Origin: Calditrichaceae bacterium
GTDB taxonomy: Bacteria > Calditrichota > Calditrichia > Calditrichales > JBFXGD01
Reading direction: 5' to 3'
DNA: 64,000 bases
NCBI GenBank assembly: GCA_050173015.1
Contig: JBFXLE010000015.1
Location: 1 to 64,000 of the forward strand
Shown here: piece after piece, positions 1-64,000 of the stretch
How the letters are laid out: every line of letters begins with the position of its first letter
Numbering within the stretch: the first letter of the stretch is position 1
The notes under the pieces: generated by a model
What the model was told of the DNA's origin: nothing
The model's database searches: none
The model's input: the letters and a program-made list of their open reading frames with translations, nothing else
Made by a program: the position numbers and the translations under genes

Positions 1-177
1 TTTATGGCAATTTTAAAGATCATACTGACGAAACTCGTTATGAGAATCGTTAGAAAAAATTTTTACCCTGCTAAAAACTTATACGCGAGTATAAGCCTTT
101 AGTATTCCCCCTCTGCAACAGCCTGATAGGTGGGGGGGGGTACTTGTATAAGTGGGGAGGGGTACTTCAAAGACCCG

Positions 178-372
178 CGCGCGGGGCTCGGAGGTCGGGC
201 GTTGACTCTCTGAACACCAACGTTGACTCTTTTTGCCTCAATCACCGGGTTCCGAGGCTCAGGGTTGACTCTTTTTGCTCCGATCGCGGAGCTCCGAGGC
301 TCAATCCTGACTCTCAGAACTCCGATTTTGGTATTATTTGCTCCGGTTGCGGAGTTCAGAGGTTCTGACTTT
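178..372. repeat. Degenerate 21-nt-period tandem repeat (about 9 units); may encode a heptad-repeat peptide (ORF 99..377 minus)
   Basis: GTTGACTCT recurs at 201, 222 and 264 and CCTGACTCT at 306 (all multiples of 21). TCCGAGGCTCA also recurs. Minus frame reads EPRSSAI/GAKRVNP/EPRNPVI/EAKRVNV. Confidence 0.7.
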
Positions 373-503
373 GACATTATTTATATCAACATCAAATCCC
401 TGAGATTGTTTTATGTATTTTCCGTTTGGTTCAAAATATAAAAATCCCGGCGTCCTTCTGCTGAAATGACACCGGGATATATTAAACAGGAATATTAAAA
501 TGC

Positions 504-953
504 TTATCGGTCGAAGCGCTCTTTCAGATCACGATAAATCGGTTCAGCGCCCGGGACACTCATCCGGCTGGCCAGTTTAATGGAATTGTAAAATGCCAGG
601 GAGGCCACATAGGCTTCACTGCCCGCCAGCATAATGGTGTCATCCAATTGCTTGTACACATCTTCAACCTGACGAAAAAACTGGGTCAGGGTTTCCACGG
701 CCTTAACATCTTTGTTTAACTCAGCTACATTCATATAAGCCGGGGCGAACTGCTCATTGCTTTCCGCGTATTCAAGTGTTTTACTGACAAAAGGCACCGT
801 CCGGTCACTCATTTTTGGCAACTCACGCCTGTCATCCGGGGTTAATGATGAAATGTAAGGCTTGAGTGTCTCTTTGAGCGTTTGTAATGCTCCGTTAATG
901 GTTTGCACATCAGCATCGCTGATTTCAATTGAAACAAGATTTCCTTTGGCCAT
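504..953 (-). CDS. Conserved-type hypothetical helical protein (~149 aa)
   Basis: Clean ORF; GGAGG 5 nt upstream of the ATG at 953 (MAKGN); hairpin downstream at ~443-478. Confidence 0.8.
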   Translation of the reverse strand: MAKGNLVSIEISDADVQTINGALQTLKETLKPYISSLTPDDRRELPKMSDRTVPFVSKTLEYAESNEQFAPAYMNVAELNKDVKAVETLTQFFRQVEDVYKQLDDTIMLAGSEAYVASLAFYNSIKLASRMSVPGAEPIYRDLKERFDR

Positions 954-1321
954 CATAGCCTCCATCGGGTTAGTTATACGGTGTTAGTTATCCTTTACCC
1001 ATCTATTTCAATAACGGGGAAAGCAAGAATCAAGTCGCAGCAGTTCTCACAACTGAAACCATTCCGCAGTGGATATTTTATATACCGCGCATACAAAGAA
1101 AAATTTTGTTTCCGGTTATTTCATAACCGGTAAGTATAACTGACAAATACAAGACTGCAAAAAATAATTCAAAAATTTTTAAGGTACATTATCAGAAAAT
1201 GAATGACAAAAAGTCGTGCTTTAAGAAAAAGTTCTAACGCAATATACAATGATTATCTGAAGGAGTAAAACAAAAATATATTTTGTGAATCCGGGGCATT
1301 CTCAAGAGTTCAGATATCTTT

Positions 1322-2812
1322 TTGTCTGAACAGTGACCTCCCGCCTCTGGCGGATGCGCCTGAATAAATGATTGCTCTGATTCAACTTTTTTAATCATGG
1401 ACATCAGTTAATCAAACGAATCATAGTTCAGACCATTCTTACTCTTTTTTCTTTTATCTTTTATCTTAAAATCCAGTTTCCCTAACCCACCCAAAGAGGG
1501 GAGGGTCAATTGCGGGGTCTGTTTTTCTATAATAATTACATCCCTTCGGGATTTGAGATTCAATTTTTCACCTGGCTCGCCCCACGCTTAACTCATAACT
1601 CTTAACTCTATTCTCTTAACGCTCTTAAATTCTAACTTCCTACTTCCTACTTCTTACTTTTCGCCTCTTCCCAAGCAAGCAGAAGATCCTTCCAGGATGA
1701 CATTTCGGGAAGGCTGGATAAGGTCCCACCTTTAACGCTCTTAAATTCTAACTTCCTACTTCCAACTTCTTACTTCTCACTTTCCCCGCCCCTTGTCTGA
1801 ACTATGATTCGTGTGATTACATGAAGACTCTGATTCCACCTTCTTAATCATGTCCATCAGTTAATCATTTTAATCAGAGTTCAGACCATTCTTACTCTTT
1901 TTTCTTTTTTCTTTTTTCTTTTTTCTTAAAATCCAGTATCCTAACCCACCCCAAGAGGGGAGGGTCAATCGCGGGGTCTGTTTTTCTATAATAATTACAT
2001 CCCTCTGGGATTTGAGATCCAATTTTTCGCCTGGCTCGCCCTACGCTTAACTCTTTTATCTTAACGCTCTTAAATTCTAACTTCCTACTTCCTTCTTCTT
2101 ACTTTTATTCTTCCCAAGCAAGCAGAAGATCCTTCCAGGATGACATTTCGGGAGGGCTGGATAAGGTCCCACCTTTAACGCTCTTCAATTCCTACTTCTT
2201 ACTTCCTACTTCTCACTTTCCCAGCCCCTTGTCTGAACTATGATTCGCGTGATTTTATGAAGACTCTGATTATACTTTCTTCATCATGGCCATCAGTTAA
2301 TCATCTTATCCACCAAGGGTGGACAGGTCACAGTTCCGACCATTCTTACTCTTTTTTCTTTTATCTTTTATCTTAAAATCCAGTTTCCCTAAGCCACCCA
2401 ATGAGGGGAGGGTCAGTTGCGGGGTCTGTTTTTCTATAATAATTACATCCCTTCGGGATTTGAGATCCAATTTTTCGCCTGGCTCGACCCTACGCTTAAC
2501 TCTTTTCTCTTAACGCTCTTTAATTCTTACTTCCTACTTCTTACTTCTTACTTTTATTCTTCCCAAGCAAGCAGAAGATCCTTCCAGGATGACATTTCGG
2601 GAGGGCTGGATAAGGTCCCACTCTTAACTCTTAACTCTTTTCTCTTAACGATTTTAGATTCTTACTTCCTACTTCTTACTTCTTACTTTTACTCTTCCCA
2701 AGCAAGCAGAAGATCCTTCCAGGATGACATTTCAGGAAGGATGAATAAGGTCCCACTCTTAACTCTTACACTCTTAACGCTCTTTAATTCTTACTTCCTA
2801 CTTCTTACTTCC
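1322..2812. repeat. Tandem array of three mosaic REP-like composite units (471 and 436 nt spacing; third unit has a duplicated submodule)
   Basis: GTCTGAAC at 1324, 1795 and 2231, each closed ~90-110 nt later by GTTC(A/C)GAC. CCAAGCAAGCAGAAGATCCTTCCAGGATGACATTT at 1671, 2114, 2563 and 2698. CTTACTT/CCTACTT and TTAACTC heptamer runs. Confidence 0.92.
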
Positions 2813-4376
2813 TACTTATCTTACTCATCGCTCTTTCACTGATGGCGGTGATGGTGAGGGATGGGTTCACGCCGGGGTTGGCAGATATCATCGAGCCGTC
2901 GCATATCAGCATGTTTTTGTAACCGAAAACATGATTGTCTTTGTCGATGACGCCTTCACTCTTGTCTTTCCCCATCACCGCGCCTCCCAGAATATGCGCC
3001 GTTGTGGGAATTCCGGCAATGGTTTCCGTAATGAGTACCATCGGATTTCCATTAACAATTTGCGCGTATCGCTCTGCCAGCTCTCTGGATTCCGGAATAA
3101 AAGCCGACGGACTCTTCCCTTTTTCCGAAGATGATTTCATACCGAAAAGTCCTTTTGAAAAACGGAGGGTGCTGTCCAGCGTCTGCATAAACAGTAAAAT
3201 CTGTGTCCGGCTCGCCCAATCCCAGACAAAAAATGAGCGGAAATTTTTTACCGGATGTCGTATAAAATCAAAAATGACTTTAAAAATCCGCGCGATGAAA
3301 TTTCTTCCATGGGCCATTGGCGCGATCAGGATTCTCCAGAATCCGGACCCTGAAGCGTAGCGTACCGGCTCAAGATGACTGTGCTCATCCGTATGCAAAA
3401 TGGAACCAATGGCGATACCGTCGGAAAACACATTCTTTTTGTCAAAGGAGGTGATCCCGATCAGACTTTCGGAGTTGGTTCGCACGCCGCTGCCGATTTT
3501 GTGGGATATCTCCGGAAGAGATGATTTTTTGAGTTTGAGTAAAAGATCGACCGTGCCCAAAACGCCACCGGCGAAGATTACCCCGCGTGTAGTGAAGGAG
3601 CCTTTCTTTTTGAAAAACGCGGTGGAGCGTTTCCAGCTAATTTTGTAGCCATCGGAACCGTCCTTTTGACCCAGCGGAGTGACATTATAAACTTCTGACT
3701 CCGCCTGAATTTGAACCCCGTTTCGTTCCGCGAGATGAAGATAATTTTTATCGAGGGTATTTTTCGCGTTAAACCGGCAACCGGTCATACAGCCGCCGCA
3801 AAAAGTACAACCCGCCCGCTCCGGTCCTTTCCCGTCAAAATATGGATCGGGAACCGTCGTGCCCGCTTCTCCAAAATAAACCGCCACATTGGTGGGCTCA
3901 AATTGCTGCTCTTTTCCAATCTCATGCGCCAGTTGTTTCAACACGAGATCGCCTGTTTCGAGCCGGGGATTCAGATTGGCTCCGAGCATTTTTAACGCTT
4001 CGGGATAAAATTCTTTCAACTCTGTTTCCCAGTCCGCCAGATGCGCCCATGATTTCGATGTAAAAAATTCCTTTTTCGGAACCGGCAGTGTATTGGCATA
4101 GACCAGGCTGCCCCCTCCCACCCCGACCCCGGAAAGGATTGTGACATGCCGGAAAAAAGTCAGTTTAAATAATCCGTAAAATTTAAGGGCGGGGAGCCAG
4201 AACCAGCGTTTGACGTTCCAGTTACTTTTGGGAAAATCTTCCGCTTTCAGGCTTTTGCCCTTTTCCAGAACCAGGACCTGGTAGCCCTTCTCCGATAGCC
4301 GTAAAGCGGATACCGATCCCCCGAATCCGCTGCCAATGATGATGTAATCATAATCGAAATTATTCTGATGATTCAT
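2805..4376 (-). CDS. GMC family FAD oxidoreductase, cholesterol oxidase-like
   Basis: IIIGSGFGG FAD motif; GVGGGSLVYAN; CTFCGGCMTGC; TAHILGG; C-terminal NPSLTITA. Confidence 0.9.
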   Translation of the reverse strand: MNHQNNFDYDYIIIGSGFGGSVSALRLSEKGYQVLVLEKGKSLKAEDFPKSNWNVKRWFWLPALKFYGLFKLTFFRHVTILSGVGVGGGSLVYANTLPVPKKEFFTSKSWAHLADWETELKEFYPEALKMLGANLNPRLETGDLVLKQLAHEIGKEQQFEPTNVAVYFGEAGTTVPDPYFDGKGPERAGCTFCGGCMTGCRFNAKNTLDKNYLHLAERNGVQIQAESEVYNVTPLGQKDGSDGYKISWKRSTAFFKKKGSFTTRGVIFAGGVLGTVDLLLKLKKSSLPEISHKIGSGVRTNSESLIGITSFDKKNVFSDGIAIGSILHTDEHSHLEPVRYASGSGFWRILIAPMAHGRNFIARIFKVIFDFIRHPVKNFRSFFVWDWASRTQILLFMQTLDSTLRFSKGLFGMKSSSEKGKSPSAFIPESRELAERYAQIVNGNPMVLITETIAGIPTTAHILGGAVMGKDKSEGVIDKDNHVFGYKNMLICDGSMISANPGVNPSLTITAISERAMSKISRK

Positions 4377-4481
4377 TTCAGCTCCGGATAAAAATGTATA
4401 AAAGACCGATCATTATTTATGCATTTACGCCGGTGAAATGGGATAACCGACATTAATTAAATGAAACTCTGCTCTCTTCAC

Positions 4482-6065
4482 TTAACCTTTTTCTGAAAAC
4501 ATGCGCGGGAAAATTCTCAGCAGACGCCCCATACCGCTCAATCGCCTGCCAATGCTCCTGCCGTACAAAACATCCATCACTCCTTTGATGCCCTTGTATA
4601 TGGTTTCATTATAGGGATGCCACCACATATTCTTTTTAACGCCGGGAAGTATATCATTCACAATCATTTGCGGCTGGGTCATTTCATTGAAACCCAGTTC
4701 CCCGTGACTTCTTCCTATACCGCTTTGCTTGAATCCTCCCCATGAGGTTTCCGCAAGCCCGTGACTCATGAGATGATCGTTTATTGTTACCGCTCCGGCT
4801 TTTATCCTCCGCGCGATCCTTTCCGCTTTTTTATGATTTTTACACCAGACCGATCCGGTCAAGCCCAGATAGGAATCGTTGGCGAGATCAATCGCTTCAT
4901 CCATATTTGATACTTTCATCACTCCCACAACCGGGCCGAATGTCTCATCCTTCATCACCAGCATTTCATGATTTACATCGGTCAATACCATTGCCGGAAT
5001 AAAATTATGTAAATTGGCATCCTGCGGAATCTTTGACTGCGCGTAGAGCTTTGCCCCGTGTTTTAGAGCGTCATCCACATGGGTTTTTACCAGTTCCGCC
5101 TGCTTTTGAGTGGTCATGCATCCCATATCGCAGTTGTAGTCCGTGTCGTATCCAACCCGCAATCCATCGACTTTTTCTTTCAGAAGTTTTAAAAACGGCT
5201 CATACACCTTCTCATGAACATAGATTCGTTCAACGCCCCCGCAAGATTGCCCGGCATTGGAAAATCCCGCCCAGACGGCGCCCGTGGCCGCGCGGGATAT
5301 GTCGGCGTCATCACAGACCAGCATGGCGTCGTTGCCTCCCAGCTCCAGATTGACCGGCGTCAGTGTTTCCGATGCCTTTGCCATCAGGATTTTACCCACC
5401 GGTACCGAGCCGGTGAAAAAGAGCTTATCCATCCCGCTTTCAAGAAACGCGTCTCCGGCGATTCTGCCCGGTAAATTGATATAACTGAATATCCCCTCAG
5501 GCAAACCCGCGGCTTCGATGGCTTCCCTGAGCGCCATACCAACCATCTGGGTTTCGGTGGCCGTTTTCAAAATAACCGCGTTCCCGGCAAGCAGACCCAT
5601 TATGACTTCGGAGAAGGGAATCGTAAACGGATAATTCCAGGGGGAAATGATACCCACCACTCCAAAAGGCACACGCGCCACTTTGCTGCGCTTATTCAGG
5701 AAAAGAATATTTCCGGTGCCAAGTTTTCTGTCATTTAGAAATTTTTTAGCGTACTTCGCGTAGTAGGAAATGGCCATCGCCGAGGGCAAAACTTCCGTCG
5801 CGAAGGCGTCAATGCGCAGTTTTCCGTTATCTCTGGCGATGGTTTCAGAGAGTCTGTCCGAGTTATCTACTAAATAATTCCGTATGGCGCGCATATAGCG
5901 CACGCGTTTTTTGACCGGCAGCGCTCCCCATGACTTCTGAGCTTCTCGCGCTTTTTTTACCATCTTTTTAAGATCATCAATCGTATGCAGAGGTGAATGT
6001 CCCAAAACTTCACCCGTGGCGGGATTGATTGATTCCGTCCGTGTTTTTACTTCTTCTAAGTTCAT
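4482..6065 (-). CDS. Aldehyde dehydrogenase family protein
   Basis: PWNYP, FTGS, LELGGND, catalytic GQSC, ETFGP motifs. Confidence 0.95.
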   Translation of the reverse strand: MNLEEVKTRTESINPATGEVLGHSPLHTIDDLKKMVKKAREAQKSWGALPVKKRVRYMRAIRNYLVDNSDRLSETIARDNGKLRIDAFATEVLPSAMAISYYAKYAKKFLNDRKLGTGNILFLNKRSKVARVPFGVVGIISPWNYPFTIPFSEVIMGLLAGNAVILKTATETQMVGMALREAIEAAGLPEGIFSYINLPGRIAGDAFLESGMDKLFFTGSVPVGKILMAKASETLTPVNLELGGNDAMLVCDDADISRAATGAVWAGFSNAGQSCGGVERIYVHEKVYEPFLKLLKEKVDGLRVGYDTDYNCDMGCMTTQKQAELVKTHVDDALKHGAKLYAQSKIPQDANLHNFIPAMVLTDVNHEMLVMKDETFGPVVGVMKVSNMDEAIDLANDSYLGLTGSVWCKNHKKAERIARRIKAGAVTINDHLMSHGLAETSWGGFKQSGIGRSHGELGFNEMTQPQMIVNDILPGVKKNMWWHPYNETIYKGIKGVMDVLYGRSIGRRLSGMGRLLRIFPRMFSEKG

Positions 6066-6178
6066 TGTTAACTCCTTGAAAGGACTGTCATAAAGTCACA
6101 AATCTTTTATTTCAAAACTTATCACCCTTTGGAAAGAGCCGGGTCGGCCCACTCCGGTAAACCATCACGTTATGATCT

Positions 6179-7369
6179 TTATACCGAATCATAGGCTTTA
6201 TTTAATACTTCCAGGGCGTCTTCATATTCTATCTCAACCGGATTATAAATGGCGGAAGCGTCGCCGAGTGATACTTTGGCGATTTTCGGCAACTTTTCTT
6301 TTGCCACTTTTCCTGTCTCTTGGAGGGTGCGCGGCAATTTTGAAAGATCGTACAGTTTATTTTTCATCGACCGGATGTGTTTAATGACAGATTCCACCCG
6401 ATTCTCAGGCGCTGTTTTCGCGTATTCTTCATCACCGGCGAGGTACAGTAACAACTCACCCACATGATTGGCTCCGTGTTTAGCGTTATACTCAAGCACA
6501 TGAGGCAGAAGAATGCTCATCGCCGTTCCATGGGGGATATGGCATACAGCCCCCACCGAGTGTCCGAGAGTGTGAACCATTCCCACCATTGAATTTGAAA
6601 AAGCAATCCCCGCCATGGTCGCCGCGTTCGCCATCGCCAGGCGGCCCTGCTTATCCGACGGATTTTTTACGACATTCAGTAAATGTTTACTGATCAGACT
6701 GATGGCCGATGTGGCATAGGCGTCGCTCATGGGATTTTTACCGAGACAGGTGTATGCCTCGATCGAATGCGTCAACGCGTCCATTCCCGTAGCGGCGGTG
6801 ATCTGCGCCGGCAGAGTCATGGTCATTCGCGGATCGATAACGGCGATATTCGGCAGCAGGTAATAGGAGGTAAAAGGCAATTTAATGTTTTTATCCGTAT
6901 CGGCAATGATGGCAACGATTGTCACTTCTGAACCGGTGCCCGCTGTCGTCGGTACGGCGACCAAAGGCTTCAGCGGTCGTTTCAAAGCCCCCGCCCCGGT
7001 AAAACGCATCAGATCATCCGCGTTTTCCGAAACAACAATATTCACCGCTTTGGCCGTATCCATCACCGAACCGCCGCCGATGGCGATAAGCGCGTCGCAT
7101 CCTGTTTCGCGATAAACGGAGGATACTTCCCTGACCGTCTTTAGTGATGAATCGGGCGGCACATCATCGTAAACGGCGCCAATCGGCATATTTGATTCTT
7201 TGAAAGCGTTTATTATGTGATTTACCAGTCCCGCTCCGGACACGCCTCTATCCGTCACGATCATCGGTTTTTTGGCGCTCAGTAAATCAAGTTCAAACGG
7301 AATATTTTCAAGCGCTTTATCTCCGGAAATAATTTTCACCGGACAAAAAAATTCAAAATAATCGGCCAT
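6179..7369 (-). CDS. Iron-containing alcohol dehydrogenase
   Basis: GGGSVMD, PTTAGTGSE, DALTH, HTLGH and HG metal ligands. Confidence 0.95.
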   Translation of the reverse strand: MADYFEFFCPVKIISGDKALENIPFELDLLSAKKPMIVTDRGVSGAGLVNHIINAFKESNMPIGAVYDDVPPDSSLKTVREVSSVYRETGCDALIAIGGGSVMDTAKAVNIVVSENADDLMRFTGAGALKRPLKPLVAVPTTAGTGSEVTIVAIIADTDKNIKLPFTSYYLLPNIAVIDPRMTMTLPAQITAATGMDALTHSIEAYTCLGKNPMSDAYATSAISLISKHLLNVVKNPSDKQGRLAMANAATMAGIAFSNSMVGMVHTLGHSVGAVCHIPHGTAMSILLPHVLEYNAKHGANHVGELLLYLAGDEEYAKTAPENRVESVIKHIRSMKNKLYDLSKLPRTLQETGKVAKEKLPKIAKVSLGDASAIYNPVEIEYEDALEVLNKAYDSV

Positions 7370-7390
7370 GTTCAGATCCTTCCTGTTCTG

Positions 7391-7915
7391 TTAATATCCA
7401 AGCAGTACTCTAAAATAAACGCGGGTACGATTGATTAGTTTTGTCATAAACGGCCATCGCGGATAACGTTTGACAGCCAATCTCGCGATAAACGCCGGCA
7501 ATAAATATGATTCAACAATATTCAGACAGCGGACAACCGCCAGCGCGTTTGACAGATCACCCTTCACGATCATCCTGTCCCGCGCGAAAGACACTGCCGT
7601 CGATTCCCTGAATGTAAATAAAAGCATAGCGGCTTCGATGTTTTTGAACATGATGATCACATCAATTTCATCCTCCGCCATACGGTTTCCGTGATATTTG
7701 AGCCGTCCGTTCTTGTCTTTCGCGACAATCATTTTGGCGCTGTCCGGAAGCACTTTTAACATAAAAGAAAATCCTTCGGGCATTTCGGCAATTTCATTTT
7801 TAACATCCTTATCCACCCGCGCGGCCGCCTGAAGACCCCGGCCGACAAAAAACATTAAAACATTGATGTACAATCTCTTAAACCATTTCCCCCCGGGGTT
7901 GATCTCCTTATGCAC
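7391..7915 (-). CDS. Hypothetical protein, possibly SCP2 sterol/lipid-binding-like
   Basis: First gene of the operon; GTG start after GGAG; AFxxDRMIVKGDL-like segment resembles SCP2 domains. Confidence 0.6.
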   Translation of the reverse strand: MHKEINPGGKWFKRLYINVLMFFVGRGLQAAARVDKDVKNEIAEMPEGFSFMLKVLPDSAKMIVAKDKNGRLKYHGNRMAEDEIDVIIMFKNIEAAMLLFTFRESTAVSFARDRMIVKGDLSNALAVVRCLNIVESYLLPAFIARLAVKRYPRWPFMTKLINRTRVYFRVLLGY

Positions 7916-8371
7916 TTTTCCATCACTCCTTTACATTGATTGGCTTCTATCTTGTAAAAAGTATTTTGATATGTCAGCAAACATGAATTGATTTTGCGAG
8001 TGGCTTTTTATTATTTCAAATATGAAGTTGTTTTTGGATGGATGTTGATTACAGGTGTTCCCATTTGCTTTTTCCAAACTGATCCGGTAAACCGAATTCA
8101 AAATCTGATCCTGTGTCAGCATAATATTTTGCAACTGATACTCCTGATTGAGTCGGGCGGTCGGCCGATAAAAAATAGATAATAATTATCTAAGTGTCAA
8201 CTTCAATTACGGATCATTTTAAATAATTCGCCAAAAGAAAAATCGGCAAAATTTGCTGTTTCGAACAGATCGCGACCGATCGTTTAAATACGGTTAAACT
8301 TATTGGAGATGATTTCTGAAACAGAAATAAAGCGGGATATGTAAAATTCAACAAAAAAGCGGGTTTAGAAA

Positions 8372-9397
8372 TTAATCGCTAATCTCATACCCGCTGTAGA
8401 TTTTTAACGCATCGATCCATTTGGGGTGATCGTTTATGCAGGGAATCACTCTGAATTCTTCGCCGCCGGCCTCCAGAAACGCTTCTTTGCCCCGCAGCCC
8501 GATTTCTTCAAGTGTTTCAAGACAATCGGATACAAATGCCGGACAAATAACCAGTAATTTTTTGACGCCATTGTTGGCCAGCCGGATAATTTCTTCACCG
8601 GTAAACGGACCCAGCCATACATCCCGTCCAAGCCTTGACTGGAATGAAACAGAATATTTATTCTCCGGTATCTCTGCTTTTCGCACCAGTTCTTTGGTTG
8701 TTTGGAAAACCTGCGCGCGGTAGCAGGTATCGTGAGCGGGGTTTGGCACTGAGCAGCAGTCTTCCTTAACCAGGCAGTGATTACCCGTGGGATCCGTCTT
8801 CTTCAGATGTCTTTCGGGCAGACCATGATAACTGAACAACAGATGGTCATAATCCCATTTCAGGTGAGATTCAGCGCTTGCCGCCAGGGCATTAATGTAA
8901 TTTGTTTCTTTATAGAAAGGCGGTACAATTTTTAAGGACACGGCGGGATTTATTTTAGCCAGATGTTTTTTCACGGCCGCGACGACAGTTTCATAGGTGG
9001 ACATGGCATAATGGGGATACAGCGGTATTAAAAGAATTTCATCCGCATTTTTATTAACAACCAAATCTTTCAGAATTTCATTTATGGACGGATTTCCATA
9101 ACTCATGGCCAGACCCACCTGCATATTAACGCGTTCCTGCAAAAGCCGCTGGACCTTTTTACTGATCACGATCAGCGGTGAACCTTCCTGCCACCAAATC
9201 TGACTGTAGGCTTCCGCGGACTTTTGGGGCCGGAACGGCAGGATGAAACCGCTTACAATCATCCGCCGGATCAGATAAGGAGCGTCCAGAACACGCTTAT
9301 CCATCAGAAACTCATTCAGGTATTTCCGGACATCCTTAACCGAAGGCGATGCGGGTGAACCAAGATTTACCAGCAAAACCGCGCGTTTTTTCCCCAT
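8372..9397 (-). CDS. hemH: Ferrochelatase
   Basis: LVNLGSP, PLYPHY, FSYHGLP, FQSRLG, FVSDCLETLEE. Confidence 0.96.
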   Translation of the reverse strand: MGKKRAVLLVNLGSPASPSVKDVRKYLNEFLMDKRVLDAPYLIRRMIVSGFILPFRPQKSAEAYSQIWWQEGSPLIVISKKVQRLLQERVNMQVGLAMSYGNPSINEILKDLVVNKNADEILLIPLYPHYAMSTYETVVAAVKKHLAKINPAVSLKIVPPFYKETNYINALAASAESHLKWDYDHLLFSYHGLPERHLKKTDPTGNHCLVKEDCCSVPNPAHDTCYRAQVFQTTKELVRKAEIPENKYSVSFQSRLGRDVWLGPFTGEEIIRLANNGVKKLLVICPAFVSDCLETLEEIGLRGKEAFLEAGGEEFRVIPCINDHPKWIDALKIYSGYEISD

Positions 9398-9448
9398 TAC
9401 GATCCTGTCATTTATCTTTTGTCAAATCGTGACCGTTAATTTCACCGA

Positions 9449-10723
9449 TTACATTGTGGTTCTCGATTCCCAATCCGTGATTTTTTTCTGAAATTCGCTT
9501 TTATTACGCTTACTGCTGGAGCGCTCCATCGCTTCCCGTTCGATTTCGATCGCTTTTTTTACATCTCCTTTGAGCAGATAGAGTTCCGCGAGAGTATCGA
9601 GAATCATTTCGTTTCTGTCAGAAAGAGCAACCGCTTTCTCCGCCCAGTTCAAGGCAGATTCCGAGTATGATTCGTTTTCAACCCAGGCCCAGGCAATCTG
9701 ATTCAGGGCATTCGAATCGTTTTCAATTCCCGGTAATAAATTCTTCATGAGAATTTCGGCGCTCTTTTTGTCATTCTGCTTTAAATAAAAATTCAATCTC
9801 AATTCCGCGGCGGATACTTTGTCCTCAGAATTTTTTTCGATCTCCGTTATCAGTCCGTCTGCCTGACCAAACTGTTTCTGATCCAAATACAAAAGAGCCA
9901 GCCGGCCGCGGTAGTTAAAGAGATAGTCCTTGCTGGTGGTTTTTTTAACGGCTTCTTTTAGCAAACGAATCGCTTCTTCCGGTTCACCAGAGCGCTCATT
10001 GATCATTGACATATACGCGTATGCCAGGTGGCTTTCTTCAAACTGATCGTATTTGCTGATTACCAAACTTAAATCACTGACAGCGGCCTCTACATCGCCC
10101 TCGCGTAAAGACAGCATTCCTTTTTGCAGATAGATCGGTCCGAGCACTCCGCTTTTATTTTCAGAATCGGAGGCGATAATCGATTCAAATATGTTTAGTG
10201 CTTCCGTATGCTGCCCGCGATCAAACAACTTTTGAGCATAGGGATAAGCGACCTTAGGATTATCCGGTTCCATTTTGTATTGTTTTTTTAGGGACAAATA
10301 GGTGTCTTTGTTATCCAAAATATCCCTGACCACCGGGATAAAACTTTCGGGCGGGTAATAACCGATCAGCCGGTCAACTTCTTCACCCGAGCCGTTAATA
10401 AACAATATGCTGGGAAAACCAGTAATATTATACTTTTTCGCGAGTTCAATTCCGTCGCCTTTTTCCGCGTTGATTTTATAGCTTAAGAAATTTTCCGCCA
10501 GCGCGCCGACTTCGTTTGTCGAATAGGTTTTCTCGTCCAGGACCTTGCACCATGAGCACCAGTCGGTGTAAAAATCGACCATCACCAGCTGGTCTTTCTG
10601 CGAAGCCATCTGCAGAATTTCACTAAACGGTTTTTTCTCATCTATAAAGCGCATGCCTTCGGCGAAGGCGGTGTTATTTGCTAAAATCAGAATTAGTCCG
10701 ATGAGTAAATTCTTCTTCCACAT
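9449..10723 (-). CDS. Exported thioredoxin-fold (WCSWC) protein with TPR repeats
   Basis: Signal peptide; DFYTDWCSWC; GFPS cis-Pro loop; C-terminal TPR-like helices. Confidence 0.85.
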   Translation of the reverse strand: MWKKNLLIGLILILANNTAFAEGMRFIDEKKPFSEILQMASQKDQLVMVDFYTDWCSWCKVLDEKTYSTNEVGALAENFLSYKINAEKGDGIELAKKYNITGFPSILFINGSGEEVDRLIGYYPPESFIPVVRDILDNKDTYLSLKKQYKMEPDNPKVAYPYAQKLFDRGQHTEALNIFESIIASDSENKSGVLGPIYLQKGMLSLREGDVEAAVSDLSLVISKYDQFEESHLAYAYMSMINERSGEPEEAIRLLKEAVKKTTSKDYLFNYRGRLALLYLDQKQFGQADGLITEIEKNSEDKVSAAELRLNFYLKQNDKKSAEILMKNLLPGIENDSNALNQIAWAWVENESYSESALNWAEKAVALSDRNEMILDTLAELYLLKGDVKKAIEIEREAMERSSSKRNKSEFQKKITDWESRTTM

Positions 10724-10908
10724 ATACAGTTCTCCTAATTATAGGTCAAACGCGTCGGAATATGAATACGGGATTCTACAACTGCTATTTTATTAAAGAT
10801 GATCTATCCCCCGACTCAGTGAAGTACGCTTTTTTGCGAATTATGTTTCCTGTTAACGCCATATTAAAGTTACCAAATTCCGGCCCCGGCTCCAATTATT
10901 AATTTAAA

Positions 10909-10944
10909 CAAAAAAGCGTCCCCCGGGTCTTCCGGAGGACGCTT
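10909..10944 (-). terminator. Rho-independent terminator after htpG
   Basis: AAGCGTCC...GGACGCTT stem with U-tract on minus strand. Confidence 0.75.
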
Positions 10945-10964
10945 GTTCTCATTATTTATCTGAT

Positions 10965-12878
10965 TTATTTTTTTGTCCCGGGGTACCATCCGCTGGATTT
11001 TTCAAGAATTTCCTGTATTCTGTTTACCAGTTTATGAGGATCGTTTAAATAACCTTCCAGCAGCAAAGCCGACTCATAAAGCTGCTCAACCGCTGTCACG
11101 ATAAAATCATCACCCGGGTTATTTTTAAAAATGCCCAGCAAGTTACGGATTAATTTATGATCTTTATTTATCTCCATCACTTTTTTGGGAACGGTCATAT
11201 CTTTGTTCATGACCTGCATAATTTTCTGCATATGGGATGTCATGGTTCCATCCGGGCTGACCAAACAGGACGCGCTGTCATGCAGACGTTTTGAGACGGT
11301 GACTTCCGTAACCCGGTCACCCAGGATTTCCTTAAATTTTTCAAGCAGTTTTTTGAAGATTTCAGAATCGGTTTCACTGAGATCTTCGATTTCTTTCTCG
11401 TCTTTTTTTACATCTTCAAGATTCTCGATTTTTCCCAGATCCGCCTGTTCGACCGCTTTGAAACTGAACTCTTTATATTCAAACAAACCGGAGAATACAA
11501 ATTCATCAACCGGTTCATAAAGATAAAGTACCTCGATACCTTTTTTCCGGAAGATTTCAAGATGCGGATCGGTTTCCAGCGCTTCACGGCTCGCGCCGGT
11601 GATATAATAAATTTCTTTCTGATCCGCCTTAGCGCGTTCAACATATTCCGCGAATGATGTCAGTTTATCCGCGTCTTCATGAATCGAAGAATTGAAACGC
11701 ATGAGCTCGGTGATTTTCTCACGGTTGGCGAAATCATTATATGCCATTTTGAACATTTTTCCGTGAGTTTTCCAGAATTCTTCATATTTTTCCTGCTCAT
11801 TTTTCGCTTTTTTCTCAAGATGGGAAAGAATCTGCTTCACCAGGGTTGATGATATCTTCATGATCACCCGGTTTTCCTGCAGAGTCTCACGGGAAATATT
11901 TAGGGGAATATCCGCGGAATCGACCATACCTTTTACAAATCCGAGATATTCGGGAAGGAGATCCGGATTTTTATGCTGGATCAAAACGCCCTTCACATAT
12001 AAATCCAGCCCCAGATCATCTTTTGAGAGTCCGTACAAATCCTGGGCGTGTTTTGGTATAAACATCAGACTGTTAAACTGAACCGGCGCGTCAATCGAAA
12101 TATGCAGAGTATCTACCGGTTCCTCATAATCATAGGTCAGAAATTTGTAGAATTCGTTATACTGCTCCTGTTTGATATTTGATTTCGGCTCCCGCCATAA
12201 CGCGGCAACCGTATTTACTTTTTCACCTTCCACTTTGATGGGGAAGGAGATAAAATTGGAGTGTTTTTTTATAACGGATTCAATTCGGTCTTTCTCGATA
12301 AAATCTTTGGCGTCTTCTTTTAGCTGAATCTCGATTTTCGTTCCGCGTTTATTTTTACCATCCAGAGTTTTTACTACAAAACTTCCCAGGCCGTCTGATT
12401 TCCATTCAATGGCCGGTTCATCTTTCAGGTACGATTTTGTTGTAATGGTAACTTCATCCGCCACCATGAACACAGAATAGAATCCAACCCCGAATTTTCC
12501 GATGATATTTGAGATATCCTTGTTTTCAGCTTCTTTGGAAAGCTTGCCAAGAAAATCAGCCGAACCGGATTTGGCGATGGTACCGATATTTTTGATAATT
12601 TCATCATGCGTCATACCGATACCGGTATCCGCGATGGTGAGAATATTCTTGTCCTTATCGAGTGAAATTTCAATCTCCAGCGGCAGAGATTTGTCAGATA
12701 CTTCCGTTCCCTTGGTTGTTTCAAACCGCAGCTTATCAAGAGCATCCGAAGCGTTTGAGATGAGTTCTCTCAGGAATATTTCCCTGTTTGTGTAGAGCGA
12801 ATGAACCAAAATATTGAGTAATTGCTTAATTTCAGCCTTAAATTTAAATTTCTCCACATTATCTGTTTTTTTTGCCAT
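10965..12878 (-). CDS. htpG: Chaperone HtpG (Hsp90)
   Basis: FLRELISNASDA, DTGIGMT, GKFGVGFYS, PLNISRETLQ. Confidence 0.97.
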   Translation of the reverse strand: MAKKTDNVEKFKFKAEIKQLLNILVHSLYTNREIFLRELISNASDALDKLRFETTKGTEVSDKSLPLEIEISLDKDKNILTIADTGIGMTHDEIIKNIGTIAKSGSADFLGKLSKEAENKDISNIIGKFGVGFYSVFMVADEVTITTKSYLKDEPAIEWKSDGLGSFVVKTLDGKNKRGTKIEIQLKEDAKDFIEKDRIESVIKKHSNFISFPIKVEGEKVNTVAALWREPKSNIKQEQYNEFYKFLTYDYEEPVDTLHISIDAPVQFNSLMFIPKHAQDLYGLSKDDLGLDLYVKGVLIQHKNPDLLPEYLGFVKGMVDSADIPLNISRETLQENRVIMKISSTLVKQILSHLEKKAKNEQEKYEEFWKTHGKMFKMAYNDFANREKITELMRFNSSIHEDADKLTSFAEYVERAKADQKEIYYITGASREALETDPHLEIFRKKGIEVLYLYEPVDEFVFSGLFEYKEFSFKAVEQADLGKIENLEDVKKDEKEIEDLSETDSEIFKKLLEKFKEILGDRVTEVTVSKRLHDSASCLVSPDGTMTSHMQKIMQVMNKDMTVPKKVMEINKDHKLIRNLLGIFKNNPGDDFIVTAVEQLYESALLLEGYLNDPHKLVNRIQEILEKSSGWYPGTKK

Positions 12879-13120
12879 AACTGCTTCTTCTCCTTTTCAC
12901 ATATATTCAAACTTAAAGATGATTTTCATTATTAAAAAGATGCCTGAACGGCACTAAAGTTACACGACTTATTTTTATGTTTGATAAAATTAAATGTTCC
13001 TGAAAATTGTCAAATTTGTCCACTGTTTATATCGGAAATATAAAAAATATTGGCCTAAATTTAAGATTCATTTGTCCCGGGGGCAAGTTTCTGATTGAAT
13101 GATGGTTTTACGAGCACAAC

Positions 13121-13151
13121 AAAAAAGCCCGATGGATGTATCCACCGGGCT
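13121..13151 (-). terminator. Rho-independent terminator after the esterase gene
   Basis: AGCCCG.TGGA...TCCA.CGGGCT stem plus A6. Confidence 0.75.
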
Positions 13152-13173
13152 ATAAAGCGCTTACAAATCGATA

Positions 13174-14487
13174 TTAGAATACTTTATTATGTTCTTTAAG
13201 AGCAATCTCGATGCGGTAATAAATATCACTTGAATGCGCGCCCGTATATGTTTCATAACGGTGGGTGATGCCCATTTGGGTCATCAGCGCGTCAAAAGTG
13301 TTGTTGGTATAGATAATACCAAAACCGGCGCCGTCATCCATTGGATCATAATCATCCTGCTCGCCGCAGTCCATGTAAATATTTAAAGCCTTAAAACCTT
13401 CCACATCAAGAGCTTCCTGAGTCGGTTTTTTACCCGTTGCCAACATCGTGTAGCAGTCATTGGCCAAATATTTCATGAACGGCGCGGTAACCGTATCCGC
13501 CATCTGTCCCGGAGAAGTGATGCGAACCGGCAGATCAACACCCGGATAAACGTCATCGGAAGGATCGTTAGGCGTACCCATATCTGTCACCGGAGTCGCC
13601 TGAACCATAAACTGATTCACAACGGTTGGGTCGGTAATAACCCCAACAGAATACAGGTAGGAATCATATGTTCCCGCCGTGTTAAAATGCGGCGTGAATG
13701 CTGATGACAATCCGAACATAGTCATGGTGAGCGGATGGGTGGTTGGTGAAGCAGCCGCTTTGGCCAGGTCAATTACAGGAAGAGGATTGCCTGTCGCCGG
13801 ATCAATATTTTCCATCGCGATACGTGGCAGAAAATTGCTGTTTTCATTAAAGATCAGTTCATTATAATCCAGAGGGCCGGAGTGAGAAGCAACAGATTTA
13901 AACATGCTCGGATAAAGCATTGCCAGCTTCATGGCGCCGTAACCGCCCATGGAATGACCTTCGATCGCTCTCTTGTCGGGATTAATATTGAACATTGCTT
14001 CCACTGTCCCGATCACTTCCTGCATAATATAATATTCATAGTAACCGAATCCGCCGCTTGGGAAAATCGGACTGGTTAAATCAACCGAGTTGGTATAAAA
14101 GCTGCCACCAAGGGCGTTTTTGGCATTCGGCATGACCAGGATCATCGGTTTAATTTTTCCGTCAGCGATCAGCACATCGGCCACTTTATCTAACTGGTAA
14201 CCTGAAAGCCATGTGTTTTCGTCGCCGCCAAATCCATGGAGAAAATATACCACCGGATAACCTTCGGCGTCGTTCGCGTCATACTCGTAAGGCAGATAAA
14301 CATTGACTTTTTTAGCCTCGCCGGTATACTGCGAATTTATTGTAATTTGCTGAACTGTTCCGGCATTTTTCGCTGTACCGAGATTTGTCTGATTCGGGAA
14401 GGTTGCCTCATCATCTTCACAACCGACCAGGAAGATGAAGGAGAAACCGACTAAAATCAGAAGGAAACTATATAATCTTTTATTCAT
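13174..14487 (-). CDS. Lipoprotein alpha/beta-hydrolase (putative esterase)
   Basis: Lipobox FLVGC; YPVVYFLHG; nucleophile motif GHSMGG; C-terminal GAH; start inferred at MNKRL after AAGGA. Confidence 0.85.
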   Translation of the reverse strand: MNKRLYSFLLILVGFSFIFLVGCEDDEATFPNQTNLGTAKNAGTVQQITINSQYTGEAKKVNVYLPYEYDANDAEGYPVVYFLHGFGGDENTWLSGYQLDKVADVLIADGKIKPMILVMPNAKNALGGSFYTNSVDLTSPIFPSGGFGYYEYYIMQEVIGTVEAMFNINPDKRAIEGHSMGGYGAMKLAMLYPSMFKSVASHSGPLDYNELIFNENSNFLPRIAMENIDPATGNPLPVIDLAKAAASPTTHPLTMTMFGLSSAFTPHFNTAGTYDSYLYSVGVITDPTVVNQFMVQATPVTDMGTPNDPSDDVYPGVDLPVRITSPGQMADTVTAPFMKYLANDCYTMLATGKKPTQEALDVEGFKALNIYMDCGEQDDYDPMDDGAGFGIIYTNNTFDALMTQMGITHRYETYTGAHSSDIYYRIEIALKEHNKVF

Positions 14488-14519
14488 CGTTGTTTTCCTT
14501 TCAAACAATTTTGATCAAA

Positions 14520-15980
14520 TTAGAAATTATATTCTAAACCGACATGAAATTCATTAACATCCGCTTTGTATTCACCGGCAACATTTTCGTTACCATAATC
14601 TTCACCGATATTCCATGTATCAACATTACGGTCGTCAACAAAAATATGCACATAAGCAAGGTTCACACCGATTTTACCAAAGGTCAACCCTGTACCGATA
14701 ATAATTTCCTGCTTATTGTTAATGTCCGGAATTGATGGTCCAATGGTTTCATCCGGGATGGCAGCGGTCTCATAATAATAACCACCTCGCAGGGCCACGC
14801 TCATATTTGGTTTTTCATAAGCGATGTATTCCGCGCCAAAACTGTAACGCCATGTATCATCCCAATTTTCAATCAGTTCCGAATCCTGAGTTGATCCGTC
14901 AACCGCGGTGATATCTTCTAATGGTATGGTATCCCAGGAAGACCACTGAGTCCAGTCAACATCAAAGGAAAACAACAATTTTGGTGTTGGACGGTAAGCG
15001 ATACCGACACCTACATTCATGGGCAGAGGCATAGTTGCCTTTGCGTCGCTATCATCAATATAAGTCATTTTCTGGCCTGAAAACGCAGCGGCAGCAGCCT
15101 GATAGGTCGCATCATCGATTTGACCGGCGTCATGCAACGCTGTCAATGTGGCTAAAGTAACAGGATCCCCAGTATAATAATTAGTCGCGAGAATTTCGCC
15201 GTCCAGATCGGCATCCGTGTAATAACGGAAAGAAGCGCCGAGTGACAATTTATCATTCACATCATAAATGATACCGCCGTTGAAGCTGTAGCTGATCCCG
15301 GTCCCAACTAATTCCAGTTCTGTTACCAGGTAGTCGTGCGGCGCTTTTACCAGCGGTTTCAAAGCAGTGTCTTCAAAAGGTTTGCTCAGAGACGGCTGAC
15401 GGATGATAATGTCGTTATAAATCACTCCAAAACCTAAACCAACGGAGAATTTATCCGTAACCTTATACGCTCCGGAAAAATGGAAATCAATTACTTTCAG
15501 ATCACTCTCATAATCTTCTCCCGGATAACCGGCTTCATTGTTATAACCGGGTACCGGATTAAAGAGATCCCAGGTGGCGCCAAGACCGAAAGGAATAAAG
15601 ACACCGAATCCATAGGAGAAACCATTATCGAGAGAATGAACAAATCCGGTCGTCGGAATAAAAAAGGTATGCGCTACAGCATCCGCTTCGGTATCCGTAT
15701 AACCATTAAAACTGTGATCTTCATATAAGGCCGGTGTCAGAGAGGCCGTTGGCATGATCGTTGAAAAATTCGCGCCCACATTCCAGTTGTCAACACGAGT
15801 CATACCTGCGGGATTCCAGAATCCGGCGCTCCAGTCACCACTCAGCGCGCGATAGGCGCCGCCAAGGTTTACGGCCCGGGAACCGGCGGTAGGCAAGCCA
15901 ACACCGGCAGCATAGCTTTGAGCTAACATCCCGAAGGACAACAAAACGCCCAGCAAAAGAAACAATGACTTCTTTCTCAT
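14520..15980 (-). CDS. OmpP1/FadL family outer-membrane hydrophobic-compound transporter
   Basis: Signal peptide; hatch motif WNPAGM; WTQWSSWD; ENWDDTW; C-terminal YNF. Confidence 0.88.
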   Translation of the reverse strand: MRKKSLFLLLGVLLSFGMLAQSYAAGVGLPTAGSRAVNLGGAYRALSGDWSAGFWNPAGMTRVDNWNVGANFSTIMPTASLTPALYEDHSFNGYTDTEADAVAHTFFIPTTGFVHSLDNGFSYGFGVFIPFGLGATWDLFNPVPGYNNEAGYPGEDYESDLKVIDFHFSGAYKVTDKFSVGLGFGVIYNDIIIRQPSLSKPFEDTALKPLVKAPHDYLVTELELVGTGISYSFNGGIIYDVNDKLSLGASFRYYTDADLDGEILATNYYTGDPVTLATLTALHDAGQIDDATYQAAAAAFSGQKMTYIDDSDAKATMPLPMNVGVGIAYRPTPKLLFSFDVDWTQWSSWDTIPLEDITAVDGSTQDSELIENWDDTWRYSFGAEYIAYEKPNMSVALRGGYYYETAAIPDETIGPSIPDINNKQEIIIGTGLTFGKIGVNLAYVHIFVDDRNVDTWNIGEDYGNENVAGEYKADVNEFHVGLEYNF

Positions 15981-16610
15981 GAATTTCCTCCTAGAAATAT
16001 TTTATAGTTAGGTGATGTGGAATTGTATGGTGAGCCATGGTAGTGGCATGTTTCCTTTTCGAATTAATTATAACTAAATCCTTATAGAATATAATTACTA
16101 CAACATGCTGAATATTTATGCAGGTCTTGGAACGTAAAAAACTAATGGTTATTTAATTTAAAGTCAAGTAAAAATCTAATCAATAGGCTATTATTTTCAC
16201 AAAACTTAGATCATTTTTTCACAAGATAAAATTATATATGATTCATTATTCATTAAAAAATACTCTTTTTTCTCTTTTTGAATTATTATTTACATGAGAT
16301 GAAATGCAGGTTTTTTTCGAAAGGAATGAATCAGATTATTTCTCATCCGCTAAATAGTCTCCGCAGGCATTTAGTGGAATATTTACTTCTTCCGCTTCTT
16401 TGCTAAAGCGATTCTAATAGGAGGTTGATTTCTGTAAAAATGATACAAATTTTAATTTTTTTGACCGCTTGTGAAAACACTCTAAGCACTTCGCTCCGGA
16501 GATGCCCGGGGACTTCGTACATCAATCTCCGCTTCATCTGCAGTATACCTGTAGATTTCAAAACATTCAGCGATTTCCGGTCTGAGTCTATGGCAAAACC
16601 GGTAAATTGA

Positions 16611-17069
16611 TTAATTTTCCTTTGCCATGCTAAGAATTTTAAATTCATCACTGACATTAATTTCTCCGCCGTTTAAAACTTTTGCGAAGATTCCTTCACG
16701 GGGCATGACACAATCACCGGCGCGATAGTAAATGGCGCATCGTGTATGGCATTCTTTCCCTATCTGAGTTATTTCAAGCTCCGCTTCACCGATCATGATA
16801 TGATCTCCCACCTTCAGCTCCGGAATATTCACAAATTCTGTGGTAATGTTTTCAGCAAAGGCGCCGGGGCGGACATTTAATCCTTTTTCACGCATTTTTT
16901 CTATACTTTCGATAGCGAGAAGACTTACCTGTCTGTGCCATTTTCCCGCGTGGACATCCCCGTCAATGCCCCATTCTTTGAGCAGTACCGCATGATCCAC
17001 ATTTGTTTTAGGAATACCCTTTTTCCTGCTCACCGATATGGCTACAATTCTACCTGTATTGCTGTTCAT
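16611..17069 (-). CDS. MOSC domain protein
   Basis: GDVHAG, RQVSLL, FAENITT, QIGKECH...C...C..PREGIF. Confidence 0.9.
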   Translation of the reverse strand: MNSNTGRIVAISVSRKKGIPKTNVDHAVLLKEWGIDGDVHAGKWHRQVSLLAIESIEKMREKGLNVRPGAFAENITTEFVNIPELKVGDHIMIGEAELEITQIGKECHTRCAIYYRAGDCVMPREGIFAKVLNGGEINVSDEFKILSMAKEN

Positions 17070-18289
17070 AAATTACCCCATTGTAAAATTTCAACATCAA
17101 CTCTCTTGTCTTTTTCCAAAAAATCCGCCTGTTCCGGAAAATGAATAAGGCAGTCCGCGGCGGCCAGCCCGCCCATCATATGTGAATCCTGTCCCCGGGA
17201 AGGCTGAACGAAAAAGTTGCCGTCTTCTTTGTGAATAAGTTTAGCCCGGACAAATTCTTTACGTCCCGGTTTCTTGCGCAGTTCGGATAACAATCCTGCT
17301 TTGATCATGATTCTGTTCGGAGCGTCCAGTCCGCTTAGTTTATTCAGCGCCGGCTTCACCAGCAGATAGAATGAAAGTAAAGCCGATACCGGATTCCCCG
17401 GCAATCCAAAAATCATCTTTTCTGAATGCATTCCAAAATAAAAGGGCTTAGCCGGCTTCATCGCCACCTTCCAAAAGACCGTCCGCACACCGAGATCGGT
17501 TAATACATCTTTTACAAAATCATAATCACCGACCGAAACACCGCCGGAAGATATCACAATATCAGCGTAATCAAGCGCATCCTTAAACGCGGCGCTGATT
17601 TCCGTCTTATCGTCATTTGTATGAGTGATCGTGATCTGCGAGATTCCGATGGCCCGCAGCGCGGCGCTAAGAGCGAACGAGTTCGATTCAGGGATTTGTC
17701 CCGTACCGATTTCTCCACCGGGCAGACGTGTCTCACTTCCGGTAACAATCAAAGCCACCGCAGGTTTACGATAAACTGTAACCCTGGTCCGGTTAAGTGT
17801 CGCGAGCATACCTATGGCCCCGGGTGTCAGCACGGTACCCGACTTTAAAACAATATCCCCACGGCTGAATTCCTCGCCGCTTCTCCTGATATTTTCTCCT
17901 TGCCTGACATTTCTTTTGACGCGCACCGTGTCATCGCCTTCATCAACGAATTCGCGCATGACAATGGCTTCCACGCTACCGGGTACCGGGGCGCCGGTCA
18001 TAATTTTTATGGCATAACCGTTCTCCAACTCAGGATCGTGGGCATCACCTGCCCGGACAATTCCATTTAATTTCAGAGAAACGGGCTCCGACGGATTTGC
18101 TTTATCCAAATCGGCATATTTTACGCCGAAGCCGTCAACAGCGGAAGAATCGAATCGCGGCAGTGGGTCTTCTGCCTTAACATCTTCCGCCAGAATATAA
18201 CCGTGAGCTTCTGTTATCTTCAAAACCTGAGTACCGGATATCCCGGTATTACTGAGAACCATTTTGCGGGCTGATTCGAAATCAATCAT
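17066..18289 (-). CDS. moeA: Molybdopterin molybdotransferase MoeA
   Basis: SAVDGFG, IMTGAPVP, SGGVSVGDYD, GLPGNPVS. Confidence 0.95.
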   Translation of the reverse strand: MIDFESARKMVLSNTGISGTQVLKITEAHGYILAEDVKAEDPLPRFDSSAVDGFGVKYADLDKANPSEPVSLKLNGIVRAGDAHDPELENGYAIKIMTGAPVPGSVEAIVMREFVDEGDDTVRVKRNVRQGENIRRSGEEFSRGDIVLKSGTVLTPGAIGMLATLNRTRVTVYRKPAVALIVTGSETRLPGGEIGTGQIPESNSFALSAALRAIGISQITITHTNDDKTEISAAFKDALDYADIVISSGGVSVGDYDFVKDVLTDLGVRTVFWKVAMKPAKPFYFGMHSEKMIFGLPGNPVSALLSFYLLVKPALNKLSGLDAPNRIMIKAGLLSELRKKPGRKEFVRAKLIHKEDGNFFVQPSRGQDSHMMGGLAAADCLIHFPEQADFLEKDKRVDVEILQWGNL

Positions 18290-19223
18290 CTTCCTGTCCT
18301 TTCCGCCCGTCTTTTTCGTGACCTCCGCCCCAGATCATCTTGAACGCGTGGAATACGGCTGGAAACAGAACATCCAGAGAATCGGCCACCCCCTTTTTCG
18401 ATCCCGGCAGATTGACAATCAACGTCTTTCCTATCATCCCGGAACGGCTTCGTGAAAGCATGGAGTATGGCGTGCGATCCTGACCATAGGCGCGCACGGT
18501 CTCCGGTATCCCGGGGACTTCCCGTTCGATCACATTTGCCATCGCTTCGGGAGTGTTATCACGCGGACTGAATCCGGTTCCGCCGGTAGTGACTATCAGG
18601 TCATATTCTTTTTCATTTGCGTAGTACTGAAGCGTTTCTTCAATTCCCTTCTGATCATCAGAAATTATTTTATAATCGGCCACCGTAACTTTCTCCTGTT
18701 CCAAACGCTCTACAATCATCCGGCCCGACAAATCATTTTTCTTCCCGGCTGAAACAGAGTCTGAAATGACCATGACCGCCGCGTTTAATTTGGAACCAAA
18801 ACGCCCCTTGTAATCAGATTTTCCGCCTTTTTTAAACAGGAGTTTTGTACCGGTAATTTCCATCTCCTCATCCAGCATTTTCATCATATCATAGAGGGTT
18901 AGCGCGGCCACAGACGCCCCGGTTAACGCTTCCATCTCAACACCGGTTTTATAAATCGCCTTGACCGTAACTGTTGATCTGATCATATATTCGGAAATTT
19001 CAAATTCCACGCCCACAAAATCCACCGGTAAAGGATGGCAATAGGGAATAATCTGGTTGGTGTTTTTTGCCGCCTGAATCGCCGCGACTTTTGCCACTTC
19101 CAACGGATTTCCTTTCGGAATTTTGTTCTCTTTAATCAATGTGATGGTCTCCGGACTCACCTTCAGTGTCGCTTCCGCGGCAGCGATGCGTAGAGTATTA
19201 ACTTTATTGGAGATATCGCGCAT
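18282..19223 (-). CDS. moaCB: Bifunctional MoaC / MoaB(MogA) fusion
   Basis: N-terminal IPYCHP and TGVEMEAL (MoaC); C-terminal TTGGTG...RDNTPEA and NLPGS (MoaB/MogA). Confidence 0.93.
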   Translation of the reverse strand: MRDISNKVNTLRIAAAEATLKVSPETITLIKENKIPKGNPLEVAKVAAIQAAKNTNQIIPYCHPLPVDFVGVEFEISEYMIRSTVTVKAIYKTGVEMEALTGASVAALTLYDMMKMLDEEMEITGTKLLFKKGGKSDYKGRFGSKLNAAVMVISDSVSAGKKNDLSGRMIVERLEQEKVTVADYKIISDDQKGIEETLQYYANEKEYDLIVTTGGTGFSPRDNTPEAMANVIEREVPGIPETVRAYGQDRTPYSMLSRSRSGMIGKTLIVNLPGSKKGVADSLDVLFPAVFHAFKMIWGGGHEKDGRKGQEDD

Positions 19224-19224
19224 A

Positions 19225-20214
19225 CTATCCTCCGATTTCCGTCATAGTACGATTATCCATTTTAATTAATTCATTTACCGGAGCATGTGCAGCCGGCTTC
19301 ATAAATACAGCACTACTGATAATTTCGGTCAGCTCGGCGTCAGTGGCGTTGTTTCTCATCAGATCCCTCAGGGAAACTTCAGACGCATGAAACAGACAAG
19401 ATTTAATAGCCCCGTCAGACGTTAACCTGACCCGGTTACAACTGTCGCAAAAATGTTCGGACATGGAAGTGATAAAACTTATTTTTCCACGGAAACCGTC
19501 TATCATATAGTCTTTGGCCACACTGTTCGGATCGTTTTCAGAATATACCGGTTTTAGCGGGTAACGCCGGCGGATCATTTTAATCATATCCGTGTACGAA
19601 ATAAAACTTTCCATATTCCAGCGGTTTGATTTGAAAGGCATGTATTCTATGAAACGGATATTCAACGGACGATTTCTGGCCAGCTCGACAAAATCGGACA
19701 GCTCATCATCATTAAATCCCCTGATCACCACAGTATTCAGTTTAACCGGATCATAACCGGCTTCCAGCGCCGCATTGATGCTTCTAAACACATCATTGTA
19801 ATGATCGCGCAGAGTGATCAGCTTAAAACGCTCAGGCTTCAATGAATCGAGGCTCAAATTTATTTTATCCAGTCCGGCCTTTTTTAACGGATCCATATAA
19901 TCCGTCAGCAGCACGCCGTTGGTTGTCATGCCGATCGTATTAATACCCGGAATATTTTTGAGTCTGGAAATTAACTCCGGCAGGTTTTTTCTTACCAGCG
20001 GCTCTCCGCCGGTGAGGCGGATTTTTTCAACACCCAGTCCGGCAAATATGGAGGACAATCTTACGATTTCATCAAAAGTCAGAAGATGATCGCGCTTATC
20101 CAGAACGATACCATCTGCCGGCATACAGTATGTGCAGCGTAAATTGCAGCGGTCCGTTACGGAGATGCGAAGATAGGTGTGAATACGGTTAAATTGATCT
20201 ATGAGCTGATTCAT
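19225..20214 (-). CDS. moaA: GTP 3',8-cyclase MoaA
   Basis: CNLRCTYC radical SAM motif; C-terminal CxxC...C; terminal IGG. Confidence 0.97.
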   Translation of the reverse strand: MNQLIDQFNRIHTYLRISVTDRCNLRCTYCMPADGIVLDKRDHLLTFDEIVRLSSIFAGLGVEKIRLTGGEPLVRKNLPELISRLKNIPGINTIGMTTNGVLLTDYMDPLKKAGLDKINLSLDSLKPERFKLITLRDHYNDVFRSINAALEAGYDPVKLNTVVIRGFNDDELSDFVELARNRPLNIRFIEYMPFKSNRWNMESFISYTDMIKMIRRRYPLKPVYSENDPNSVAKDYMIDGFRGKISFITSMSEHFCDSCNRVRLTSDGAIKSCLFHASEVSLRDLMRNNATDAELTEIISSAVFMKPAAHAPVNELIKMDNRTMTEIGG

Positions 20215-20340
20215 TTGTATGCCCCTTATTGACCCCGATCAGCCCCGGCATGAACCGGCAGGAGCTGCATCATTGGGCATACGTATCCCCAAAAACGCCA
20301 TCCCTTTAATACGAAACAAAAAAGTATTTCAAGGGAATAT

Positions 20341-20452
20341 CACTCCTTTGCCAATTCGGGATGATTCATTCATCCGTCGGGCTGGGTATCCGGTTACCCG
20401 GGTACCCGTCGCGTCCCTGACTTCCCGATAGGATCTTCAGGGTTCGGAGTTT
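20341..20452 (-). ncRNA. Moco (molybdenum cofactor) RNA motif / riboswitch candidate
   Basis: Minus strand reads CTCCGA-A-CCCTGA..TCCTA..GGGA..TCAGGG, GGGTA-C-CCGG-GTAA-CCGG-A-TACCC, then TCCCGAATTGGCAAAGGAG; resembles the Moco motif and lies directly upstream of moaA. Confidence 0.8.
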
Positions 20453-20727
20453 TGTTCTCAGAATTAACAGTAACAATTTTTAATCCTAAAACAAATTTAG
20501 TATGTTTGATCCCCTTTTGCAATTCCATAATTTCATATCTACACACTGACACCTGTTTCAATGCGCGATGCGGTGCATCAATTTTACATAAATTTTATAA
20601 TCTCATTATTACACTTCAGTAAATAAGGAAATAATACCTGTTTATAAGTAATAAGGCGAGGCGGGACAGGCAGCGGCTTTTATTACCGGGTTTTTTCTAA
20701 AGGTCATTGTTACTGACAAAGAGAATA

Positions 20728-21264
20728 TTATATCAGGGCGGACGCGTTTTTTAATCCGGTCAGCACCGTTAACAGGCGTTCAAAAAGTTCATCACTTAAA
20801 ACGAAAGGAATATTTTCAGTGATGTGACCGGCGGATTCCGTTTCTTTTCTTGATAAAGTAAGAACTGCTTCATTGAGATCCAGAAGGATTTCAAAATAAC
20901 TCCGGCTTTGATCATGGATATACGGCGGATAGCTGCGGATTTGGACACGTTTATTTCTGCGGTCATTTTCTATGAGTTTAAAACTTTCCGAGAGAAAGGA
21001 TATCTTCTCACAAAGCAAATTGCTCACACGTTCCAATTGTTCATCACTTAAACCCAGATCCTTTAAAAAAGCGTCTTCGACTTTGATCCGTAGAAATTTA
21101 CCGCTCAGGGAGTCAGTGCTTAAAAAATCCACTTCAACTTTTTTTCCGTCAATCGTATCCCCAAATCGGTACCCTGATCGGGCGTTCTCTGAAACACGCA
21201 ATTCATCATACCGGTTTTTATCTATATTTTTAAAGGAGTTTAAATAGTTTTTAACGTTTGCCAT
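20728..21264 (-). CDS. Hypothetical protein co-oriented with spoVR
   Basis: 178-aa ORF with GAGG RBS, 18 nt after the spoVR stop. Confidence 0.75.
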   Translation of the reverse strand: MANVKNYLNSFKNIDKNRYDELRVSENARSGYRFGDTIDGKKVEVDFLSTDSLSGKFLRIKVEDAFLKDLGLSDEQLERVSNLLCEKISFLSESFKLIENDRRNKRVQIRSYPPYIHDQSRSYFEILLDLNEAVLTLSRKETESAGHITENIPFVLSDELFERLLTVLTGLKNASALI

Positions 21265-21282
21265 GAATTATACCTCACAAAA

Positions 21283-22758
21283 TTAAATACGCTCTGTTTT
21301 ATGCTCTTTGCCGTCAAATAACAGCAAATACTCATTATCGTCTTCGGATTTGCTTCTGATCAAAACCGGACGTTTCCAAATGTACTGAATATTCTCCAGT
21401 GTGCGCTGAGCATAATCCACATCAAGCCCAATGGAATCGGTTACATGATTTAACAACAGTTCCGTTCTGTTATTATAATTCGCGTCATCAACTTCAATAA
21501 TCGGCTGACCGGCATTGGTAAGAGAAAACAGAAGCATTTCCTTTATTTTTTTGAAATTCCTCGAACTTATTTCCTGACGCTTGGTACGCTCATTGTATTC
21601 ATAGGTAAACAGTTTGTGATCATTGCAAAACTCTTCGGTTAGAAAAGTATCAATAAAATTTACGTCATTATACATTTTTCTGATTTCAAAGATTTTTTGC
21701 CTTCCGAGTCCGAGTTTTTTATCCCACATTTTTTTTTCAACATAATCATCACATTCATCATACTCTTTTCCGAATTTGCCTTTATCCCATCGTTCTTCAA
21801 TATCACGAAATATTTCAAGACCGATTTTGTAAGGATTAAGTTGTCCGGGTGTCATTTGCACTGTTCCCGAATGGTGCTCCGCGTAATCTATTATTTCAGA
21901 ATCATTCAATACCCGTGTTGTCATAATTTTGGAATGCCAGTAAGAAGCCCAACCTTCATTCATTATTTTTGTCTGCCCCTGCGGCCCAAAATAATATGCT
22001 TCTTCTCTTATCATATCCAGTACATCGCGCTGCCATTCTTCCAGCGGTGCAAATTGTATCAGGAACGCCAGAACATCCCTTTCCGAATGTTCAGGAAATT
22101 TTTTTGATTTCTTCATATCGGTTTCGATATCAAGCATCTGCTCCTCAATAAATTCAGGAGGATTAATGTACTGTTCCATATACTTCTTGCTTTTCAACCT
22201 CCTGACTTTCTTACCCGTATAAAGATCATCTGTCAAAATATCACTTTTGCGCTTTATAAAAGGCGCCTGATAATCGATTAAATTTTCAAGAGACAAACAG
22301 CGGTCAATAAAATTTTCCACATCATCCTGGCCGTAAATATCTATATATTTTCTGATACGCATGGCATGATTGGCCATCTCATCCATCATCTTACGATTGG
22401 TCTTTGAAAAGTAATAATTATTTTTGAAGAAATCGCAATGGGCGTACACATGCGCCATTACAAGTTTTTGGTCAACAAGACTGTTACTGCTCATCAGATA
22501 AGCGTAACACGGATCATTATTAATCACCATTTCATAGATTTTCTGAAGCCCGTACTGATACCCTTTGCTCAAATGTTCATACTCCATCCCAAACCGCCAG
22601 TGAGGATATCGCGTCGGGAAACCACCCTTAGCGGCAATTTCGCTGATCTCATCATATTGAAGCAGTTCAAAAACAACCTGATAAAAATCGAGATTATACT
22701 CTCTGGCATAGCCTTCGATTTCCATTTTAGATTTTGCCAATTCACCGTATAGTATCAT
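21283..22758 (-). CDS. spoVR: SpoVR/YcgB family protein
   Basis: [43 protein letters not shown]. Confidence 0.95.
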
Positions 22759-23858
22759 TTTCCTTTTCCCAGGAACATTTTTATCGAATCAAAAACGCCT
22801 TCTTTGTCAGGAATCGTTGACAGAAGCATTTGATCATTTTCCTCAAACCGTTCATCAAGATCTTTGATAAATTGTCCGCTCCCGTAAACACTCTCGACTT
22901 GACCGTAACAGAACACATTCGCGAATGGCAGAATACGATCTTCCAGGATCTCAAAACAAATTTCATTATCATCTTTGGACCAATTATCTCCGTCGGAAAA
23001 ATGAAAAGGATAAATATTCCATTCCTCACCGGGATAGTCATTTTCAATTATTTTCGCGCACATGTCATAAGCGGTTGAAATGACTGTCCCACCGCTTTCT
23101 TTGGTCGTAAAGAAGGTTTCCCTGTCAACTTCTCCGGCGGCGGCATCATGGATGATGTAACGTGTCTGCAATCCCGGATAATTGGATCTCAGCCAGGTAT
23201 CGATCCAGAAAGTTTCAATCCTCACAATCTCCTTTTGTTCTTCTCCCATCGAACCCGATACATCCATCATATAAATAATCGCCGCGTTGCTTTCAGGCTT
23301 ATATTCCGTTTTCCAGGAACGGTAACGCAAATCTTCTTTAATCGGGATAATAATCGGATTCATTGTATCATACTCTTGGGCGGATATCTGTCGTTTAAGC
23401 GCTTCTTTATATGTGCGTTTGAAATGGCGTAATGTTTCCGGACCGGTTCTTCGCAATCCGCTGTATCTGTTTTTAATTGAAGTTAATTCTTTTTTCCCTT
23501 TGGGTTCTATTCTAGGGAGTTCCAGTTCTTCGCCCATGATCTCAGCGAGTTCATCAATGGTAAGTTCAACTTCTCGTAAATGCTCACCGGGCATATTACC
23601 GGCGCGGTTTTGGCCTTCACCCTCTCCCGCGTCAACCGGATCACCTTCTTTACCATCTCCGGCACCCACTCCGCCTTTTGACGGATCACCATAGCGAAAT
23701 CGAGGTAAATCAATTTGCGGAATGGGAATACTTACAAGATCTTTACCTTTTTTCCCGATCATTTCGCCGTGTGTGATATATTTACGGAGATTACTCTTAA
23801 TTTTTCCTTTTATTATCTTTCTGAAACGGCTATGGTCTTCTTCAATCTGTAGTACCAT
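22755..23858 (-). CDS. YeaH/YhbH (DUF444) vWA-like protein
   Basis: [25 protein letters not shown] overlap with spoVR. Confidence 0.93.
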
Positions 23859-23947
23859 GTCATCCTATTTCTTTGTTAAATAAACATTAACATCAGCCGT
23901 ATAACAGCAAAATCAGCACAGATATTTTCGGTCTCACGCGCCTTTTG

Positions 23948-26008
23948 TCATGCTTGAGTTTTCATATCACCGCGCGCGAAAATACTTGCCACGTAATTAA
24001 GCACATCGGTAGCGCTTTCTTCCGTGTAACCATAATTTTTTATCAGACGCGATTTGACAACATCTATTTTTTTCTGGGTTTCCTTATCAACAACATTCGA
24101 TACCAGTGTCGTGAGTTTTATGGTATCCTTTTGATCCTCGAACAACTTCATTTCGAGCGCGCGATGCAGTCTCTCATTCGCTCTGTAGTCAAAGGATTTT
24201 CCATCTATGGCAAGCGCCCCGATATAATTCATGATTTCACGCCGAAAATCATCTTTCCGGGATTCGGGAATTTCAATTTTATCCTCAATTGAGCGCATTA
24301 ATCTTTCATCCGGTTCCTCATCTTCTCCGGTGTATTTATTCTTCACCTTTTCTTTTTGAGTATATGCTTTAACGCTATCGATGTAATTGGAACATAACTT
24401 TGAAATAGATTCTTCATCCGCGCTGATGGCTCTCTGTACTTCATTTTTAACAATCTCCGTATATTCCTGTTTCACAATTCCCAGAATTTCACGGTATCTT
24501 TTTTTCTGCTCTTCACTGGTAATAAGGCTGTGATTCTTAAGACCGCTTTCGAGCTCATTCATCACCATAAACGGATTGATATATGTTTCTTCAACATCAT
24601 TTACCAGCGCGTTACTTATCTTATCCTGAATATACCTTGGAGATATCCCTTCCATTCCTTCACGGATAACTTCCTTTCTGAGCTCTCTGACATTATCCTC
24701 CGTAAATCCGGGTAATGTTCGTCCGTCATATAATTTCATCTTTTGCAGAAGGGTTAAATTGTGCTTTTTTGGTTCCTCCATGCGTGTAAGCACCGCCCAC
24801 ATGGCAGCCATTTCAATGGTATGCGGAGCAATATGCTTTCCGCGGATTTTATCCTTATTAAAATCTTTTTCGTAAATTTTAATTTCTTCAGTCAATCGGG
24901 TGATGTACGGAATGTCTATTTTCACAGTACGATCACGAAGCGCTTCCATAAATTCATTATTCTGTAGTTTTTTATACTCCGGTTCGTTTGTATGTCCGAT
25001 GATCACCTCATCAATATCCGTCTGTGGAAATTTTTTCGGTTTAATTTTATGTTCCTGGGAGGCGCCTAAAAGGTCATACAGAAACGCCACATCCAGTTTC
25101 AGCACTTCAATAAATTCAATGATACCCCGGTTAGAAATATTAAATTCACCATCAAAATTGAAAGCTCTCGGGTCGGAATCTGATCCGTACTCCGCGATTT
25201 TTCTGTAATTGATATCGCCGGTCAGTTCTGTTGAATCCTGATTCTTTTCATCCTTCGGCTGAAAAGTACCGATCCCGATCCGATCCTTTTCAGAAAGATT
25301 CAACCTTCTTACCCTGATATGCTTAATGACATCTGTCCAGTCTCCCTGATACCTTTGATGCAGCTCACGGTAGATCTGACGGCAAGCCGGACACAGATCT
25401 CCTTCCAACACCAGTTGCTTCTCCGCCGATAATTTTTTATTGATCTCACCCACGAACTCCCTTCTCAACTCTATCGGAAGCAGGTGCAATGGATCTTCAT
25501 GCATCGGACATGGCATTTCATCACTATGTCTGTTTTGCTGGTCATTCAGTGAAATCCAGGAGAAGCTATAGAGCGCGCCATCCGCTGTTTTTGAATAATG
25601 CTCAATACCCCGTTTCAGAAGACGTACTATTGTGCTTTTAGCGCTTCCAACCGGTCCATGCAGCAGCAGGACTCTTTTTTCGGTTCCGTATCGATGCGCG
25701 GCAGACTTAAAAACATTCACCAACTTCATCAAAGGTATGTCAAGTCCGTATACAGCATCTTTTCCATCATTCATCGGATCGTCAAAAAAATTGTAGTGCA
25801 CAATTTTCTTTTTACTATCCACATATTCTGTCGATCCGAATGACAAAATCATATCATATATACGCTGGTATGAGCTGCGGGAGACTGCCGGATTTTTTAC
25901 AACAATATCCAGATATTCTTCAAATGAGCCGGTCCAGTTCAGATTTTGAAATTCTTCCACATTGAACTTTTTCTGGAATTCCGCCAGAATTTTTTGACTG
26001 ACACTCAT
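23948..26008 (-). CDS. prkA: PrkA/YeaG family AAA+ serine protein kinase
   Basis: Walker [34 protein letters not shown]. Confidence 0.95.
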
Positions 26009-26383
26009 AATTTTCTCCCCGCTTTATTTTAAAAGGATGAGAATTAGTTTTTGCCTATTAATTACTATGGAAGTAAACTTGGTAATTCTTTAAAGAGTTC
26101 CTTATATATTTTCATAATTATTTATATTAATAACTCTAAATCGCGCGGATTATATCTGCTTGTTTAATTTTATACATTTTCATCAAAGCGGTTCAGTGTC
26201 ATGAGATGTGATATAACTTCCAATAAAATGAATTTTTCAGACATAGAACATTTTAATGGTTGTTAACGAAGTTTGCCGGCTTTTAATTCTTATAATATTA
26301 ATTATTAATTAGGAAGGAAATGAAATTACAGATTTTCGCGAAAGATAAAGGCTTGCCAGTTTCAGACGGTCAGTAATTAGATA

Positions 26384-27142
26384 TCATCCGGCGATTCTCG
26401 TTGCCAGCGACCTTATGGTTTGCGGCGCGTGCCCCTGATAGCGGTTGTTCGAATAGACATAGACTTCCAGTTCTTTTTCCCGGAATTGTTCGATCCAGTC
26501 TGCCCACCAATCAAGATCTTTGTCACGATTGACGCGAACATGTGAAAAATCATCGGGTATCTGTTTCCGGTTACCCAGTAAACGCACATAGGTAAAATCG
26601 GCGGTTAGTTCAATCACTCTCGGCAGATAATAAAGATCATTCAGCACCAAAGCCGCGTTGTGATTTTTCAATAAATCATAAAATTCTTTTTGATGCCAGC
26701 TTTTGTTGCGGATTTCAATACAAATCCGGAAATCGTCATTGATGCCGCTGAGAAAATTTTTAAGATTTGAAAAGTGTTCGTCAAACGAAAATTTATAATC
26801 AAACTGAAGTACTACCGGACCCAGCTTATGCTTAAGTATTTTCATGGTCGAAAGAAATTGCTCCCATATGCTTTCGCAATGAAGCAGTCTTTTTTCATGA
26901 GTTATTTCCTGAGGCGCTTTAGGTGCAAAGATAAAATTGTCATCAGTAATCGAAAACCATTTTTCCACGGTGGAAGTTCTTGGGATTCCATAAAAAGTTG
27001 AATCAACTTCCACCGTATCAAATACTTTCGAATAAATTTCCAGATACCCGCTTTGCTTCGTCCCTTCGGGATAAAACGGTCCAACCCAGTCTTTATATGA
27101 CCAACCCGATGTACCTATATGAATTTTTTTATGATGAGACAT
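26384..27142 (-). CDS. DUF72 domain protein
   Basis: IGTSGWSY, VEVDSTFY, KAPQEITH, EIRNKSW, YVRLLG. Confidence 0.92.
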   Translation of the reverse strand: MSHHKKIHIGTSGWSYKDWVGPFYPEGTKQSGYLEIYSKVFDTVEVDSTFYGIPRTSTVEKWFSITDDNFIFAPKAPQEITHEKRLLHCESIWEQFLSTMKILKHKLGPVVLQFDYKFSFDEHFSNLKNFLSGINDDFRICIEIRNKSWHQKEFYDLLKNHNAALVLNDLYYLPRVIELTADFTYVRLLGNRKQIPDDFSHVRVNRDKDLDWWADWIEQFREKELEVYVYSNNRYQGHAPQTIRSLATRIAG

Positions 27143-27199
27143 CCGCGAGATTCCAAAATCATAAATTTTATTATCACCGAACGGAAATTTTGACTCCTA

Positions 27200-28531
27200 T
27201 TAACTCATAATCCCCGGAGCTTCCAGGGCTCCTCCTTCCCTACGGTCCGCTCTTTTTAGCATAAACGCAAAGAACAATCCAAAAACTCCCAGACCGGCAA
27301 ACATGAGCATGCTTGCCGTATAGGTGTGAGTCGTGTCTCTCAACCAGCCGTTTAAATAAGGGAACAGCGCCAGTCCGATATTTTGGATAAACGTAATGAT
27401 TCCAAACGCGGTGCCCACATGCTCCTTTTTAACAATCAACGGAACCGACGGCCACATCGCTGCCGGTACCAGCACAAATGCCGCGCCCAGCATGATCATG
27501 GCATAGGCCGGATAGATACTCGTAAAACCCATCATAAGATAAGAAGGGATCATTATAACGGATCCGAAAATCATCAGGCTCGCGCGTTTACCAAACTTGT
27601 CAACCAGGTGACCGGCAAACGGCGCCAGTACCATAGAGGCAAAGATAATTATCGATGAAACACCACCGGCTGTGGTAAACATATGAAAGAGATTATTAAA
27701 GACCTGATAGAAAAATCCGCCGCTGGTTTCGGCGACGCGCGAAATACCCCATTTATCCACAAAGAAATCGGTTGATAGCGCGGTGAACGGAAAAATGGCC
27801 GAATAGAACAGCACACATAACATTGAAATATGCCAGAAAGATGGCTTAAACTTTTTAATATCCTTGAAAACTATTTTTTCTTCTGAACTTTCATCTTTTA
27901 GCTGAAGCAAGCGCTCGCCTCTCCGATCCATCACGATGTAAACGAGGTTTGCCAAAAGTGACAGCAAACAGAAGACCATGGCAGCAATTAAAGCCGCCCT
28001 AAATCCACCATAATGGCTGGCGATGAGTTCGCCCGTGTTAAAGCTAAACAGGGTTCCCATTCTGCTTACCGTAAGAGCAATCCCGAAAGACAGGGCGAGT
28101 TCCTTTCCTTTAAACCACCTCGCGAGAATCGCGCTTTGGGCGACAACCAGAGGCTCTGAACCCGCTCCAAAAATGAATCTGCCGACAAATAGCAAAGTCA
28201 GATTATCCGCAAACGCCACAAGCGCCGCCCCAATAAACACCAGAATTGAAAAAATTAAACTTGCTTTTCGTGTCCCGAGATAATCGATGAGCAGCCCGCC
28301 TAAGAGCACTGAGAGAATCGCCGCGATACTGTACATTGTGTAAAAGGCGCCAACAGTCCCCCGTGACGCGCCAAGTTCTTCGACTAAAGTCGGCGCAATC
28401 GCCCCAATTATATCATACGCGAAGTAGCTGCCGAAAGTCAGCAGGGAAACAAATAATAGAATTGTGAACCGGTAGAGTTTTGTCGATGGATGAAATACGG
28501 ATGAATTCGCTGTTTCGGAAGCCTGGTTCAT
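27200..28531 (-). CDS. MFS transporter
   Basis: About 12 hydrophobic segments; motif A-like GLLIDYLGTR and GHLVDKFGKR; GRFIFG. Confidence 0.92.
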   Translation of the reverse strand: MNQASETANSSVFHPSTKLYRFTILLFVSLLTFGSYFAYDIIGAIAPTLVEELGASRGTVGAFYTMYSIAAILSVLLGGLLIDYLGTRKASLIFSILVFIGAALVAFADNLTLLFVGRFIFGAGSEPLVVAQSAILARWFKGKELALSFGIALTVSRMGTLFSFNTGELIASHYGGFRAALIAAMVFCLLSLLANLVYIVMDRRGERLLQLKDESSEEKIVFKDIKKFKPSFWHISMLCVLFYSAIFPFTALSTDFFVDKWGISRVAETSGGFFYQVFNNLFHMFTTAGGVSSIIIFASMVLAPFAGHLVDKFGKRASLMIFGSVIMIPSYLMMGFTSIYPAYAMIMLGAAFVLVPAAMWPSVPLIVKKEHVGTAFGIITFIQNIGLALFPYLNGWLRDTTHTYTASMLMFAGLGVFGLFFAFMLKRADRREGGALEAPGIMS

Positions 28532-28785
28532 ATTAAGTTCCTTTCGGGATTGATGTCCTTCATAAATATAATATATATTTTAAAATATTAGCACTTAAAA
28601 TTTTATTCACTCCATTCCATTCACACTTGAGATCGCCTGTCCGGCGTGGAAAAAATTTGTGAAATCGAGCAGCCTGTTGGATTTCGCGGGCCAAAAATTA
28701 AACTTCCGCAAGCCGTCCTCAGCGGAAAAAACTGGTTTTGCGTTTTCAGTTGCATGCAGTGTCTGTTTTTTAATAATGCATCGTA

Positions 28786-29268
28786 TCACTTTTCCGCCGG
28801 GCTCGAATTATCACCAGCGAATGTCCACAAATCATTTATTACAAAATTCAGCAGCATGCCAGCGGCAATTCCAATCAGATTTGAGATTAAATAATAGATA
28901 TCAAATATTTCAGTGAGTACTACCAGCAAAACTCCGTTCGCCAGCACGGCCGCGATGCCCACGGAAAGATGATATCGGACTATTCGACTATAGTTACCAC
29001 TTTTTTTTCGGTCTGCCCAGGTCCACGCTTCATTCAGGGTGAAATTCGCCAATATTGAAAGCTCAATCGCGATGATACTAGAAACCATATAATAGATTTT
29101 GAAATATTCAGTAAGCGCGTAGAGCACAAACATATTGACCAGCACACCGCTTGAACCCACAATCGAAAATTTTAACAAATGCGGTCTCAAAAACAGGTTT
29201 CTCAGATATGTAATTATGGAAGAGAGCATGTGATTCCCGTGTTCGTTAAGTTTAAACGGATAAATCAT
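28786..29268 (-). CDS. GtrA family membrane protein
   Basis: KFSIVGSSG, NFTLNEAWTW, NFVINDLWTF; start may be slightly downstream. Confidence 0.88.
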   Translation of the reverse strand: MIYPFKLNEHGNHMLSSIITYLRNLFLRPHLLKFSIVGSSGVLVNMFVLYALTEYFKIYYMVSSIIAIELSILANFTLNEAWTWADRKKSGNYSRIVRYHLSVGIAAVLANGVLLVVLTEIFDIYYLISNLIGIAAGMLLNFVINDLWTFAGDNSSPAEK

Positions 29269-29358
29269 TTGCGCGGTGCGGATTTATTATACAAGTTAAC
29301 CCGTTTATGAATCAACAAAAAAATTCCTTTTTTCATCTTCACGTTTTAAATTGCTTTT

Positions 29359-30843
29359 ATGAAAATACCCATAGCTGATCTGTCAAAAAGAATTCCGTTA
29401 TCCGATAGGACCGTTATTGTTCTTCTTGGTATTACGGCTTTGTTTACCAGGTTTTACCACATTGGAAAGGACAGCCTTTGGCTTGACGAAGCAGCGAGTC
29501 TGGCATTTGCCACGGAGCCTTTTCAGGAGATGCTTTCATCAGCTTTTAATGATCCCGCACTACCACTTTTTCCGTTCACCCTTTTTTTCTGGTTAAAAAT
29601 ATTTGGATCCGGTATCGTTGCCGCGAGAAGCATTTCCGCCTTATTCAGCCTGCTGAGCATCATTCTTGTTTTTCGATTAATCAATTCATTATTTGATAAA
29701 AACACCGCCTATATTACAGTTATCCTGTTTATTCTCGCTCCCTTTCAGGTCTATTACGCCCAGGAATTACGGGTTTACAGCATGCTGCAATTTCTTGGTT
29801 TGGTTTCGGTTTATTCTTTTTTAAAACTGCTTGGTGAGTTTAAAATCAGGATCGTGGTGATCTATATTTTTACAGCGGCGCTGATTCTTTATGCCCATGT
29901 TTACGGATGGTTTTTACTCTTATTCCAGTGGTCCTGGGCTTTTTATATCTGGCGCAAGGGCTGTATTTCACAAAAGCGGTTCCTGCATGTCGTATATTCC
30001 GGAAGCGCGGCGGTCCTTTTTTTTCTGCCATATAGTTTTTATTATTTCAGGATGATTCTGAGCGCCAGAAATGATTTTTGGATCAAAATTCCAAATCTCA
30101 TTCATCTCGCGGGTGTCTTTGAACAATATGCCGGATATCTTCCACTGTTCGTCATTTTGATTCCTTTTGCTCTTGTATCCTCCTTTCTGTTTATCAAAAA
30201 AAAACTTGAACAGGATCAGCAGCGTCACATTGTATTATTACTTTTTTGGGTGGCATTCCCGGTTCTCTTGCCTTTCATTCTTTCCCATATGGTATCTCCA
30301 ATGTTTCAGGTGAGATATACTATTTTTGCCGCTGTTCCCTTTTACGCGTTGATTGCTTTCGGGATAAATAAAATATCCAATCACCAGCTGTTTAGGTTGT
30401 CTCTGCTCATATTGATTATAATTGCTGTCGTTGGCCTGTATAAGCATTATTCATCCATCACCCGCGAACCGTGGGATCAGGTAGTCATGGATTTGAGATC
30501 AAACGCCATCCCGGACGAACCCATTCTTGTCGGCGCTGATTTTTGCTATAATTACCTTTTCCTTTATTACGGAAAAGATCTGGCGGATCAATCCGCAGGA
30601 TTATCTGATGCCGATGTTAAATACAGTGAAAAACTGGAAAAAGTGATTTCAAAAATCCAAAAGGATTCCGAGGGTATCTGGTTTGTTTCATCTCACTTTG
30701 ATTCCCTTGAAGAAACGGTTCTAAACAATCTGAAACCCTTGTATAAACAGCGCGAGAAATTTACATATTATTACCGCGATTTATATGATCGGGATGTTCC
30801 CGGCATCCATGTATATCATCTGACTTCCATAATTAACAAGTAA
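29359..30843 (+). CDS. GT-C glycosyltransferase (family 39/83-like)
   Basis: SLWLDEAAS; YAQELRVYS; multiple TM helices; divergent from gtrA. Confidence 0.85.
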   Translation: MKIPIADLSKRIPLSDRTVIVLLGITALFTRFYHIGKDSLWLDEAASLAFATEPFQEMLSSAFNDPALPLFPFTLFFWLKIFGSGIVAARSISALFSLLSIILVFRLINSLFDKNTAYITVILFILAPFQVYYAQELRVYSMLQFLGLVSVYSFLKLLGEFKIRIVVIYIFTAALILYAHVYGWFLLLFQWSWAFYIWRKGCISQKRFLHVVYSGSAAVLFFLPYSFYYFRMILSARNDFWIKIPNLIHLAGVFEQYAGYLPLFVILIPFALVSSFLFIKKKLEQDQQRHIVLLLFWVAFPVLLPFILSHMVSPMFQVRYTIFAAVPFYALIAFGINKISNHQLFRLSLLILIIIAVVGLYKHYSSITREPWDQVVMDLRSNAIPDEPILVGADFCYNYLFLYYGKDLADQSAGLSDADVKYSEKLEKVISKIQKDSEGIWFVSSHFDSLEETVLNNLKPLYKQREKFTYYYRDLYDRDVPGIHVYHLTSIINK

Positions 30844-30929
30844 CTCACATTCCGGTTTAATTTCTTGCAAAACCGCTCTTAAAATCTTAAGTTTTATGTT
30901 TAATATTTTTAACAAAATAAGGATTACAA

Positions 30930-31760
30930 ATGGAAGAAATTCGAATTGCACATAGCCCGGATTCTGATGACGCTTTTATGTTTTACGCGCTCGCGAACGA
31001 TGTTTTTGATACCGGTGACCTGAAGTTCACACATATTTTAAGCGATATAGAGACTCTTAACCAAAAAGCCATGAATGGCGTTTATGAAGTTTCCGCGATT
31101 TCAATTCATGCCTACCCGTATGTCGCGGATAAATATATCCTCATGCCGACAGGATCGAGCATGGGAGATAAATACGGACCTATGGTTGTTTCCAAAAAGA
31201 ATCTCAATGCCCGCGACCTCCAGAATGTAAAAATTGCTGTGCCCGGAACACTTACTACAGCTTTACTGGCTCTCCGGTTATATAATCCGCTCATCGATTA
31301 TGATATAGTCCCATTTGATCAGATTATACCCAAAGTACTTTCCGGTGAATATGAAGCCGGGTTGATTATTCATGAAGGACAGCTCACTTATGCCGACCAG
31401 GGTTTGAACAAAATAGTGGATATGGGTGAATGGTGGTACAAAGAAACAGGCCTTCCCCTGCCCCTAGGGGGAAATGTAATACGCCGTGATCTGGGTTCTG
31501 TGCTCATGCGTGAAGTTTCCGATTATATTAAGCGCAGTATTCAATATTCACTTGATAACAGGAAAGACGCGCTGAAATACGCGCTGAAATTTGCCGGTGA
31601 CATGGACCCCAAACTGGCTGACAAGTTTGTGGGAATGTATGTAAATCACTGGACACTTGACTATGGCGAGAAAGGCCGGAAAGCGATTAAAACCATCCTG
31701 AAACGAGGTTTTGAAGCCGGTATTATTGATCAGGAAACGGATGTTGAATTTCTTGACTAG
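30930..31760 (+). CDS. mqnD: 1,4-dihydroxy-6-naphthoate synthase (futalosine menaquinone pathway)
   Basis: AHSPDSDDAFMF, IIHEGQLTY, LPLPLGG, MYVN. Confidence 0.9.
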   Translation: MEEIRIAHSPDSDDAFMFYALANDVFDTGDLKFTHILSDIETLNQKAMNGVYEVSAISIHAYPYVADKYILMPTGSSMGDKYGPMVVSKKNLNARDLQNVKIAVPGTLTTALLALRLYNPLIDYDIVPFDQIIPKVLSGEYEAGLIIHEGQLTYADQGLNKIVDMGEWWYKETGLPLPLGGNVIRRDLGSVLMREVSDYIKRSIQYSLDNRKDALKYALKFAGDMDPKLADKFVGMYVNHWTLDYGEKGRKAIKTILKRGFEAGIIDQETDVEFLD

Positions 31761-31825
31761 TACTTTTTAAAGTGTACAACCGATGCAAATTTTATCATAT
31801 TAAATAAAGAAAGAACAGATTTATC

Positions 31826-32659
31826 ATGGGACGCGATTTAAAAGAGCTAAAACTTACCGCTAATACCATCCGTCAGGAAGTGGTAAAAATGATTTTCGAG
31901 GCCCAGTCCGGACATCCCGGCGGGTCACTTTCAGCTGTTGAAATTCTGACCGCCTTGTACTTTGAAATTATGAATTATAATGTTGAAAATCCTAATTGGA
32001 GCGGCAGGGACCGTTTTATTCTCAGCAAGGGACACGCGGCGCCCGTATTGTACGCCACACTGGCGGAAGCGGGTTTTATCGACAAGGGTCATCTTAAAAC
32101 ATTGCGCAAACTCGGAAGCCCTCTTCAGGGTCATCCCGATAAACGCGTGTTGCCGATTCTTGAAACTTCTACCGGATCTCTGGGACAGGGAATATCCACA
32201 GGAATTGGATTAAGCCTTTCCGCCAGACTTGACGGCGCTGATTATCATACTTATGTGGTGATTGGCGATGGTGAAAGCAATGAAGGACAGATATGGGAAG
32301 CCGCCATGTACGCCGGCCATCATCATCTTGACAACTTAACGGTTATTCTTGACTTAAACGGATTTCAGCTGGATGACGCCAACTCGGTTATTCTCGATTT
32401 AAATCCCATAAAAGACAAATGGACCGCTTGTAACTGGCACGTGATTGATATTGACGGTCATGATATGGCTGCCATGGTTGACGCCCTGAAGGAGGCCAAA
32501 ACAACAAAAGGCAAGCCAACCGTGGTTATTGCCCGCACCGTAAAAGGAAAAGGTGTTTCATTTATGGAGAATAACAATAAATTTCATGGTGTGGCGCCCA
32601 CGGCCGATGAGCTAAAAACAGCTTTAAAGGAACTTGCGTCCGCAAGAGGACTAATCTGA
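31826..32659 (+). CDS. Transketolase, N-terminal subunit
   Basis: SGHPGGSLS, DRFILSKGH, TGSLGQG, GDGE TPP motif. Confidence 0.95.
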   Translation: MGRDLKELKLTANTIRQEVVKMIFEAQSGHPGGSLSAVEILTALYFEIMNYNVENPNWSGRDRFILSKGHAAPVLYATLAEAGFIDKGHLKTLRKLGSPLQGHPDKRVLPILETSTGSLGQGISTGIGLSLSARLDGADYHTYVVIGDGESNEGQIWEAAMYAGHHHLDNLTVILDLNGFQLDDANSVILDLNPIKDKWTACNWHVIDIDGHDMAAMVDALKEAKTTKGKPTVVIARTVKGKGVSFMENNNKFHGVAPTADELKTALKELASARGLI

Positions 32660-32693
32660 GTATTTTAACTTTTTGAAAGAACAGGTGTTATAA

Positions 32694-33635
32694 ATGAAAA
32701 AAGAATATACTTTAGGGAAAGCAACCCGTCAGGCCTATGGGGAATCCCTTGTTGAACTTGGAAAAACAAATAAGAATATCGTAGTCCTTGACGCTGATTT
32801 GTCAAAATCAACCTATTCAAACCGGTTTCAGGACGCGTTTCCGGACAGATTTTTCAACATAGGCATTGCTGAGGCAAACATGGTCTCGATCGCGGCGGGA
32901 TTCGCTGCAGGAGAAAAAATTCCGTTCGCCAGCAGTTTTGCCACATTTTTGATGAGTAAAGGGTTTGACCAGCTGCGTCAATCCGTTGCCTATCCCAATT
33001 TTAACGTAAAAATATGCGGATCACACTCCGGTATCAGTATCGGTGAAGACGGTCCGTCACAGATGGGTATAGAAGATATCGCGCTTGCCTGCGCGTTACC
33101 TGGTTTCACCGTTGTCATCCCTGCTGATGAGATTGCCGTCAAACAGCTTATGCCGCAAATCTTAAATCATAAGGGCCCGGTTTATATAAGAACCGGCCGG
33201 CCAAAGTCTGCTGTAGTGTATAATGATCATTCAGAACTCAAACTGGGGAAAGCAAATTTACTCCGGGATGGCAGTGATATTACAATCGCGGCCATGGGTT
33301 TGATGGTCGTTGAAGCGTTAAAGGCAGCGGATGAACTGGAGGATTTGGGTATTTCAGCGCGTGTTGTAGATTTTCATACCGTAAAACCCATTGACAGAGA
33401 GATGATTGCAAGCTGCGCGCGGGAAACCAAAGCGATCTTATGTGTCGAGGAACATCTGCTTGACGGCGGACTCGGAAGCATCGTATCACGGGTTGTTGCT
33501 GAAACCACCCCGGTTAAAATGGGATTCATCGGTTTGGAAACATACGCTGAATCCGGCACTCCGGATGAGCTTCTGGACCGTTATGGTCTGAGAGCGGTAA
33601 ATATTATCGATAAAGCCAAAGAATTACTTAAATAA
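32694..33635 (+). CDS. Transketolase, C-terminal subunit
   Basis: DADLSKST, GIAEANM, GEDGPSQ, VEEH. Confidence 0.95.
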   Translation: MKKEYTLGKATRQAYGESLVELGKTNKNIVVLDADLSKSTYSNRFQDAFPDRFFNIGIAEANMVSIAAGFAAGEKIPFASSFATFLMSKGFDQLRQSVAYPNFNVKICGSHSGISIGEDGPSQMGIEDIALACALPGFTVVIPADEIAVKQLMPQILNHKGPVYIRTGRPKSAVVYNDHSELKLGKANLLRDGSDITIAAMGLMVVEALKAADELEDLGISARVVDFHTVKPIDREMIASCARETKAILCVEEHLLDGGLGSIVSRVVAETTPVKMGFIGLETYAESGTPDELLDRYGLRAVNIIDKAKELLK

Positions 33636-33667
33636 AAAAAAGACTGCCTGCGGGCAGTCTTTTTTTT
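33634..33667. terminator. Bidirectional terminator between the transketolase genes and the cytochrome operon
   Basis: A-run, GACTGCC tgcg GGCAGTC stem, T-run. Confidence 0.9.
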
Positions 33668-33677
33668 TCTACCGATA

Positions 33678-34127
33678 TTAAATTCCGTGACAATTTGTTC
33701 CTGTATCCCCGCATGAGCTTGATGGTCTCGCAAGCGAATTCTCACCGCTATGGCATTTATTGCACGTGGTAACCGATTCATTTAGAACACCTTTAACAAA
33801 CTGGCCATGAAAAACAGGACCCGCGAGTGTCCAGCCGCTCGGATGAGGATAACTCGCTCTCGGGTAATCTTTATGACAATCCACACAGAATGTTCCCGCT
33901 TCCGCAGACAGGATATTTTCTCCGTGACATGATTTACAGGAAACCGCCCCTGCTTCAGCCACTTTATTCGAATGGAAAACTTCGGCCTTGATTACGGCAT
34001 TATCTCTAATCGTTACTTCGCTCCAGCCATCAGGGTGCGTAACACTGACAACCGGTGAAGTATCTTCCGAACAGGCCATAAGTCCGAGAACAAATAAAAA
34101 CATGACTAAGTATCCAAAAACTTTCAT
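33678..34127 (-). CDS. Small multiheme cytochrome c lipoprotein (3 CxxCH plus one CX6CH)
   Basis: Lipobox LMAC; CKSCH, CVDCH, CNKCH, CGDTGTNCH. Confidence 0.85.
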   Translation of the reverse strand: MKVFGYLVMFLFVLGLMACSEDTSPVVSVTHPDGWSEVTIRDNAVIKAEVFHSNKVAEAGAVSCKSCHGENILSAEAGTFCVDCHKDYPRASYPHPSGWTLAGPVFHGQFVKGVLNESVTTCNKCHSGENSLARPSSSCGDTGTNCHGI

Positions 34128-34171
34128 CTCACTATTCCTTCATTAATAATTATTATGATTTGCTTTATCAA

Positions 34172-36949
34172 CTAAATTTTATACCCAAACAAGACCGAAT
34201 AAATGATTAATAGAATCAGGATAATTCCTATGGAAAGGAACGTAAATCCCAACACATTAATAAACCGTTCCCTGCGTTTCGATATGTACTCTTTTACGAC
34301 GATCTTCTTTAACGCGCCGCTCTTTTTAAGTTCAGCATAATCTTCGGGACGATCCTTCATATATTCCTCAACGGGCACAAGTCCCGTAAAAATAACCTTA
34401 TCCATCGGGAAGGCTTCGGGTCTAAGGTGTGTGTTAAAAAAATGAATGGTAAAAATAAACCCTACCGCCAGCAACGCCTCATCACTATGAATAATCGTGG
34501 CCACATTAATCAGCCAGCCCGGGAAAAATTTTGTAAAAAATTCGGGGAACCATAGCATCAAACCCGATAAGCCGATCACCGCCACCCCCCAAAAAACAGC
34601 AAAATAGTCAAATTTTTCCCAGTATGTCCATTTACCATAATCCGGTCTTTCTCCCTTCCCCAGAAACCATTTGACTGTTCGCCAAAAATCGACGGCGTCT
34701 TTTTTGTTGAACATCATGGAATCACGCCCGAATATAAAATCTTTCCAGGGGGTTTTACGGCTCATCTTTCTTTTAAATAACTGATAAAGATGACTTGTAA
34801 AATAACCCGCCGTCAATATTGCCGCGAATCGATGAATCCATCCTGCCGCCTCTACACCGCCGATCATTTTCGCCAGGTATCCGGCCCAGGGCATTCCCGA
34901 AAACTTTAGCATCATACCGGTCAGCGCTAACAGGATAAAACTGATAATTACAAATATATGCGTGAGTCTTTGTGAAAATTCAAAGCGCCGTATGTAATAT
35001 CTTGTCTGCGGCTCTTTTTGCTTTTTCTTTCTCTCTCTCAAATGGCGAAACGAACGGGGAAGCCACAGAAGCGTATGTATTCCAAAAAATCCGAAAACAC
35101 TCACAAGCAGGATTGTCATTGCCCAGTAGGTGTAATAAAGGATTGGATATTTTACCGGGTCATGATGCGTGGCATGGGTCAGATATCCGGTAAAGCGCTG
35201 ATTAGCGTCATCATGACATTTTTGACAGGTCGAAACAATATGATGCATCCCGACACTGGAATTCGGATCGTTAATACCAAAAATAAGATGAGAATTATGA
35301 CAGTCGGAACATTTAGCCGATTTAAGATAACCAAGCTGATAAGTTTTTCCATGCATGGTCTGCAAATAAGTTTCGGAAAGTTCTCTATGGCAGGTTCCGC
35401 ATTGATCCGTCACCTCGGTCATAAACTGATCTTTCTCCACCTCGGTGATCTTGTGTGAAGAATGACACTGTGTGCATGTCGGGAGCTTTTCCATTTCCCT
35501 CTCATCCACTGAAAAATGAATGCTCTTTGTGTAATCCTTATAGATCCCTCTATGACAGGTGGCGCAAGTCGCCGGAATATTTTTGGGGTGGACCGATGAA
35601 CGGGTATCCTCGTGATTAAGCTCCATATGCGCGGTATGACAATCCGTGCAAACCGCGCTCGGCAAAAGTCCCTTTTCGGTAAGGCCCCTGCCGTGAACGC
35701 TTTTTGAGTAATCGAATAACGCGTTCGTCTCAGATAAATGTCTGGTCTCTTCCAGACTACTGTCTGAACGATGGCATCCCCCGCACAATTTCGGGATCGC
35801 CGCCCTGTAAGTATTGGATGTTTCATCCAGTGATGATTTTGTATCATGATATCCATGGCAGGCAATACAGTATGGCACATGCCCGTTTCCCTGCTTATAA
35901 CCTTTCCCGTGCCCGCTGGCCGCGTATTCTTCGCCTATTTTAATATGGCAGCTTGAACAATCCACGGGACCGACTGTTTTACAGGGGCGTTCCAATTGCG
36001 GATTAACATCAGAATGGCATTTTACGCAGGTCACTTCATTGTGAACCGATTCAGAGATAGTAGTCTTAGAGACCTGCAGGCTGACAATTTCACCATCTTT
36101 GAGTTTATGGATATTTTGATTGTCATGGCATTTAAGACACGATCTGTCAGATACTTTTAAGGTTAATGATTCCTTGCGCGCTTTATGAGGTAGATGGCAA
36201 TCGGTGCAGGCCGGGATTGATCCCGGATCGCTGCTCCATTTTTCACCTTCAATTACTTTTACATGAACATCCTCGATACGGCTGTGACATTTCATGCAGG
36301 TGGACGCTATATTCCTTGGCGAAATTGAGGATTTGGTATTGGTATGAGGCAGAATAAAGTGACTTCTATGACAATCGGCGCACGCGGCGCTGACGATCAA
36401 TCCTTTTTTAAATAAACCTTCTCCGTGAATACTCAAGCTGTAGTTTTCGAGAATATTATGTTCTGTGATATTATAAACACGGGCCACCGGGGCGCCTTCC
36501 CGGTGACATTTACCGCAAAGAAAAGGAATGTTCATTTTATAAGACGGAGATTTTGGATTCTCCGGTGAGAGGATATCATGTTTTCCATGACATTCACTGC
36601 AATTCGGAGCATAGATTTCTTTTTGTTTTAGCGCCAGGCCGTGAATCCCCGAATCGAATTCAAGCTGAATATCATCATGACAATCACCACAATGGACAGG
36701 ATTTAGCCGTTCCGGATGCGGAAACTCTTCCACATCCGCGTCGGGATGACAACTTGCACACTCCACTCCTTTATGCACAGAATTTTTAAGATCAGAAGGA
36801 TTGATATAAAGGGAAACCATCCTGTTTCCGCGCTGAACAGTTAGCTCGGGATCAGAATGACATTCAAGGCAGGTTTCGTCATCGACAGCATATAGATTAC
36901 TGCCGGCTAACAGCATTAATAATGTCAGCCAGATTTTCATCATATTCAT
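34172..36949 (-). CDS. CbcL-like fusion: 19-heme cytochrome c domain plus membrane cytochrome b domain
   Basis: Signal peptide; 19 CxxCH counted; C-terminal TM domain with [32 protein letters not shown]; exact start uncertain (36940-36970). Confidence 0.9.
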
Positions 36950-37080
36950 CCATAGTACTCTGGAACACAATTGCTACATTTATAAAAATCCGGTTGCCGG
37001 TCCAAAAAATTTCCCTTCTCCGAAGACAGAAAATTCAAATGCCATTTTGGAATTGGAGCGGCAACCGGTTAATAAATACC

Positions 37081-39003
37081 CTAAATTTTGGGTTGATGTG
37101 AATTGTCTTTTTGCTCCATCAGCTTTTCATACTCAAGCGGATGATGATGTTTCATTTCATCCAAAGTAATTTTCCCATCCATCCAGGTGGTACTCATCGG
37201 ATATTTTTCAGGATGAAGAATAACAAAAAACCAGTGCCAGATTACGATCGCCAGAGTAGCCAGCCATGCTTCGTAATAATGAATCACCTCCGATGTTTCA
37301 AATAACCAGGTTGGGAGAAAACCGATAAAAAATTCAGGGAACCACAACACCAGACCGCTTGCCCCCATCACAATCACACCCCATATCAAAGCAAGATATT
37401 CCGCTTTCTCGGCATAATCGAATCGACCAAAGCGAGGTCGCTCCTTGCTCAATCCCAGATAAAAAGAAATATTTTTCCATAATCCGATCACATCATCCAG
37501 TGTCGGCATTAATTCTATTAATTCTCTTCGTCCTTTCTGAGTAAACAGAAGATATCCCAGTTGAACCACTGAGATTGTACCCATAACAACCGCCGCGACT
37601 CTGTGGGTTACGGATCGTATGGCCTCTGTCATACCGAGTGAAACAAGTAGTTTTACCCAGCCCGCTTCCGGAAATTTCAGCGCGAAGCCTGTAATCGCCA
37701 GCAAGGTGAAACTAAGAAACATCAACATGTGCTGATAAACTTCGAACGACTGAAATCTCGGCACTCGCTCAGCATACTTATCAGCTTTTCTTTTTTCACG
37801 GATATGATGCACAAGGATGATCAGATTGTGGATAAACATTCCGCCGATCACAACAACAATCATCCATATATATAAGTTTTTAAAAAAGAAGGCGATAGGA
37901 TTTCTGACCTGCTGATTTATCGGATGCACATCAATTTTAACAAAACTTTCCGAAATATTCGCGTGACATTTGCCGCATGTTTCCTGCAGATGCGCGGGAT
38001 GAACACTCGCCAGACTATCCGATTTTGATTTGATCGCGTGTGTTTCATGGCAGCTTGTACAGGTTGCCGCTTCAGGAGATCCCTTTAGCGCGGCCAATCC
38101 GTGATAACTTTTCATATAGGAATCAAGTCGCTCAGCATCCAATCCAAACCTCGACATGAGTGTTGGAGAAGAATGACAGCTGGCGCATAGTTTCGTGGAC
38201 TGAAGAAGACCGCTGGTCGTCGCGTTTTTATCTGATGCCATCTTTATATCGTGTTCACCGTGACAGTCTGTACAAACCGGTGATTCTCCATGCCCACGCT
38301 GCAATGAATTCCAATGAATACTGTCATGATATTCATCTTTTTCACTTTCATGACAAGTACCGCATGTCTCCGGTATGTTCAGGGCGTTCAAATGTGATTC
38401 AGGATTGATGGCCGGTAAGATCGCATGATAATCATGACAATCCGTACAGGTTGCCACCTCTGCCTCGGGATCTTCGGTAATCATTTTCCCGTGAACACTT
38501 TCAAGATAACTTGCAACCGGATTCACGTTTCTTCTGCCGAACAGACGAATAACTTCCGGCTTGGCGTGACAAGACGCGCATGTATAGGCCAGGTTTCCAT
38601 GATGGACTTTCGACTCCGTCTCATCAGAACTCAGAATATCATGAACCCCATGACAATCCGTACATTTTGCGGCTGCCTCCGAACCCTTTGCCAACGCCTG
38701 TCCGTGAATGCTCCGGTTGTATTCTTCCTGGGCATCCTCATGACATGTGGCACAATTCACAGGGGTAAGAATCTCTTCATGAGGCAATTCTTCGATACCC
38801 TGATGACAATCGATACACTCAAATCCACCGTGAATGGAATTCTCGAAATTTTCCGCATGTACAAAAACAGAAACTTCCGTAGTGTCATTAATCATCCTTG
38901 TCAGATCCGGATCGCTGTGGCATTCCATACAATCTTCGTTGGACTGTCCAAAAGCAAACACCGCGGCTGCGAATAGCAATAATAATACTCGTTTCAAAAG
39001 CAT
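37081..39003 (-). CDS. CbcL-like fusion: 11-heme cytochrome c domain plus membrane cytochrome b domain
   Basis: GAGGA RBS before MLLKRV; 11 CxxCH; EVYQH, THR, EKAEYLALIWG, IHYYEA, IWH. Confidence 0.9.
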   Translation of the reverse strand: MLLKRVLLLLFAAAVFAFGQSNEDCMECHSDPDLTRMINDTTEVSVFVHAENFENSIHGGFECIDCHQGIEELPHEEILTPVNCATCHEDAQEEYNRSIHGQALAKGSEAAAKCTDCHGVHDILSSDETESKVHHGNLAYTCASCHAKPEVIRLFGRRNVNPVASYLESVHGKMITEDPEAEVATCTDCHDYHAILPAINPESHLNALNIPETCGTCHESEKDEYHDSIHWNSLQRGHGESPVCTDCHGEHDIKMASDKNATTSGLLQSTKLCASCHSSPTLMSRFGLDAERLDSYMKSYHGLAALKGSPEAATCTSCHETHAIKSKSDSLASVHPAHLQETCGKCHANISESFVKIDVHPINQQVRNPIAFFFKNLYIWMIVVVIGGMFIHNLIILVHHIREKRKADKYAERVPRFQSFEVYQHMLMFLSFTLLAITGFALKFPEAGWVKLLVSLGMTEAIRSVTHRVAAVVMGTISVVQLGYLLFTQKGRRELIELMPTLDDVIGLWKNISFYLGLSKERPRFGRFDYAEKAEYLALIWGVIVMGASGLVLWFPEFFIGFLPTWLFETSEVIHYYEAWLATLAIVIWHWFFVILHPEKYPMSTTWMDGKITLDEMKHHHPLEYEKLMEQKDNSHQPKI

Positions 39004-39013
39004 TAATTCCTCA

Positions 39014-39901
39014 CTACTTTCCATGACAGGTGACACAAACTATATCCGTATAAGCATCATTGTGACAACTCATACAATTATCAAAATCAGACCGCCCGGC
39101 TCTCGCGTGCCTGCCACCGTTACCCGGTACCGTGTTTGACCAGTTTGCAAAAGCATGATTTTGAGGCATGACTCTCTCGGCCTGATGGCAGTCGATACAG
39201 AATGAGAATTCTTCGTGACAGGTTAAGCAATTCTCTTTATTTCCTTTAGCCTGCATTCCGTGAGTCTGCCTGAAATTAAGCGGATGTACCTCGCGATTCA
39301 AATTATCACCTTCATGACATGTAGTGCAATAATTATTCTGATGACAGTGATTGCAGGAAGTCGTCTGTGACATCATACCATGATCTTTTTTCCAGTTAAG
39401 CCGGTGAGTCTCCGGTACAAATTTCATTTCCGATTCATGACAGGTTAGACATGCCTGCTTATTCTCACTGTAGTCCTGATTTTCATGGCAATTCGCGCAG
39501 ACCTGACTATCAGGTATATGCAGGGTACCGACCTTTTCTTTTTTATCAATCCCCTGGTGGCAGGTCTGACAGTTTACTTTACCTGAGACATGTGTCTTGT
39601 GTGGAAATTTGCTCCCATAATCCACAACACGCTGAGCAATACCCGGTTCATCCGGATTCGTGTGGCACATTGCGCATTCTACTTCATCCGGACTATGGCA
39701 ACTGTTGCAGGTCTCCATTGCCGGAAGCAAATTATCCGCCTGCGAAAGACTGCTATTCGCGTTGGCATGACAATCTGTGCAGGCCGCGCCGACATCTTCC
39801 GCATGTAATTGATGCGAGAAAATAATCTGATCCGGAGCCTGCGCATTGGCAAAACCGGTCAGACAGAACAATACTATGGTTATAAATGATAAGCCTTTCA
39901 T
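39014..39901 (-). CDS. Periplasmic 12-heme cytochrome c (c3/c7-like repeats)
   Basis: Signal peptide ending ANA; 12 CxxCH; FSH..H and FPH..H motifs. Confidence 0.92.
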   Translation of the reverse strand: MKGLSFITIVLFCLTGFANAQAPDQIIFSHQLHAEDVGAACTDCHANANSSLSQADNLLPAMETCNSCHSPDEVECAMCHTNPDEPGIAQRVVDYGSKFPHKTHVSGKVNCQTCHQGIDKKEKVGTLHIPDSQVCANCHENQDYSENKQACLTCHESEMKFVPETHRLNWKKDHGMMSQTTSCNHCHQNNYCTTCHEGDNLNREVHPLNFRQTHGMQAKGNKENCLTCHEEFSFCIDCHQAERVMPQNHAFANWSNTVPGNGGRHARAGRSDFDNCMSCHNDAYTDIVCVTCHGK

Positions 39902-39914
39902 ACGACAGCACCTT

Positions 39915-41111
39915 TTACCAAATGAAATGAATATGGTTTAATATACGTTGATCCGAGTCTTTCTCCCGGTTTGTCAGCCACTGATATTCCAGATCAGCGC
40001 TCCAGTTCTTTGAGAAACTATATGACGCTCTGACCGCGTTTGCCAGCTGATCTTCGTAATCATATACTTCTTCATAACGGTATTGTGAATAGTCCACACT
40101 GAGAGAAGCCAGAAGCTTTGGTGTGACCTGGTATCCATAATCAACCGTTACGCCTGTTTGATCACCCAGATCACCGGTTTCAAAAATAAATCCCAGCGTT
40201 CCATTGGAATTATTCAGCGTCAGCAGTACCCGCTGCGCGTCTCCGTCTTCCAATTGAAGAAACTGATATTCCGCGCCAAGATAGTATTCGTCTGTCAGCG
40301 CATAGGAACCGTTAAACGCGCTTAAAGTATAGGATTCCACGTCAAAGATACGGAAATAGGAATCGCCGTAAATTTGCGGATGCTGCTGCTTAAAGTATAG
40401 ATTCGCGCTAAATTTATCAGACATCCGGTATCTTCCCGACACATAGAAACGATGCAAACGGTCATTTACCAGATCATAATGAGTCTGCAACATAATTTTC
40501 AGGTTGTTAACTGATGAGTTGTATAAATTCAGCCCGGCGATTTGCCACTGCGTTTCCCCGGAATGCGTTTTTTGAAGATATACGCCCTGAATGTCCGTGT
40601 CATAAAAATTTTTATATTTCAGAGCCGTCCCGTAAACAGCCGCGTCGTCGGATTCGTAGATCTCAAAAGCTTTGTTAAAGTGAGATTCGACACCGCCATA
40701 TAACTGCCATTCCACGTTCCTGATCGGACGGAAAATCATATTCAGACCATCAATACTCCCCAGAACCAATCCGGGATGCAGAAATTGCCTTCCTAATTCG
40801 AAGTCCATCAGATTATTAAACAATCCCTTGCCGGAGATGGACATACGGTAAGCGTTAAATCTTCTTTCATCCGCAAGATCTTCATCAAGATCGGTGAGAA
40901 TCCGGCCTGACATATTAAATCTGAGATCCCCCCACTCCTTCAGCCCGGCCTGAAAACGGACAGTCTGATACAAACGGGTATGTGATGTGGTATCTTCGTA
41001 TGAATATACTGTATTCGAAATACGTCCGTTTGTCTGAATACCCTGGGCAAAAAGATTCAATGCAAGAAAACCCAGTACCATAATGCTAGTTAAAACAATT
41101 TTCGTTTTCAT
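39915..41111 (-). CDS. Putative outer-membrane beta-barrel (porin of a porin-cytochrome complex)
   Basis: Signal peptide; alternating amphipathic strands rich in Y/F; C-terminal aromatic (HIHFIW); flanked by multiheme cytochromes. Confidence 0.8.
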   Translation of the reverse strand: MKTKIVLTSIMVLGFLALNLFAQGIQTNGRISNTVYSYEDTTSHTRLYQTVRFQAGLKEWGDLRFNMSGRILTDLDEDLADERRFNAYRMSISGKGLFNNLMDFELGRQFLHPGLVLGSIDGLNMIFRPIRNVEWQLYGGVESHFNKAFEIYESDDAAVYGTALKYKNFYDTDIQGVYLQKTHSGETQWQIAGLNLYNSSVNNLKIMLQTHYDLVNDRLHRFYVSGRYRMSDKFSANLYFKQQHPQIYGDSYFRIFDVESYTLSAFNGSYALTDEYYLGAEYQFLQLEDGDAQRVLLTLNNSNGTLGFIFETGDLGDQTGVTVDYGYQVTPKLLASLSVDYSQYRYEEVYDYEDQLANAVRASYSFSKNWSADLEYQWLTNREKDSDQRILNHIHFIW

Positions 41112-41133
41112 AACTCTACTCTTATGATTAGGT

Positions 41134-41166
41134 AAAAAGAGGCGGATTCAAAATAAAATCCGCCTC
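41134..41166 (-). terminator. Terminator-like hairpin inside the cytochrome operon
   Basis: GAGGCGGATT...AATCCGCCTC stem plus A5. Confidence 0.65.
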
Positions 41167-41182
41167 CGGATTGGCTTAACAC

Positions 41183-42574
41183 TTATCTTTTTTGAACGAC
41201 AACATTTTGATTTGCCGCTTTTTCCTGGTCTAAAAATTGCTGGAGACTTGGATCGCTCACACCAATTGTCAGAGAATCTTCACGCAGGAAATATTTATCG
41301 CTGTTTCCAAGGAAAGTTCCAACGTTATGACAGGTTCCTCTACCGCAGGATACGCCGCCGGTTGTGTCTGTCATAACCGTCCAACGCCTTATATTATGGG
41401 GCGTGGCGTATTTCCAGGTCGGTTCCGCGGTAAAATTAGCAAGCGAAATACTGCCACCCCAATTGTCATAGGTGTCCGGAACAATCGGAATATGTCTGAC
41501 CGGAGCGAAATCGTATGGGCGGGTGGCGCTTTTAAGATAATTTTTACCAATTTTAAAGGTGAGATAAGATGACCCGGTGATGCCGGCACCGTCAACATGA
41601 CAGCCATTGCAATTCTTGTAGGCTTGAGAATGGCAGGTCTGGCATGATAATTTTGATCCATTTCCAGACCAATGCTGATTGTGATAAGCATTTGAAGTAG
41701 CTACGTCAGCATGACAGTCTTCGCACTTGGCGGTGATCGGTGAATCTTCAATATAACGATAATCATACTGATTACCGTCGCCGTGCATTTCGTGGCCGTC
41801 GTGACATAACATACAATCATATCCTTTGGCGGAATGGACATCCATGTAGATTCCTTTATCACTGTGAGCCCCGGTATATTCTTCCCCAACACGTGAGCCG
41901 TGACACGCGGTACAATTGCTTGTCTGATTTGGCGTTCTTCTGAATGCATGTCCTGATACCAGACCACCATTGACCGAGCGCGGTTTACTGATGTGGCATT
42001 CGCCGCAGGTGGCGTGACATTTCGCGCAGTCTTTCGTAAAACCCGCGACCATCGCGTCATCAGTTCTGAGATCCATTCCACCCGATCGCACTTCAAATCT
42101 CTGGTGATAGCCTTCCTGAGTGAGATGCAAACTTGTTTCAAAATTTGACACTTGCTGCGAATGGCAGGGACCACAATAGGTCTCAGCATCTGTTAAAGAC
42201 GGATATGGCACTAAATTATTGTGCGCGTCCGTTTTGGTAAATTCTTCAGGATTACCTTTATGGCAAGCGGTACACCCTAGATTCCCGTGTGTGGAAGTAA
42301 GAAATTCGGTTTTTACAAAAACACGTTCCCATGCCTCAACCTGAGGCACTGTGCCGCCTCAGCCCTCGCCGGATTCACCGCCGGTATCGGGAAGAGGATC
42401 GGCAACCTTGATAAGTAAATCTTTGTCTGTATGACAGCTGACACAACTGGTTTCATCCACAGAAGCGAATTTCTTCGTTTCTACCGGATATTTTTCTTCA
42501 CATGCTGTCATCCATGTGACCGCGAAAACGAAGAGGACAAGAAGAACAATTTTTCTAAACATGACCTTATCCAT
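41183..42574 (-). CDS. Selenocysteine-containing multiheme cytochrome c lipoprotein (463 aa; Sec72 at UGA 42359-42361; 10 CxxCH plus one CX4CH)
   Basis: ORFs 42359..42574 and 41183..42349 share a frame and are joined by TGA GGC GGC ACA (GEG-U-GGTVPQ). The upstream part has the signal/lipobox MTAC and CVSCH; the downstream part has 9 CxxCH but no signal peptide. A SECIS-like hairpin follows the UGA. Confidence 0.85.
42331..42349 (-). promoter_or_regulatory. Bacterial SECIS-like stem-loop
   Basis: mRNA G-UGCCUCA-GGU-UGAGGCA-U: 7 Watson-Crick pairs plus G-U; G-first loop begins 18 nt after the UGA. Confidence 0.8.
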
Positions 42575-42611
42575 TTTTTGTGTTTATATAAATAGTTAGT
42601 TTAATCATAGC

Positions 42612-42647
42612 AAAAAACAAACCAGGCTCATCACCTGAGCCCGGTTT
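42612..42647 (-). terminator. Terminator-like hairpin after the rhodanese gene
   Basis: AAACC.GGCTCA...TGAGCC.GGTTT with a downstream U-rich tract. Confidence 0.6.
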
Positions 42648-42685
42648 ATACAACATTTATAATTAAGAAAGATCAAACACCCATC

Positions 42686-43723
42686 TTATGGATTAACTCC
42701 GGTTGTTACCGGGTAGTCATGACCGGTTGCTTCGCTGAATGGCGCTACTCCGCCTCTTGCCGCTGTGCTCTTTGTCCATGACATGATGCCATGTTTTAAA
42801 TTGACAGCATTATATCCAAGAAGATTCAAGGCCGTAGTAGCGATACCACCGGTATGCCCTGTATAACAATATACAACAAGGAGGCGAGTCGGATCAATCT
42901 TTTTTAAATTATCTTCACTGGCGATTTCTTTCCAGGGAATATTAATCGCGCCCGGAATATGACCGATAGCATAATGGTCAGCGGAACGTACGCTTATGAT
43001 CTGTGGATCATTACTGGTATCACCATCATTGATCACTCCATGAAGAACATCCGCATTGTAAGTTGCAGACCCTAGTGATGCATAAAGATCAGCTGCCGCC
43101 AGCATAATTTCATCAGCATTTGTTGATGAACTGAATTCCGGATTAGCCAGTTCATATGTTGAGGATGCATTAATTGTTGTTTCAATTTCATAATCAAAAC
43201 TGGTCGCTTCACTGAACGGCGCTACTCCGCCTCTTGCCGCTTCATCTTTGGTCCAGTCCATAATACCAAACTTTAGATTGTAAGCGTCATAACCAAGCGC
43301 GCGCAAGATCGTTGTCGCGACACCACCGGTATGGCCAGTATAACAATAAACGGCGATTTTTCCATTATTCGGGATCGCGGCGATTCTCGCGTCAAGAGCT
43401 GCAAGTTTTTCAGTTTTCGCGATATCCCTCCAGTTGATATTGATCGCGCCCGGTATATGCCCGGCTTCATAATGAGCAGCGCTTCTGACACTGACTACCA
43501 CATAATTGTTTGAATCATCACCATCATTAATATTGTCATACAAAACCTGAGCTGTCATGATAGGAGTAACAGCTACATTTACGCTAGCGTCCACAATCGG
43601 CTGGAGTACATCAAAATCACTTGTAACCGTGCTGCTGCCGCCGTCATCGCTGTCATCAGAACAACCGATAAACATGGCAAACATTAGAGCAAAAATGAAG
43701 TACATTAATTTTTTTACCAACAT
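42686..43723 (-). CDS. Tandem rhodanese-domain (sulfurtransferase) lipoprotein
   Basis: Lipobox FIGC; two domains, each with GHIPGAINI and active-site loop YCYTGHTG. Confidence 0.92.
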   Translation of the reverse strand: MLVKKLMYFIFALMFAMFIGCSDDSDDGGSSTVTSDFDVLQPIVDASVNVAVTPIMTAQVLYDNINDGDDSNNYVVVSVRSAAHYEAGHIPGAININWRDIAKTEKLAALDARIAAIPNNGKIAVYCYTGHTGGVATTILRALGYDAYNLKFGIMDWTKDEAARGGVAPFSEATSFDYEIETTINASSTYELANPEFSSSTNADEIMLAAADLYASLGSATYNADVLHGVINDGDTSNDPQIISVRSADHYAIGHIPGAINIPWKEIASEDNLKKIDPTRLLVVYCYTGHTGGIATTALNLLGYNAVNLKHGIMSWTKSTAARGGVAPFSEATGHDYPVTTGVNP

Positions 43724-43815
43724 GATAAACCCCTCGCAATTAAAAAGTTAATATTAAAAATAATGGAATAAGGCTCTTTTCTCCCTCCCCCTTGTGAAAT
43801 TATTATCTTTATTGA

Positions 43816-43831
43816 TGCAAAGGGTGTGCCA
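43816..43831 (-). promoter_or_regulatory. Sigma-54 (-24/-12) promoter of the rhodanese-cytochrome operon
   Basis: Minus strand TGGCAC-ACCCT-TTGCA matches TGGCAC-N5-TTGCW; ~90 nt upstream of the rhodanese ATG. Confidence 0.82.
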
Positions 43832-43906
43832 ACCAGCAAAGCCTTAGTGAGTACCGTTAACTTTCTGTTTTGTTCTCGTGAAAAGCGCGGCTCAACAAAG
43901 GCATAT

Positions 43907-44021
43907 TGAAACAAAATGGTTCACACTTTCTTAAGTTGATTGATAAATATGGGGTTTTCCGATGCAACCAAAGCTTGAAACAAACTGTTTCAAAATGCTA
44001 CTTGAAACGGTTTTTGAAACA
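43907..44021. promoter_or_regulatory. Candidate enhancer-binding-protein sites (UAS)
   Basis: TGAAACA-AAA-TGGTTCA (43907-43923); perfect TTGAAACA-AAC-TGTTTCAA (43975-43993); further TGAAAC half-sites near 44003 and 44015. Confidence 0.6.
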
Positions 44022-44129
44022 CAGGAATAACTATTCACCATCAATGAGTTCAACTGGTACGTGAAGTGGCATGGATTTTTGATTTTCTGTATATTTCACG
44101 GCATATCTACTATCATAAAGTGATTTAAA

Positions 44130-44804
44130 ATGAAAACAATTTTATGTTTTGCGGCACATCCCGATGATCTTGAATTCGCATGTACAGGAACTTTACATAA
44201 ATTTTTAAAAAATGGATATGAGGCTATTTTCGTCATATTGACAAATGGAGAAAACGGCTTTAAGGCAAAAAGCGATTCCCGTGAAGAGCGTGTCGAAACC
44301 AGAAAAAAAGAACAGCTTGAAGTGGCAAAAAAAATGGGGCTGAAAGATGTTATTTTTCTGGACAAAAAAGACGGCTTCCTTGAATACGATGAAAATTTAC
44401 GTCGTAGCTTAGTTCAAATCATAAAGAAATACAGGCCTGAGATTATCTTTTCTTTTGATCCCGCTAACAATGAATTTGACAGTCTTAATCTTTTCCACCG
44501 GGATCATCGGACCGTCGCTATTGCCGTTTTTGACGCCTGCTTTGCCGCTAAAAACAACCTTATGTATCCCGGATCTCAGCATAAAGTCGAAAAAATTTAT
44601 TTCTTCGCGACAAATAAACCCAATCATTTTGAAGATATTTCTGATTTGATTGAATTCAAACTTGAACTTCTTCGATGTCATAAATCCCAGTTTCCGGATT
44701 TTGTAAAAGTCGAAAAGTACCTTAAGGAAAGGGTTTCCGTCAGTCACGGCTCGTACCAATATTGCGAGGCATTTCGTGTCATTGAAGTGAGACAGCTGAC
44801 ATAA
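44130..44804 (+). CDS. PIG-L/LmbE family deacetylase
   Basis: AHPDD, TNGE, RKKE, HRDH, HKSQ, EAF. Confidence 0.92.
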   Translation: MKTILCFAAHPDDLEFACTGTLHKFLKNGYEAIFVILTNGENGFKAKSDSREERVETRKKEQLEVAKKMGLKDVIFLDKKDGFLEYDENLRRSLVQIIKKYRPEIIFSFDPANNEFDSLNLFHRDHRTVAIAVFDACFAAKNNLMYPGSQHKVEKIYFFATNKPNHFEDISDLIEFKLELLRCHKSQFPDFVKVEKYLKERVSVSHGSYQYCEAFRVIEVRQLT

Positions 44805-44914
44805 GTCATCTTTCCGTAAAATTGCCTTTTTATCCCGCGGCAATGCCGCTGTCGTAAATTGCGCATAGGTGATGAATCCAATGCTGATGGTTAGCGGTAT
44901 TTCATAATAGCGAT

Positions 44915-44962
44915 AAAAAAATGCCCGATGATATCATCTTCTGATTTACCACCGGGCATTTT
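44915..44962. terminator. Likely bidirectional terminator
   Basis: AAAATGCCCG...CGGGCATTTT between convergent genes. Confidence 0.65.
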
Positions 44963-44989
44963 AGACTAGACCCAAAAACACATAAAAGT

Positions 44990-46357
44990 TTATTTCATCA
45001 GCAATTTCATAAAATCCGCCACGTCTTTTTCCTTTTCGATGCTCATGACGGCATCCACCAGCCGATCCCGCCTGGCCTGGCCAATCACCGGTATAACCAT
45101 CGAATCAAATTTTGAGAGCAGCGTTTTTTCATCCATTGGTTCACGGTAATCGCCCAAGGGATAATCGAGTATAATTTTATGTTTTTTACCGTCTTTTGTT
45201 TTGATTTCGGCGCTGGCCTGTTTAAGCCCCGGGAAAGTCTTTTCAAATTCAGGATCAGCGATCACTTTAATTTTGGGAAGAAAGGATCTCACTTCCTGAT
45301 CCATGATTTTTTCCGTCTTAAAGGATGCGGGAGTAACACTGCCGTCCACGATCGCGGCAGATATACAATAAGGCAGACTGTGATCTGCTGTTTCCCTGGT
45401 TCTCGGATCATATTTTGTCGGATCGGCTAATATATCCGCGGCCCGGGCTACTGTGCCTATGGTTACCTCATCGATATCGCCTTTAGCAATGTTCTGTTCC
45501 TTCATTATCTTTATCACCGCTGACAACGGTGTATGGGTCAGTGCTTCCGTCGGAAATGCTTTCATTGAACATTTGTTGATTCGGAATGTATCCCCTAAGC
45601 CGTCAGTCAGTATATTTAAATCGAACCGGCCGCCAAAAGTATCGGTCAACCCTTCTTTTCCGTCGATGACATGCGCGGGGCCTTCATAGCCTCTCTTTGC
45701 CAGCATTGCTGAATATAATCCGGCCTGTGTGGCCATAGGATCAACCGTGTTCTTCATCATGGTTAATTTTCCGGCCGTAACCGCCCCTAAGGTGAGATTA
45801 TGGCTGCCGGAAATCCCTATGGCGTGAACCATTTCCTCAACCGATAAACCCAGTACCTTGCCTGCTACTAAAGGTGAGGCAAACTGCGTAAGTGTGGCAT
45901 GATGCCATTTACGCTCCCTGATACCGGGTACGGCAAATTCACACAAACGCATTTCCCATTCATAGGCAAGGACAATCGCCGTGATTAAATCTTTACCGCT
46001 TTTGTGAAGGACTTCCGCAGGTGTCAGCGCGGCCGGTATAATATCACTTGGATGCGAAGGATCCTGATCCCAGTATATATCATTATAATCCAGCGCCCTT
46101 ATCATTAATGAGTTCAGAAGCGCCTGATTGATCATCGGTAATTTTTTATCTGAATTAATGACGGTCGCTTCCGCTTTTCCGCCCATTTCATTATAAAAAT
46201 CAAGCATAATTTCAACATCTTCCGTCTGACTTCCGCCATAAGCGCAACCGATCGAATCGAGCAGAAACCTTTTCACGTTGGTGACGGTCTCTTCCGTCAG
46301 ATTTTCATATTTTAGTTCTTTTGTAAACTCAGCAAGTTCATAAGTGATATTTTGCAT
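44990..46357 (-). CDS. MmgE/PrpD family protein (2-methylcitrate dehydratase-like)
   Basis: DSIGC, RALDYND, SHPSD, KWHH, TADHSLPY. Confidence 0.92.
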   Translation of the reverse strand: MQNITYELAEFTKELKYENLTEETVTNVKRFLLDSIGCAYGGSQTEDVEIMLDFYNEMGGKAEATVINSDKKLPMINQALLNSLMIRALDYNDIYWDQDPSHPSDIIPAALTPAEVLHKSGKDLITAIVLAYEWEMRLCEFAVPGIRERKWHHATLTQFASPLVAGKVLGLSVEEMVHAIGISGSHNLTLGAVTAGKLTMMKNTVDPMATQAGLYSAMLAKRGYEGPAHVIDGKEGLTDTFGGRFDLNILTDGLGDTFRINKCSMKAFPTEALTHTPLSAVIKIMKEQNIAKGDIDEVTIGTVARAADILADPTKYDPRTRETADHSLPYCISAAIVDGSVTPASFKTEKIMDQEVRSFLPKIKVIADPEFEKTFPGLKQASAEIKTKDGKKHKIILDYPLGDYREPMDEKTLLSKFDSMVIPVIGQARRDRLVDAVMSIEKEKDVADFMKLLMK

Positions 46358-46457
46358 TTTTCCTCCGCTGCAAAACAGAGCGGGATAAACGTAAGCTTAC
46401 CCCGCCATAATTAATTTTTTATCAATGCTTAAAACATGTTCAGGCGCCTGACGATCA

Positions 46458-47576
46458 TCAGAGATTCCGAGCCACTTCTTCCGCCACCTCGAGCGAAGTG
46501 TTCTTCCCGTCCATATCGTATGTTTTAACTTTTCCTTCTTTTATTACTTTTGCAATTGCTTTTTCAAGCCGGTCAGCATCCTTCTTTTCACCCAGCCAGT
46601 CTAACATCAACTTTGCGGTCAGCAGCATGGCCATTGGATTAACCTTATACTGTCCCGCGTATTTTGGAGCTGAGCCGTGAGTCGGTTCAAAAACGGCATA
46701 ATCGTCACCAATGTTTCCGCTGGAAGCAAATCCCAAACCGCCTACCAGCTGAGCCGCCAGATCCGAAAGGATGTCACCGAACATGTTTTCGGCAACCAGC
46801 ACATCATAATCAAAAGGATTTTTCAGCAGCCACATCGTCTGGGCATCAATATTGGTTTCCCACATTTGGATATCAGGATATTTTTTTGCCACTTCACGCG
46901 CCGTCCGTACCATTAAACCGCCCGTTTCACGAAGTACATTCGGCTTATCTACGACCGTGACCGATTTCCGGCCGTGTTTTTTCGCGTATTCAAATGCCCT
47001 GGTGACAATATTATCGCATTTCTGCCGGCTCATAATCCGTGTGGACATAGCCAGATTATCGAGTCCGTACTGACCGAATTTTTTCATTTTCGGATGATTT
47101 TTACTCAAAACATCAAACACTTCCTGCGGAATTGGATGAAATTCCACACCGCCGTACATTCCCTCCGTGTTTTCACGAAAAATGACCAGATCGATTCCCT
47201 CTTTGAAATTCAGCGGATTGCCCGGATACGCTTTACATGGTCTTAAATTCGTATGCAGATTAAATTCCTGGCGTAAACGAACAATCGGCGAAAAATACAC
47301 AAATCCTTTATCTTTCAGCTGTTCGTCAAGCTCCTTTGCCGCTTCCTCTTTTGGCTTGGAGGTAATCGCTCCAAAAAGCGCGCAATCCGTTTTTCTCATC
47401 ATATCAATAGTGCGCTGCGGCAGAGGTTCGCCCTCATGTCGCCAGAACTCCCAACCGATATCGCCGTGAATATACTCGGCGTCAAATTTCAATGCGTCCA
47501 ATACTATACGCGTCGCTTCCATCACATCGTTACCTACCCCGTCACCGGGGAGCCAGGCGATCTTATACTTCGACAT
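46458..47576 (-). CDS. Isocitrate/isopropylmalate (beta-decarboxylating) dehydrogenase family protein
   Basis: PGDGVG, RENTEG, NMFGDILSD, FEPTHGSAP, NPMA. Confidence 0.93.
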   Translation of the reverse strand: MSKYKIAWLPGDGVGNDVMEATRIVLDALKFDAEYIHGDIGWEFWRHEGEPLPQRTIDMMRKTDCALFGAITSKPKEEAAKELDEQLKDKGFVYFSPIVRLRQEFNLHTNLRPCKAYPGNPLNFKEGIDLVIFRENTEGMYGGVEFHPIPQEVFDVLSKNHPKMKKFGQYGLDNLAMSTRIMSRQKCDNIVTRAFEYAKKHGRKSVTVVDKPNVLRETGGLMVRTAREVAKKYPDIQMWETNIDAQTMWLLKNPFDYDVLVAENMFGDILSDLAAQLVGGLGFASSGNIGDDYAVFEPTHGSAPKYAGQYKVNPMAMLLTAKLMLDWLGEKKDADRLEKAIAKVIKEGKVKTYDMDGKNTSLEVAEEVARNL

Positions 47577-47736
47577 TTTTCACCCCTTTTAATTTTTGAC
47601 AATCCGACATGGAAAAGCGCCGGATTTCATTTGATGATTTTTATATTTTATCACAATTTTCACTCATTATACGGTATATTCAGGCGATTCATCGTCAGAT
47701 ATACCGGAAACCGCCGAATCAGTTCATCAACTAAAT

Positions 47737-48273
47737 TTATTTTACAAGTTCAAAATCTATAAAATCCACATGGTGAAAAATAATCGCTTCCGGTGAGCGT
47801 TTTTCTCCCGCTCCCTCTTTGGAATGAACCGCTATGATATGCATAACTTCTGACTGTATGCCATGTTTGAAGGCCAGTCCCACACCGCTAAACGGATGTC
47901 TGATATGCTTTCCGTATTCGCTTTTAATGATGGTCCCGTCAGCCTTTTTTTCAAACTCAAAAAGTTTTCCCACATCGGCGAGCAGCGAACCGGCGATCAA
48001 ATAATCTCTGTTAACCGCTGTTTTTCTTGAACCGTAAGCATCATCAAGGACCTTATCACAGGCGATGGCCATTTTGCAGCAGGTTCTGACATGTTCGATA
48101 AAATGTATTTTTACATTATCTGCCAGCAGGGTAAATGGAATGGATTTTAACTCCGCGTTTGTCCAGTTTCTGTATTCCACCGCTTCTGCCCAGCACGCGA
48201 TGACTTTTTCCCTTAAATGTTTTGCTTTTATTTCATTAATTTCAGGCAGTAATTCCAAAACCTGGTCACTCAT
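47737..48273 (-). CDS. HD-domain (HDIG-like) protein
   Basis: EHV...LLADVGK...RHPFSG...HS..PEA..HHVD; start inferred at MSDQV after AAGGA. Confidence 0.85.
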   Translation of the reverse strand: MSDQVLELLPEINEIKAKHLREKVIACWAEAVEYRNWTNAELKSIPFTLLADNVKIHFIEHVRTCCKMAIACDKVLDDAYGSRKTAVNRDYLIAGSLLADVGKLFEFEKKADGTIIKSEYGKHIRHPFSGVGLAFKHGIQSEVMHIIAVHSKEGAGEKRSPEAIIFHHVDFIDFELVK

Positions 48274-48444
48274 AAACAGTCCTTTCATTAATTATATCGC
48301 AAATTGAATAAAATTATAATCCTAATTATTTACCACTTCCCCCGTCGTCTCCACAAGAGCGAAAATGAACCATCCGGGATAACCGATAGGAAAATATTGA
48401 ATCATCAGAAAAATAATACGATTTTCCTGTTTTTCCCTTACTAA

Positions 48445-48463
48445 GGACACGAGTATCGTGTCC
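48445..48463. repeat. Isolated REP-like palindrome flanking the repeat array
   Basis: GGACACGA-GTA-TCGTGTCC. Confidence 0.6.
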
Positions 48464-48473
48464 CTGCTCATCA

Positions 48474-49615
48474 CTCTTTTCTCTTAACGCTCTTAAATTC
48501 TCACTTCCTGCTTCCTACTTCTTACTTTTTGTCTGAACTATGATTCGCCTGATTAATTGAAAACTCTGATTTCCGGTTTCTTAATCATCCCAATCATTAA
48601 ATCATCTTCATCCACCAGAGGCGGACAGGTCAAAGTTCAGACCATTTTCTTCTTTTATCTTAAATTCCACCCGACGCCGGAGGTGTCGCATTTTTGCAGA
48701 ACAGGGATTCCCGGTGTAATTGTACGACCCCGACGGGGTCGCGGTATGTTGCGGGGTCTGTTTTTCTACAATAATTACATCCCTTCGGGATTAGAGATTC
48801 AATTTTTCGCCCGGCTCGCCCTACACTTAACTCTTAACTCTTTTCTCTTAACGCTCTTAAATTCTCACTTCCTGCTTCCTACTTCTTACTTTTTGTCTGA
48901 ACTATGATTCGCCTGATTAAATGAAAACTCTGATTTCCGGTTTCTTAATCATCCCAATCATTTAATCATCTTCATCCACCAGAGGCGGACAGGTCAAAGT
49001 TCAGACCATTTTCTTCTTTTATCTTAAATTCCACCCGACGCCGGAGGTGTCGCATTTTTGCAGAACAGGGATTCCCGGTGTAATTATACGCCCCCTACGG
49101 AGTCGCGGTATGTTACGGGGTCCGCTTTTCTACAATAATTACATCCCTTCGGGATTAGAGATTCAATTTTTCGCCCGGCTCGCCCTACACTTAACTCTTA
49201 ACTCTTTTCTCTTAACGCTCTTAAATTCTCACTTCCTGCTTCCTACTTCTTACTTTTTGTCTGAACTATGATTCGCCTGATTAAATGAAAACTCTGATTT
49301 CCGGTTTCTTAATCATCCCAATCATTTAATCATCTTCATCCACCAGAGGCGGACAGGTCAAAGTTCAGACCATTTTCTTCTTTTATCTTAATTTCCACCC
49401 GACGCCGGAGGTGTCGCATTTTTGCAGAACAGGGATTCCCGGTGTAATTGTACGACCCTTACGGAGTCGCGGTATGTTACGGGGTCGGCTTTTCTACAAT
49501 AATTACATCCCTTCGGGATTAGAGATCCAATTTCTCGCCCGGCTCGCCCTACACTTAACTCTTAACTCTTTTCTCTTAACGCTCCTAAATTCTTACTTCC
49601 TACTTCTCACTTCCT
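48474..49615. repeat. Tandem array of three near-identical 364-nt mosaic REP-like units plus a partial unit
   Basis: GTCTGAACTATGATTCG at 48531, 48895 and 49259 (period 364); shares modules with the 1322-2812 array. Confidence 0.95.
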
Positions 49616-50380
49616 GTCATCGGGCCCGTCGTACTCTACATCGGTTGGATGGATTTTACGCATGGGCTTATATCTCAGTTTTTCCTCATAAACATGCGCC
49701 ACCAGACCGGGAACCCTGGCGATCATAAAAAAGGCGTTTGCCAGCATGGGATCAAAATCCATTTCACACAGCAGCGCCGCAATCGCGCCGTCCACATTTA
49801 ACGGTAAAGATTTTCCTGTTTCCATTTTTAGCATTTTGACAAATGCATTAACCATCTGAACATAATCCCCGGCTATGCCCAGCTCATCAGCAATTTTGAA
49901 CAGTTTTTTTGTGCGTGGATCATCAGTGTGCAACCGATGGCCAAAGCCAGACAACCGTTTCTTGATCGCCTGGTAATCATCGATTACGCTTTTTGCCGCC
50001 GCGTCAAAACTTTGGCCGTCGTTTTTCACCAGATCCATTCCCTGACGAAGAATATGCATACAATCTTCGATCGCGCCTCCATGGTACTTGGATATTGATA
50101 AAATTCCGGCTGCCACAGCCGCGTTCATCGGCGCCCCGGTAGAAGCGACGGTCAGCGCGCTTAATACCGACGGCGGAGTTGTTCCATGATCTACGGATGA
50201 TACGAGAATACTCTCTATCATTTTTCCAATATTCTCTGAGGGCATATCCCCTTTGAATAAAAGGTAAATCATCTGTGCATAGCTCACCTTGCCCATTAAT
50301 TCATCCAGCTTATAACCTCTGACTGAAAGATTATTTGGTTCGACTTTTGTTATGGCCGATTTCCAGTGAAGATCAGACAT
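49607..50380 (-). CDS. Citryl-CoA lyase (citrate-synthase fold)
   Basis: DHGTTPPS, HGGAIE, GFGHRLH..DPR, LNVDGAIA. Confidence 0.88.
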   Translation of the reverse strand: MSDLHWKSAITKVEPNNLSVRGYKLDELMGKVSYAQMIYLLFKGDMPSENIGKMIESILVSSVDHGTTPPSVLSALTVASTGAPMNAAVAAGILSISKYHGGAIEDCMHILRQGMDLVKNDGQSFDAAAKSVIDDYQAIKKRLSGFGHRLHTDDPRTKKLFKIADELGIAGDYVQMVNAFVKMLKMETGKSLPLNVDGAIAALLCEMDFDPMLANAFFMIARVPGLVAHVYEEKLRYKPMRKIHPTDVEYDGPDDRK

Positions 50381-50452
50381 GATTGTCTCCTGTATTTCGT
50401 TGATTATTCAATAGTCCAGATTGAAATGTTATCCGTTTATAATCACTAAAAA

Positions 50453-51220
50453 TTACACCTTCTCAAAAAGCTCCATTGCCTCGTCTCCATATTTTTTATG
50501 GATACGGATCGTATAAATATCATGGACAATGTAATCCTTGGCCAGCATCACCAATCCTGAATTTGCCGTCCATACCGCGTTACAGGTACCGTCCTCAAGA
50601 AAATGTCCGACAATGACCTTTTTATCATCAACAATGAGGGTGATTCTCCTTCCGCCCCGTTCCAGACGGATATGATGTTCTCGCCCGTGAGGGAACTCTT
50701 TCCCGATTCCAAAATACTTCTTCCCAAAATGAACGATGGAAATCCTTACGCCATTCTTCTCTGCCAGTTTCAGACTTTCGCTTATCTCTTCAACTTCCTC
50801 ATCCCAAACCGACAAATATAGCTGTTTGCTGCTCTGTCCGATGAATTCATTCACTTTGCGGAGAATGGTATCGCGGTCCGCAATATTCCAGATATAATTA
50901 TCCGACAGCTGCTCCTCGGTGTAAACCTTATTCAGCTTATCGCTAAGCTGATCAAGGGTATGCATATAATCTCCCTTCAACCGTGAAATAATCTCATCAG
51001 GCGACACAGGGACATATTTCTTTGGTTCGGAGTCGATCGGCAAAATAACATCTTTATCGATCAGTTTATTTAATATCTGGTATATCTTTGACGCGGGAAT
51101 ACCGGAATTTTTGGCGAGCTCGTATCCGGTCACATTGGATTGCTGCACCAGAGCAAGGTACGCCTGTGACTCATATTGCGTGAATCCGATATTTTGAAGA
51201 AGCGAGATTATTTTTTTCAT
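50453..51220 (-). CDS. TrmB family transcriptional regulator
   Basis: GFTQYESQAY, TGYELAKNSGIPASKIY HTH; C-terminal effector domain. Confidence 0.92.
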   Translation of the reverse strand: MKKIISLLQNIGFTQYESQAYLALVQQSNVTGYELAKNSGIPASKIYQILNKLIDKDVILPIDSEPKKYVPVSPDEIISRLKGDYMHTLDQLSDKLNKVYTEEQLSDNYIWNIADRDTILRKVNEFIGQSSKQLYLSVWDEEVEEISESLKLAEKNGVRISIVHFGKKYFGIGKEFPHGREHHIRLERGGRRITLIVDDKKVIVGHFLEDGTCNAVWTANSGLVMLAKDYIVHDIYTIRIHKKYGDEAMELFEKV

Positions 51221-51450
51221 ATTGCCTGCATTAAATATTTTTGATTATATTGCCTACCAGAGTAGTTATTAATTTATGAATTCAATTTTGCTGTCACAAG
51301 AGGAATTTGAAAATCTTTTTCAAAACGAACTTTTTTCCTCTTTAATTTGGTTGCCGCATATGAGGGATAATCAGTAACATATGTAAATTTTTACTATAAT
51401 ACGCAACAACACAACTGCTTCTTGAAAGCCAAAAATATGCAGGAGTCATT

Positions 51451-52995
51451 ATGAAGTTGGTTAAAAATGTATTGGGTCGGGATGTGCCTGTCGAAATAAA
51501 CGGAAATAAAGCCATCCCGTTTAAAGGTATCGGTAAACATAAGCCTGCCGGAAGAAAAACGGGACCTCCCATCCCTACCGGAGCGGACTATAAAACAAAA
51601 GTTCTGAAAAATATTGACGAGGCCTTAGACCGGCTGGAATTAAAAAACGGGATGACCATTTCCTTTCATCATCATCTGCGTAACGGCGATGTCATTGTCA
51701 ATCTGATTGTTGATAAATTAGCCCAACGCGGTCTGAAGGATTTAGTTTTGGCCCCATCGGCTCTTTTCCCAGTCCATGAACCGATTGTTGAACAAATAAA
51801 AAATGGTACCGTCTCCCATGTGCTTGGGTCGATGAATGGTCCAATCGGCAAACTCTGCACAGTGGGCGGGATGAAAAAAACCGCCATTCTCAGATCTCAC
51901 GGAGGCCGCTATCGGGCCATTCAGGACGGAGATCTGCATATCGACGCGGCATTCATCGCCGCACCGACAGCGGATACTCACGGAAACGCCAACGGGGTGC
52001 ACGGTCCTTCCGCCTGCGGTCCGCTCGGCTTTGCCCTGGCCGATTCCCTTTATGCCGATAAGGTGGTCGTCATCAGTGATAATATTGTACCCTTTCCCAC
52101 CTATCCCTGGTCTATCGAGGGCGGGAATGTGGATTATGTAGTCTCTATAGATAAATTAGGTGATCCATCAAAAATTGTTTCCGGAACCACACAGATAACC
52201 ACCGAACCCGATCGTCTTAAAATCGCCTCCATGGCCGCTCAGCTTGTTCGTGACGCCGGCCTTATTTATGAGCCGGAGTTTTCATTTCAGGCCGGCGCGG
52301 GAGGAATGTCTCTGGCATTTATTCAATATATCGCCGATTATATGCGCGAAAAGAACATTGTCGCCGACTTTGTCCGCGGCGGTTCCACACAGCTTCTTGT
52401 CAACATGCTTAAAGAGGAAATGACCCGGTTTATTCTTGACGGTCAATCGTTCGACCTCGCCGGTGTTGAATCTCTCCGGAACAATCCGAACCATATCGAA
52501 ACCAACCCGTTCGTTTCATATAACTATCATACCAAGGGATGTTTCGCCCCCAGGGTAAAAGCATCCGTTCTCGGCGGGACAGAGATAGACCTCGATTTTA
52601 ACGTAAATGTCAACACGCATTCTGACGGGTGGCTGCTACACGGGATCGGCGGATTCCAGGATGCCGCCGATGCGTATATGACGATTATAACAGCGCCATT
52701 GTACCGTAAAACGAATCCCATAGTTGTTGAACGGGTTCACACCATCACCGCTCCCGGTGAAACAATTGACGCCATCGTAACTGACCACGGCATCGCCATC
52801 AATCCCAATCGCGGGGATCTGCTGGACCGTCTTAAAAACAGCAATCTTCCGATTATCTCGATTGAGGAGTTGCATGATAAAGCTATCGGATTCACCGGCA
52901 AACCGGAAAAACCCAAGACCAAAGATAATGTGGTCGCGGTGATTGAATGGCGGGATGGCACAATTATAGATTCAGTTCGAGAACTTGATATTTAA
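51451..52995 (+). CDS. citF: Citrate lyase alpha subunit / citrate CoA-transferase
   Basis: TISFHHHLRNGD, LRSHGGR, SFQAGAGG, GIGGFQD, VTDHGIAINP, EWRDGTIID. Confidence 0.93.
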   Translation: MKLVKNVLGRDVPVEINGNKAIPFKGIGKHKPAGRKTGPPIPTGADYKTKVLKNIDEALDRLELKNGMTISFHHHLRNGDVIVNLIVDKLAQRGLKDLVLAPSALFPVHEPIVEQIKNGTVSHVLGSMNGPIGKLCTVGGMKKTAILRSHGGRYRAIQDGDLHIDAAFIAAPTADTHGNANGVHGPSACGPLGFALADSLYADKVVVISDNIVPFPTYPWSIEGGNVDYVVSIDKLGDPSKIVSGTTQITTEPDRLKIASMAAQLVRDAGLIYEPEFSFQAGAGGMSLAFIQYIADYMREKNIVADFVRGGSTQLLVNMLKEEMTRFILDGQSFDLAGVESLRNNPNHIETNPFVSYNYHTKGCFAPRVKASVLGGTEIDLDFNVNVNTHSDGWLLHGIGGFQDAADAYMTIITAPLYRKTNPIVVERVHTITAPGETIDAIVTDHGIAINPNRGDLLDRLKNSNLPIISIEELHDKAIGFTGKPEKPKTKDNVVAVIEWRDGTIIDSVRELDI

Positions 52996-53038
52996 TTTCA
53001 GCTTATCTTAACCGGCGCATAACATCTCGCTACAAAAG

Positions 53039-53070
53039 AAAAGAGGCCATCTGACAGACGGCCTCTTTTT
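53039..53070. terminator. Bidirectional terminator
   Basis: AAAAGAGGCC.TCTG..CAGA.GGCCTCTTTT. Confidence 0.85.
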
Positions 53071-53081
53071 ATAATAACAGA

Positions 53082-53633
53082 CTATTTCTTTTTGCCGGTT
53101 ATTGAATTTTTCTTCTTCGCTTTACGCTCAAGATAATCCGGGTGCGATGTCAGATTGTGCGACATGAACACATGCTGAATTTCATTCCCGAATCCCTGCT
53201 GTTTAAAGAATTGTATCGCCGCCTTATTGCTTTTTTCCGTATCGACAATCATCATTCTGGCCCCATCTTCGATAAACTTATCCCGAAGCCGGCTGGTTAG
53301 CCGTTTTCCTATACCCTGTCTTTTTATATCCGGTTCAACACCGAGCCAGAGTATCCAACCGTAGCTCCATGCGCTGTGTCTTTTTGTTATAAAGGTTCCC
53401 AAAACAAAACCGGCAAAAACATCATCCAATTCGGCGACAAGACAAAAATCGCCATCTGAGGCAAATAATCCTACGATCTCATATTCATCCCAGGTGCGGT
53501 GAAGGTTCGGCCATTTTTCGGCTGTAAACAATTTTTCACCAAGAGCAAATACAGCCGGAAGGTCCTCCAGTTCCATTTCCCGAATATACACATTTCCTGC
53601 CGGACCCTTTTTCTTACCTGTTTGCGTAGCCAT
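53082..53633 (-). CDS. GNAT family N-acetyltransferase
   Basis: LGVEPDIKRQGIG acetyl-CoA motif; N..AIQFFKQQGF; start uncertain. Confidence 0.9.
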   Translation of the reverse strand: MATQTGKKKGPAGNVYIREMELEDLPAVFALGEKLFTAEKWPNLHRTWDEYEIVGLFASDGDFCLVAELDDVFAGFVLGTFITKRHSAWSYGWILWLGVEPDIKRQGIGKRLTSRLRDKFIEDGARMMIVDTEKSNKAAIQFFKQQGFGNEIQHVFMSHNLTSHPDYLERKAKKKNSITGKKK

Positions 53634-53851
53634 AAATTTCCCATGATAGTTCCACATCAACAATTAAGTCAATCAACTTTGAATATTACTCAAAAATAAC
53701 GCCTGATCAAGACAAATCTTTCCCAAATTTTGATTCATTTCTAAAGAATATCCAATATTATTCATTTTTTTGAAATATAATTTGATTGACAAAAGTTTGG
53801 CAGATTTAAGAACCAAAACAATTACTTTTGTTGATTTTTAAGGAGTATTTT

Positions 53852-54559
53852 ATGCGATTTAATATATATCCTGTTTTATTGTTAATATTTTTATTTGTCG
53901 GTACCGGGCTTGCCGATCGTAGAAGTTACGTTTGGACCTATCAGTACATGACCCTTCCGGCGGGATTAACTGAACTGGAGTTTTACCAGACCACACGCCT
54001 GAGCGATACCGATCTGTGGGAATACAGAATCGAAATAGAACACGGTTTCACCGACAGGTGGGATTTTTCCGTTTATCAGATTTTTAGTCAGCTTGAAGAT
54101 GAAGCTTTTAAATGGGATGCTGTGCAGTTTCGCACCCGGTACAGAATCGGGGAAGTGGATCAGTATTTTATGGATCCCCTTCTTTATCTGGAATACCGTC
54201 GAAAAACTGACTTTAGCGAGGCCAACAAACTGGAAGCTAAACTCATTCTCGCGAAAACACTCTCAAAATTTAATCTTGCGATAAATCCGGTCTATGAATA
54301 TTTCTTCGCACCGGGTGCGGAACATGAGGCCGGACTCGACGCGGGAATTTCCTGGGAATTCAGTCCTAAATTTGTAGCCGGAATGGAATCAACCACCCGA
54401 TTTGAATTCAAAGATACAGAAACTGAAGTTGGGAGCTATCTCGGGCCGACAGTGTCATTTGCTTCCGGCAACTGGTGGTACACCATAGGCGCGGCCTGGG
54501 GACTGACCAGTGATTCTGATGACGCCAGGGTACGCTTTTTAATGGGTATTGAGTTATGA
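53852..54559 (+). CDS. Exported hypothetical protein, probable small outer-membrane beta-barrel
   Basis: AAGGAG RBS; signal peptide; amphipathic aromatic-rich strands; ATGA-coupled to a cytochrome c gene. Confidence 0.7.
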   Translation: MRFNIYPVLLLIFLFVGTGLADRRSYVWTYQYMTLPAGLTELEFYQTTRLSDTDLWEYRIEIEHGFTDRWDFSVYQIFSQLEDEAFKWDAVQFRTRYRIGEVDQYFMDPLLYLEYRRKTDFSEANKLEAKLILAKTLSKFNLAINPVYEYFFAPGAEHEAGLDAGISWEFSPKFVAGMESTTRFEFKDTETEVGSYLGPTVSFASGNWWYTIGAAWGLTSDSDDARVRFLMGIEL

Positions 54560-54819
54560 CGAAGTTTTCAGGTTTTTTCATAGTATTGCTGTCCGCCGGA
54601 GTAATCCTGCATTGTTCCGCATCGAAACAAAACAAAAAACCAATGACTGAAGGGGAGCAATTATTCAAGGCAAAATGCCGGTCTTGTCATACACTGCCAA
54701 ATCCTGAAAAATTTGATGACAACGGGTGGGTTCCGGTAGTGACCAAATACGGAGAACGGGCCAAACTGAATAATGAACAAATCAGACTTATTATTAAATA
54801 TTTACAAGATAATAACTAA
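54556..54819 (+). CDS. Small monoheme cytochrome c lipoprotein
   Basis: Hydrophobic leader ending ILHC; GEQLFKAKCRSCH. Confidence 0.85.
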   Translation: MTKFSGFFIVLLSAGVILHCSASKQNKKPMTEGEQLFKAKCRSCHTLPNPEKFDDNGWVPVVTKYGERAKLNNEQIRLIIKYLQDNN

Positions 54820-54823
54820 ATTT

Positions 54824-54863
54824 AAAAAAACCGGAGATATGAGAATATTTCCGGTTTTTTTTT
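54824..54863. terminator. Bidirectional terminator
   Basis: A7-CCGGA.ATAT...ATAT.TCCGG-T-run. Confidence 0.8.
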
Positions 54864-54942
54864 CGTTGTGACGTCATCACTCGATTTTTGTCGGGGGAGG
54901 CACGGCTGTGACGTCTGATTTTTCAGCGTTGCAGCTTTATTT

Positions 54943-55980
54943 TTATTGAGCGTGATTGTATTCCGGGCTGTTGATGTTTTGTATCCGGACACGATATTCA
55001 GCTTCAGAGATTTTGTTCTTCCAGTGACCGGACAGCATCGCGGCACCGGTACCAAGCATAAATACTCCAACAATAATCACCCCATACACCCAAACCGGTA
55101 TCGGCTTAGACTTCTTAGTAATTTTGAACTGGAGGGCCTCGTCAACCGGGCATGCGGTAATGCACTCGCCACAGGCCATACATTCATCGGAATATACGCG
55201 GTTCGCCTTATGCACCTGAATCAAAGAGGGGCAGACTTTTGTACATTTTTTGCAGTCGATGCAGGTTTCTTCATCTCTTGTGACCTTAACCGGACTAAAC
55301 ATGCTTAAAAATCCCAGCAGCGCCCCATAAGGACAGAGATACCGGCACCAGAAATTTTTAACAACCACTGAAAGAACCACAAGAATTAGAATTGACCACA
55401 TGGCAAATTCACTAATGTTCGCAAAAAACAACAGCATTTTTACATCTGCCAGCTTGTTGTAGGGACTTTCGATAAACATTTTAAGAGCAAACTCGTTCAT
55501 TCCCAACAAGATGGCGTTCGCGAAAAATATCAAGATGAGATACTTTAACGATCTTAGCGGGTAGTCGAGCCATTTAGGCAGGGCAAAAGTTCTTCCGAAT
55601 ATTTTCTGACCAAAATTCCAAAGCATCTCGGATATGAAACCGACCGGGCAGATCCAGCTGCAAAATCCTTTTTTTAAGAATACGGCGGTAAACACAAATA
55701 TCAGAAATAACACAAGAGCCGAAGGATGAATCATGCTGAATTCCCCGCTCAATATCCAATATTTGAGACTTACCAGCGCTCCGATCGGGAGAAATCCCTC
55801 CACACCCGGAGGACGTTCAAATCGCGCCGTTTGCCCGCCGCTAAGGTGATACTCAACAAATCCGTAGAATTCATATCCGATCCATAAGATCAGCAATAAA
55901 AATCCGAGCTGAACACTAAAACGGACATTTTGGCCATGCCTCAGCCAGTGATATATATCTAAAAATATCTTCTTTATCAT
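54943..55980 (-). CDS. Membrane 4Fe-4S binding protein (NapH/MauN-like polyferredoxin)
   Basis: FCSWICP, WCRYLCP, CIDCKKCTKVCP, CMACGECITACP. Confidence 0.92.
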   Translation of the reverse strand: MIKKIFLDIYHWLRHGQNVRFSVQLGFLLLILWIGYEFYGFVEYHLSGGQTARFERPPGVEGFLPIGALVSLKYWILSGEFSMIHPSALVLFLIFVFTAVFLKKGFCSWICPVGFISEMLWNFGQKIFGRTFALPKWLDYPLRSLKYLILIFFANAILLGMNEFALKMFIESPYNKLADVKMLLFFANISEFAMWSILILVVLSVVVKNFWCRYLCPYGALLGFLSMFSPVKVTRDEETCIDCKKCTKVCPSLIQVHKANRVYSDECMACGECITACPVDEALQFKITKKSKPIPVWVYGVIIVGVFMLGTGAAMLSGHWKNKISEAEYRVRIQNINSPEYNHAQ

Positions 55981-56298
55981 TTTAATCCGCCAAACAACAT
56001 ACAATTACTATAACATGGTAGCAATTTAATTATCCGGTCATGTTTTTGCAATAAAATAAAAAATTAATGACCATAATCGCGCTCCAAAACCGACCAAGAT
56101 TTAATGGATTATTGTTCGGAATCAGTTTTCGGTATCCTGAAAGAATCCTTTATAAAATTTCATTAAAATCCGCTGTTAAAAAAACGGCTGATTTCATTTT
56201 TTATGAGATTTAAGGTTTTTATTCCTGTTGAATTAATACTCTCATGTTTATATTTTGCATCTTAATCTTTGTGCCATAAAAAGGTATTTACGGATATA

Positions 56299-57000
56299 AT
56301 GAAATTTAAAGACAAGCTGATCGAGGGAACCCTGATAAAAAGATACAAAAGGTTCCTTGCTGACGTAAAATTAAAGGACGGAACATTTTTAACGGTTCAT
56401 TGCCCAAATTCCGGCAGCATGAAAACCTGCAAAGAACCCGGCTGGAAAGTAATGCTAAGCGATTCCGGAAACCCGAAACGAAAATTTCGTTATACATGGG
56501 AAATGGTGCATAACGGTATCTGCTGGATCGGCATCAACACTCATCTTGCCAACCGCGCGGCCGTTGAGGCTATTCAGAATCAATGGATCCCTGAACTGAG
56601 CGGATATGACAAACTAAAAACAGAGGTGGGTTATGGCAAAAACAGCCGCATCGACATCCTTTTGGAAAATCATCGGCAGCTCTGTTATGTCGAAGTGAAA
56701 AACGTAACCCTGGTCGAAGAGGACGGTTATTATAAATTTCCCGATTCGGTGACTGAACGCGGGCGGAAACATCTTTATGAGCTTGCCGATATGGTGAAAC
56801 AGGGTCACCGGGCGGTGATGCTATATGTTATTCAGCGGAGCGACGGCAGCGTCTTCCGTCCGGCCGCGCATATTGATACCGCTTATTCTGAGAGTCTTAA
56901 AGAGGTTCATCAGATGGGAGTGGAGATTTTAGCATACCGCGCTGATGTCACTCCCGGGAAAATAGAATTAAAACACAAGACAGATTATTTTTTAGGATAG
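56299..57000 (+). CDS. sfsA: DNA/RNA nuclease SfsA
   Basis: RYKRFLADV, HCPNSGSM, SRID, EVKNVT, FPDSVTERGRKHL. Confidence 0.95.
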   Translation: MKFKDKLIEGTLIKRYKRFLADVKLKDGTFLTVHCPNSGSMKTCKEPGWKVMLSDSGNPKRKFRYTWEMVHNGICWIGINTHLANRAAVEAIQNQWIPELSGYDKLKTEVGYGKNSRIDILLENHRQLCYVEVKNVTLVEEDGYYKFPDSVTERGRKHLYELADMVKQGHRAVMLYVIQRSDGSVFRPAAHIDTAYSESLKEVHQMGVEILAYRADVTPGKIELKHKTDYFLG

Positions 57001-57007
57001 ACAAATT

Positions 57008-57799
57008 ATGCCCAAAAGATACGGCTTCACCAAAGAATTCGAAACAATACGCGAAAATCTTCATTTTGTCCTGGTATCGCCTGAATCTCCCGGGAATATC
57101 GGCGCTGTGGCCAGGGCGATAAAGACCTGCGGTTTTAAAAAACTGATCCTGGTGAATCCATGCGACCTGAATCATCTTGATTTGAGGATGATGGCTCATC
57201 GTTCCATCGAAATTATTGAAAACGCGAAAATTGTGGACTCATTTGATGAAGCGATAGCCGATATGCACCTAACCATAGGCACAACAATGAGGAATCGTCA
57301 CTTTAAATTTCCTTTCATTGGTCCGAAAGAGACCGCGATCCGTCTTCAGGAAACAGCGCGCCAATATCCCGTCGCGATTGTATTCGGCAGAGAAAGAACC
57401 GGCCTTACCAATGAGGAATTAACCAAATGTCATATACATTCAAGCATCGCTACGGCTACTCAAAATCCGGCGTTAAATCTGTCACAGGCGGTAATGATCT
57501 ACGCGTACACTTTTTTTGAAATACAGAATGAGGTGGAGAAAAATTATACCTATGATCTGGCATCTCAAAACGAACTGGAAATTTATTATCAGCATCTGAT
57601 CGATTCACTGAAGCGGGTCAATTTTCTTCCCCGTGACGGATATGACAAATTTATCATCCGGGTTAAACGGATGCTGGGCCGGTCCATGGCGGAAAAACGT
57701 GATGTGAGACTACTCCACAAGTTACTGCAGATTTTTGAAACCAGGATCACAGATCTTGAAAAAATGAATCAAAATCATGATAAAAGAGAAATATTTTAA
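57008..57799 (+). CDS. SPOUT RNA methyltransferase, TrmJ/LasT family
   Basis: PGNIGAVARA, VFGRERTGLTNEEL, LNLSQAV. Confidence 0.92.
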   Translation: MPKRYGFTKEFETIRENLHFVLVSPESPGNIGAVARAIKTCGFKKLILVNPCDLNHLDLRMMAHRSIEIIENAKIVDSFDEAIADMHLTIGTTMRNRHFKFPFIGPKETAIRLQETARQYPVAIVFGRERTGLTNEELTKCHIHSSIATATQNPALNLSQAVMIYAYTFFEIQNEVEKNYTYDLASQNELEIYYQHLIDSLKRVNFLPRDGYDKFIIRVKRMLGRSMAEKRDVRLLHKLLQIFETRITDLEKMNQNHDKREIF

Positions 57800-57970
57800 C
57801 AATTCATCCCTGTTCACTGTGTTTCGGACTTAACAATTTTCTTTCAATTCCAAGGAATTTGATTCATAAAATCTACGTTATTTCAAAATGAACGTGATCA
57901 AATCATTTTGTTATTTAAGTGTTTAATTTTGTTACCGTAGTTCATATATAATCAAAAATTGAGGTAAAAA

Positions 57971-58492
57971 ATGGCAAACATTCCTGAAAATCTTGAAGAT
58001 ATTTTAAAAAAATCAATTCAGCTTGAGGAAGAAGGAAAAAAGTTCTATCTGGAGTCTGCAAAAAAAATCAAAAATTCACTCGGCAAACGGATGCTGGAGC
58101 GTCTCGCGGCAGATGAAGTTCATCACATCGAACGGATCAAAGAAATTTATGAAGCGATTACCGATGACAAAGTAGATGACTTTGTTGTTTCCGAGGCTAA
58201 TCCCGTGTCATTTAACGATATTTTCAACCGGATGAAAGAGCAGCTTCAGGACGCGGTTGAGGAAATGTCTGAAACCGGCGTGGATGACGCGGAGATGATC
58301 GAAATGGCGCTCGAGCTTGAACATCACGGTCACTTTTTTTACGCTGACGCCGCAAAGAAGGTAAAAGACAAAAAGGTAAAACAGTTCTATGAAATGTTGG
58401 CTGAAGAAGAAAAGGCCCACTACGATGTACTGCGAAAAACACACGGTTTTCTCGAAGATCCGGGGTTGTTCTTCAGTATGGCTCATCATTAA
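57971..58492 (+). CDS. Ferritin-like / rubrerythrin family protein
   Basis: Duplicated E..G..FY...E..H diiron motifs. Confidence 0.88.
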   Translation: MANIPENLEDILKKSIQLEEEGKKFYLESAKKIKNSLGKRMLERLAADEVHHIERIKEIYEAITDDKVDDFVVSEANPVSFNDIFNRMKEQLQDAVEEMSETGVDDAEMIEMALELEHHGHFFYADAAKKVKDKKVKQFYEMLAEEEKAHYDVLRKTHGFLEDPGLFFSMAHH

Positions 58493-58520
58493 AAAAAAAG
58501 CCGGTTCACGCCGGCTTTTT
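58491..58520. terminator. Bidirectional terminator
   Basis: A-run, GCCGG..CCGGC stem, T5. Confidence 0.85.
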
Positions 58521-58540
58521 CTATTTTTACTCCGTTTTTA

Positions 58541-59614
58541 TCAATCCACCCAATCAGCGATAAAAACATTTGTATCTCTCGGATTCCGGTTAAAACGGTT
58601 AGAAGCAAACACCAGTTTCTTGCCGTCGCGCGTAAACATCGGGAATCCGTCAAAATTGTCAAAAAAGGTGATTTGCTCTAATCCCGTTCCGTCTTCATTA
58701 ATCATCCAGATATTAAAATCCGGTTTACGCCGGTCGACGCTGTTTAAATTCGAACAAAACAGAATGCGATTATTATCAGGATGATAAAACGGAGCAAAAT
58801 TGGCAAATTCGTTATCCGTCACCTGATGCTTGTTATTCCCATCCGCGTCCATCACCCAAATCTGAAAGGCATTAGGCTCAATCAGTTCTTCTGAGAGAAG
58901 ATCCTTATATCTTTTTATTTCTTCTTCGGTTTTAGGGTGATATGAACGGTACACAATCTTACTTCCGTCCCATGAAAAGAACGGGCCGCCGTCATAACCT
59001 GTTTCGGTTGTTAACCGTTTCAGATCGCTACCGTCAATATTCGCCGTGTAAATATCCAGATCTCCGTCACGCATTGATGTGAATACTATTTTATCACCCT
59101 TTGGAGATATAGTCGCTTCCGCGTCGTAACCCGGGGAGGCCAAAAACGGCTCGGGATTACTCCCGTCAGAATTAGCGATATACAAATCAAAACTGTTATA
59201 AACTTTCCATACATACCCCTTTGAGAAATCCGCGCGGGGAGGGCATTCCAAACCAGCCGCGTGTGTTGAAGCGTAGATGATTTTTTGATCACCCGGCAGG
59301 AAATACGAACATGTGGTTCTCCCTTTACCCGTACTGACCAGCGACTTACCCGATCCATCAATATTCATGGTAAATATCTGATCACATTTATATTCTCCGT
59401 GAGTGGACTGAAATATCAGCCGCTTTTCATCGAAACTAAAGTAGGCTTCCGCGTTTTCACCTTCAAACGTCAGCATTCGAATGTTCTTCAGATGCTGTTC
59501 CCGCGCAAACCGGAGCGTATCCGCGTCAGCGACGGAAGATGACTTCTGATCACTATTACCGCATGAGAACATGATAAACGAGATACTCATCATAATTAAT
59601 AATCGAATCATCAA
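58541..59614 (-). CDS. TolB-like PD40 beta-propeller lipoprotein
   Basis: Lipobox MFSC; ENAEAYFS, GYDAEATISP, GYDGGPFFS, FDGFPMF repeats. Confidence 0.9.
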   Translation of the reverse strand: MMIRLLIMMSISFIMFSCGNSDQKSSSVADADTLRFAREQHLKNIRMLTFEGENAEAYFSFDEKRLIFQSTHGEYKCDQIFTMNIDGSGKSLVSTGKGRTTCSYFLPGDQKIIYASTHAAGLECPPRADFSKGYVWKVYNSFDLYIANSDGSNPEPFLASPGYDAEATISPKGDKIVFTSMRDGDLDIYTANIDGSDLKRLTTETGYDGGPFFSWDGSKIVYRSYHPKTEEEIKRYKDLLSEELIEPNAFQIWVMDADGNNKHQVTDNEFANFAPFYHPDNNRILFCSNLNSVDRRKPDFNIWMINEDGTGLEQITFFDNFDGFPMFTRDGKKLVFASNRFNRNPRDTNVFIADWVD

Positions 59615-59687
59615 TCCTCCATTGTTATGTTCTACGGACCATTTTCGCTTTACGCTTCCAGATTATATCCATAATGTAAATATTATG

Positions 59688-59720
59688 CAAAAAAAAAGGA
59701 GATGCATGGGCACCTCCTTT
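59688..59720 (-). terminator. Terminator after ahpC
   Basis: AAAGGAG.TGC...GCA.CTCCTTT with A-run. Confidence 0.75.
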
Positions 59721-59742
59721 CTCAACATTTTTAGACCAAATA

Positions 59743-60348
59743 TTAACCCATATTAGCGGTATAGGAGCCAAAATATTCTTTCAGCCCTTCCTGATCCGCC
59801 TTCATTGATTCTTTGCCTTCTTCCCAGTTCGCCGGACAAACCTCACCATATTCTTCAGTAAATTGAAGAGCGTCCACCATACGGATCATTTCATGAATAT
59901 TACGTCCAAGAGGCAGATTGTTGATGACAGCGTGCTGCAAAACACCTTCCCTGTCAATCAGGAAAGATCCGCGTAACGCAACTCCCTCCTCTTCTAACAG
60001 AACCCCGTAATCGCGGGAAATTGTTTTTGCGAAATCTGATACGAGCGGATAGCGAATATCGCCTATTCCGCCAATCTTCACATCCTGATTTTTCCAGGCC
60101 AGGTGGCTGAAATGTGAATCTGTTGACACGCCGATGACCTGAACACCACGTTTTTCAAATTCTGATAATTGTTTGTTAAACTCTAGAATTTCCGTTGGGC
60201 ATACAAATGTGAAATCCAGCGGCCAGAAAAACAAAACTACATGTTTTCCACGGTAATCTTCAAGTTTGAAATTTTCGTTAAACGAATTATCCGGCATAAC
60301 AGCTGTTGCTTCAAATACCGGTGCGGTTTTACTAACCATTGCAGGCAT
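59743..60348 (-). CDS. ahpC: Typical 2-Cys peroxiredoxin
   Basis: DFTFVCPTE and GEVCPANW. Confidence 0.95.
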
Positions 60349-60448
60349 CTCAAGATACTCCTTATGTTTATTTAGTTCAGTTAATCAGTTATTGTCTATA
60401 TCCCGAACCCGGACCCGGACACCTGAATGCAACGATTAAATCCTTCAA

Positions 60449-61843
60449 TTACATATGAACAGCTTCACCATCGGCGTCCCCCGCTGCTTCCATAATCATT
60501 TCTGAAAGTGTAGGATGCGCGTGCATGGTTTTGCTCAATTCGACCGGAGTCGCCTCCAGTGCCTTCGCCATTCCGAGTTCGGCAATTAATTCTGTGGCTT
60601 CCGTGCCTATAATATGAGCACCCAGAAGCTCACCGTATTTTTTATCAAATATTAGTTTTACCATCCCCTCCCGGGCGCCTATGGCGCGCGCTTTTCCGGA
60701 AGCGGAGTATGGGAATCGGCCGATTTTTAATTCAAAACCGGCTTCTTTCGCTTTTTCTTCCGTCATACCGATACTGGCAACCTGTGGCTGACAATAGGTA
60801 CAACCGGGCACACTGTTATAATCAACTTTATGCGGATTTTTACCAGCGATTTTTTCGACACAAACCATTCCCTCATGCGAGGCAACATGGGCCAGCAAAG
60901 GCGGACCGATAATATCACCGATGGCGTACACACCCTTGACGCTTGTTTCATACCACTCGTTTACCTTGATAAAACCGCGTTCCTGTTTCACACCGGCCGC
61001 ATCCAGATTCAGATTTTCAATATTTCCCTGAATACCGATGGCCATGAGCGCTTTATCTGCTTTCAGCACTTCCTTTTTACCATCAGCGGAAATGGTAACT
61101 TCTACACCCTTCGCCGATTTTTTTAATGATTCGACCTTCGTTGATAAGTGCGTTTTTATTCCGCTTTTCTTAAATGATTTCTCAAGAATGGTAGTTATTT
61201 CTTTGTCTTCGATCGGAAGAAGACTGTCAAGCATTTCTACGACTGTTACCTTCGTTCCGATGGTGTTGTAGAAATAGGCAAACTCAACCCCGATTGCCCC
61301 CGCCCCTATAACCACAAGTGACTCGGGCTGCTTATCCAGTGACATGGCTTCGCGGCTGCTGATGACCTTGTCCCCGTCGATTTCAACACCGGGAATGGTT
61401 CTTGGACGTCCGCCGGTAGCGATGATGACATTTTTGGCGCCGACTTCGGTTTTATTGCCATCCTTATCGGTAACCTCGACCAAACCTGCTTTCTTTAGCT
61501 TACCTGTGCCGTATATGACATCAATTTTGTTCTTCTTCATCAGGAATTCGACACCCTTTGAATTGGTATCGGCAACCCTTCGGCTGCGTTTTATCACCGC
61601 CGGGAAATCGACGGATACATTATCCACTTTAAATCCGTGATCCTTCGCGTGTGTAATCTCTTCATACACTTCCGCGCTTTTCAACAAGGCCTTTGTCGGG
61701 ATACATCCCCAGTTAAGACAAATTCCGCCCAGCTTATCCCTCTCAATCAGAGCTGTTTTCAAATTTAACTGAGCCGCCCGGATTGCCGTAACATATCCGC
61801 CCGGACCCGAACCTATTATCAATACATCATATTGCTGTGCCAT
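60449..61843 (-). CDS. lpdA: Dihydrolipoyl dehydrogenase
   Basis: GSGPGG, GGICLNWGCIPTK, GAGAIG, HAHPTLSE; start at MAQQY after GGAG. Confidence 0.96.
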   Translation of the reverse strand: MAQQYDVLIIGSGPGGYVTAIRAAQLNLKTALIERDKLGGICLNWGCIPTKALLKSAEVYEEITHAKDHGFKVDNVSVDFPAVIKRSRRVADTNSKGVEFLMKKNKIDVIYGTGKLKKAGLVEVTDKDGNKTEVGAKNVIIATGGRPRTIPGVEIDGDKVISSREAMSLDKQPESLVVIGAGAIGVEFAYFYNTIGTKVTVVEMLDSLLPIEDKEITTILEKSFKKSGIKTHLSTKVESLKKSAKGVEVTISADGKKEVLKADKALMAIGIQGNIENLNLDAAGVKQERGFIKVNEWYETSVKGVYAIGDIIGPPLLAHVASHEGMVCVEKIAGKNPHKVDYNSVPGCTYCQPQVASIGMTEEKAKEAGFELKIGRFPYSASGKARAIGAREGMVKLIFDKKYGELLGAHIIGTEATELIAELGMAKALEATPVELSKTMHAHPTLSEMIMEAAGDADGEAVHM

Positions 61844-62141
61844 ACTCTCTCCTGCTAATTGATTCACATTTTATCAATACACACAAGCCATTTGTTTATG
61901 GTTAGTTTGGATTAAAATAGATTGATGTACGATAAATGTCAAGCGTAAGTTCCGGGAGTGTTGAAGGCAGTTTAGCACTGATACATCCTTGTGTTAATGG
62001 TGTTGATTTTTTCGAAACGCAAATATTATATTAATATTCCCTTTCATCGGAAAACTATGTATTTTTTTTATAATACAGGATTAAAAATGGGTTTCCGCCG
62101 CTTTTATATTATCTGATTTTCAAACCAGCGGAAAGGTTATT

Positions 62142-62675
62142 ATGAATTTACTTAAAAATAGAAGAATCTTAATGTTTGCGGATGATTTGTATGAAGATCT
62201 TGAGCTCTGGTATCCAAAATTACGATTCATCGAGGAAGGCGCCGATGTTGTGGTGGCAGGGCCGCGGGCCGGAAAAATGTACAGCGGGAAACACGGTTAT
62301 CCATGCAAAGCAGACGCTTCAATTGACGAAATAAATGAATCTGATTTTGACGCTCTTGTTATCCCCGGCGGATTCGCGCCCGACAAACTGCGACGGATTG
62401 AAAAAGTTAAAGAATTAACCCGCGCTTTCCACAATCACGGAAAACCGGTTGCCCATATTTGCCACGGCGGATGGATTCCAATTTCCGCCGGAATCATGAA
62501 AGGATTTAAATGCACCTCCACACCGGGAATAAAAGATGATCTTGTGAATGCCGGTGCCGAATGGGTCGATGAAGCGGTTGTTACCGATCGCAATATGGTT
62601 TCCAGCCGCAGACCCGATGACCTGCCGGAATTCTGCAAATCAATCATACAACTTATGAAAGTGTCATCTGAATAG
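62142..62675 (+). CDS. PfpI/DJ-1 family protein (type 1 glutamine amidotransferase-like)
   Basis: YEDLE, PGGFAPD, ICHG, SRRPDDL. Confidence 0.93.
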   Translation: MNLLKNRRILMFADDLYEDLELWYPKLRFIEEGADVVVAGPRAGKMYSGKHGYPCKADASIDEINESDFDALVIPGGFAPDKLRRIEKVKELTRAFHNHGKPVAHICHGGWIPISAGIMKGFKCTSTPGIKDDLVNAGAEWVDEAVVTDRNMVSSRRPDDLPEFCKSIIQLMKVSSE

Positions 62676-62686
62676 ACGGATTAAAA

Positions 62687-63277
62687 ATGGCCAAAAAAAA
62701 ATCACTAAAGCAAAATAGTTTTGAATGGGCGCTCATTTTAGGCATACCTGCTGTTCTGTATCTGACCGGACTTCATACAGAAGTGATCGGCAGGATTCAG
62801 CAAGGCTTGTTGTATACTGGATTGATCCGGCCTGAAATTTCCTTGCCGGAGGACAAACAGGTAAGCGCGGATTATGATCTCAGCTTACTCTCTCTTGACG
62901 GAAATATGATTCATCTTTCTGATTATAAGGGGAAAGTCATTTTTTTAAATTTATGGGCAAGCTGGTGTCCGCCCTGCATCGCCGAAATGCCGAACATCCA
63001 TGATTTATATAAAAAAACAGATAATGAAGACGTTGTTTTTTTTATGGTTTCTCTTGATGACACGGCCGAAAAAGCCTCTGAATTTATAAAAAAATACGGA
63101 TATACTTTTCCTGTATATCTTCCTGCGGGATCTATTCCCGATGTGTTCCGTTCACCGACGATTCCCACTACCTTTATTATTAGCCCGGAAGGCAAAATTG
63201 TCAGTAAACGAGAGGGTATGGCTCAGTATGATACGCCGGCTTTCCGGAGTTTTCTGAAAGGATTGGCCACCCGTTAA
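62687..63277 (+). CDS. TlpA family thiol-disulfide reductase
   Basis: N-terminal TM anchor; NLWASWCPPCIAEMP; IPTT. Confidence 0.93.
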   Translation: MAKKKSLKQNSFEWALILGIPAVLYLTGLHTEVIGRIQQGLLYTGLIRPEISLPEDKQVSADYDLSLLSLDGNMIHLSDYKGKVIFLNLWASWCPPCIAEMPNIHDLYKKTDNEDVVFFMVSLDDTAEKASEFIKKYGYTFPVYLPAGSIPDVFRSPTIPTTFIISPEGKIVSKREGMAQYDTPAFRSFLKGLATR

Positions 63278-63450
63278 TCCAGGCATACTTTAATCGTTGA
63301 GTTTCGTACGCCGTTTTACATGGAAGAAAAAGGTCGAAGACCGGCCGCTGATGCCGGAATTTTTTAATCTGTAAACCTGTTTTCCGAAATAATGAAAATA
63401 AAGTATAGGATTTTTTATAACCGTTATGAACAGTAAAGAGAGGGTCTATC

Positions 63451-63855
63451 ATGAGTGAAGCAGCCAAAGCGGAAGTCGGTATGATTGCATGGACCGACCT
63501 TACCGTAAAGAATGCCGAGAAGGTGAGAGATTTTTACAGCCAGGTTGTCGGCTGGAGTCCATCGGCCGTTCCAATGAACGGATATGAGGATTTTACCATG
63601 AACACTCCCGAAAGCGGGATAACAACCGCCGGTATTTGCCATGCCCGGGGAGTTAACGCCAATCTGCCGCCGCAGTGGCTTATCTACATTACCGTTGAAA
63701 ATGTGGATAAAAGCGCCGCATATTGTACTCAATTAGGGGGTAAAATAATAGCGGAACCCAAAAATATGGGAGGACACGGGCGTTTCTGTGTTATTCAGGA
63801 TCCCGCCGGCGCTGTTTGCGCCCTTTTCTCACCGGCGATCGTGGAAACTTACTAA
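63451..63855 (+). CDS. VOC/glyoxalase family protein
   Basis: WTDLTV, FYSQVVGW, WLIYITV, IQDPAGA. Confidence 0.92.
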   Translation: MSEAAKAEVGMIAWTDLTVKNAEKVRDFYSQVVGWSPSAVPMNGYEDFTMNTPESGITTAGICHARGVNANLPPQWLIYITVENVDKSAAYCTQLGGKIIAEPKNMGGHGRFCVIQDPAGAVCALFSPAIVETY

Positions 63856-63892
63856 TCAACATCGATTAAAACATAGGGACAGGAATTTTACG

Positions 63893-64000
63893 ATGAATCA
63901 GAAATCCGCATATATTATCAGCGCTGCTTTGGTCATAGCATCATTAATTCTCGGAATCTTTTTTTATTCAGCCAGGACCGGCAGTGATACCATTCGCGTG
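63893..64000 (+). CDS. Partial CDS running off the window, possibly SIMPL/DUF541 family
   Basis: MNQKSAYIISAALVIASLILGIFFYSARTGSDTIRV after AGGA. Confidence 0.55.
   Translation, partial: MNQKSAYIISAALVIASLILGIFFYSARTGSDTIRV

Follow-up and report, generated by a model that had tools for sequence, protein, structure and literature searches.

In Geobacter sulfurreducens, a rhodanese-like lipoprotein (ExtH), an outer-membrane barrel (ExtI) and a selenocysteine (Sec) multi-heme cytochrome (ExtKL, which is MccSep, GSU2937-2936) are encoded in one cluster (PMC13510729; PMC5877670; PMC6148476). As described in PMC13510729, MccSep is a soluble periplasmic tetramer with 5 hemes which acquires Sec through a UGA codon and a downstream hairpin, carries it in a D-G-U-P loop of a C-terminal Ig-like domain, and uses a heme-ligating cysteine. 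Its proven function is the reduction of polysulfide, and also of selenite, in S0 respiration, for which it is required (PMC13510729). The MtrCAB complex of Shewanella (PDB 6R2Q) and the Pcc complexes of Geobacter represent another type of assembly, in which a lipoprotein cytochrome, a barrel and a periplasmic multi-heme cytochrome form a triad, with a cytochrome inserted in the barrel. On the inner-membrane side, CbcL (GSU0274, G. sulfurreducens) has been reported to fuse a c domain with 9 hemes to a di-heme HydC/FdnI-type cytochrome b (PF01292) and to serve low-potential acceptors (PMC9129911).

The locus described here, from a Calditrichota bacterium, likewise combines a rhodanese lipoprotein, an outer-membrane barrel and a Sec multi-heme cytochrome. 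Unlike the Geobacter ext cluster, it also encodes a 12-heme cytochrome predicted to lie in the barrel and two c/b quinol oxidases.

Organization and control of the cluster

The cluster consists of seven co-oriented genes (33678-43723, minus strand) in the window, i.e., the whole 64,000-nucleotide stretch analyzed:

42686-43723, minus: tandem-rhodanese lipoprotein (345 aa; PF00581 twice, lipobox FIGC)
41183-42574, minus: Sec multi-heme lipoprotein (463 aa; 10 CxxCH and an invariant CxxxxCH, TGA read-through, lipobox MTAC)
39915-41111, minus: 22-strand outer-membrane beta-barrel (398 aa; AF2 model, Foldseek)
39014-39901, minus: 12-heme periplasmic cytochrome, predicted inside the barrel (12 CxxCH, signal peptide, complex model)
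37081-39036, minus: CbcL-like fusion of 11 c-hemes and a cytochrome b domain (PF01292; probable start 39024 or 39003)
34172-36970, minus: CbcL-like fusion of 19 c-hemes and a cytochrome b domain (PF01292; probable start near 36940-36949)
33678-34127, minus: 3-heme lipoprotein (149 aa; 3 CxxCH, lipobox LMAC)

All seven open reading frames and the total of 55 CxxCH motifs agree with the original prediction; counting the invariant CxxxxCH of the Sec cytochrome (C410-C415-H416) brings the heme sites to 56. The genes are co-conserved and their order is kept in related genomes, and the cluster is therefore more than a chance arrangement. The 3-heme lipoprotein gene is present in 13/16 orthologous loci, at varying positions, and the 19-heme fusion in only 6/16. 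A nearby gene, mqnD (30930-31760), had been taken as a clue to a menaquinone donor: it does match PF02621, but it is surrounded by housekeeping genes and adds little.

Several elements may govern transcription:

43976-43992, no strand assigned: exact palindrome TGAAACA-N3-TGTTTCA, candidate enhancer-binding-protein site (UAS; genome-wide search)
43907-43923, no strand assigned: second copy of the palindrome, 1 mismatch (genome-wide search)
43817-43831, minus: sigma-54 -24/-12 element TGGCACACCCTTTGC, zero-mismatch consensus match
42617-42649, minus: terminator-like hairpin and U-tract 3' of the rhodanese gene (-22 kcal/mol, z -5.9)
41138-41167, minus: terminator-like hairpin 3' of the Sec-cytochrome gene (-20.3 kcal/mol, z -5.2)
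36990-37068, minus: long hairpin then U-run in the 140-nt gap between the c/b fusions (-38.2 kcal/mol, z -2.15)
33634-33667, no strand assigned: bidirectional terminator at the cluster end (-19.9 kcal/mol, z -5.8)

The sigma-54 element (TGGCAC-N5-TTGC) precedes the rhodanese ATG by ~94 nt, and nowhere else in the window is the consensus matched without a mismatch. Similar sites occur 65-110 nt 5' of the rhodanese gene in 6/10 relatives' loci having rhodanese as first gene; rpoN is present in the genome, and sigma-54 activator genes adjoin the cluster in relatives. When up to one mismatch is allowed, the 4.34-Mb genome contains the palindrome just 3 times, twice upstream of the cluster promoter and once within an ORF on contig C19, and similar palindromes were spotted by eye upstream of orthologous promoters. 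While the sigma-54 site predicted earlier was thus recovered, the proposal of one operon is in question because of the three internal terminator-like hairpins. Genes 1, 2 and 5 are each trailed by one, so that transcription of the cluster may be divided into units tuned separately. No shuffled sequence (0/200) folds as well as the hairpin following the rhodanese gene; the one between the c/b fusions is less well supported than the others.

A selenocysteine codon in a multi-heme lipoprotein

The 463-aa frame of the Sec cytochrome requires read-through of an in-frame TGA, for which two elements are relevant:

42359-42361, minus: UGA for Sec72, in the loop GEG-U-GG (conserved TGA; Cys form in homologue P0012)
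42333-42347, minus: SECIS hairpin with a 6-bp stem and a G(G/U)U loop, starting 11 nt after the UGA (covariation)

This TGA is kept in 12/12 intact Calditrichota orthologues and in all 77 metagenome loci covering the site (77/77), and P0012 has a cysteine at the same position. In the alignment of the SECIS hairpin, 91% of cells are paired and 3/6 pairs show compensatory changes, a covariation score matched by 0/500 shuffles and lower in slid registers. The genome also encodes selA, selB, selD and tRNA-Sec. Collectively, these sequence data show that the TGA is a genuine selenocysteine codon, as originally predicted.

The Sec cytochrome resembles OTR

With its 10 CxxCH and the invariant CxxxxCH, the Sec cytochrome would bind 10 to 11 hemes. 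Sec72 is located in a flexible, glycine-rich, N-terminal loop just past the first heme and is the sole non-heme chalcogen residue, as the protein has no free cysteine; a heme-ligating cysteine was looked for in this protein and none was found. The structure model has a pLDDT of 83.4, but the Sec loop falls below 50 and its position relative to the hemes is therefore not readable from the model. Ten non-motif histidines are conserved for eleven heme sites, which leaves one heme without a conserved histidine as second ligand.

The best structural match of the model is the octaheme tetrathionate reductase (OTR) of Shewanella (PDB 1sp3; Z 9.2, rmsd 4.0, 265 residues), a Z score only modestly above the level unrelated models reach, and the next match stands at 4.2. 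Comparison by hhalign with the genome's own OTR gave a local profile match across a three-heme stretch (96.4%, E 1.3e-9, 77 columns). The OTR model TIGR04315 does not detect the Sec cytochrome; its one match in the genome is to a different gene, on contig C31. The reaction of OTR breaks an S-S bond. Relative to OTR, the Sec cytochrome is lipid-anchored, has an additional heme in first position and a higher heme total, and contains the Sec loop. Modeling thus points to an OTR-like lipoprotein which, considering the structural and hhalign matches and the heme lacking a conserved second histidine, resembles an enzyme more than a mere electron wire.

Identity with MccSep/ExtKL was considered and rejected, the protein being OTR-like, lipid-anchored and richer in hemes. 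The MccSep mechanism is not simply transferable since the heme-ligating cysteine has no counterpart here. Nevertheless, the analogy with the Geobacter ext cluster drawn at the outset has become stronger, as ExtKL is MccSep, a proven Sec polysulfide reductase (PMC13510729). The architecture really differs from that of Geobacter, as had also been suggested, since a profile search of the cluster parts found no ext equivalog among them. No description of the Sec-cytochrome/rhodanese family was found in the literature searched.

A near-obligate rhodanese partner

The rhodanese contains two PF00581 domains (4.4e-35). Both CYTGHTG active-site loops, with their catalytic cysteines, and the lipobox cysteine are invariant in the 12/12 aligned orthologues. 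This gene and that of the Sec cytochrome occur together in 13 Calditrichota loci, of which 12 are intact and one (L050) is fragmentary, and neither was found without the other. In 41/42 metagenome loci flanked by 1.2 kb or more on either side, the rhodanese gene lies within 1.5 kb of the Sec cytochrome. Shared occurrence and invariant catalytic cysteines support that the rhodanese is a fixed, near-obligate partner of the Sec cytochrome.

The original prediction was a complete wire ending in a rhodanese-fed Sec cytochrome. All its parts are present in this cluster, but elsewhere the rhodanese/Sec-cytochrome pair mostly comes without the wire: 18/21 metagenome loci flanked by 3 kb or more on either side have no detectable porin or 12-heme gene. 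From this distribution, the wire is an add-on in this lineage and not a fixed part of the rhodanese/Sec-cytochrome system. Two relatives (L039 and L046) have no nearby c/b fusion.

A predicted porin-cytochrome wire

The barrel protein, which contains no cysteine and has no Pfam or NCBIfam match, belongs to a family of 181 representative clusters. Its AF2 model (pLDDT 96.0, pTM 0.86) has 22 strands, and Foldseek returned 385 PDB matches at E<=1e-3, outer-membrane barrels throughout the matches listed; the product of 39915-41111 does fold as a beta-barrel, as had been predicted. MtrB is a barrel of 26 strands, and the protein described here is much smaller. The MtrB/PioB Pfam family has no match among the cluster proteins and the DmsE/MtrA model reaches only 22 bits (cut-off 192).

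When modeled with the 12-heme cytochrome, the barrel gave a complex score of 0.62, compared with 0.09 for the best control; the mark applied is reached by 58/80 solved complexes and 2/110 mismatched pairs. Runs agreed on at least 89% of contacts, with a partner pLDDT of at least 70, and the contacts involve inward-facing barrel residues all round the circumference. This model supports a 12-heme cytochrome sitting inside the barrel, as in MtrCAB and Pcc, although resemblance to MtrAB, a complex of solved structure, could account for its score. Both c/b fusions match PF01292 and have 4-5 hydrophobic helices each (for the 11-heme protein, 2e-15, with five helices and histidines in the C-terminal part). 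They resemble CbcL by domain make-up, but with 11 and 19 c-hemes and as a tandem pair.

This layout fits known conduits, PF22113 (the MtrC/MtrF domain) matches four of the cytochromes (30-58 bits), and in one locus (L045) an orthologous wire comes with a different, non-Sec 570-aa outer lipoprotein cytochrome, without rhodanese or Sec cytochrome. Moreover, Geobacter CbcL-type proteins have been reported to act in Fe(III) oxide reduction (PMC9129911). The cluster might accordingly be a Pcc/Mtr-type conduit for Fe(III)/Mn(IV) oxides, an electrode or partner cells, with the Sec cytochrome as terminal metal reductase like MtrC or OmcB and the rhodanese as an accessory. We consider this unlikely: neither the near-obligate rhodanese nor the conserved Sec is known to function in metal reduction, the predicted fold resembles OTR and not MtrC or OmcA, and the pair mostly occurs without the porin. 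In contrast to MtrCAB and Pcc, the outer partner here would be an enzyme-like Sec protein accompanied by a rhodanese.

Proposed mechanism and alternatives

Building on the computed gene content, decoding signals, co-conservation, barrel fold and barrel/12-heme model, we favor, by a narrow balance, a sigma-54-controlled two-unit module respiring sulfur compounds at the cell surface. In the first unit, a quinol-to-barrel wire, two CbcL-like inner-membrane proteins would draw electrons from menaquinol via their cytochrome b domains, the 11- and 19-heme periplasmic arms would relay them outward and the 12-heme cytochrome threaded through the 22-strand barrel would move them across the outer membrane. 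The second unit, the catalytic end, would comprise the OTR-like Sec lipoprotein and the lipoprotein with two active rhodanese domains. The latter would take up sulfane sulfur (S0, polysulfide, possibly thiosulfate/tetrathionate) as a persulfide and pass it to the selenolate of the Sec cytochrome, whose hemes would release sulfide by reducing the Se-S adduct so formed. More broadly, candidate substrates include S0/polysulfide and thiosulfate/tetrathionate, but also Se/Te and metals. A SirA/Otr-like multiheme protein of Dethiobacter that has rhodanese neighbors is reported to be up-regulated on thiosulfate, which does not imply membership in the Sec-cytochrome family (PMC10376724). The lack of respiratory growth of Caldithrix abyssi on S0 with H2 or acetate, as given in PMC5317091, counts against this mechanism.

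The placement of the catalytic end at the surface is suggested by several features. All three lipoproteins carry acidic residues after the lipidated cysteine, reminiscent of Bacteroidota surface-export signals. The lipoprotein-cytochrome gene stands beside the barrel gene, and in conduits with this arrangement the lipoprotein cytochrome is external. In the complex model, the 12-heme cytochrome fills the barrel lumen and would leave little room for a solute channel. These features argue against a Sec cytochrome and rhodanese on the inner leaflet of the outer membrane, reducing imported polysulfide or selenite via the c/b fusions, with the barrel as an ExtI-like channel or independent conduit. 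Such a periplasmic enzyme is improbable, even if MccSep is periplasmic (PMC13510729), ExtI has been reported to be a porin for selenite uptake (PMC13510729, reference 58; PMC5877670), most family members have no porin and some, e.g., L073, directly adjoin a c/b fusion.

The quinol-to-surface direction of electron flow is preferred because the known members of the CbcL type oxidize quinol and serve acceptors of low potential (PMC9129911). Multiheme conduits are reversible in principle and His/Cys-type multihemes such as TsdA run oxidatively (PMC13510729), but oxidation of extracellular sulfide, S0 or thiosulfate, with electrons entering the quinone pool or periplasmic reductases, is very unlikely, no sulfur-oxidation genes being seen in the cluster neighborhood. 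Selenite/tellurite reduction or detoxification as the main role, first proposed for the ext cluster, is least probable: MccSep reduces selenite but favors polysulfide (PMC13510729), the weak matches to the ExtH, ExtM and ExtS models are far under their cut-offs (23.5 vs 200, 37 vs 800 and 15.8 vs 100) and a ~55-heme wire with two quinol oxidases would be heavy for this task.

The quinol-to-surface respiratory mechanism is thus plausible for this organism. For the family as a whole, since the rhodanese/Sec-cytochrome pair mostly comes without the porin and the L045 wire without the pair, the link between wire and enzyme is modular and not obligate.

Organization of the cluster

The seven genes of the cluster are all carried by the minus strand and lie between a sigma-54 promoter and a bidirectional terminator, as follows.

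Genes and bounding elements of the cluster
43817-43831, sigma-54 promoter, bounding the cluster on one side
42686-43723, minus strand, tandem-rhodanese lipoprotein with two rhodanese domains
41183-42574, minus strand, multi-heme selenocysteine (Sec) lipoprotein, intact only with readthrough of the TGA at 42359-42361
39915-41111, minus strand, cysteine-free 398-aa protein (barrel), no family match
39014-39901, minus strand, exported 12-CxxCH cytochrome with a signal peptide
37081-39036, minus strand, c/b fusion 1, 11 CxxCH and PF01292
34172-36970, minus strand, c/b fusion 2, 19 CxxCH and PF01292
33678-34127, minus strand, 3-CxxCH lipoprotein
33634-33667, bidirectional terminator, bounding the cluster on the other side

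The total of 55 CxxCH motifs announced in the original prediction was recovered upon recounting. The genome to which the window (contig C15) belongs (4.34 Mb, 97.5% complete) encodes housekeeping functions on both sides of these genes, namely a PIG-L deacetylase, PrpD, an isocitrate/isopropylmalate dehydrogenase, a split transketolase and a PF02621 menaquinone gene, and because of these neighbors the cluster can be regarded as a self-contained island. The transketolase is split into two adjoining genes coding for its N- and C-terminal halves (31826-33635), which are convergent with the cluster and share its terminator, and the PIG-L family deacetylase gene (44130-44804, plus strand) diverges from the sigma-54 promoter region. 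In a related locus, L048, a PAS-domain sigma-54 activator takes the place of this deacetylase. When genome contigs were searched with the barrel protein alone, only one near-identical MAG (Calditrichaceae) was retrieved.

A selenocysteine-containing multi-heme lipoprotein

Judged from its sequence context, the selenocysteine residue of the multi-heme lipoprotein (hereafter the Sec cytochrome) is real. The TGA codon is found at the same position, within an SGEG-U-GG motif, in all 12 intact Calditrichota orthologues, the thirteenth locus (L050) being fragmentary, and in 77 of the 77 metagenome loci which span the site. A SECIS stem of 6 bp, with a G(G/U)U loop, begins 11 nt past the UGA. Across 13 sequences, two of which needed a 1-nt register shift to be aligned, 91% of the cells of this stem are paired and three of the six pairs show compensatory changes; the covariation score was equalled by none of 500 shuffles, and slid registers gave lower scores. 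The Rfam SECIS models gave no match in 33000-45000, a region in which no Rfam family reached its gathering score and the sub-threshold matches were terminator look-alikes. A cysteine counterpart exists in the homologue P0012, which has GEG-C-GG, and another homologue, P0104, is devoid of the motif. The genome also contains a tRNA-Sec and a complement of profile matches for selB (362 bits), selA (516 bits) and selD (405 and 371 bits), all above their cut-offs.

The two selD genes are located on contigs C2 (G000:C2:247845-248780) and C27 (G000:C27:38679-39602) of the genome. The former has an in-frame TGA and is therefore likely a selenoprotein itself, and the latter sits inside a 738-aa open frame, which suggests a fusion. 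A stop codon in the 12-heme reference of locus L049 was considered as a second selenocysteine and rejected, as it falls in the leader ahead of the likely start; this row was left out of alignment A6.

Beside its 10 CxxCH motifs, the Sec cytochrome contains one CxxxxCH motif (C410, C415 and H416, at residues 410-416, encoded by 41335-41352). C415 and H416 are invariant in the family alignments, and C410 is invariant in one of them (A1) and nearly so in another (A5). This conservation makes an eleventh heme site likely, and the cluster may thus bind 56 hemes, not 55. All 24 Cys/Sec positions belong to the heme motifs, the lipobox or U72, with no other cysteine residue. Sec72 occupies a GEG-U-GG loop in the N-terminal part of the protein. 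The 12 full-length orthologues all retain the lipobox. For eleven heme sites, the family alignment has ten conserved histidine residues outside of the heme motifs, which implies that one heme has no conserved histidine as second ligand; such a heme would fit a catalytic site.

Relationship to known multi-heme enzymes

A precedent is MccSep (ExtKL of Geobacter sulfurreducens), a soluble periplasmic 5-heme tetramer which is required for S0 respiration. Its C-terminal Ig-like domain carries the selenocysteine in a D-G-U-P loop, and this residue reduces polysulfide together with a heme-ligating cysteine (PMC13510729). Membership of the Sec cytochrome in this family was ruled out on four grounds. 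The MccSep/ExtKL model NF040886 does not match the protein (P0002) at E ≤ 0.01, its top score genome-wide being 30.4 bits, on another contig, against a cut-off of 250. MccSep has five conserved CxxCH motifs, in contrast to 10 CxxCH and an invariant CxxxxCH here; a strictly conserved heme-ligating cysteine (C239) stands beside its selenocysteine, whereas the Sec cytochrome has no such residue; and the selenocysteine of the soluble MccSep is C-terminal, in the Ig-like domain, while Sec72 belongs to an N-terminal glycine-rich loop of a protein with a lipobox. Of the Geobacter ext cluster, the models for ExtH (NF040901, 23.5 bits versus 200), ExtM (NF040943, 37 versus 800) and ExtS (NF040971, 15.8 versus 100) remained far below their curated cut-offs, and no ExtI-type match was obtained for the barrel. 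The architecture thus differs from that of ext, as had been anticipated from the sequence.

The octaheme tetrathionate reductase (OTR) is a possible distant relative. An AlphaFold model of the Sec cytochrome, built from a 59-sequence alignment, has a pLDDT of 83.4, the Sec loop (residues 67-73) being below 50. Foldseek returned no PDB entry at E ≤ 1e-3 with this model, from a library which extends to April 2026 and may lack MccSep entries; OTR was obtained at E 0.5. When the model was compared to representatives with a structure aligner, the Shewanella OTR (1sp3_A) was ranked first (Z 9.2, rmsd 4.0, 265 residues), the runner-up reaching 4.2. At the sequence level, a PDB search gave only cytochrome c7 fragments (E 0.4-0.7), and hhalign aligned the Sec family with the OTR of the same genome over 77 columns, a three-heme stretch, with 96.4% probability. 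The OTR model TIGR04315, searched genome-wide, matched C31:20688-21950 (584 bits) only, and not the Sec-cytochrome gene. With moderate confidence, the Sec cytochrome can be proposed to be a distant OTR-like enzyme scaffold, to which a lipid anchor, a first heme and the Sec loop have been added. C31:20688-21950 is the genome's own OTR-family octaheme gene; about 13 kb away, a 388-aa frame (C31:34179-34889) shows weak similarity to the MccSep model (30 bits).

The Sec cytochrome represents a second family of multi-heme selenoproteins, unrelated to MccSep and apparently undescribed. This family is large: 1770 proteins in the database match at E ≤ 1e-5, and at least 589 stretches of metagenome DNA contain a member, with labels including Calditrichota, KSB1, Marinimicrobia and Gemmatimonadetes. 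Among the 120 homologues listed, most span approximately 83% of the query and are called from a start past the UGA, a pattern indicating that annotation routinely truncates Sec cytochromes at this codon. In the literature searched, no description was found of a Sec cytochrome which has 11 hemes and is accompanied by a rhodanese. In the Caldithrix genome paper, the word rhodanese is absent and the multiheme text deals with Nap and epsilon-Hao, not with this cluster (PMC5317091).

The predicted electron conduit

The region 39915-41111 had been assigned as a beta-barrel on the basis of its sequence, and the structural predictions bear this out: the 398-aa protein is modeled with 22 strands (pLDDT 96), and Foldseek gave 385 PDB matches at E ≤ 1e-3, all outer-membrane barrels among the matches listed. 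It has 181 representative relatives among 1.84 billion proteins. When modeled together, the barrel and the 12-heme cytochrome scored 0.62, the best control reaching 0.09; of 80 solved complexes, 58 attain this mark, as do 2 of 110 mismatched pairs. A like complex, MtrAB, having already been solved, the pass may partly reflect likeness to it. Contacts agree to at least 89% between runs, with a partner pLDDT of at least 70, and connect inward-facing barrel residues, all round, with cytochrome residues 146-295. The complex model supports binding of the 12-heme cytochrome inside the barrel. No MtrB/PioB Pfam match was obtained for the barrel, and TIGR03508 gave 22 bits on the 12-heme protein against a cut-off of 192.2. 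The family models thus do not place the pair within MtrCAB, while the predicted layout, a barrel with an inserted cytochrome, is alike.

Both c/b fusions match PF01292 (2e-15 for the 11-CxxCH protein and 3.2e-8 for the 19-CxxCH protein), and their hydrophobic helices carry histidine residues. They share the architecture of the Geobacter protein CbcL (GSU0274), a multi-heme c domain joined to a di-heme b (HydC/FdnI) membrane domain. CbcL is described as a quinone oxidoreductase serving low-potential acceptors (PMC9129911), and this analogy suggests that the c/b fusions could function as menaquinol oxidases.

Conservation and modularity

Sixteen loci whose barrel is orthologous to that of the window (47-93% identity) were compared.

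Occurrence of the cluster genes in the 16 barrel loci
12-heme gene, 16 of 16
Sec cytochrome and rhodanese, 13 of 16; one more locus ends at a contig edge and two are without both
11-heme c/b fusion, 12 of 16; two loci end at contig edges, and L039 and L046 are without it
3-heme gene, 13 of 16
19-heme fusion, 6 of 16

Co-conservation of the genes holds for the 12-heme gene in every barrel locus and for the Sec cytochrome and rhodanese in 13 of the 16. The latter two genes occur in the same 13 Calditrichota loci (12 intact and the fragmentary L050), the active-site loop CYTGHTG is kept in both rhodanese domains of the 12 orthologues out of 12, and a rhodanese gene lies within 1.5 kb of the Sec gene in 41 of the 42 metagenome loci for which 1.2 kb or more of sequence is available on either side. 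As judged by these gene neighborhoods, the rhodanese is a fixed partner of the Sec cytochrome.

In locus L045 (G042:C19, 11113-12825 and 13433-16347), the barrel, 12-heme and c/b core is found behind a different multi-heme lipoprotein of 570 aa, which stands in for the rhodanese and Sec cytochrome. Conversely, a detectable barrel and 12-heme gene accompany the Sec gene in only 3 of the 21 metagenome loci that extend for 3 kb or more to either side of it. The cluster is therefore best described as two modules, a conduit (barrel, 12-heme cytochrome and c/b fusions) and an enzyme unit (rhodanese and Sec cytochrome), which were joined in this lineage. Comparison with L045 offers a natural experiment on how terminal reductases can be swapped on one conduit. 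In L045, the flanking genes code for a histidine kinase and for a response regulator of the sigma-54 type.

Other loci show further variation. In L036 (9419-12658) and L048 (15723-17887), a 4Fe-4S dicluster protein and an NrfD-like membrane protein adjoin the cluster, together with a c3-type cytochrome in L036; this module is a possible second quinol link. In L050 (G040:C10, 6661-16588) and L049 (G044:C8, 3734-8479), Sec-cytochrome, barrel or c/b genes align in pieces and in different frames, as would result from either cluster decay or assembly errors.

Regulation

The cluster had been proposed to form a sigma-54 operon. The promoter is well supported, as the -24/-12 element is the sole exact consensus match in the window and the genome encodes rpoN (421.7 bits). 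By contrast, a single transcript is called into question by internal hairpins followed by U-tracts, strong after the rhodanese and Sec-cytochrome genes and weaker after c/b fusion 1. Among 10 loci from relatives, 6 have a similar sigma-54 site (at most one mismatch) upstream of their rhodanese gene. A sigma-70 scan gave 29 sites against 27.4 expected and was uninformative.

The genome contains only three copies of a palindrome, TGAAACA-N3-TGTTTCA, with at most one mismatch. Two copies are 75-160 nt upstream of the sigma-54 promoter; the third, on contig C19, is inside an open reading frame and was judged a chance occurrence. Like palindromes can be recognized by eye upstream of the cluster in relatives. 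Sigma-54 activators adjoin the cluster in L048, L041 and L045, and none does so in the window; the genome has approximately 26 activator-domain matches, which are not distinguishable as the cognate regulator.

Proposed function and significance

From the gene order and the acidic residues which follow the lipidated cysteine, we infer that the Sec cytochrome and the rhodanese reside at the cell surface; these residues may be akin to the surface-export signals of Bacteroidota. The Sec cytochrome, which has a lipobox, would then be exposed as in porin-cytochrome conduits.

The best-supported function is that of a sulfane-sulfur reductase: together with its rhodanese, the Sec cytochrome would reduce S0 or polysulfide, and thiosulfate or tetrathionate perhaps as well. 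This reading draws on the MccSep precedent, the fixed rhodanese, the possibly OTR-like fold and the low-potential type of quinol oxidase. Electrons from menaquinol would travel through the conduit to the Sec cytochrome, and from there to sulfane sulfur. In Dethiobacter, a SirA/Otr-like multiheme protein with rhodanese neighbors, once misnamed thiosulfate sulfurtransferase, is reported to be up-regulated on thiosulfate, in a paper which does not mention selenium (PMC10376724). JGI gives the same sulfurtransferase misnomer to several homologues of the Sec cytochrome.

A more specific and rather speculative scenario, which we hold to be possible though doubtful, is that the Sec cytochrome is exposed at the surface and that the selenolate of its flexible loop, possibly as sixth ligand of the heme lacking a conserved histidine, directly attacks insoluble S0 or a persulfide bound to the rhodanese outside the cell, with electrons supplied by the conduit, which would be dedicated to it. 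Molybdenum-free sulfur respiration was explained only in 2026, via MccSep, mainly in Desulfobacterota and Nitrospirota. If this scenario is true, the Sec cytochrome would be an extracellular sulfur reductase, both molybdenum-free and cysteine-free, with an origin separate from that of MccSep, and it would answer how electrons meet extracellular sulfur, a question left open by MccSep. More broadly, the presence of the Sec cytochrome on a complete porin-cytochrome conduit in this lineage suggests that extracellular reduction of sulfur compounds may be performed by abundant sediment bacteria whose energy metabolism is little known.

What the first reader, a model, noticed from the sequence alone, without database searches (positions are those of the whole stretch)
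41183..42574. Hidden selenoprotein: a 10-heme cytochrome c lipoprotein read through UGA (GEG-U-GG) with a SECIS hairpin
Seen: the 71-aa ORF ends at TGA (42359-42361) and the same frame continues GGC GGC ACA GTG CCT into the 388-aa ORF, giving one 463-aa protein. The first part carries the only export signal (lipobox MTAC) and one CxxCH. The second part has 9 CxxCH plus CGRGTCH, but no signal peptide and no evident RBS. A hairpin UGCCUCA-GGU-UGAGGCA has its G-first loop 18 nt after the UGA. Known: c-type hemes are attached after export, and bacterial SECIS elements are hairpins just 3' of the UGA with a G at the start of the apical loop. Geobacter sulfurreducens has a Sec-containing multiheme protein (ExtKL). 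Inference: residue 72 is Sec, on a Gly-rich flexible linker between heme 1 and the multiheme core, and may act as a redox arm or heme ligand. Standard gene callers would split this gene. I cannot tell whether this family is already catalogued.
Basis: partly seen in the sequence, partly recalled or inferred. Interest (0 to 1): 0.93.

Follow-up and report, generated by a model that had tools for sequence, protein, structure and literature searches.

The report
Selenocysteine eleven-heme lipoprotein cytochrome gene
The two "broken" cytochrome reading frames are one gene whose in-frame TGA encodes selenocysteine, and it belongs to a widespread, routinely mis-annotated family of selenium-containing multi-heme cytochromes that sits next to a sulfur-transfer protein.

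Summary
On the minus strand, 42574..41183 is one 463-codon frame with a single TGA at 42361..42359.

The selenocysteine reading is strongly supported:
- **Machinery:** the genome has tRNA-Sec, selA, selB and selD.
- **Conservation:** in 86 genomes of the phylum, 38 of 42 homologous stretches carry the in-frame TGA. Three full-length ones have none. In the aligned loci the TGA sits in G-[EG]-G-U-G-G, and the exceptions read Cys.
- **Machinery tracks the codon:** the three Cys-form genomes gave no selA match; two TGA-form genomes have selA.
- **Hairpin:** an 8-bp hairpin 10 nt after the UGA, with a G-first loop, covaries (5 of 8 pairs compensatory, 0 of 500 shuffles). It is missing from the Cys forms.
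- **Not an assembly error:** contigs from four studies show the same TGA.

The protein is not ExtKL/MccSep, which has five hemes and U325. There is no HMM or PDB sequence match. Its core distantly resembles octaheme tetrathionate reductase.

A tandem-rhodanese gene is adjacent in 22 of 25 loci, which suggests sulfur or selenium chemistry; that part is inferred.

Public annotation truncates the gene. This scan noted the same family twice before, on other DNA.

The parts
41183..42574 (-). Complete gene for the 463-residue selenoprotein: a lipoprotein with 11 c-type heme motifs. The stop is TAA at 41185..41183.
   Evidence: Full-length homologs with the same single in-frame TGA.
42500..42574 (-). 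Signal peptide and lipobox (residues 1-25, ..W-M-T-A-C25). This is the only export signal of the protein.
   Evidence: The Cys is kept in every aligned homolog whose N-terminus is included.
42431..42445 (-). Heme motif 1 (C44-V-S-C47-H48), upstream of the TGA.
   Evidence: Invariant in 36 of 36 aligned sequences.
42359..42361 (-). UGA codon 72, read as selenocysteine, in the motif G-E-G-U-G-G.
   Evidence: Cys (TGC/TGT) sits at the same column in L036, L038, L039 and L065, and in P0006. The same TGA is seen in contigs of 4 studies.
42331..42349 (-). SECIS-like hairpin. An 8-bp stem starts 10 nt after the UGA; the loop is G-G-U, with the loop G and the third loop base invariant in homologs.
   Evidence: Covariation: 17 sequences; 30 sequences: 80.8% of cells paired, 5 of 8 pairs with compensatory change, 0 of 500 shuffles reach it. 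Folding energy in Sec versus Cys forms.
41597..42274 (-). Heme motifs 2-10 (C101..H326), nine CxxCH. The central part is distantly homologous to octaheme tetrathionate reductase.
   Evidence: hhalign of A3 columns 214-316 against the genome's own OTR homolog gave probability 97.2%, E 3e-11. VIA-align to 1sp3_A gave Z 8.8.
41327..41347 (-). Heme motif 11, C410-G-R-G-T-C415-H416 (Cx4CH here, Cx3CH in most homologs).
   Evidence: C410, C415 and H416 invariant.
42686..43723 (-). Upstream neighbour: a 345-aa lipoprotein with two rhodanese domains, each carrying a CYTGHTGG active-site loop.
   Evidence: Pfam Rhodanese 120.6 bits, 2 stretches. Adjacent to the selenoprotein gene in 22 of 25 related loci. 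Only 23.5 bits to NCBIfam ExtH, whose cut-off is 200.
39915..41111 (-). Downstream neighbour: a 398-aa outer-membrane beta-barrel (about 22 strands) that matches no Pfam or NCBIfam family.
   Evidence: no family. AF2 pLDDT 78.9 with 22 strands. Foldseek hits to MOMP, AlgE and OccD porins, best E 2.5e-9. Present in 13 of 25 loci.
39014..39901 (-). A 295-aa multiheme cytochrome (c7/c3-like) with a signal peptide.
   Evidence: Linked in 12 of 25 loci.
37081..39036 (-). A 651-aa fusion of a multiheme cytochrome c with a membrane cytochrome b (Ni_hydr_CYTB type); the likely quinol-side electron entry.
   Evidence: Homologs lie near the gene in many related loci.
42617..42649 (-). Terminator-like hairpin (14 pairs plus a T-run) between the rhodanese gene and the selenoprotein gene.
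41138..41167 (-). Terminator-like hairpin (12 pairs plus a T-run) just after the selenoprotein stop codon.

Best explanation
42574..41183 (minus strand) is a single gene.

**How UGA-72 is decoded.** The codon is read as selenocysteine by SelB/Sec-tRNA(Sec). These are recruited by the 8-bp hairpin that starts 10 nt downstream. This step is supported by comparative evidence. It has not been shown biochemically.

**What is made.** The product is exported through its N-terminal lipoprotein signal and lipidated at Cys25. It is loaded with up to 11 c-type hemes. These steps are inferred from the motifs.

**Which family it belongs to.** It founds, or belongs to, a selenoprotein family distinct from MccSep/ExtKL. 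The core from about residue 93 to 463 is distantly related to octaheme tetrathionate reductase. In front of that core sits an extension with one heme and a flexible Gly-rich loop, G-E-G-U-G-G.

**Proposed function (about 50%, inferred).** It is a terminal reductase for a chalcogen substrate. Candidates are polysulfide or sulfane sulfur, tetrathionate or thiosulfate, or selenite.
- Sec72 on the mobile loop attacks an S-S or S-Se bond next to a heme that lacks a conserved distal His.
- The adjacent double-rhodanese lipoprotein delivers the sulfur.
- Electrons come from the quinol pool through the cytochrome-b/multiheme fusion and the 295-aa periplasmic cytochrome.
- The 22-strand barrel gives passage through the outer membrane.

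The confidence figure applies to the gene, Sec and family statements, not to the substrate.
For: **Sec machinery in the same genome.**
- tRNA-Sec scores 69.2 bits against a cut-off of 47, and ARAGORN calls it SeC(tca).
- selB scores 362 bits, selA 516 bits and selD 405 and 371 bits. All are over their cut-offs.

**Conservation of the TGA.**
- 29 of 32 full-length matches in 41 related genomes have exactly one TGA.
- Across 86 genomes of the phylum, 38 of 42 matching stretches have it.
- It lies at one column, in G-[EG]-G-U-G-G, in 17 of 20 loci and in 23 of 25 loci. Cys fills that column in 3 and 1 of the rest.
- The loci come from MAGs labelled Calditrichaceae, KSB1, Thermodesulfobacteriota, Cloacimonetes, Gemmatimonadetes and others.

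**Machinery tracks the codon.** selA was not found in the 3 Cys-form genomes, which are 98, 98 and 85% complete. It was found in both TGA-form genomes tested.

**Hairpin.**
- On 30 sequences, 80.8% of cells pair and 5 of 8 pairs show compensatory change (24 cells).
- No shuffle of 500 reaches that, and all slid registers score lower.
- Mean folding energy is -10.2 kcal/mol in 35 distinct Sec forms and -1.45 in 4 Cys forms.

**Function.**
- A tandem-rhodanese gene is adjacent in 22 of 25 loci.
- Only 9 conserved non-motif His are available for 11 hemes.
- The best structural match is OTR: 1sp3_A, Z 8.8, rmsd 4.2 over 265 residues, with the next hit at Z 3.7.
- hhalign to the genome's own OTR homolog gives probability 97.2%.
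- In MccSep, a Sec on a mobile loop beside a His/Cys heme reduces polysulfide and selenite (PMC13510729, Results and Discussion read).
Against: - There is no direct evidence of selenium incorporation or of expression.
- Rfam gave no SECIS family match at E up to 10.
- RNAalifold did not predict the hairpin on the 17-sequence alignment.
- In this sequence alone the minimum-energy fold pairs the UGA segment with the hairpin's 5' arm. That alternative helix is 82% paired across homologs, though with no covariation.
- The Sec loop is modelled at pLDDT below 50, so its position relative to any heme is unknown.
- About 4.4 kDa of protein per heme (my estimate) falls in the range that PMC7096707 assigns to electron carriers rather than enzymes (passages read).
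- One homolog, P0098, lacks the Sec/Cys loop altogether.
- The neighbours do not reach the NCBIfam cut-offs for ExtH or ExtM.
- The substrate is a guess from gene neighbourhood and analogy.
Confidence: 0.88

Rival explanations
1. Sec is inserted, but the protein is an electron conduit rather than an enzyme. In this reading it is the lipoprotein cytochrome of a porin-cytochrome complex passing electrons to extracellular acceptors such as Fe/Mn minerals or a partner cell. Sec72 serves only as a low-potential axial heme ligand or redox switch.
For: - Lipobox plus an adjacent 22-strand outer-membrane barrel, a periplasmic multiheme and quinol-side cytochrome-b fusions.
- A Pfam MtrC/MtrF domain II/IV hit of 35.1 bits.
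- About 4.4 kDa per heme (my estimate), which is in the 'electron transfer' range of PMC7096707.
- Weak structural matches to MtrA/OcwA/undecaheme S-layer cytochrome, Z 3.0-3.3.
Against: - The rhodanese gene is the most constant neighbour (22 of 25 loci). It stays adjacent in the loci from MAGs labelled Thermodesulfobacteriota, where no barrel gene was found in the flanks.
- The best fold match and the only profile-level homology are to a catalytic cytochrome, OTR.
- Sec in bacterial proteins is typically catalytic (established knowledge).
Confidence: 0.25
2. The TGA is a true stop. There are two genes: a 71-aa monoheme lipoprotein and a separately initiated 388-aa protein starting at GTG 42349.
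For: - A GAGG lies 7 nt before the GTG.
- Gene callers annotate homologs this way. 118 of the 120 best database hits cover only 72-84% of the joined protein, and P0002 starts MPQVEAW.
Against: - The 388-aa part has 10 heme motifs but no signal peptide.
- Protein sequence is conserved straight across the TGA, with Cys in its place in some genomes.
- The GTG is GTC, GTA or GTT in 4 of 30 homologs.
- The TGA form co-occurs with selA, and the hairpin covaries.
Confidence: 0.03
3. The TGA marks a pseudogene, a sequencing error, or read-through by a residue other than Sec (for example Trp or Cys by near-cognate decoding).
For: One relative (G046) has a copy with a TGA plus a TAA, and one assembly (L066) is frameshifted.
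Against: - The same TGA appears in contigs of 4 independent studies and in 36 of the 39 genomes of the phylum that hold the gene.
- There is no other stop or frameshift in the 463 codons.
- A dedicated hairpin is present and is absent from the Cys forms.
- The Sec machinery is complete.
Confidence: 0.03

Closest known systems
MccSep / ExtKL of Geobacter sulfurreducens (gsu2937-2936; NCBIfam NF040886; PDB 9WT8-9WTC; Mihara et al., Sci Adv 2026, PMC13510729)
   Same: - A c-type multiheme cytochrome with one UGA-encoded Sec and a SECIS-like hairpin just downstream.
- Split into two ORFs by annotation, with Cys-type homologs.
- Sec lies on a loop that is mobile in MccSep and low-confidence here.
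- In Geobacter it sits in a cluster with a rhodanese lipoprotein (ExtH) and a porin (ExtI) (PMC5877670, abstract seen). Here the gene also sits next to a rhodanese lipoprotein and an outer-membrane barrel.
   Different: - MccSep has 5 hemes, with Sec at residue 325 in ..D-G-U-P.., near the C-terminus in an Ig-like domain. It is a soluble periplasmic tetramer with a cleaved signal peptide.
- This protein has 11 heme motifs, with Sec at residue 72 in G-E-G-U-G-G near the N-terminus, and a lipobox.
- There is no sequence relationship. NF040886 does not match it.
- Neither P0001 nor the family profile hits the MccSep chains, which are in the PDB copy.
- hhalign to an MccSep-like protein aligns only one 21-column heme motif.
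Octaheme tetrathionate reductase, OTR (Shewanella oneidensis, PDB 1SP3; NCBIfam TIGR04315)
   Same: - Best structural match of the model: Z 8.8, rmsd 4.2 over 265 residues, model residues 93-463.
- The central heme region aligns at the profile level with this genome's own OTR homolog (probability 97.2%, E 3e-11, 99 columns).
- OTR cleaves an S-S bond in a sulfur compound (PMC13510729, Discussion).
- A Sec-containing OTR-family member is listed in the 2026 selenoproteome review (PMC13188914, passage seen).
   Different: - TIGR04315 does not match this gene. A true OTR homolog, at 584 bits, lies elsewhere in the genome (C31).
- This protein has 11 heme motifs rather than 8, plus an extra N-terminal heme and Sec loop, and a lipobox.
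- Foldseek itself gave only E 0.27.
Sud/Psr polysulfide respiration of Wolinella succinogenes (a rhodanese-type polysulfide-sulfur transferase feeding a terminal reductase; recalled, not checked here)
   Same: A periplasmic-side rhodanese protein is genetically and functionally paired with a terminal sulfur reductase.
   Different: Psr is a molybdopterin enzyme, not a cytochrome or selenoprotein. The pairing here is inferred from gene adjacency only.
Porin-cytochrome conduits (MtrCAB, Geobacter Pcc/Ext clusters)
   Same: An outer-membrane barrel, a periplasmic multiheme and a lipoprotein multiheme are encoded together. There is a weak MtrC/MtrF domain hit.
   Different: The barrel matches no family and is missing from 12 of 25 related loci. 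None of the classical conduits carries Sec at this position.

Membership tests
Bacterial selenoprotein gene (SelB/SECIS-dependent UGA recoding) | In-frame UGA conserved at one alignment column among homologs | tested here: met
   17 of 20 loci and 23 of 25 loci. 38 of 42 matching stretches in 86 genomes of the phylum.
Bacterial selenoprotein gene (SelB/SECIS-dependent UGA recoding) | Cys in place of Sec in some homologs, with conserved flanks | tested here: met
   L036, L038 and L039 (..SGGCGGDAPH..), L065, and P0006 (..GEGCGG..).
Bacterial selenoprotein gene (SelB/SECIS-dependent UGA recoding) | Stem-loop immediately 3' of the UGA with a G at the start of the apical loop, supported by covariation | tested here: met
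   The stem spans +10..+17 / +21..+28 and the loop G is at +18. The loop G is invariant. 5 of 8 pairs show compensatory change and 0 of 500 shuffles reach it. The hairpin is absent from the Cys forms. Caveats: no Rfam SECIS hit, RNAalifold did not call it, and no dedicated bSECIS predictor was available.
Bacterial selenoprotein gene (SelB/SECIS-dependent UGA recoding) | tRNA-Sec, SelA, SelB and SelD in the genome | tested here: met
   all over the curated cut-offs. selA was not found in the 3 Cys-form genomes and was found in the 2 TGA-form genomes tested.
Bacterial selenoprotein gene (SelB/SECIS-dependent UGA recoding) | Selenium demonstrated in the protein | not testable with these tools
   Needs 75Se labelling or MS. 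No RNA run was listed either.
MccSep / ExtKL (NF040886) | Match to the family HMM at or above 250 bits | tested here: not met
   No NF040886 hit for P0001 at E up to 1. A whole-genome search with NF040886 does not hit the window gene; the best hit in the genome is 30.4 bits, elsewhere.
MccSep / ExtKL (NF040886) | Five conserved CxxCH motifs with the Sec/Cys site near the C-terminus (D-G-U-P loop, U325) | tested here: not met
   11 motifs, with Sec at residue 72 in G-E-G-U-G-G, against the description in PMC13510729.
MccSep / ExtKL (NF040886) | Sequence similarity to the solved MccSep chains (9WT8-9WTC) | tested here: not met
   Not among the hits of P0001 or of profile A3 at E up to 1. The chains are in the library.
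MccSep / ExtKL (NF040886) | Fold: N-terminal heme cap plus C-terminal Ig-like stem; His/Cys-ligated active-site heme | tested here: inconclusive
   The Foldseek library ends at 2026-04-08 and may not hold 9WT8. No MccSep row appears. Heme ligation cannot be read from a heme-free model.
Octaheme tetrathionate reductase family (TIGR04315) | Match to the family HMM at or above 375 bits | tested here: not met
   No hit. The whole-genome search hits C31:20688-21950 (584 bits) but not the window gene.
Octaheme tetrathionate reductase family (TIGR04315) | Shared fold or remote homology | tested here: met
   1sp3_A at Z 8.8, rmsd 4.2, 265 residues, with the next hit at Z 3.7. hhalign probability 97.2% over 99 columns. 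This supports distant kinship, not membership.
Porin-cytochrome outer-membrane conduit | Outer-membrane beta-barrel, periplasmic multiheme and lipoprotein multiheme encoded together | tested here: met
   But the barrel is linked in only 13 of 25 related loci.
Porin-cytochrome outer-membrane conduit | [quoted passage not shown] | not testable with these tools
   No complex prediction was run. It needs biochemistry.

The most novel reading that the evidence does not exclude
This is a second class of selenium-dependent multiheme chalcogen reductase, unrelated in sequence to MccSep. It is anchored as a lipoprotein and works with a dedicated double-rhodanese partner. Sec72 on its Gly-rich arm either ligates a c-heme iron directly, which would be an unprecedented His/Sec heme, or shuttles sulfane sulfur or selenium between the rhodanese and a catalytic heme. 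On this reading it is the unrecognised terminal enzyme for sulfur, polysulfide or selenite reduction in Calditrichota, KSB1, Marinimicrobia-type and many Desulfobacterota lineages.
Probability: 0.3. Interest if true: 0.85.

Novelty: new variant of a known kind. Interest (0 to 1): 0.62.

Why it matters
**Annotation.** Public databases carry this family almost only as leaderless "hypothetical" or "cytochrome c family" fragments of about 350-410 aa. The selenoprotein, its export signal and its first heme are therefore invisible to metabolic reconstructions.

**Selenoproteome.** It adds a widespread family to the short list of Sec-containing cytochromes. The May 2026 review lists ExtKL, the GSU2204 family and one OTR-type protein.

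**Physiology.** Its fixed pairing with a rhodanese lipoprotein points to a candidate sulfur or selenium respiratory module in uncultured sediment and marine phyla. The only solved precedent, MccSep, was shown in 2026 to be the long-sought polysulfide reductase of Geobacter.

**Testability.** The family offers natural Sec, Cys and loop-less variants. These make the role of selenium directly testable.

Tried and rejected
- **Rfam scan of 40900-42900 at E up to 10:** no SECIS family. The only hits were chance-level PinT and L20-leader matches.
- **RNAalifold on the 17-sequence alignment:** predicted a 4-bp helix around the UGA, not the hairpin.
- **Foldseek against the PDB:** no hit at E 0.001 or better; the best was 1sp3 at E 0.27.
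- **PDB sequence searches with the protein and with the family profile:** only generic heme-motif hits (NrfB/NrfA at E about 0.003).
- **NCBIfam for the protein:** only ExtM at 37 bits against a cut-off of 800.
- **NCBIfam for the barrel:** nothing.
- **Expression:** no RNA holder was listed for this stretch, so nothing can be said about expression.
- **Position of Sec72 relative to the hemes:** I could not place it. The loop is low-confidence, the model has no hemes and its coordinates are not readable in the script box.
- **L066:** dropped from the TGA/Cys count because the assembly is frameshifted several times in the gene.
- **Complex prediction (rhodanese with the cytochrome):** not run. 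A sulfur carrier with its enzyme is a poor case for that test.
- **Literature:** searches for this family found only the MccSep paper, the 2018 ExtI paper and the 2026 review (ExtKL + selenocysteine; selenoprotein + multiheme cytochrome + Geobacter; selenocysteine + multiheme + rhodanese + porin; Caldithrix + selenocysteine + cytochrome; selenocysteine + multiheme cytochrome).
- **Caldithrix abyssi genome paper:** its main text has no occurrence of selenocysteine, selenoprotein or rhodanese.
- **Supplements not seen:** They could list this family.
Full report
**1. The observation**

On the minus strand, the 71-aa ORF (42574..42359) ends in TGA at 42361..42359. The frame runs on without another stop to TAA at 41185..41183. 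Read with TGA=U it gives a 463-residue protein with U72.

- The N-terminus is a lipoprotein signal (..WMTAC25).
- One CxxCH precedes the TGA (C44-H48).
- Nine CxxCH and one CGRGTCH follow it, so there are 11 heme motifs in all.
- The hairpin is GUGCCUCA-GGU-UGAGGCAU at 42349..42331, with the loop G 18 nt after the UGA.

Folded alone, the region is unremarkable (z = -0.9). Its minimum-energy structure in fact pairs the UGA segment with the hairpin's 5' arm. Single-sequence evidence therefore proves nothing either way. Contigs of four runs from four studies cover the codon without a change there, so it is not an assembly error.

**2. Is it selenocysteine?**

*Machinery.* The window lies on contig 15 of a 4.34-Mb genome that is 97.5% complete.
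- tRNA-Sec scores 69.2 bits against a cut-off of 47, and ARAGORN calls it SeC(tca).
- selB scores 362 bits and selA 516 bits.
- There are two selD genes. One of them carries an in-frame TGA of its own.

*Conservation.*
- In 41 related genomes, 32 full-length matches were found. 29 have exactly one in-frame TGA and 3 have none.
- Across all 86 genomes offered for the phylum, 39 hold the gene. Of 42 matching stretches, 37 have one TGA, one has a TGA plus a TAA, and three full-length ones have no stop. The last is a C-terminal fragment that does not reach the site.
- I extracted and translated 20 loci. The TGA is at one column in all 17 that have it, inside G-[EG]-G-U-G-G. The three without it read TGC/TGT, Cys, in ..SGGCGGDAPH...
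- In 25 further loci from named MAGs, 23 have TGA in the same motif and one has Cys. The MAG labels are Calditrichaceae, KSB1, Thermodesulfobacteriota, Cloacimonetes, Gemmatimonadetes, Cytophagia and Lentimicrobiaceae. One locus (L066) is frameshifted and was not scored.
- A database protein, P0006, is a full-length Cys form with the Sec-type flanks (GEGCGG). P0098 lacks the loop altogether.

*Machinery tracks the codon.* The three Cys-form genomes (98, 98 and 85% complete) gave no selA match. Both TGA-form genomes I tested have selA over the cut-off.

**3. The hairpin**

The first alignment had 17 Sec forms. With the helix at columns 20-26/30-36, 79.8% of cells pair and 3 pairs carry compensatory changes.

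The second alignment had 30 of the 40 Sec-form loci. I left out 10 rows that were identical or nearly identical to a row kept.
- The 8-bp helix (columns 19-26 with 30-37) is paired in 80.8% of cells.
- 5 of 8 pairs have changes on both sides, in 24 cells.
- None of 500 shuffles reaches this, and every slid register is lower, at most 52.9% paired.
- The loop G and the third loop base are invariant.
- Most unpaired cells come from a small group that uses a register shifted by one base.

Mean folding energy of nt +7..+36 is -10.2 kcal/mol in 35 distinct Sec forms (mean z -2.0). In the 4 Cys forms it is -1.45 (z +0.87).

Results that do not support the hairpin:
- RNAalifold did not predict it.
- Rfam has no match.
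- The alternative helix between the UGA segment and the 5' arm is also 82% paired, though with no covariation. It is broken in about half the sequences at two positions.

The related sequences are kin, so the shuffle counts overstate significance.

**4. Rivals to one gene with Sec**

- *Independent initiation at GTG 42349.* This is what gene callers assume. 118 of the 120 best database hits cover only 72-84% of the joined protein, and the 94% relative is annotated from MPQVEAW. A GAGG does lie 7 nt upstream. Against it: the product would carry ten heme motifs with no export signal, the GTG is GTC/GTA/GTT in 4 of 30 homologs, and its G is explained by the helix.

**5. What the protein is**

- Pfam gives only generic multiheme hits.
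- NCBIfam gives only ExtM, at 37 bits against a cut-off of 800.
- An alignment of 36 full-length sequences shows all 11 heme motifs, the G-U-G-G motif and nine further conserved His invariant or nearly so (H96, 118, 150, 209, 247, 264, 298, 301, 393). Two hemes therefore have no conserved distal His. That last step is my inference.
- AlphaFold2 on this alignment gives pLDDT 76.1 and pTM 0.72. The Sec loop (residues 65-74) is below 50.
- Foldseek finds nothing at E 0.001 or better.
- VIA-align against about 48,000 chains puts octaheme tetrathionate reductase (1sp3_A) first, at Z 8.8, rmsd 4.2 over 265 residues and model residues 93-463. The next hit is at Z 3.7.
- The genome has a true OTR homolog elsewhere (C31, TIGR04315, 584 bits). 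hhalign of the family profile against it gives probability 97.2%, E 3e-11 over 99 columns.

The core is thus a distant relative of OTR, with extra hemes and an N-terminal extension carrying one heme and the Sec loop.

**6. Not ExtKL/MccSep**

I read the Introduction, Results, Discussion and Bioinformatics sections of Mihara et al. 2026 (PMC13510729). The paper shows ExtKL to be a soluble periplasmic tetramer with five hemes and U325 in a D-G-U-P loop. That loop comes from a C-terminal Ig-like domain and sits beside a His/Cys-ligated heme. The enzyme reduces polysulfide and selenite.

This protein differs on every architectural point. It also has no detectable sequence similarity:
- NF040886 does not match it.
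- The MccSep chains 9WT8-9WTC are in the PDB sequence copy but are not hit by the protein or by its profile.
- hhalign to an MccSep-like protein aligns one heme motif only.

The May 2026 selenoproteome review lists three cytochrome-type selenoprotein families: ExtKL, the GSU2204 family and an OTR-type protein. I saw only the passages around "cytochrome". None of those three models matched.

**7. Surroundings and likely mechanism**

- *Upstream:* a 345-aa lipoprotein with two rhodanese domains, each with a CYTGHTGG loop.
- *Downstream:* a 398-aa protein of no known family. It is modelled as a 22-strand barrel and matches outer-membrane porins.
- *Further downstream:* a 295-aa multiheme cytochrome and two multiheme/cytochrome-b fusions of 651 and 932 aa.
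- *Linkage in 25 related loci:* the rhodanese gene is adjacent in 22, and the other three are cut by contig ends. The barrel is present in 13 and the 295-aa cytochrome in 12. The loci labelled Thermodesulfobacteriota keep the rhodanese gene but show no barrel in the flanks.

From this I infer a chalcogen-reducing module, at about 50%. The rhodanese binds sulfane sulfur or selenium. Sec72 on its flexible arm attacks it next to a heme with an open or unusual sixth ligand. Electrons arrive from quinol through the cytochrome-b fusion and the periplasmic cytochrome.

The main rival, at about 25%, is a pure electron conduit. In its favour are the lipobox, the barrel, the MtrC/F-type Pfam hit and about 4.4 kDa of protein per heme (my estimate). 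The last figure falls in the range that PMC7096707 assigns to electron carriers (passages read).

**8. Novelty**

The kind is known: a bacterial Sec-containing multiheme cytochrome. This family is not matched by any of NCBI's curated models, is truncated in public annotation, and was not found in five literature searches or in the Caldithrix abyssi genome paper. This scan noted the same family twice before on other genomes, with the same reading. I tested those claims independently here.

Noticed in passing
window 42354..42334 with 42362..42355 (minus strand); alignment A2 columns 6-13 with 20-27: The UGA-containing segment (C-UGA-GGCG) can pair with the 5' arm of the SECIS hairpin. This is the minimum-energy fold in this sequence and is 82% paired across 30 homologs, but with no covariation. 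It could be a mutually exclusive structure, or just a by-product of the fixed G-U-G-G codons.
   Followed up: partly
window 34172..36970 and 37081..39036 (minus strand): Two paralogous fusions of a long multiheme cytochrome c with a membrane cytochrome b (Ni_hydr_CYTB), of 932 and 651 aa, lie in tandem downstream of the cluster, with a 149-aa small cytochrome at 33678..34127.
   Followed up: partly
window 42617..42649 and 41138..41167 (minus strand): Strong terminator-like hairpins (14 and 12 pairs plus T-runs) flank the selenoprotein gene on both sides. It may be transcribed, or attenuated, separately from the rhodanese and barrel genes.
   Followed up: no
G000:C2:247845-248780 and G000:C27:38679-39602: One selD copy has its own in-frame TGA, so it is a SelD selenoprotein. 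The other lies in a 738-aa open frame, so it is fused to a further domain.
   Followed up: no
G000:C31:20688-21950 and C31:34179-34889: A bona fide OTR-family octaheme cytochrome (584 bits, no stop) lies 13 kb from a 388-aa frame that gives weak (about 30-bit) hits to the ExtKL model NF040886.
   Followed up: no
P0027 (database protein, 413 aa): Its C-terminus runs into ..CLTCHLDAELLEAVADSIPSNGGGSGEG, the N-terminal part of a second copy ending just before the Sec site. Some genomes therefore carry tandem copies. G034 and G077 also hold two TGA-containing paralogs each.
   Followed up: no
G046:C10:142178-143403: A copy with a TGA plus a TAA, split into two pieces. It is probably a decayed or mis-assembled gene.
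   Followed up: no
L001 1139..1591 (G000:C2): tRNA-Sec lies in a cluster with tRNA-Tyr and tRNA-Val.
   Followed up: no
table: JGI names several truncated homologs 'thiosulfate/3-mercaptopyruvate sulfurtransferase' although their Pfam hits are cytochromes only. This is perhaps a name carried over from the neighbouring rhodanese gene or from fused forms.
   Followed up: no
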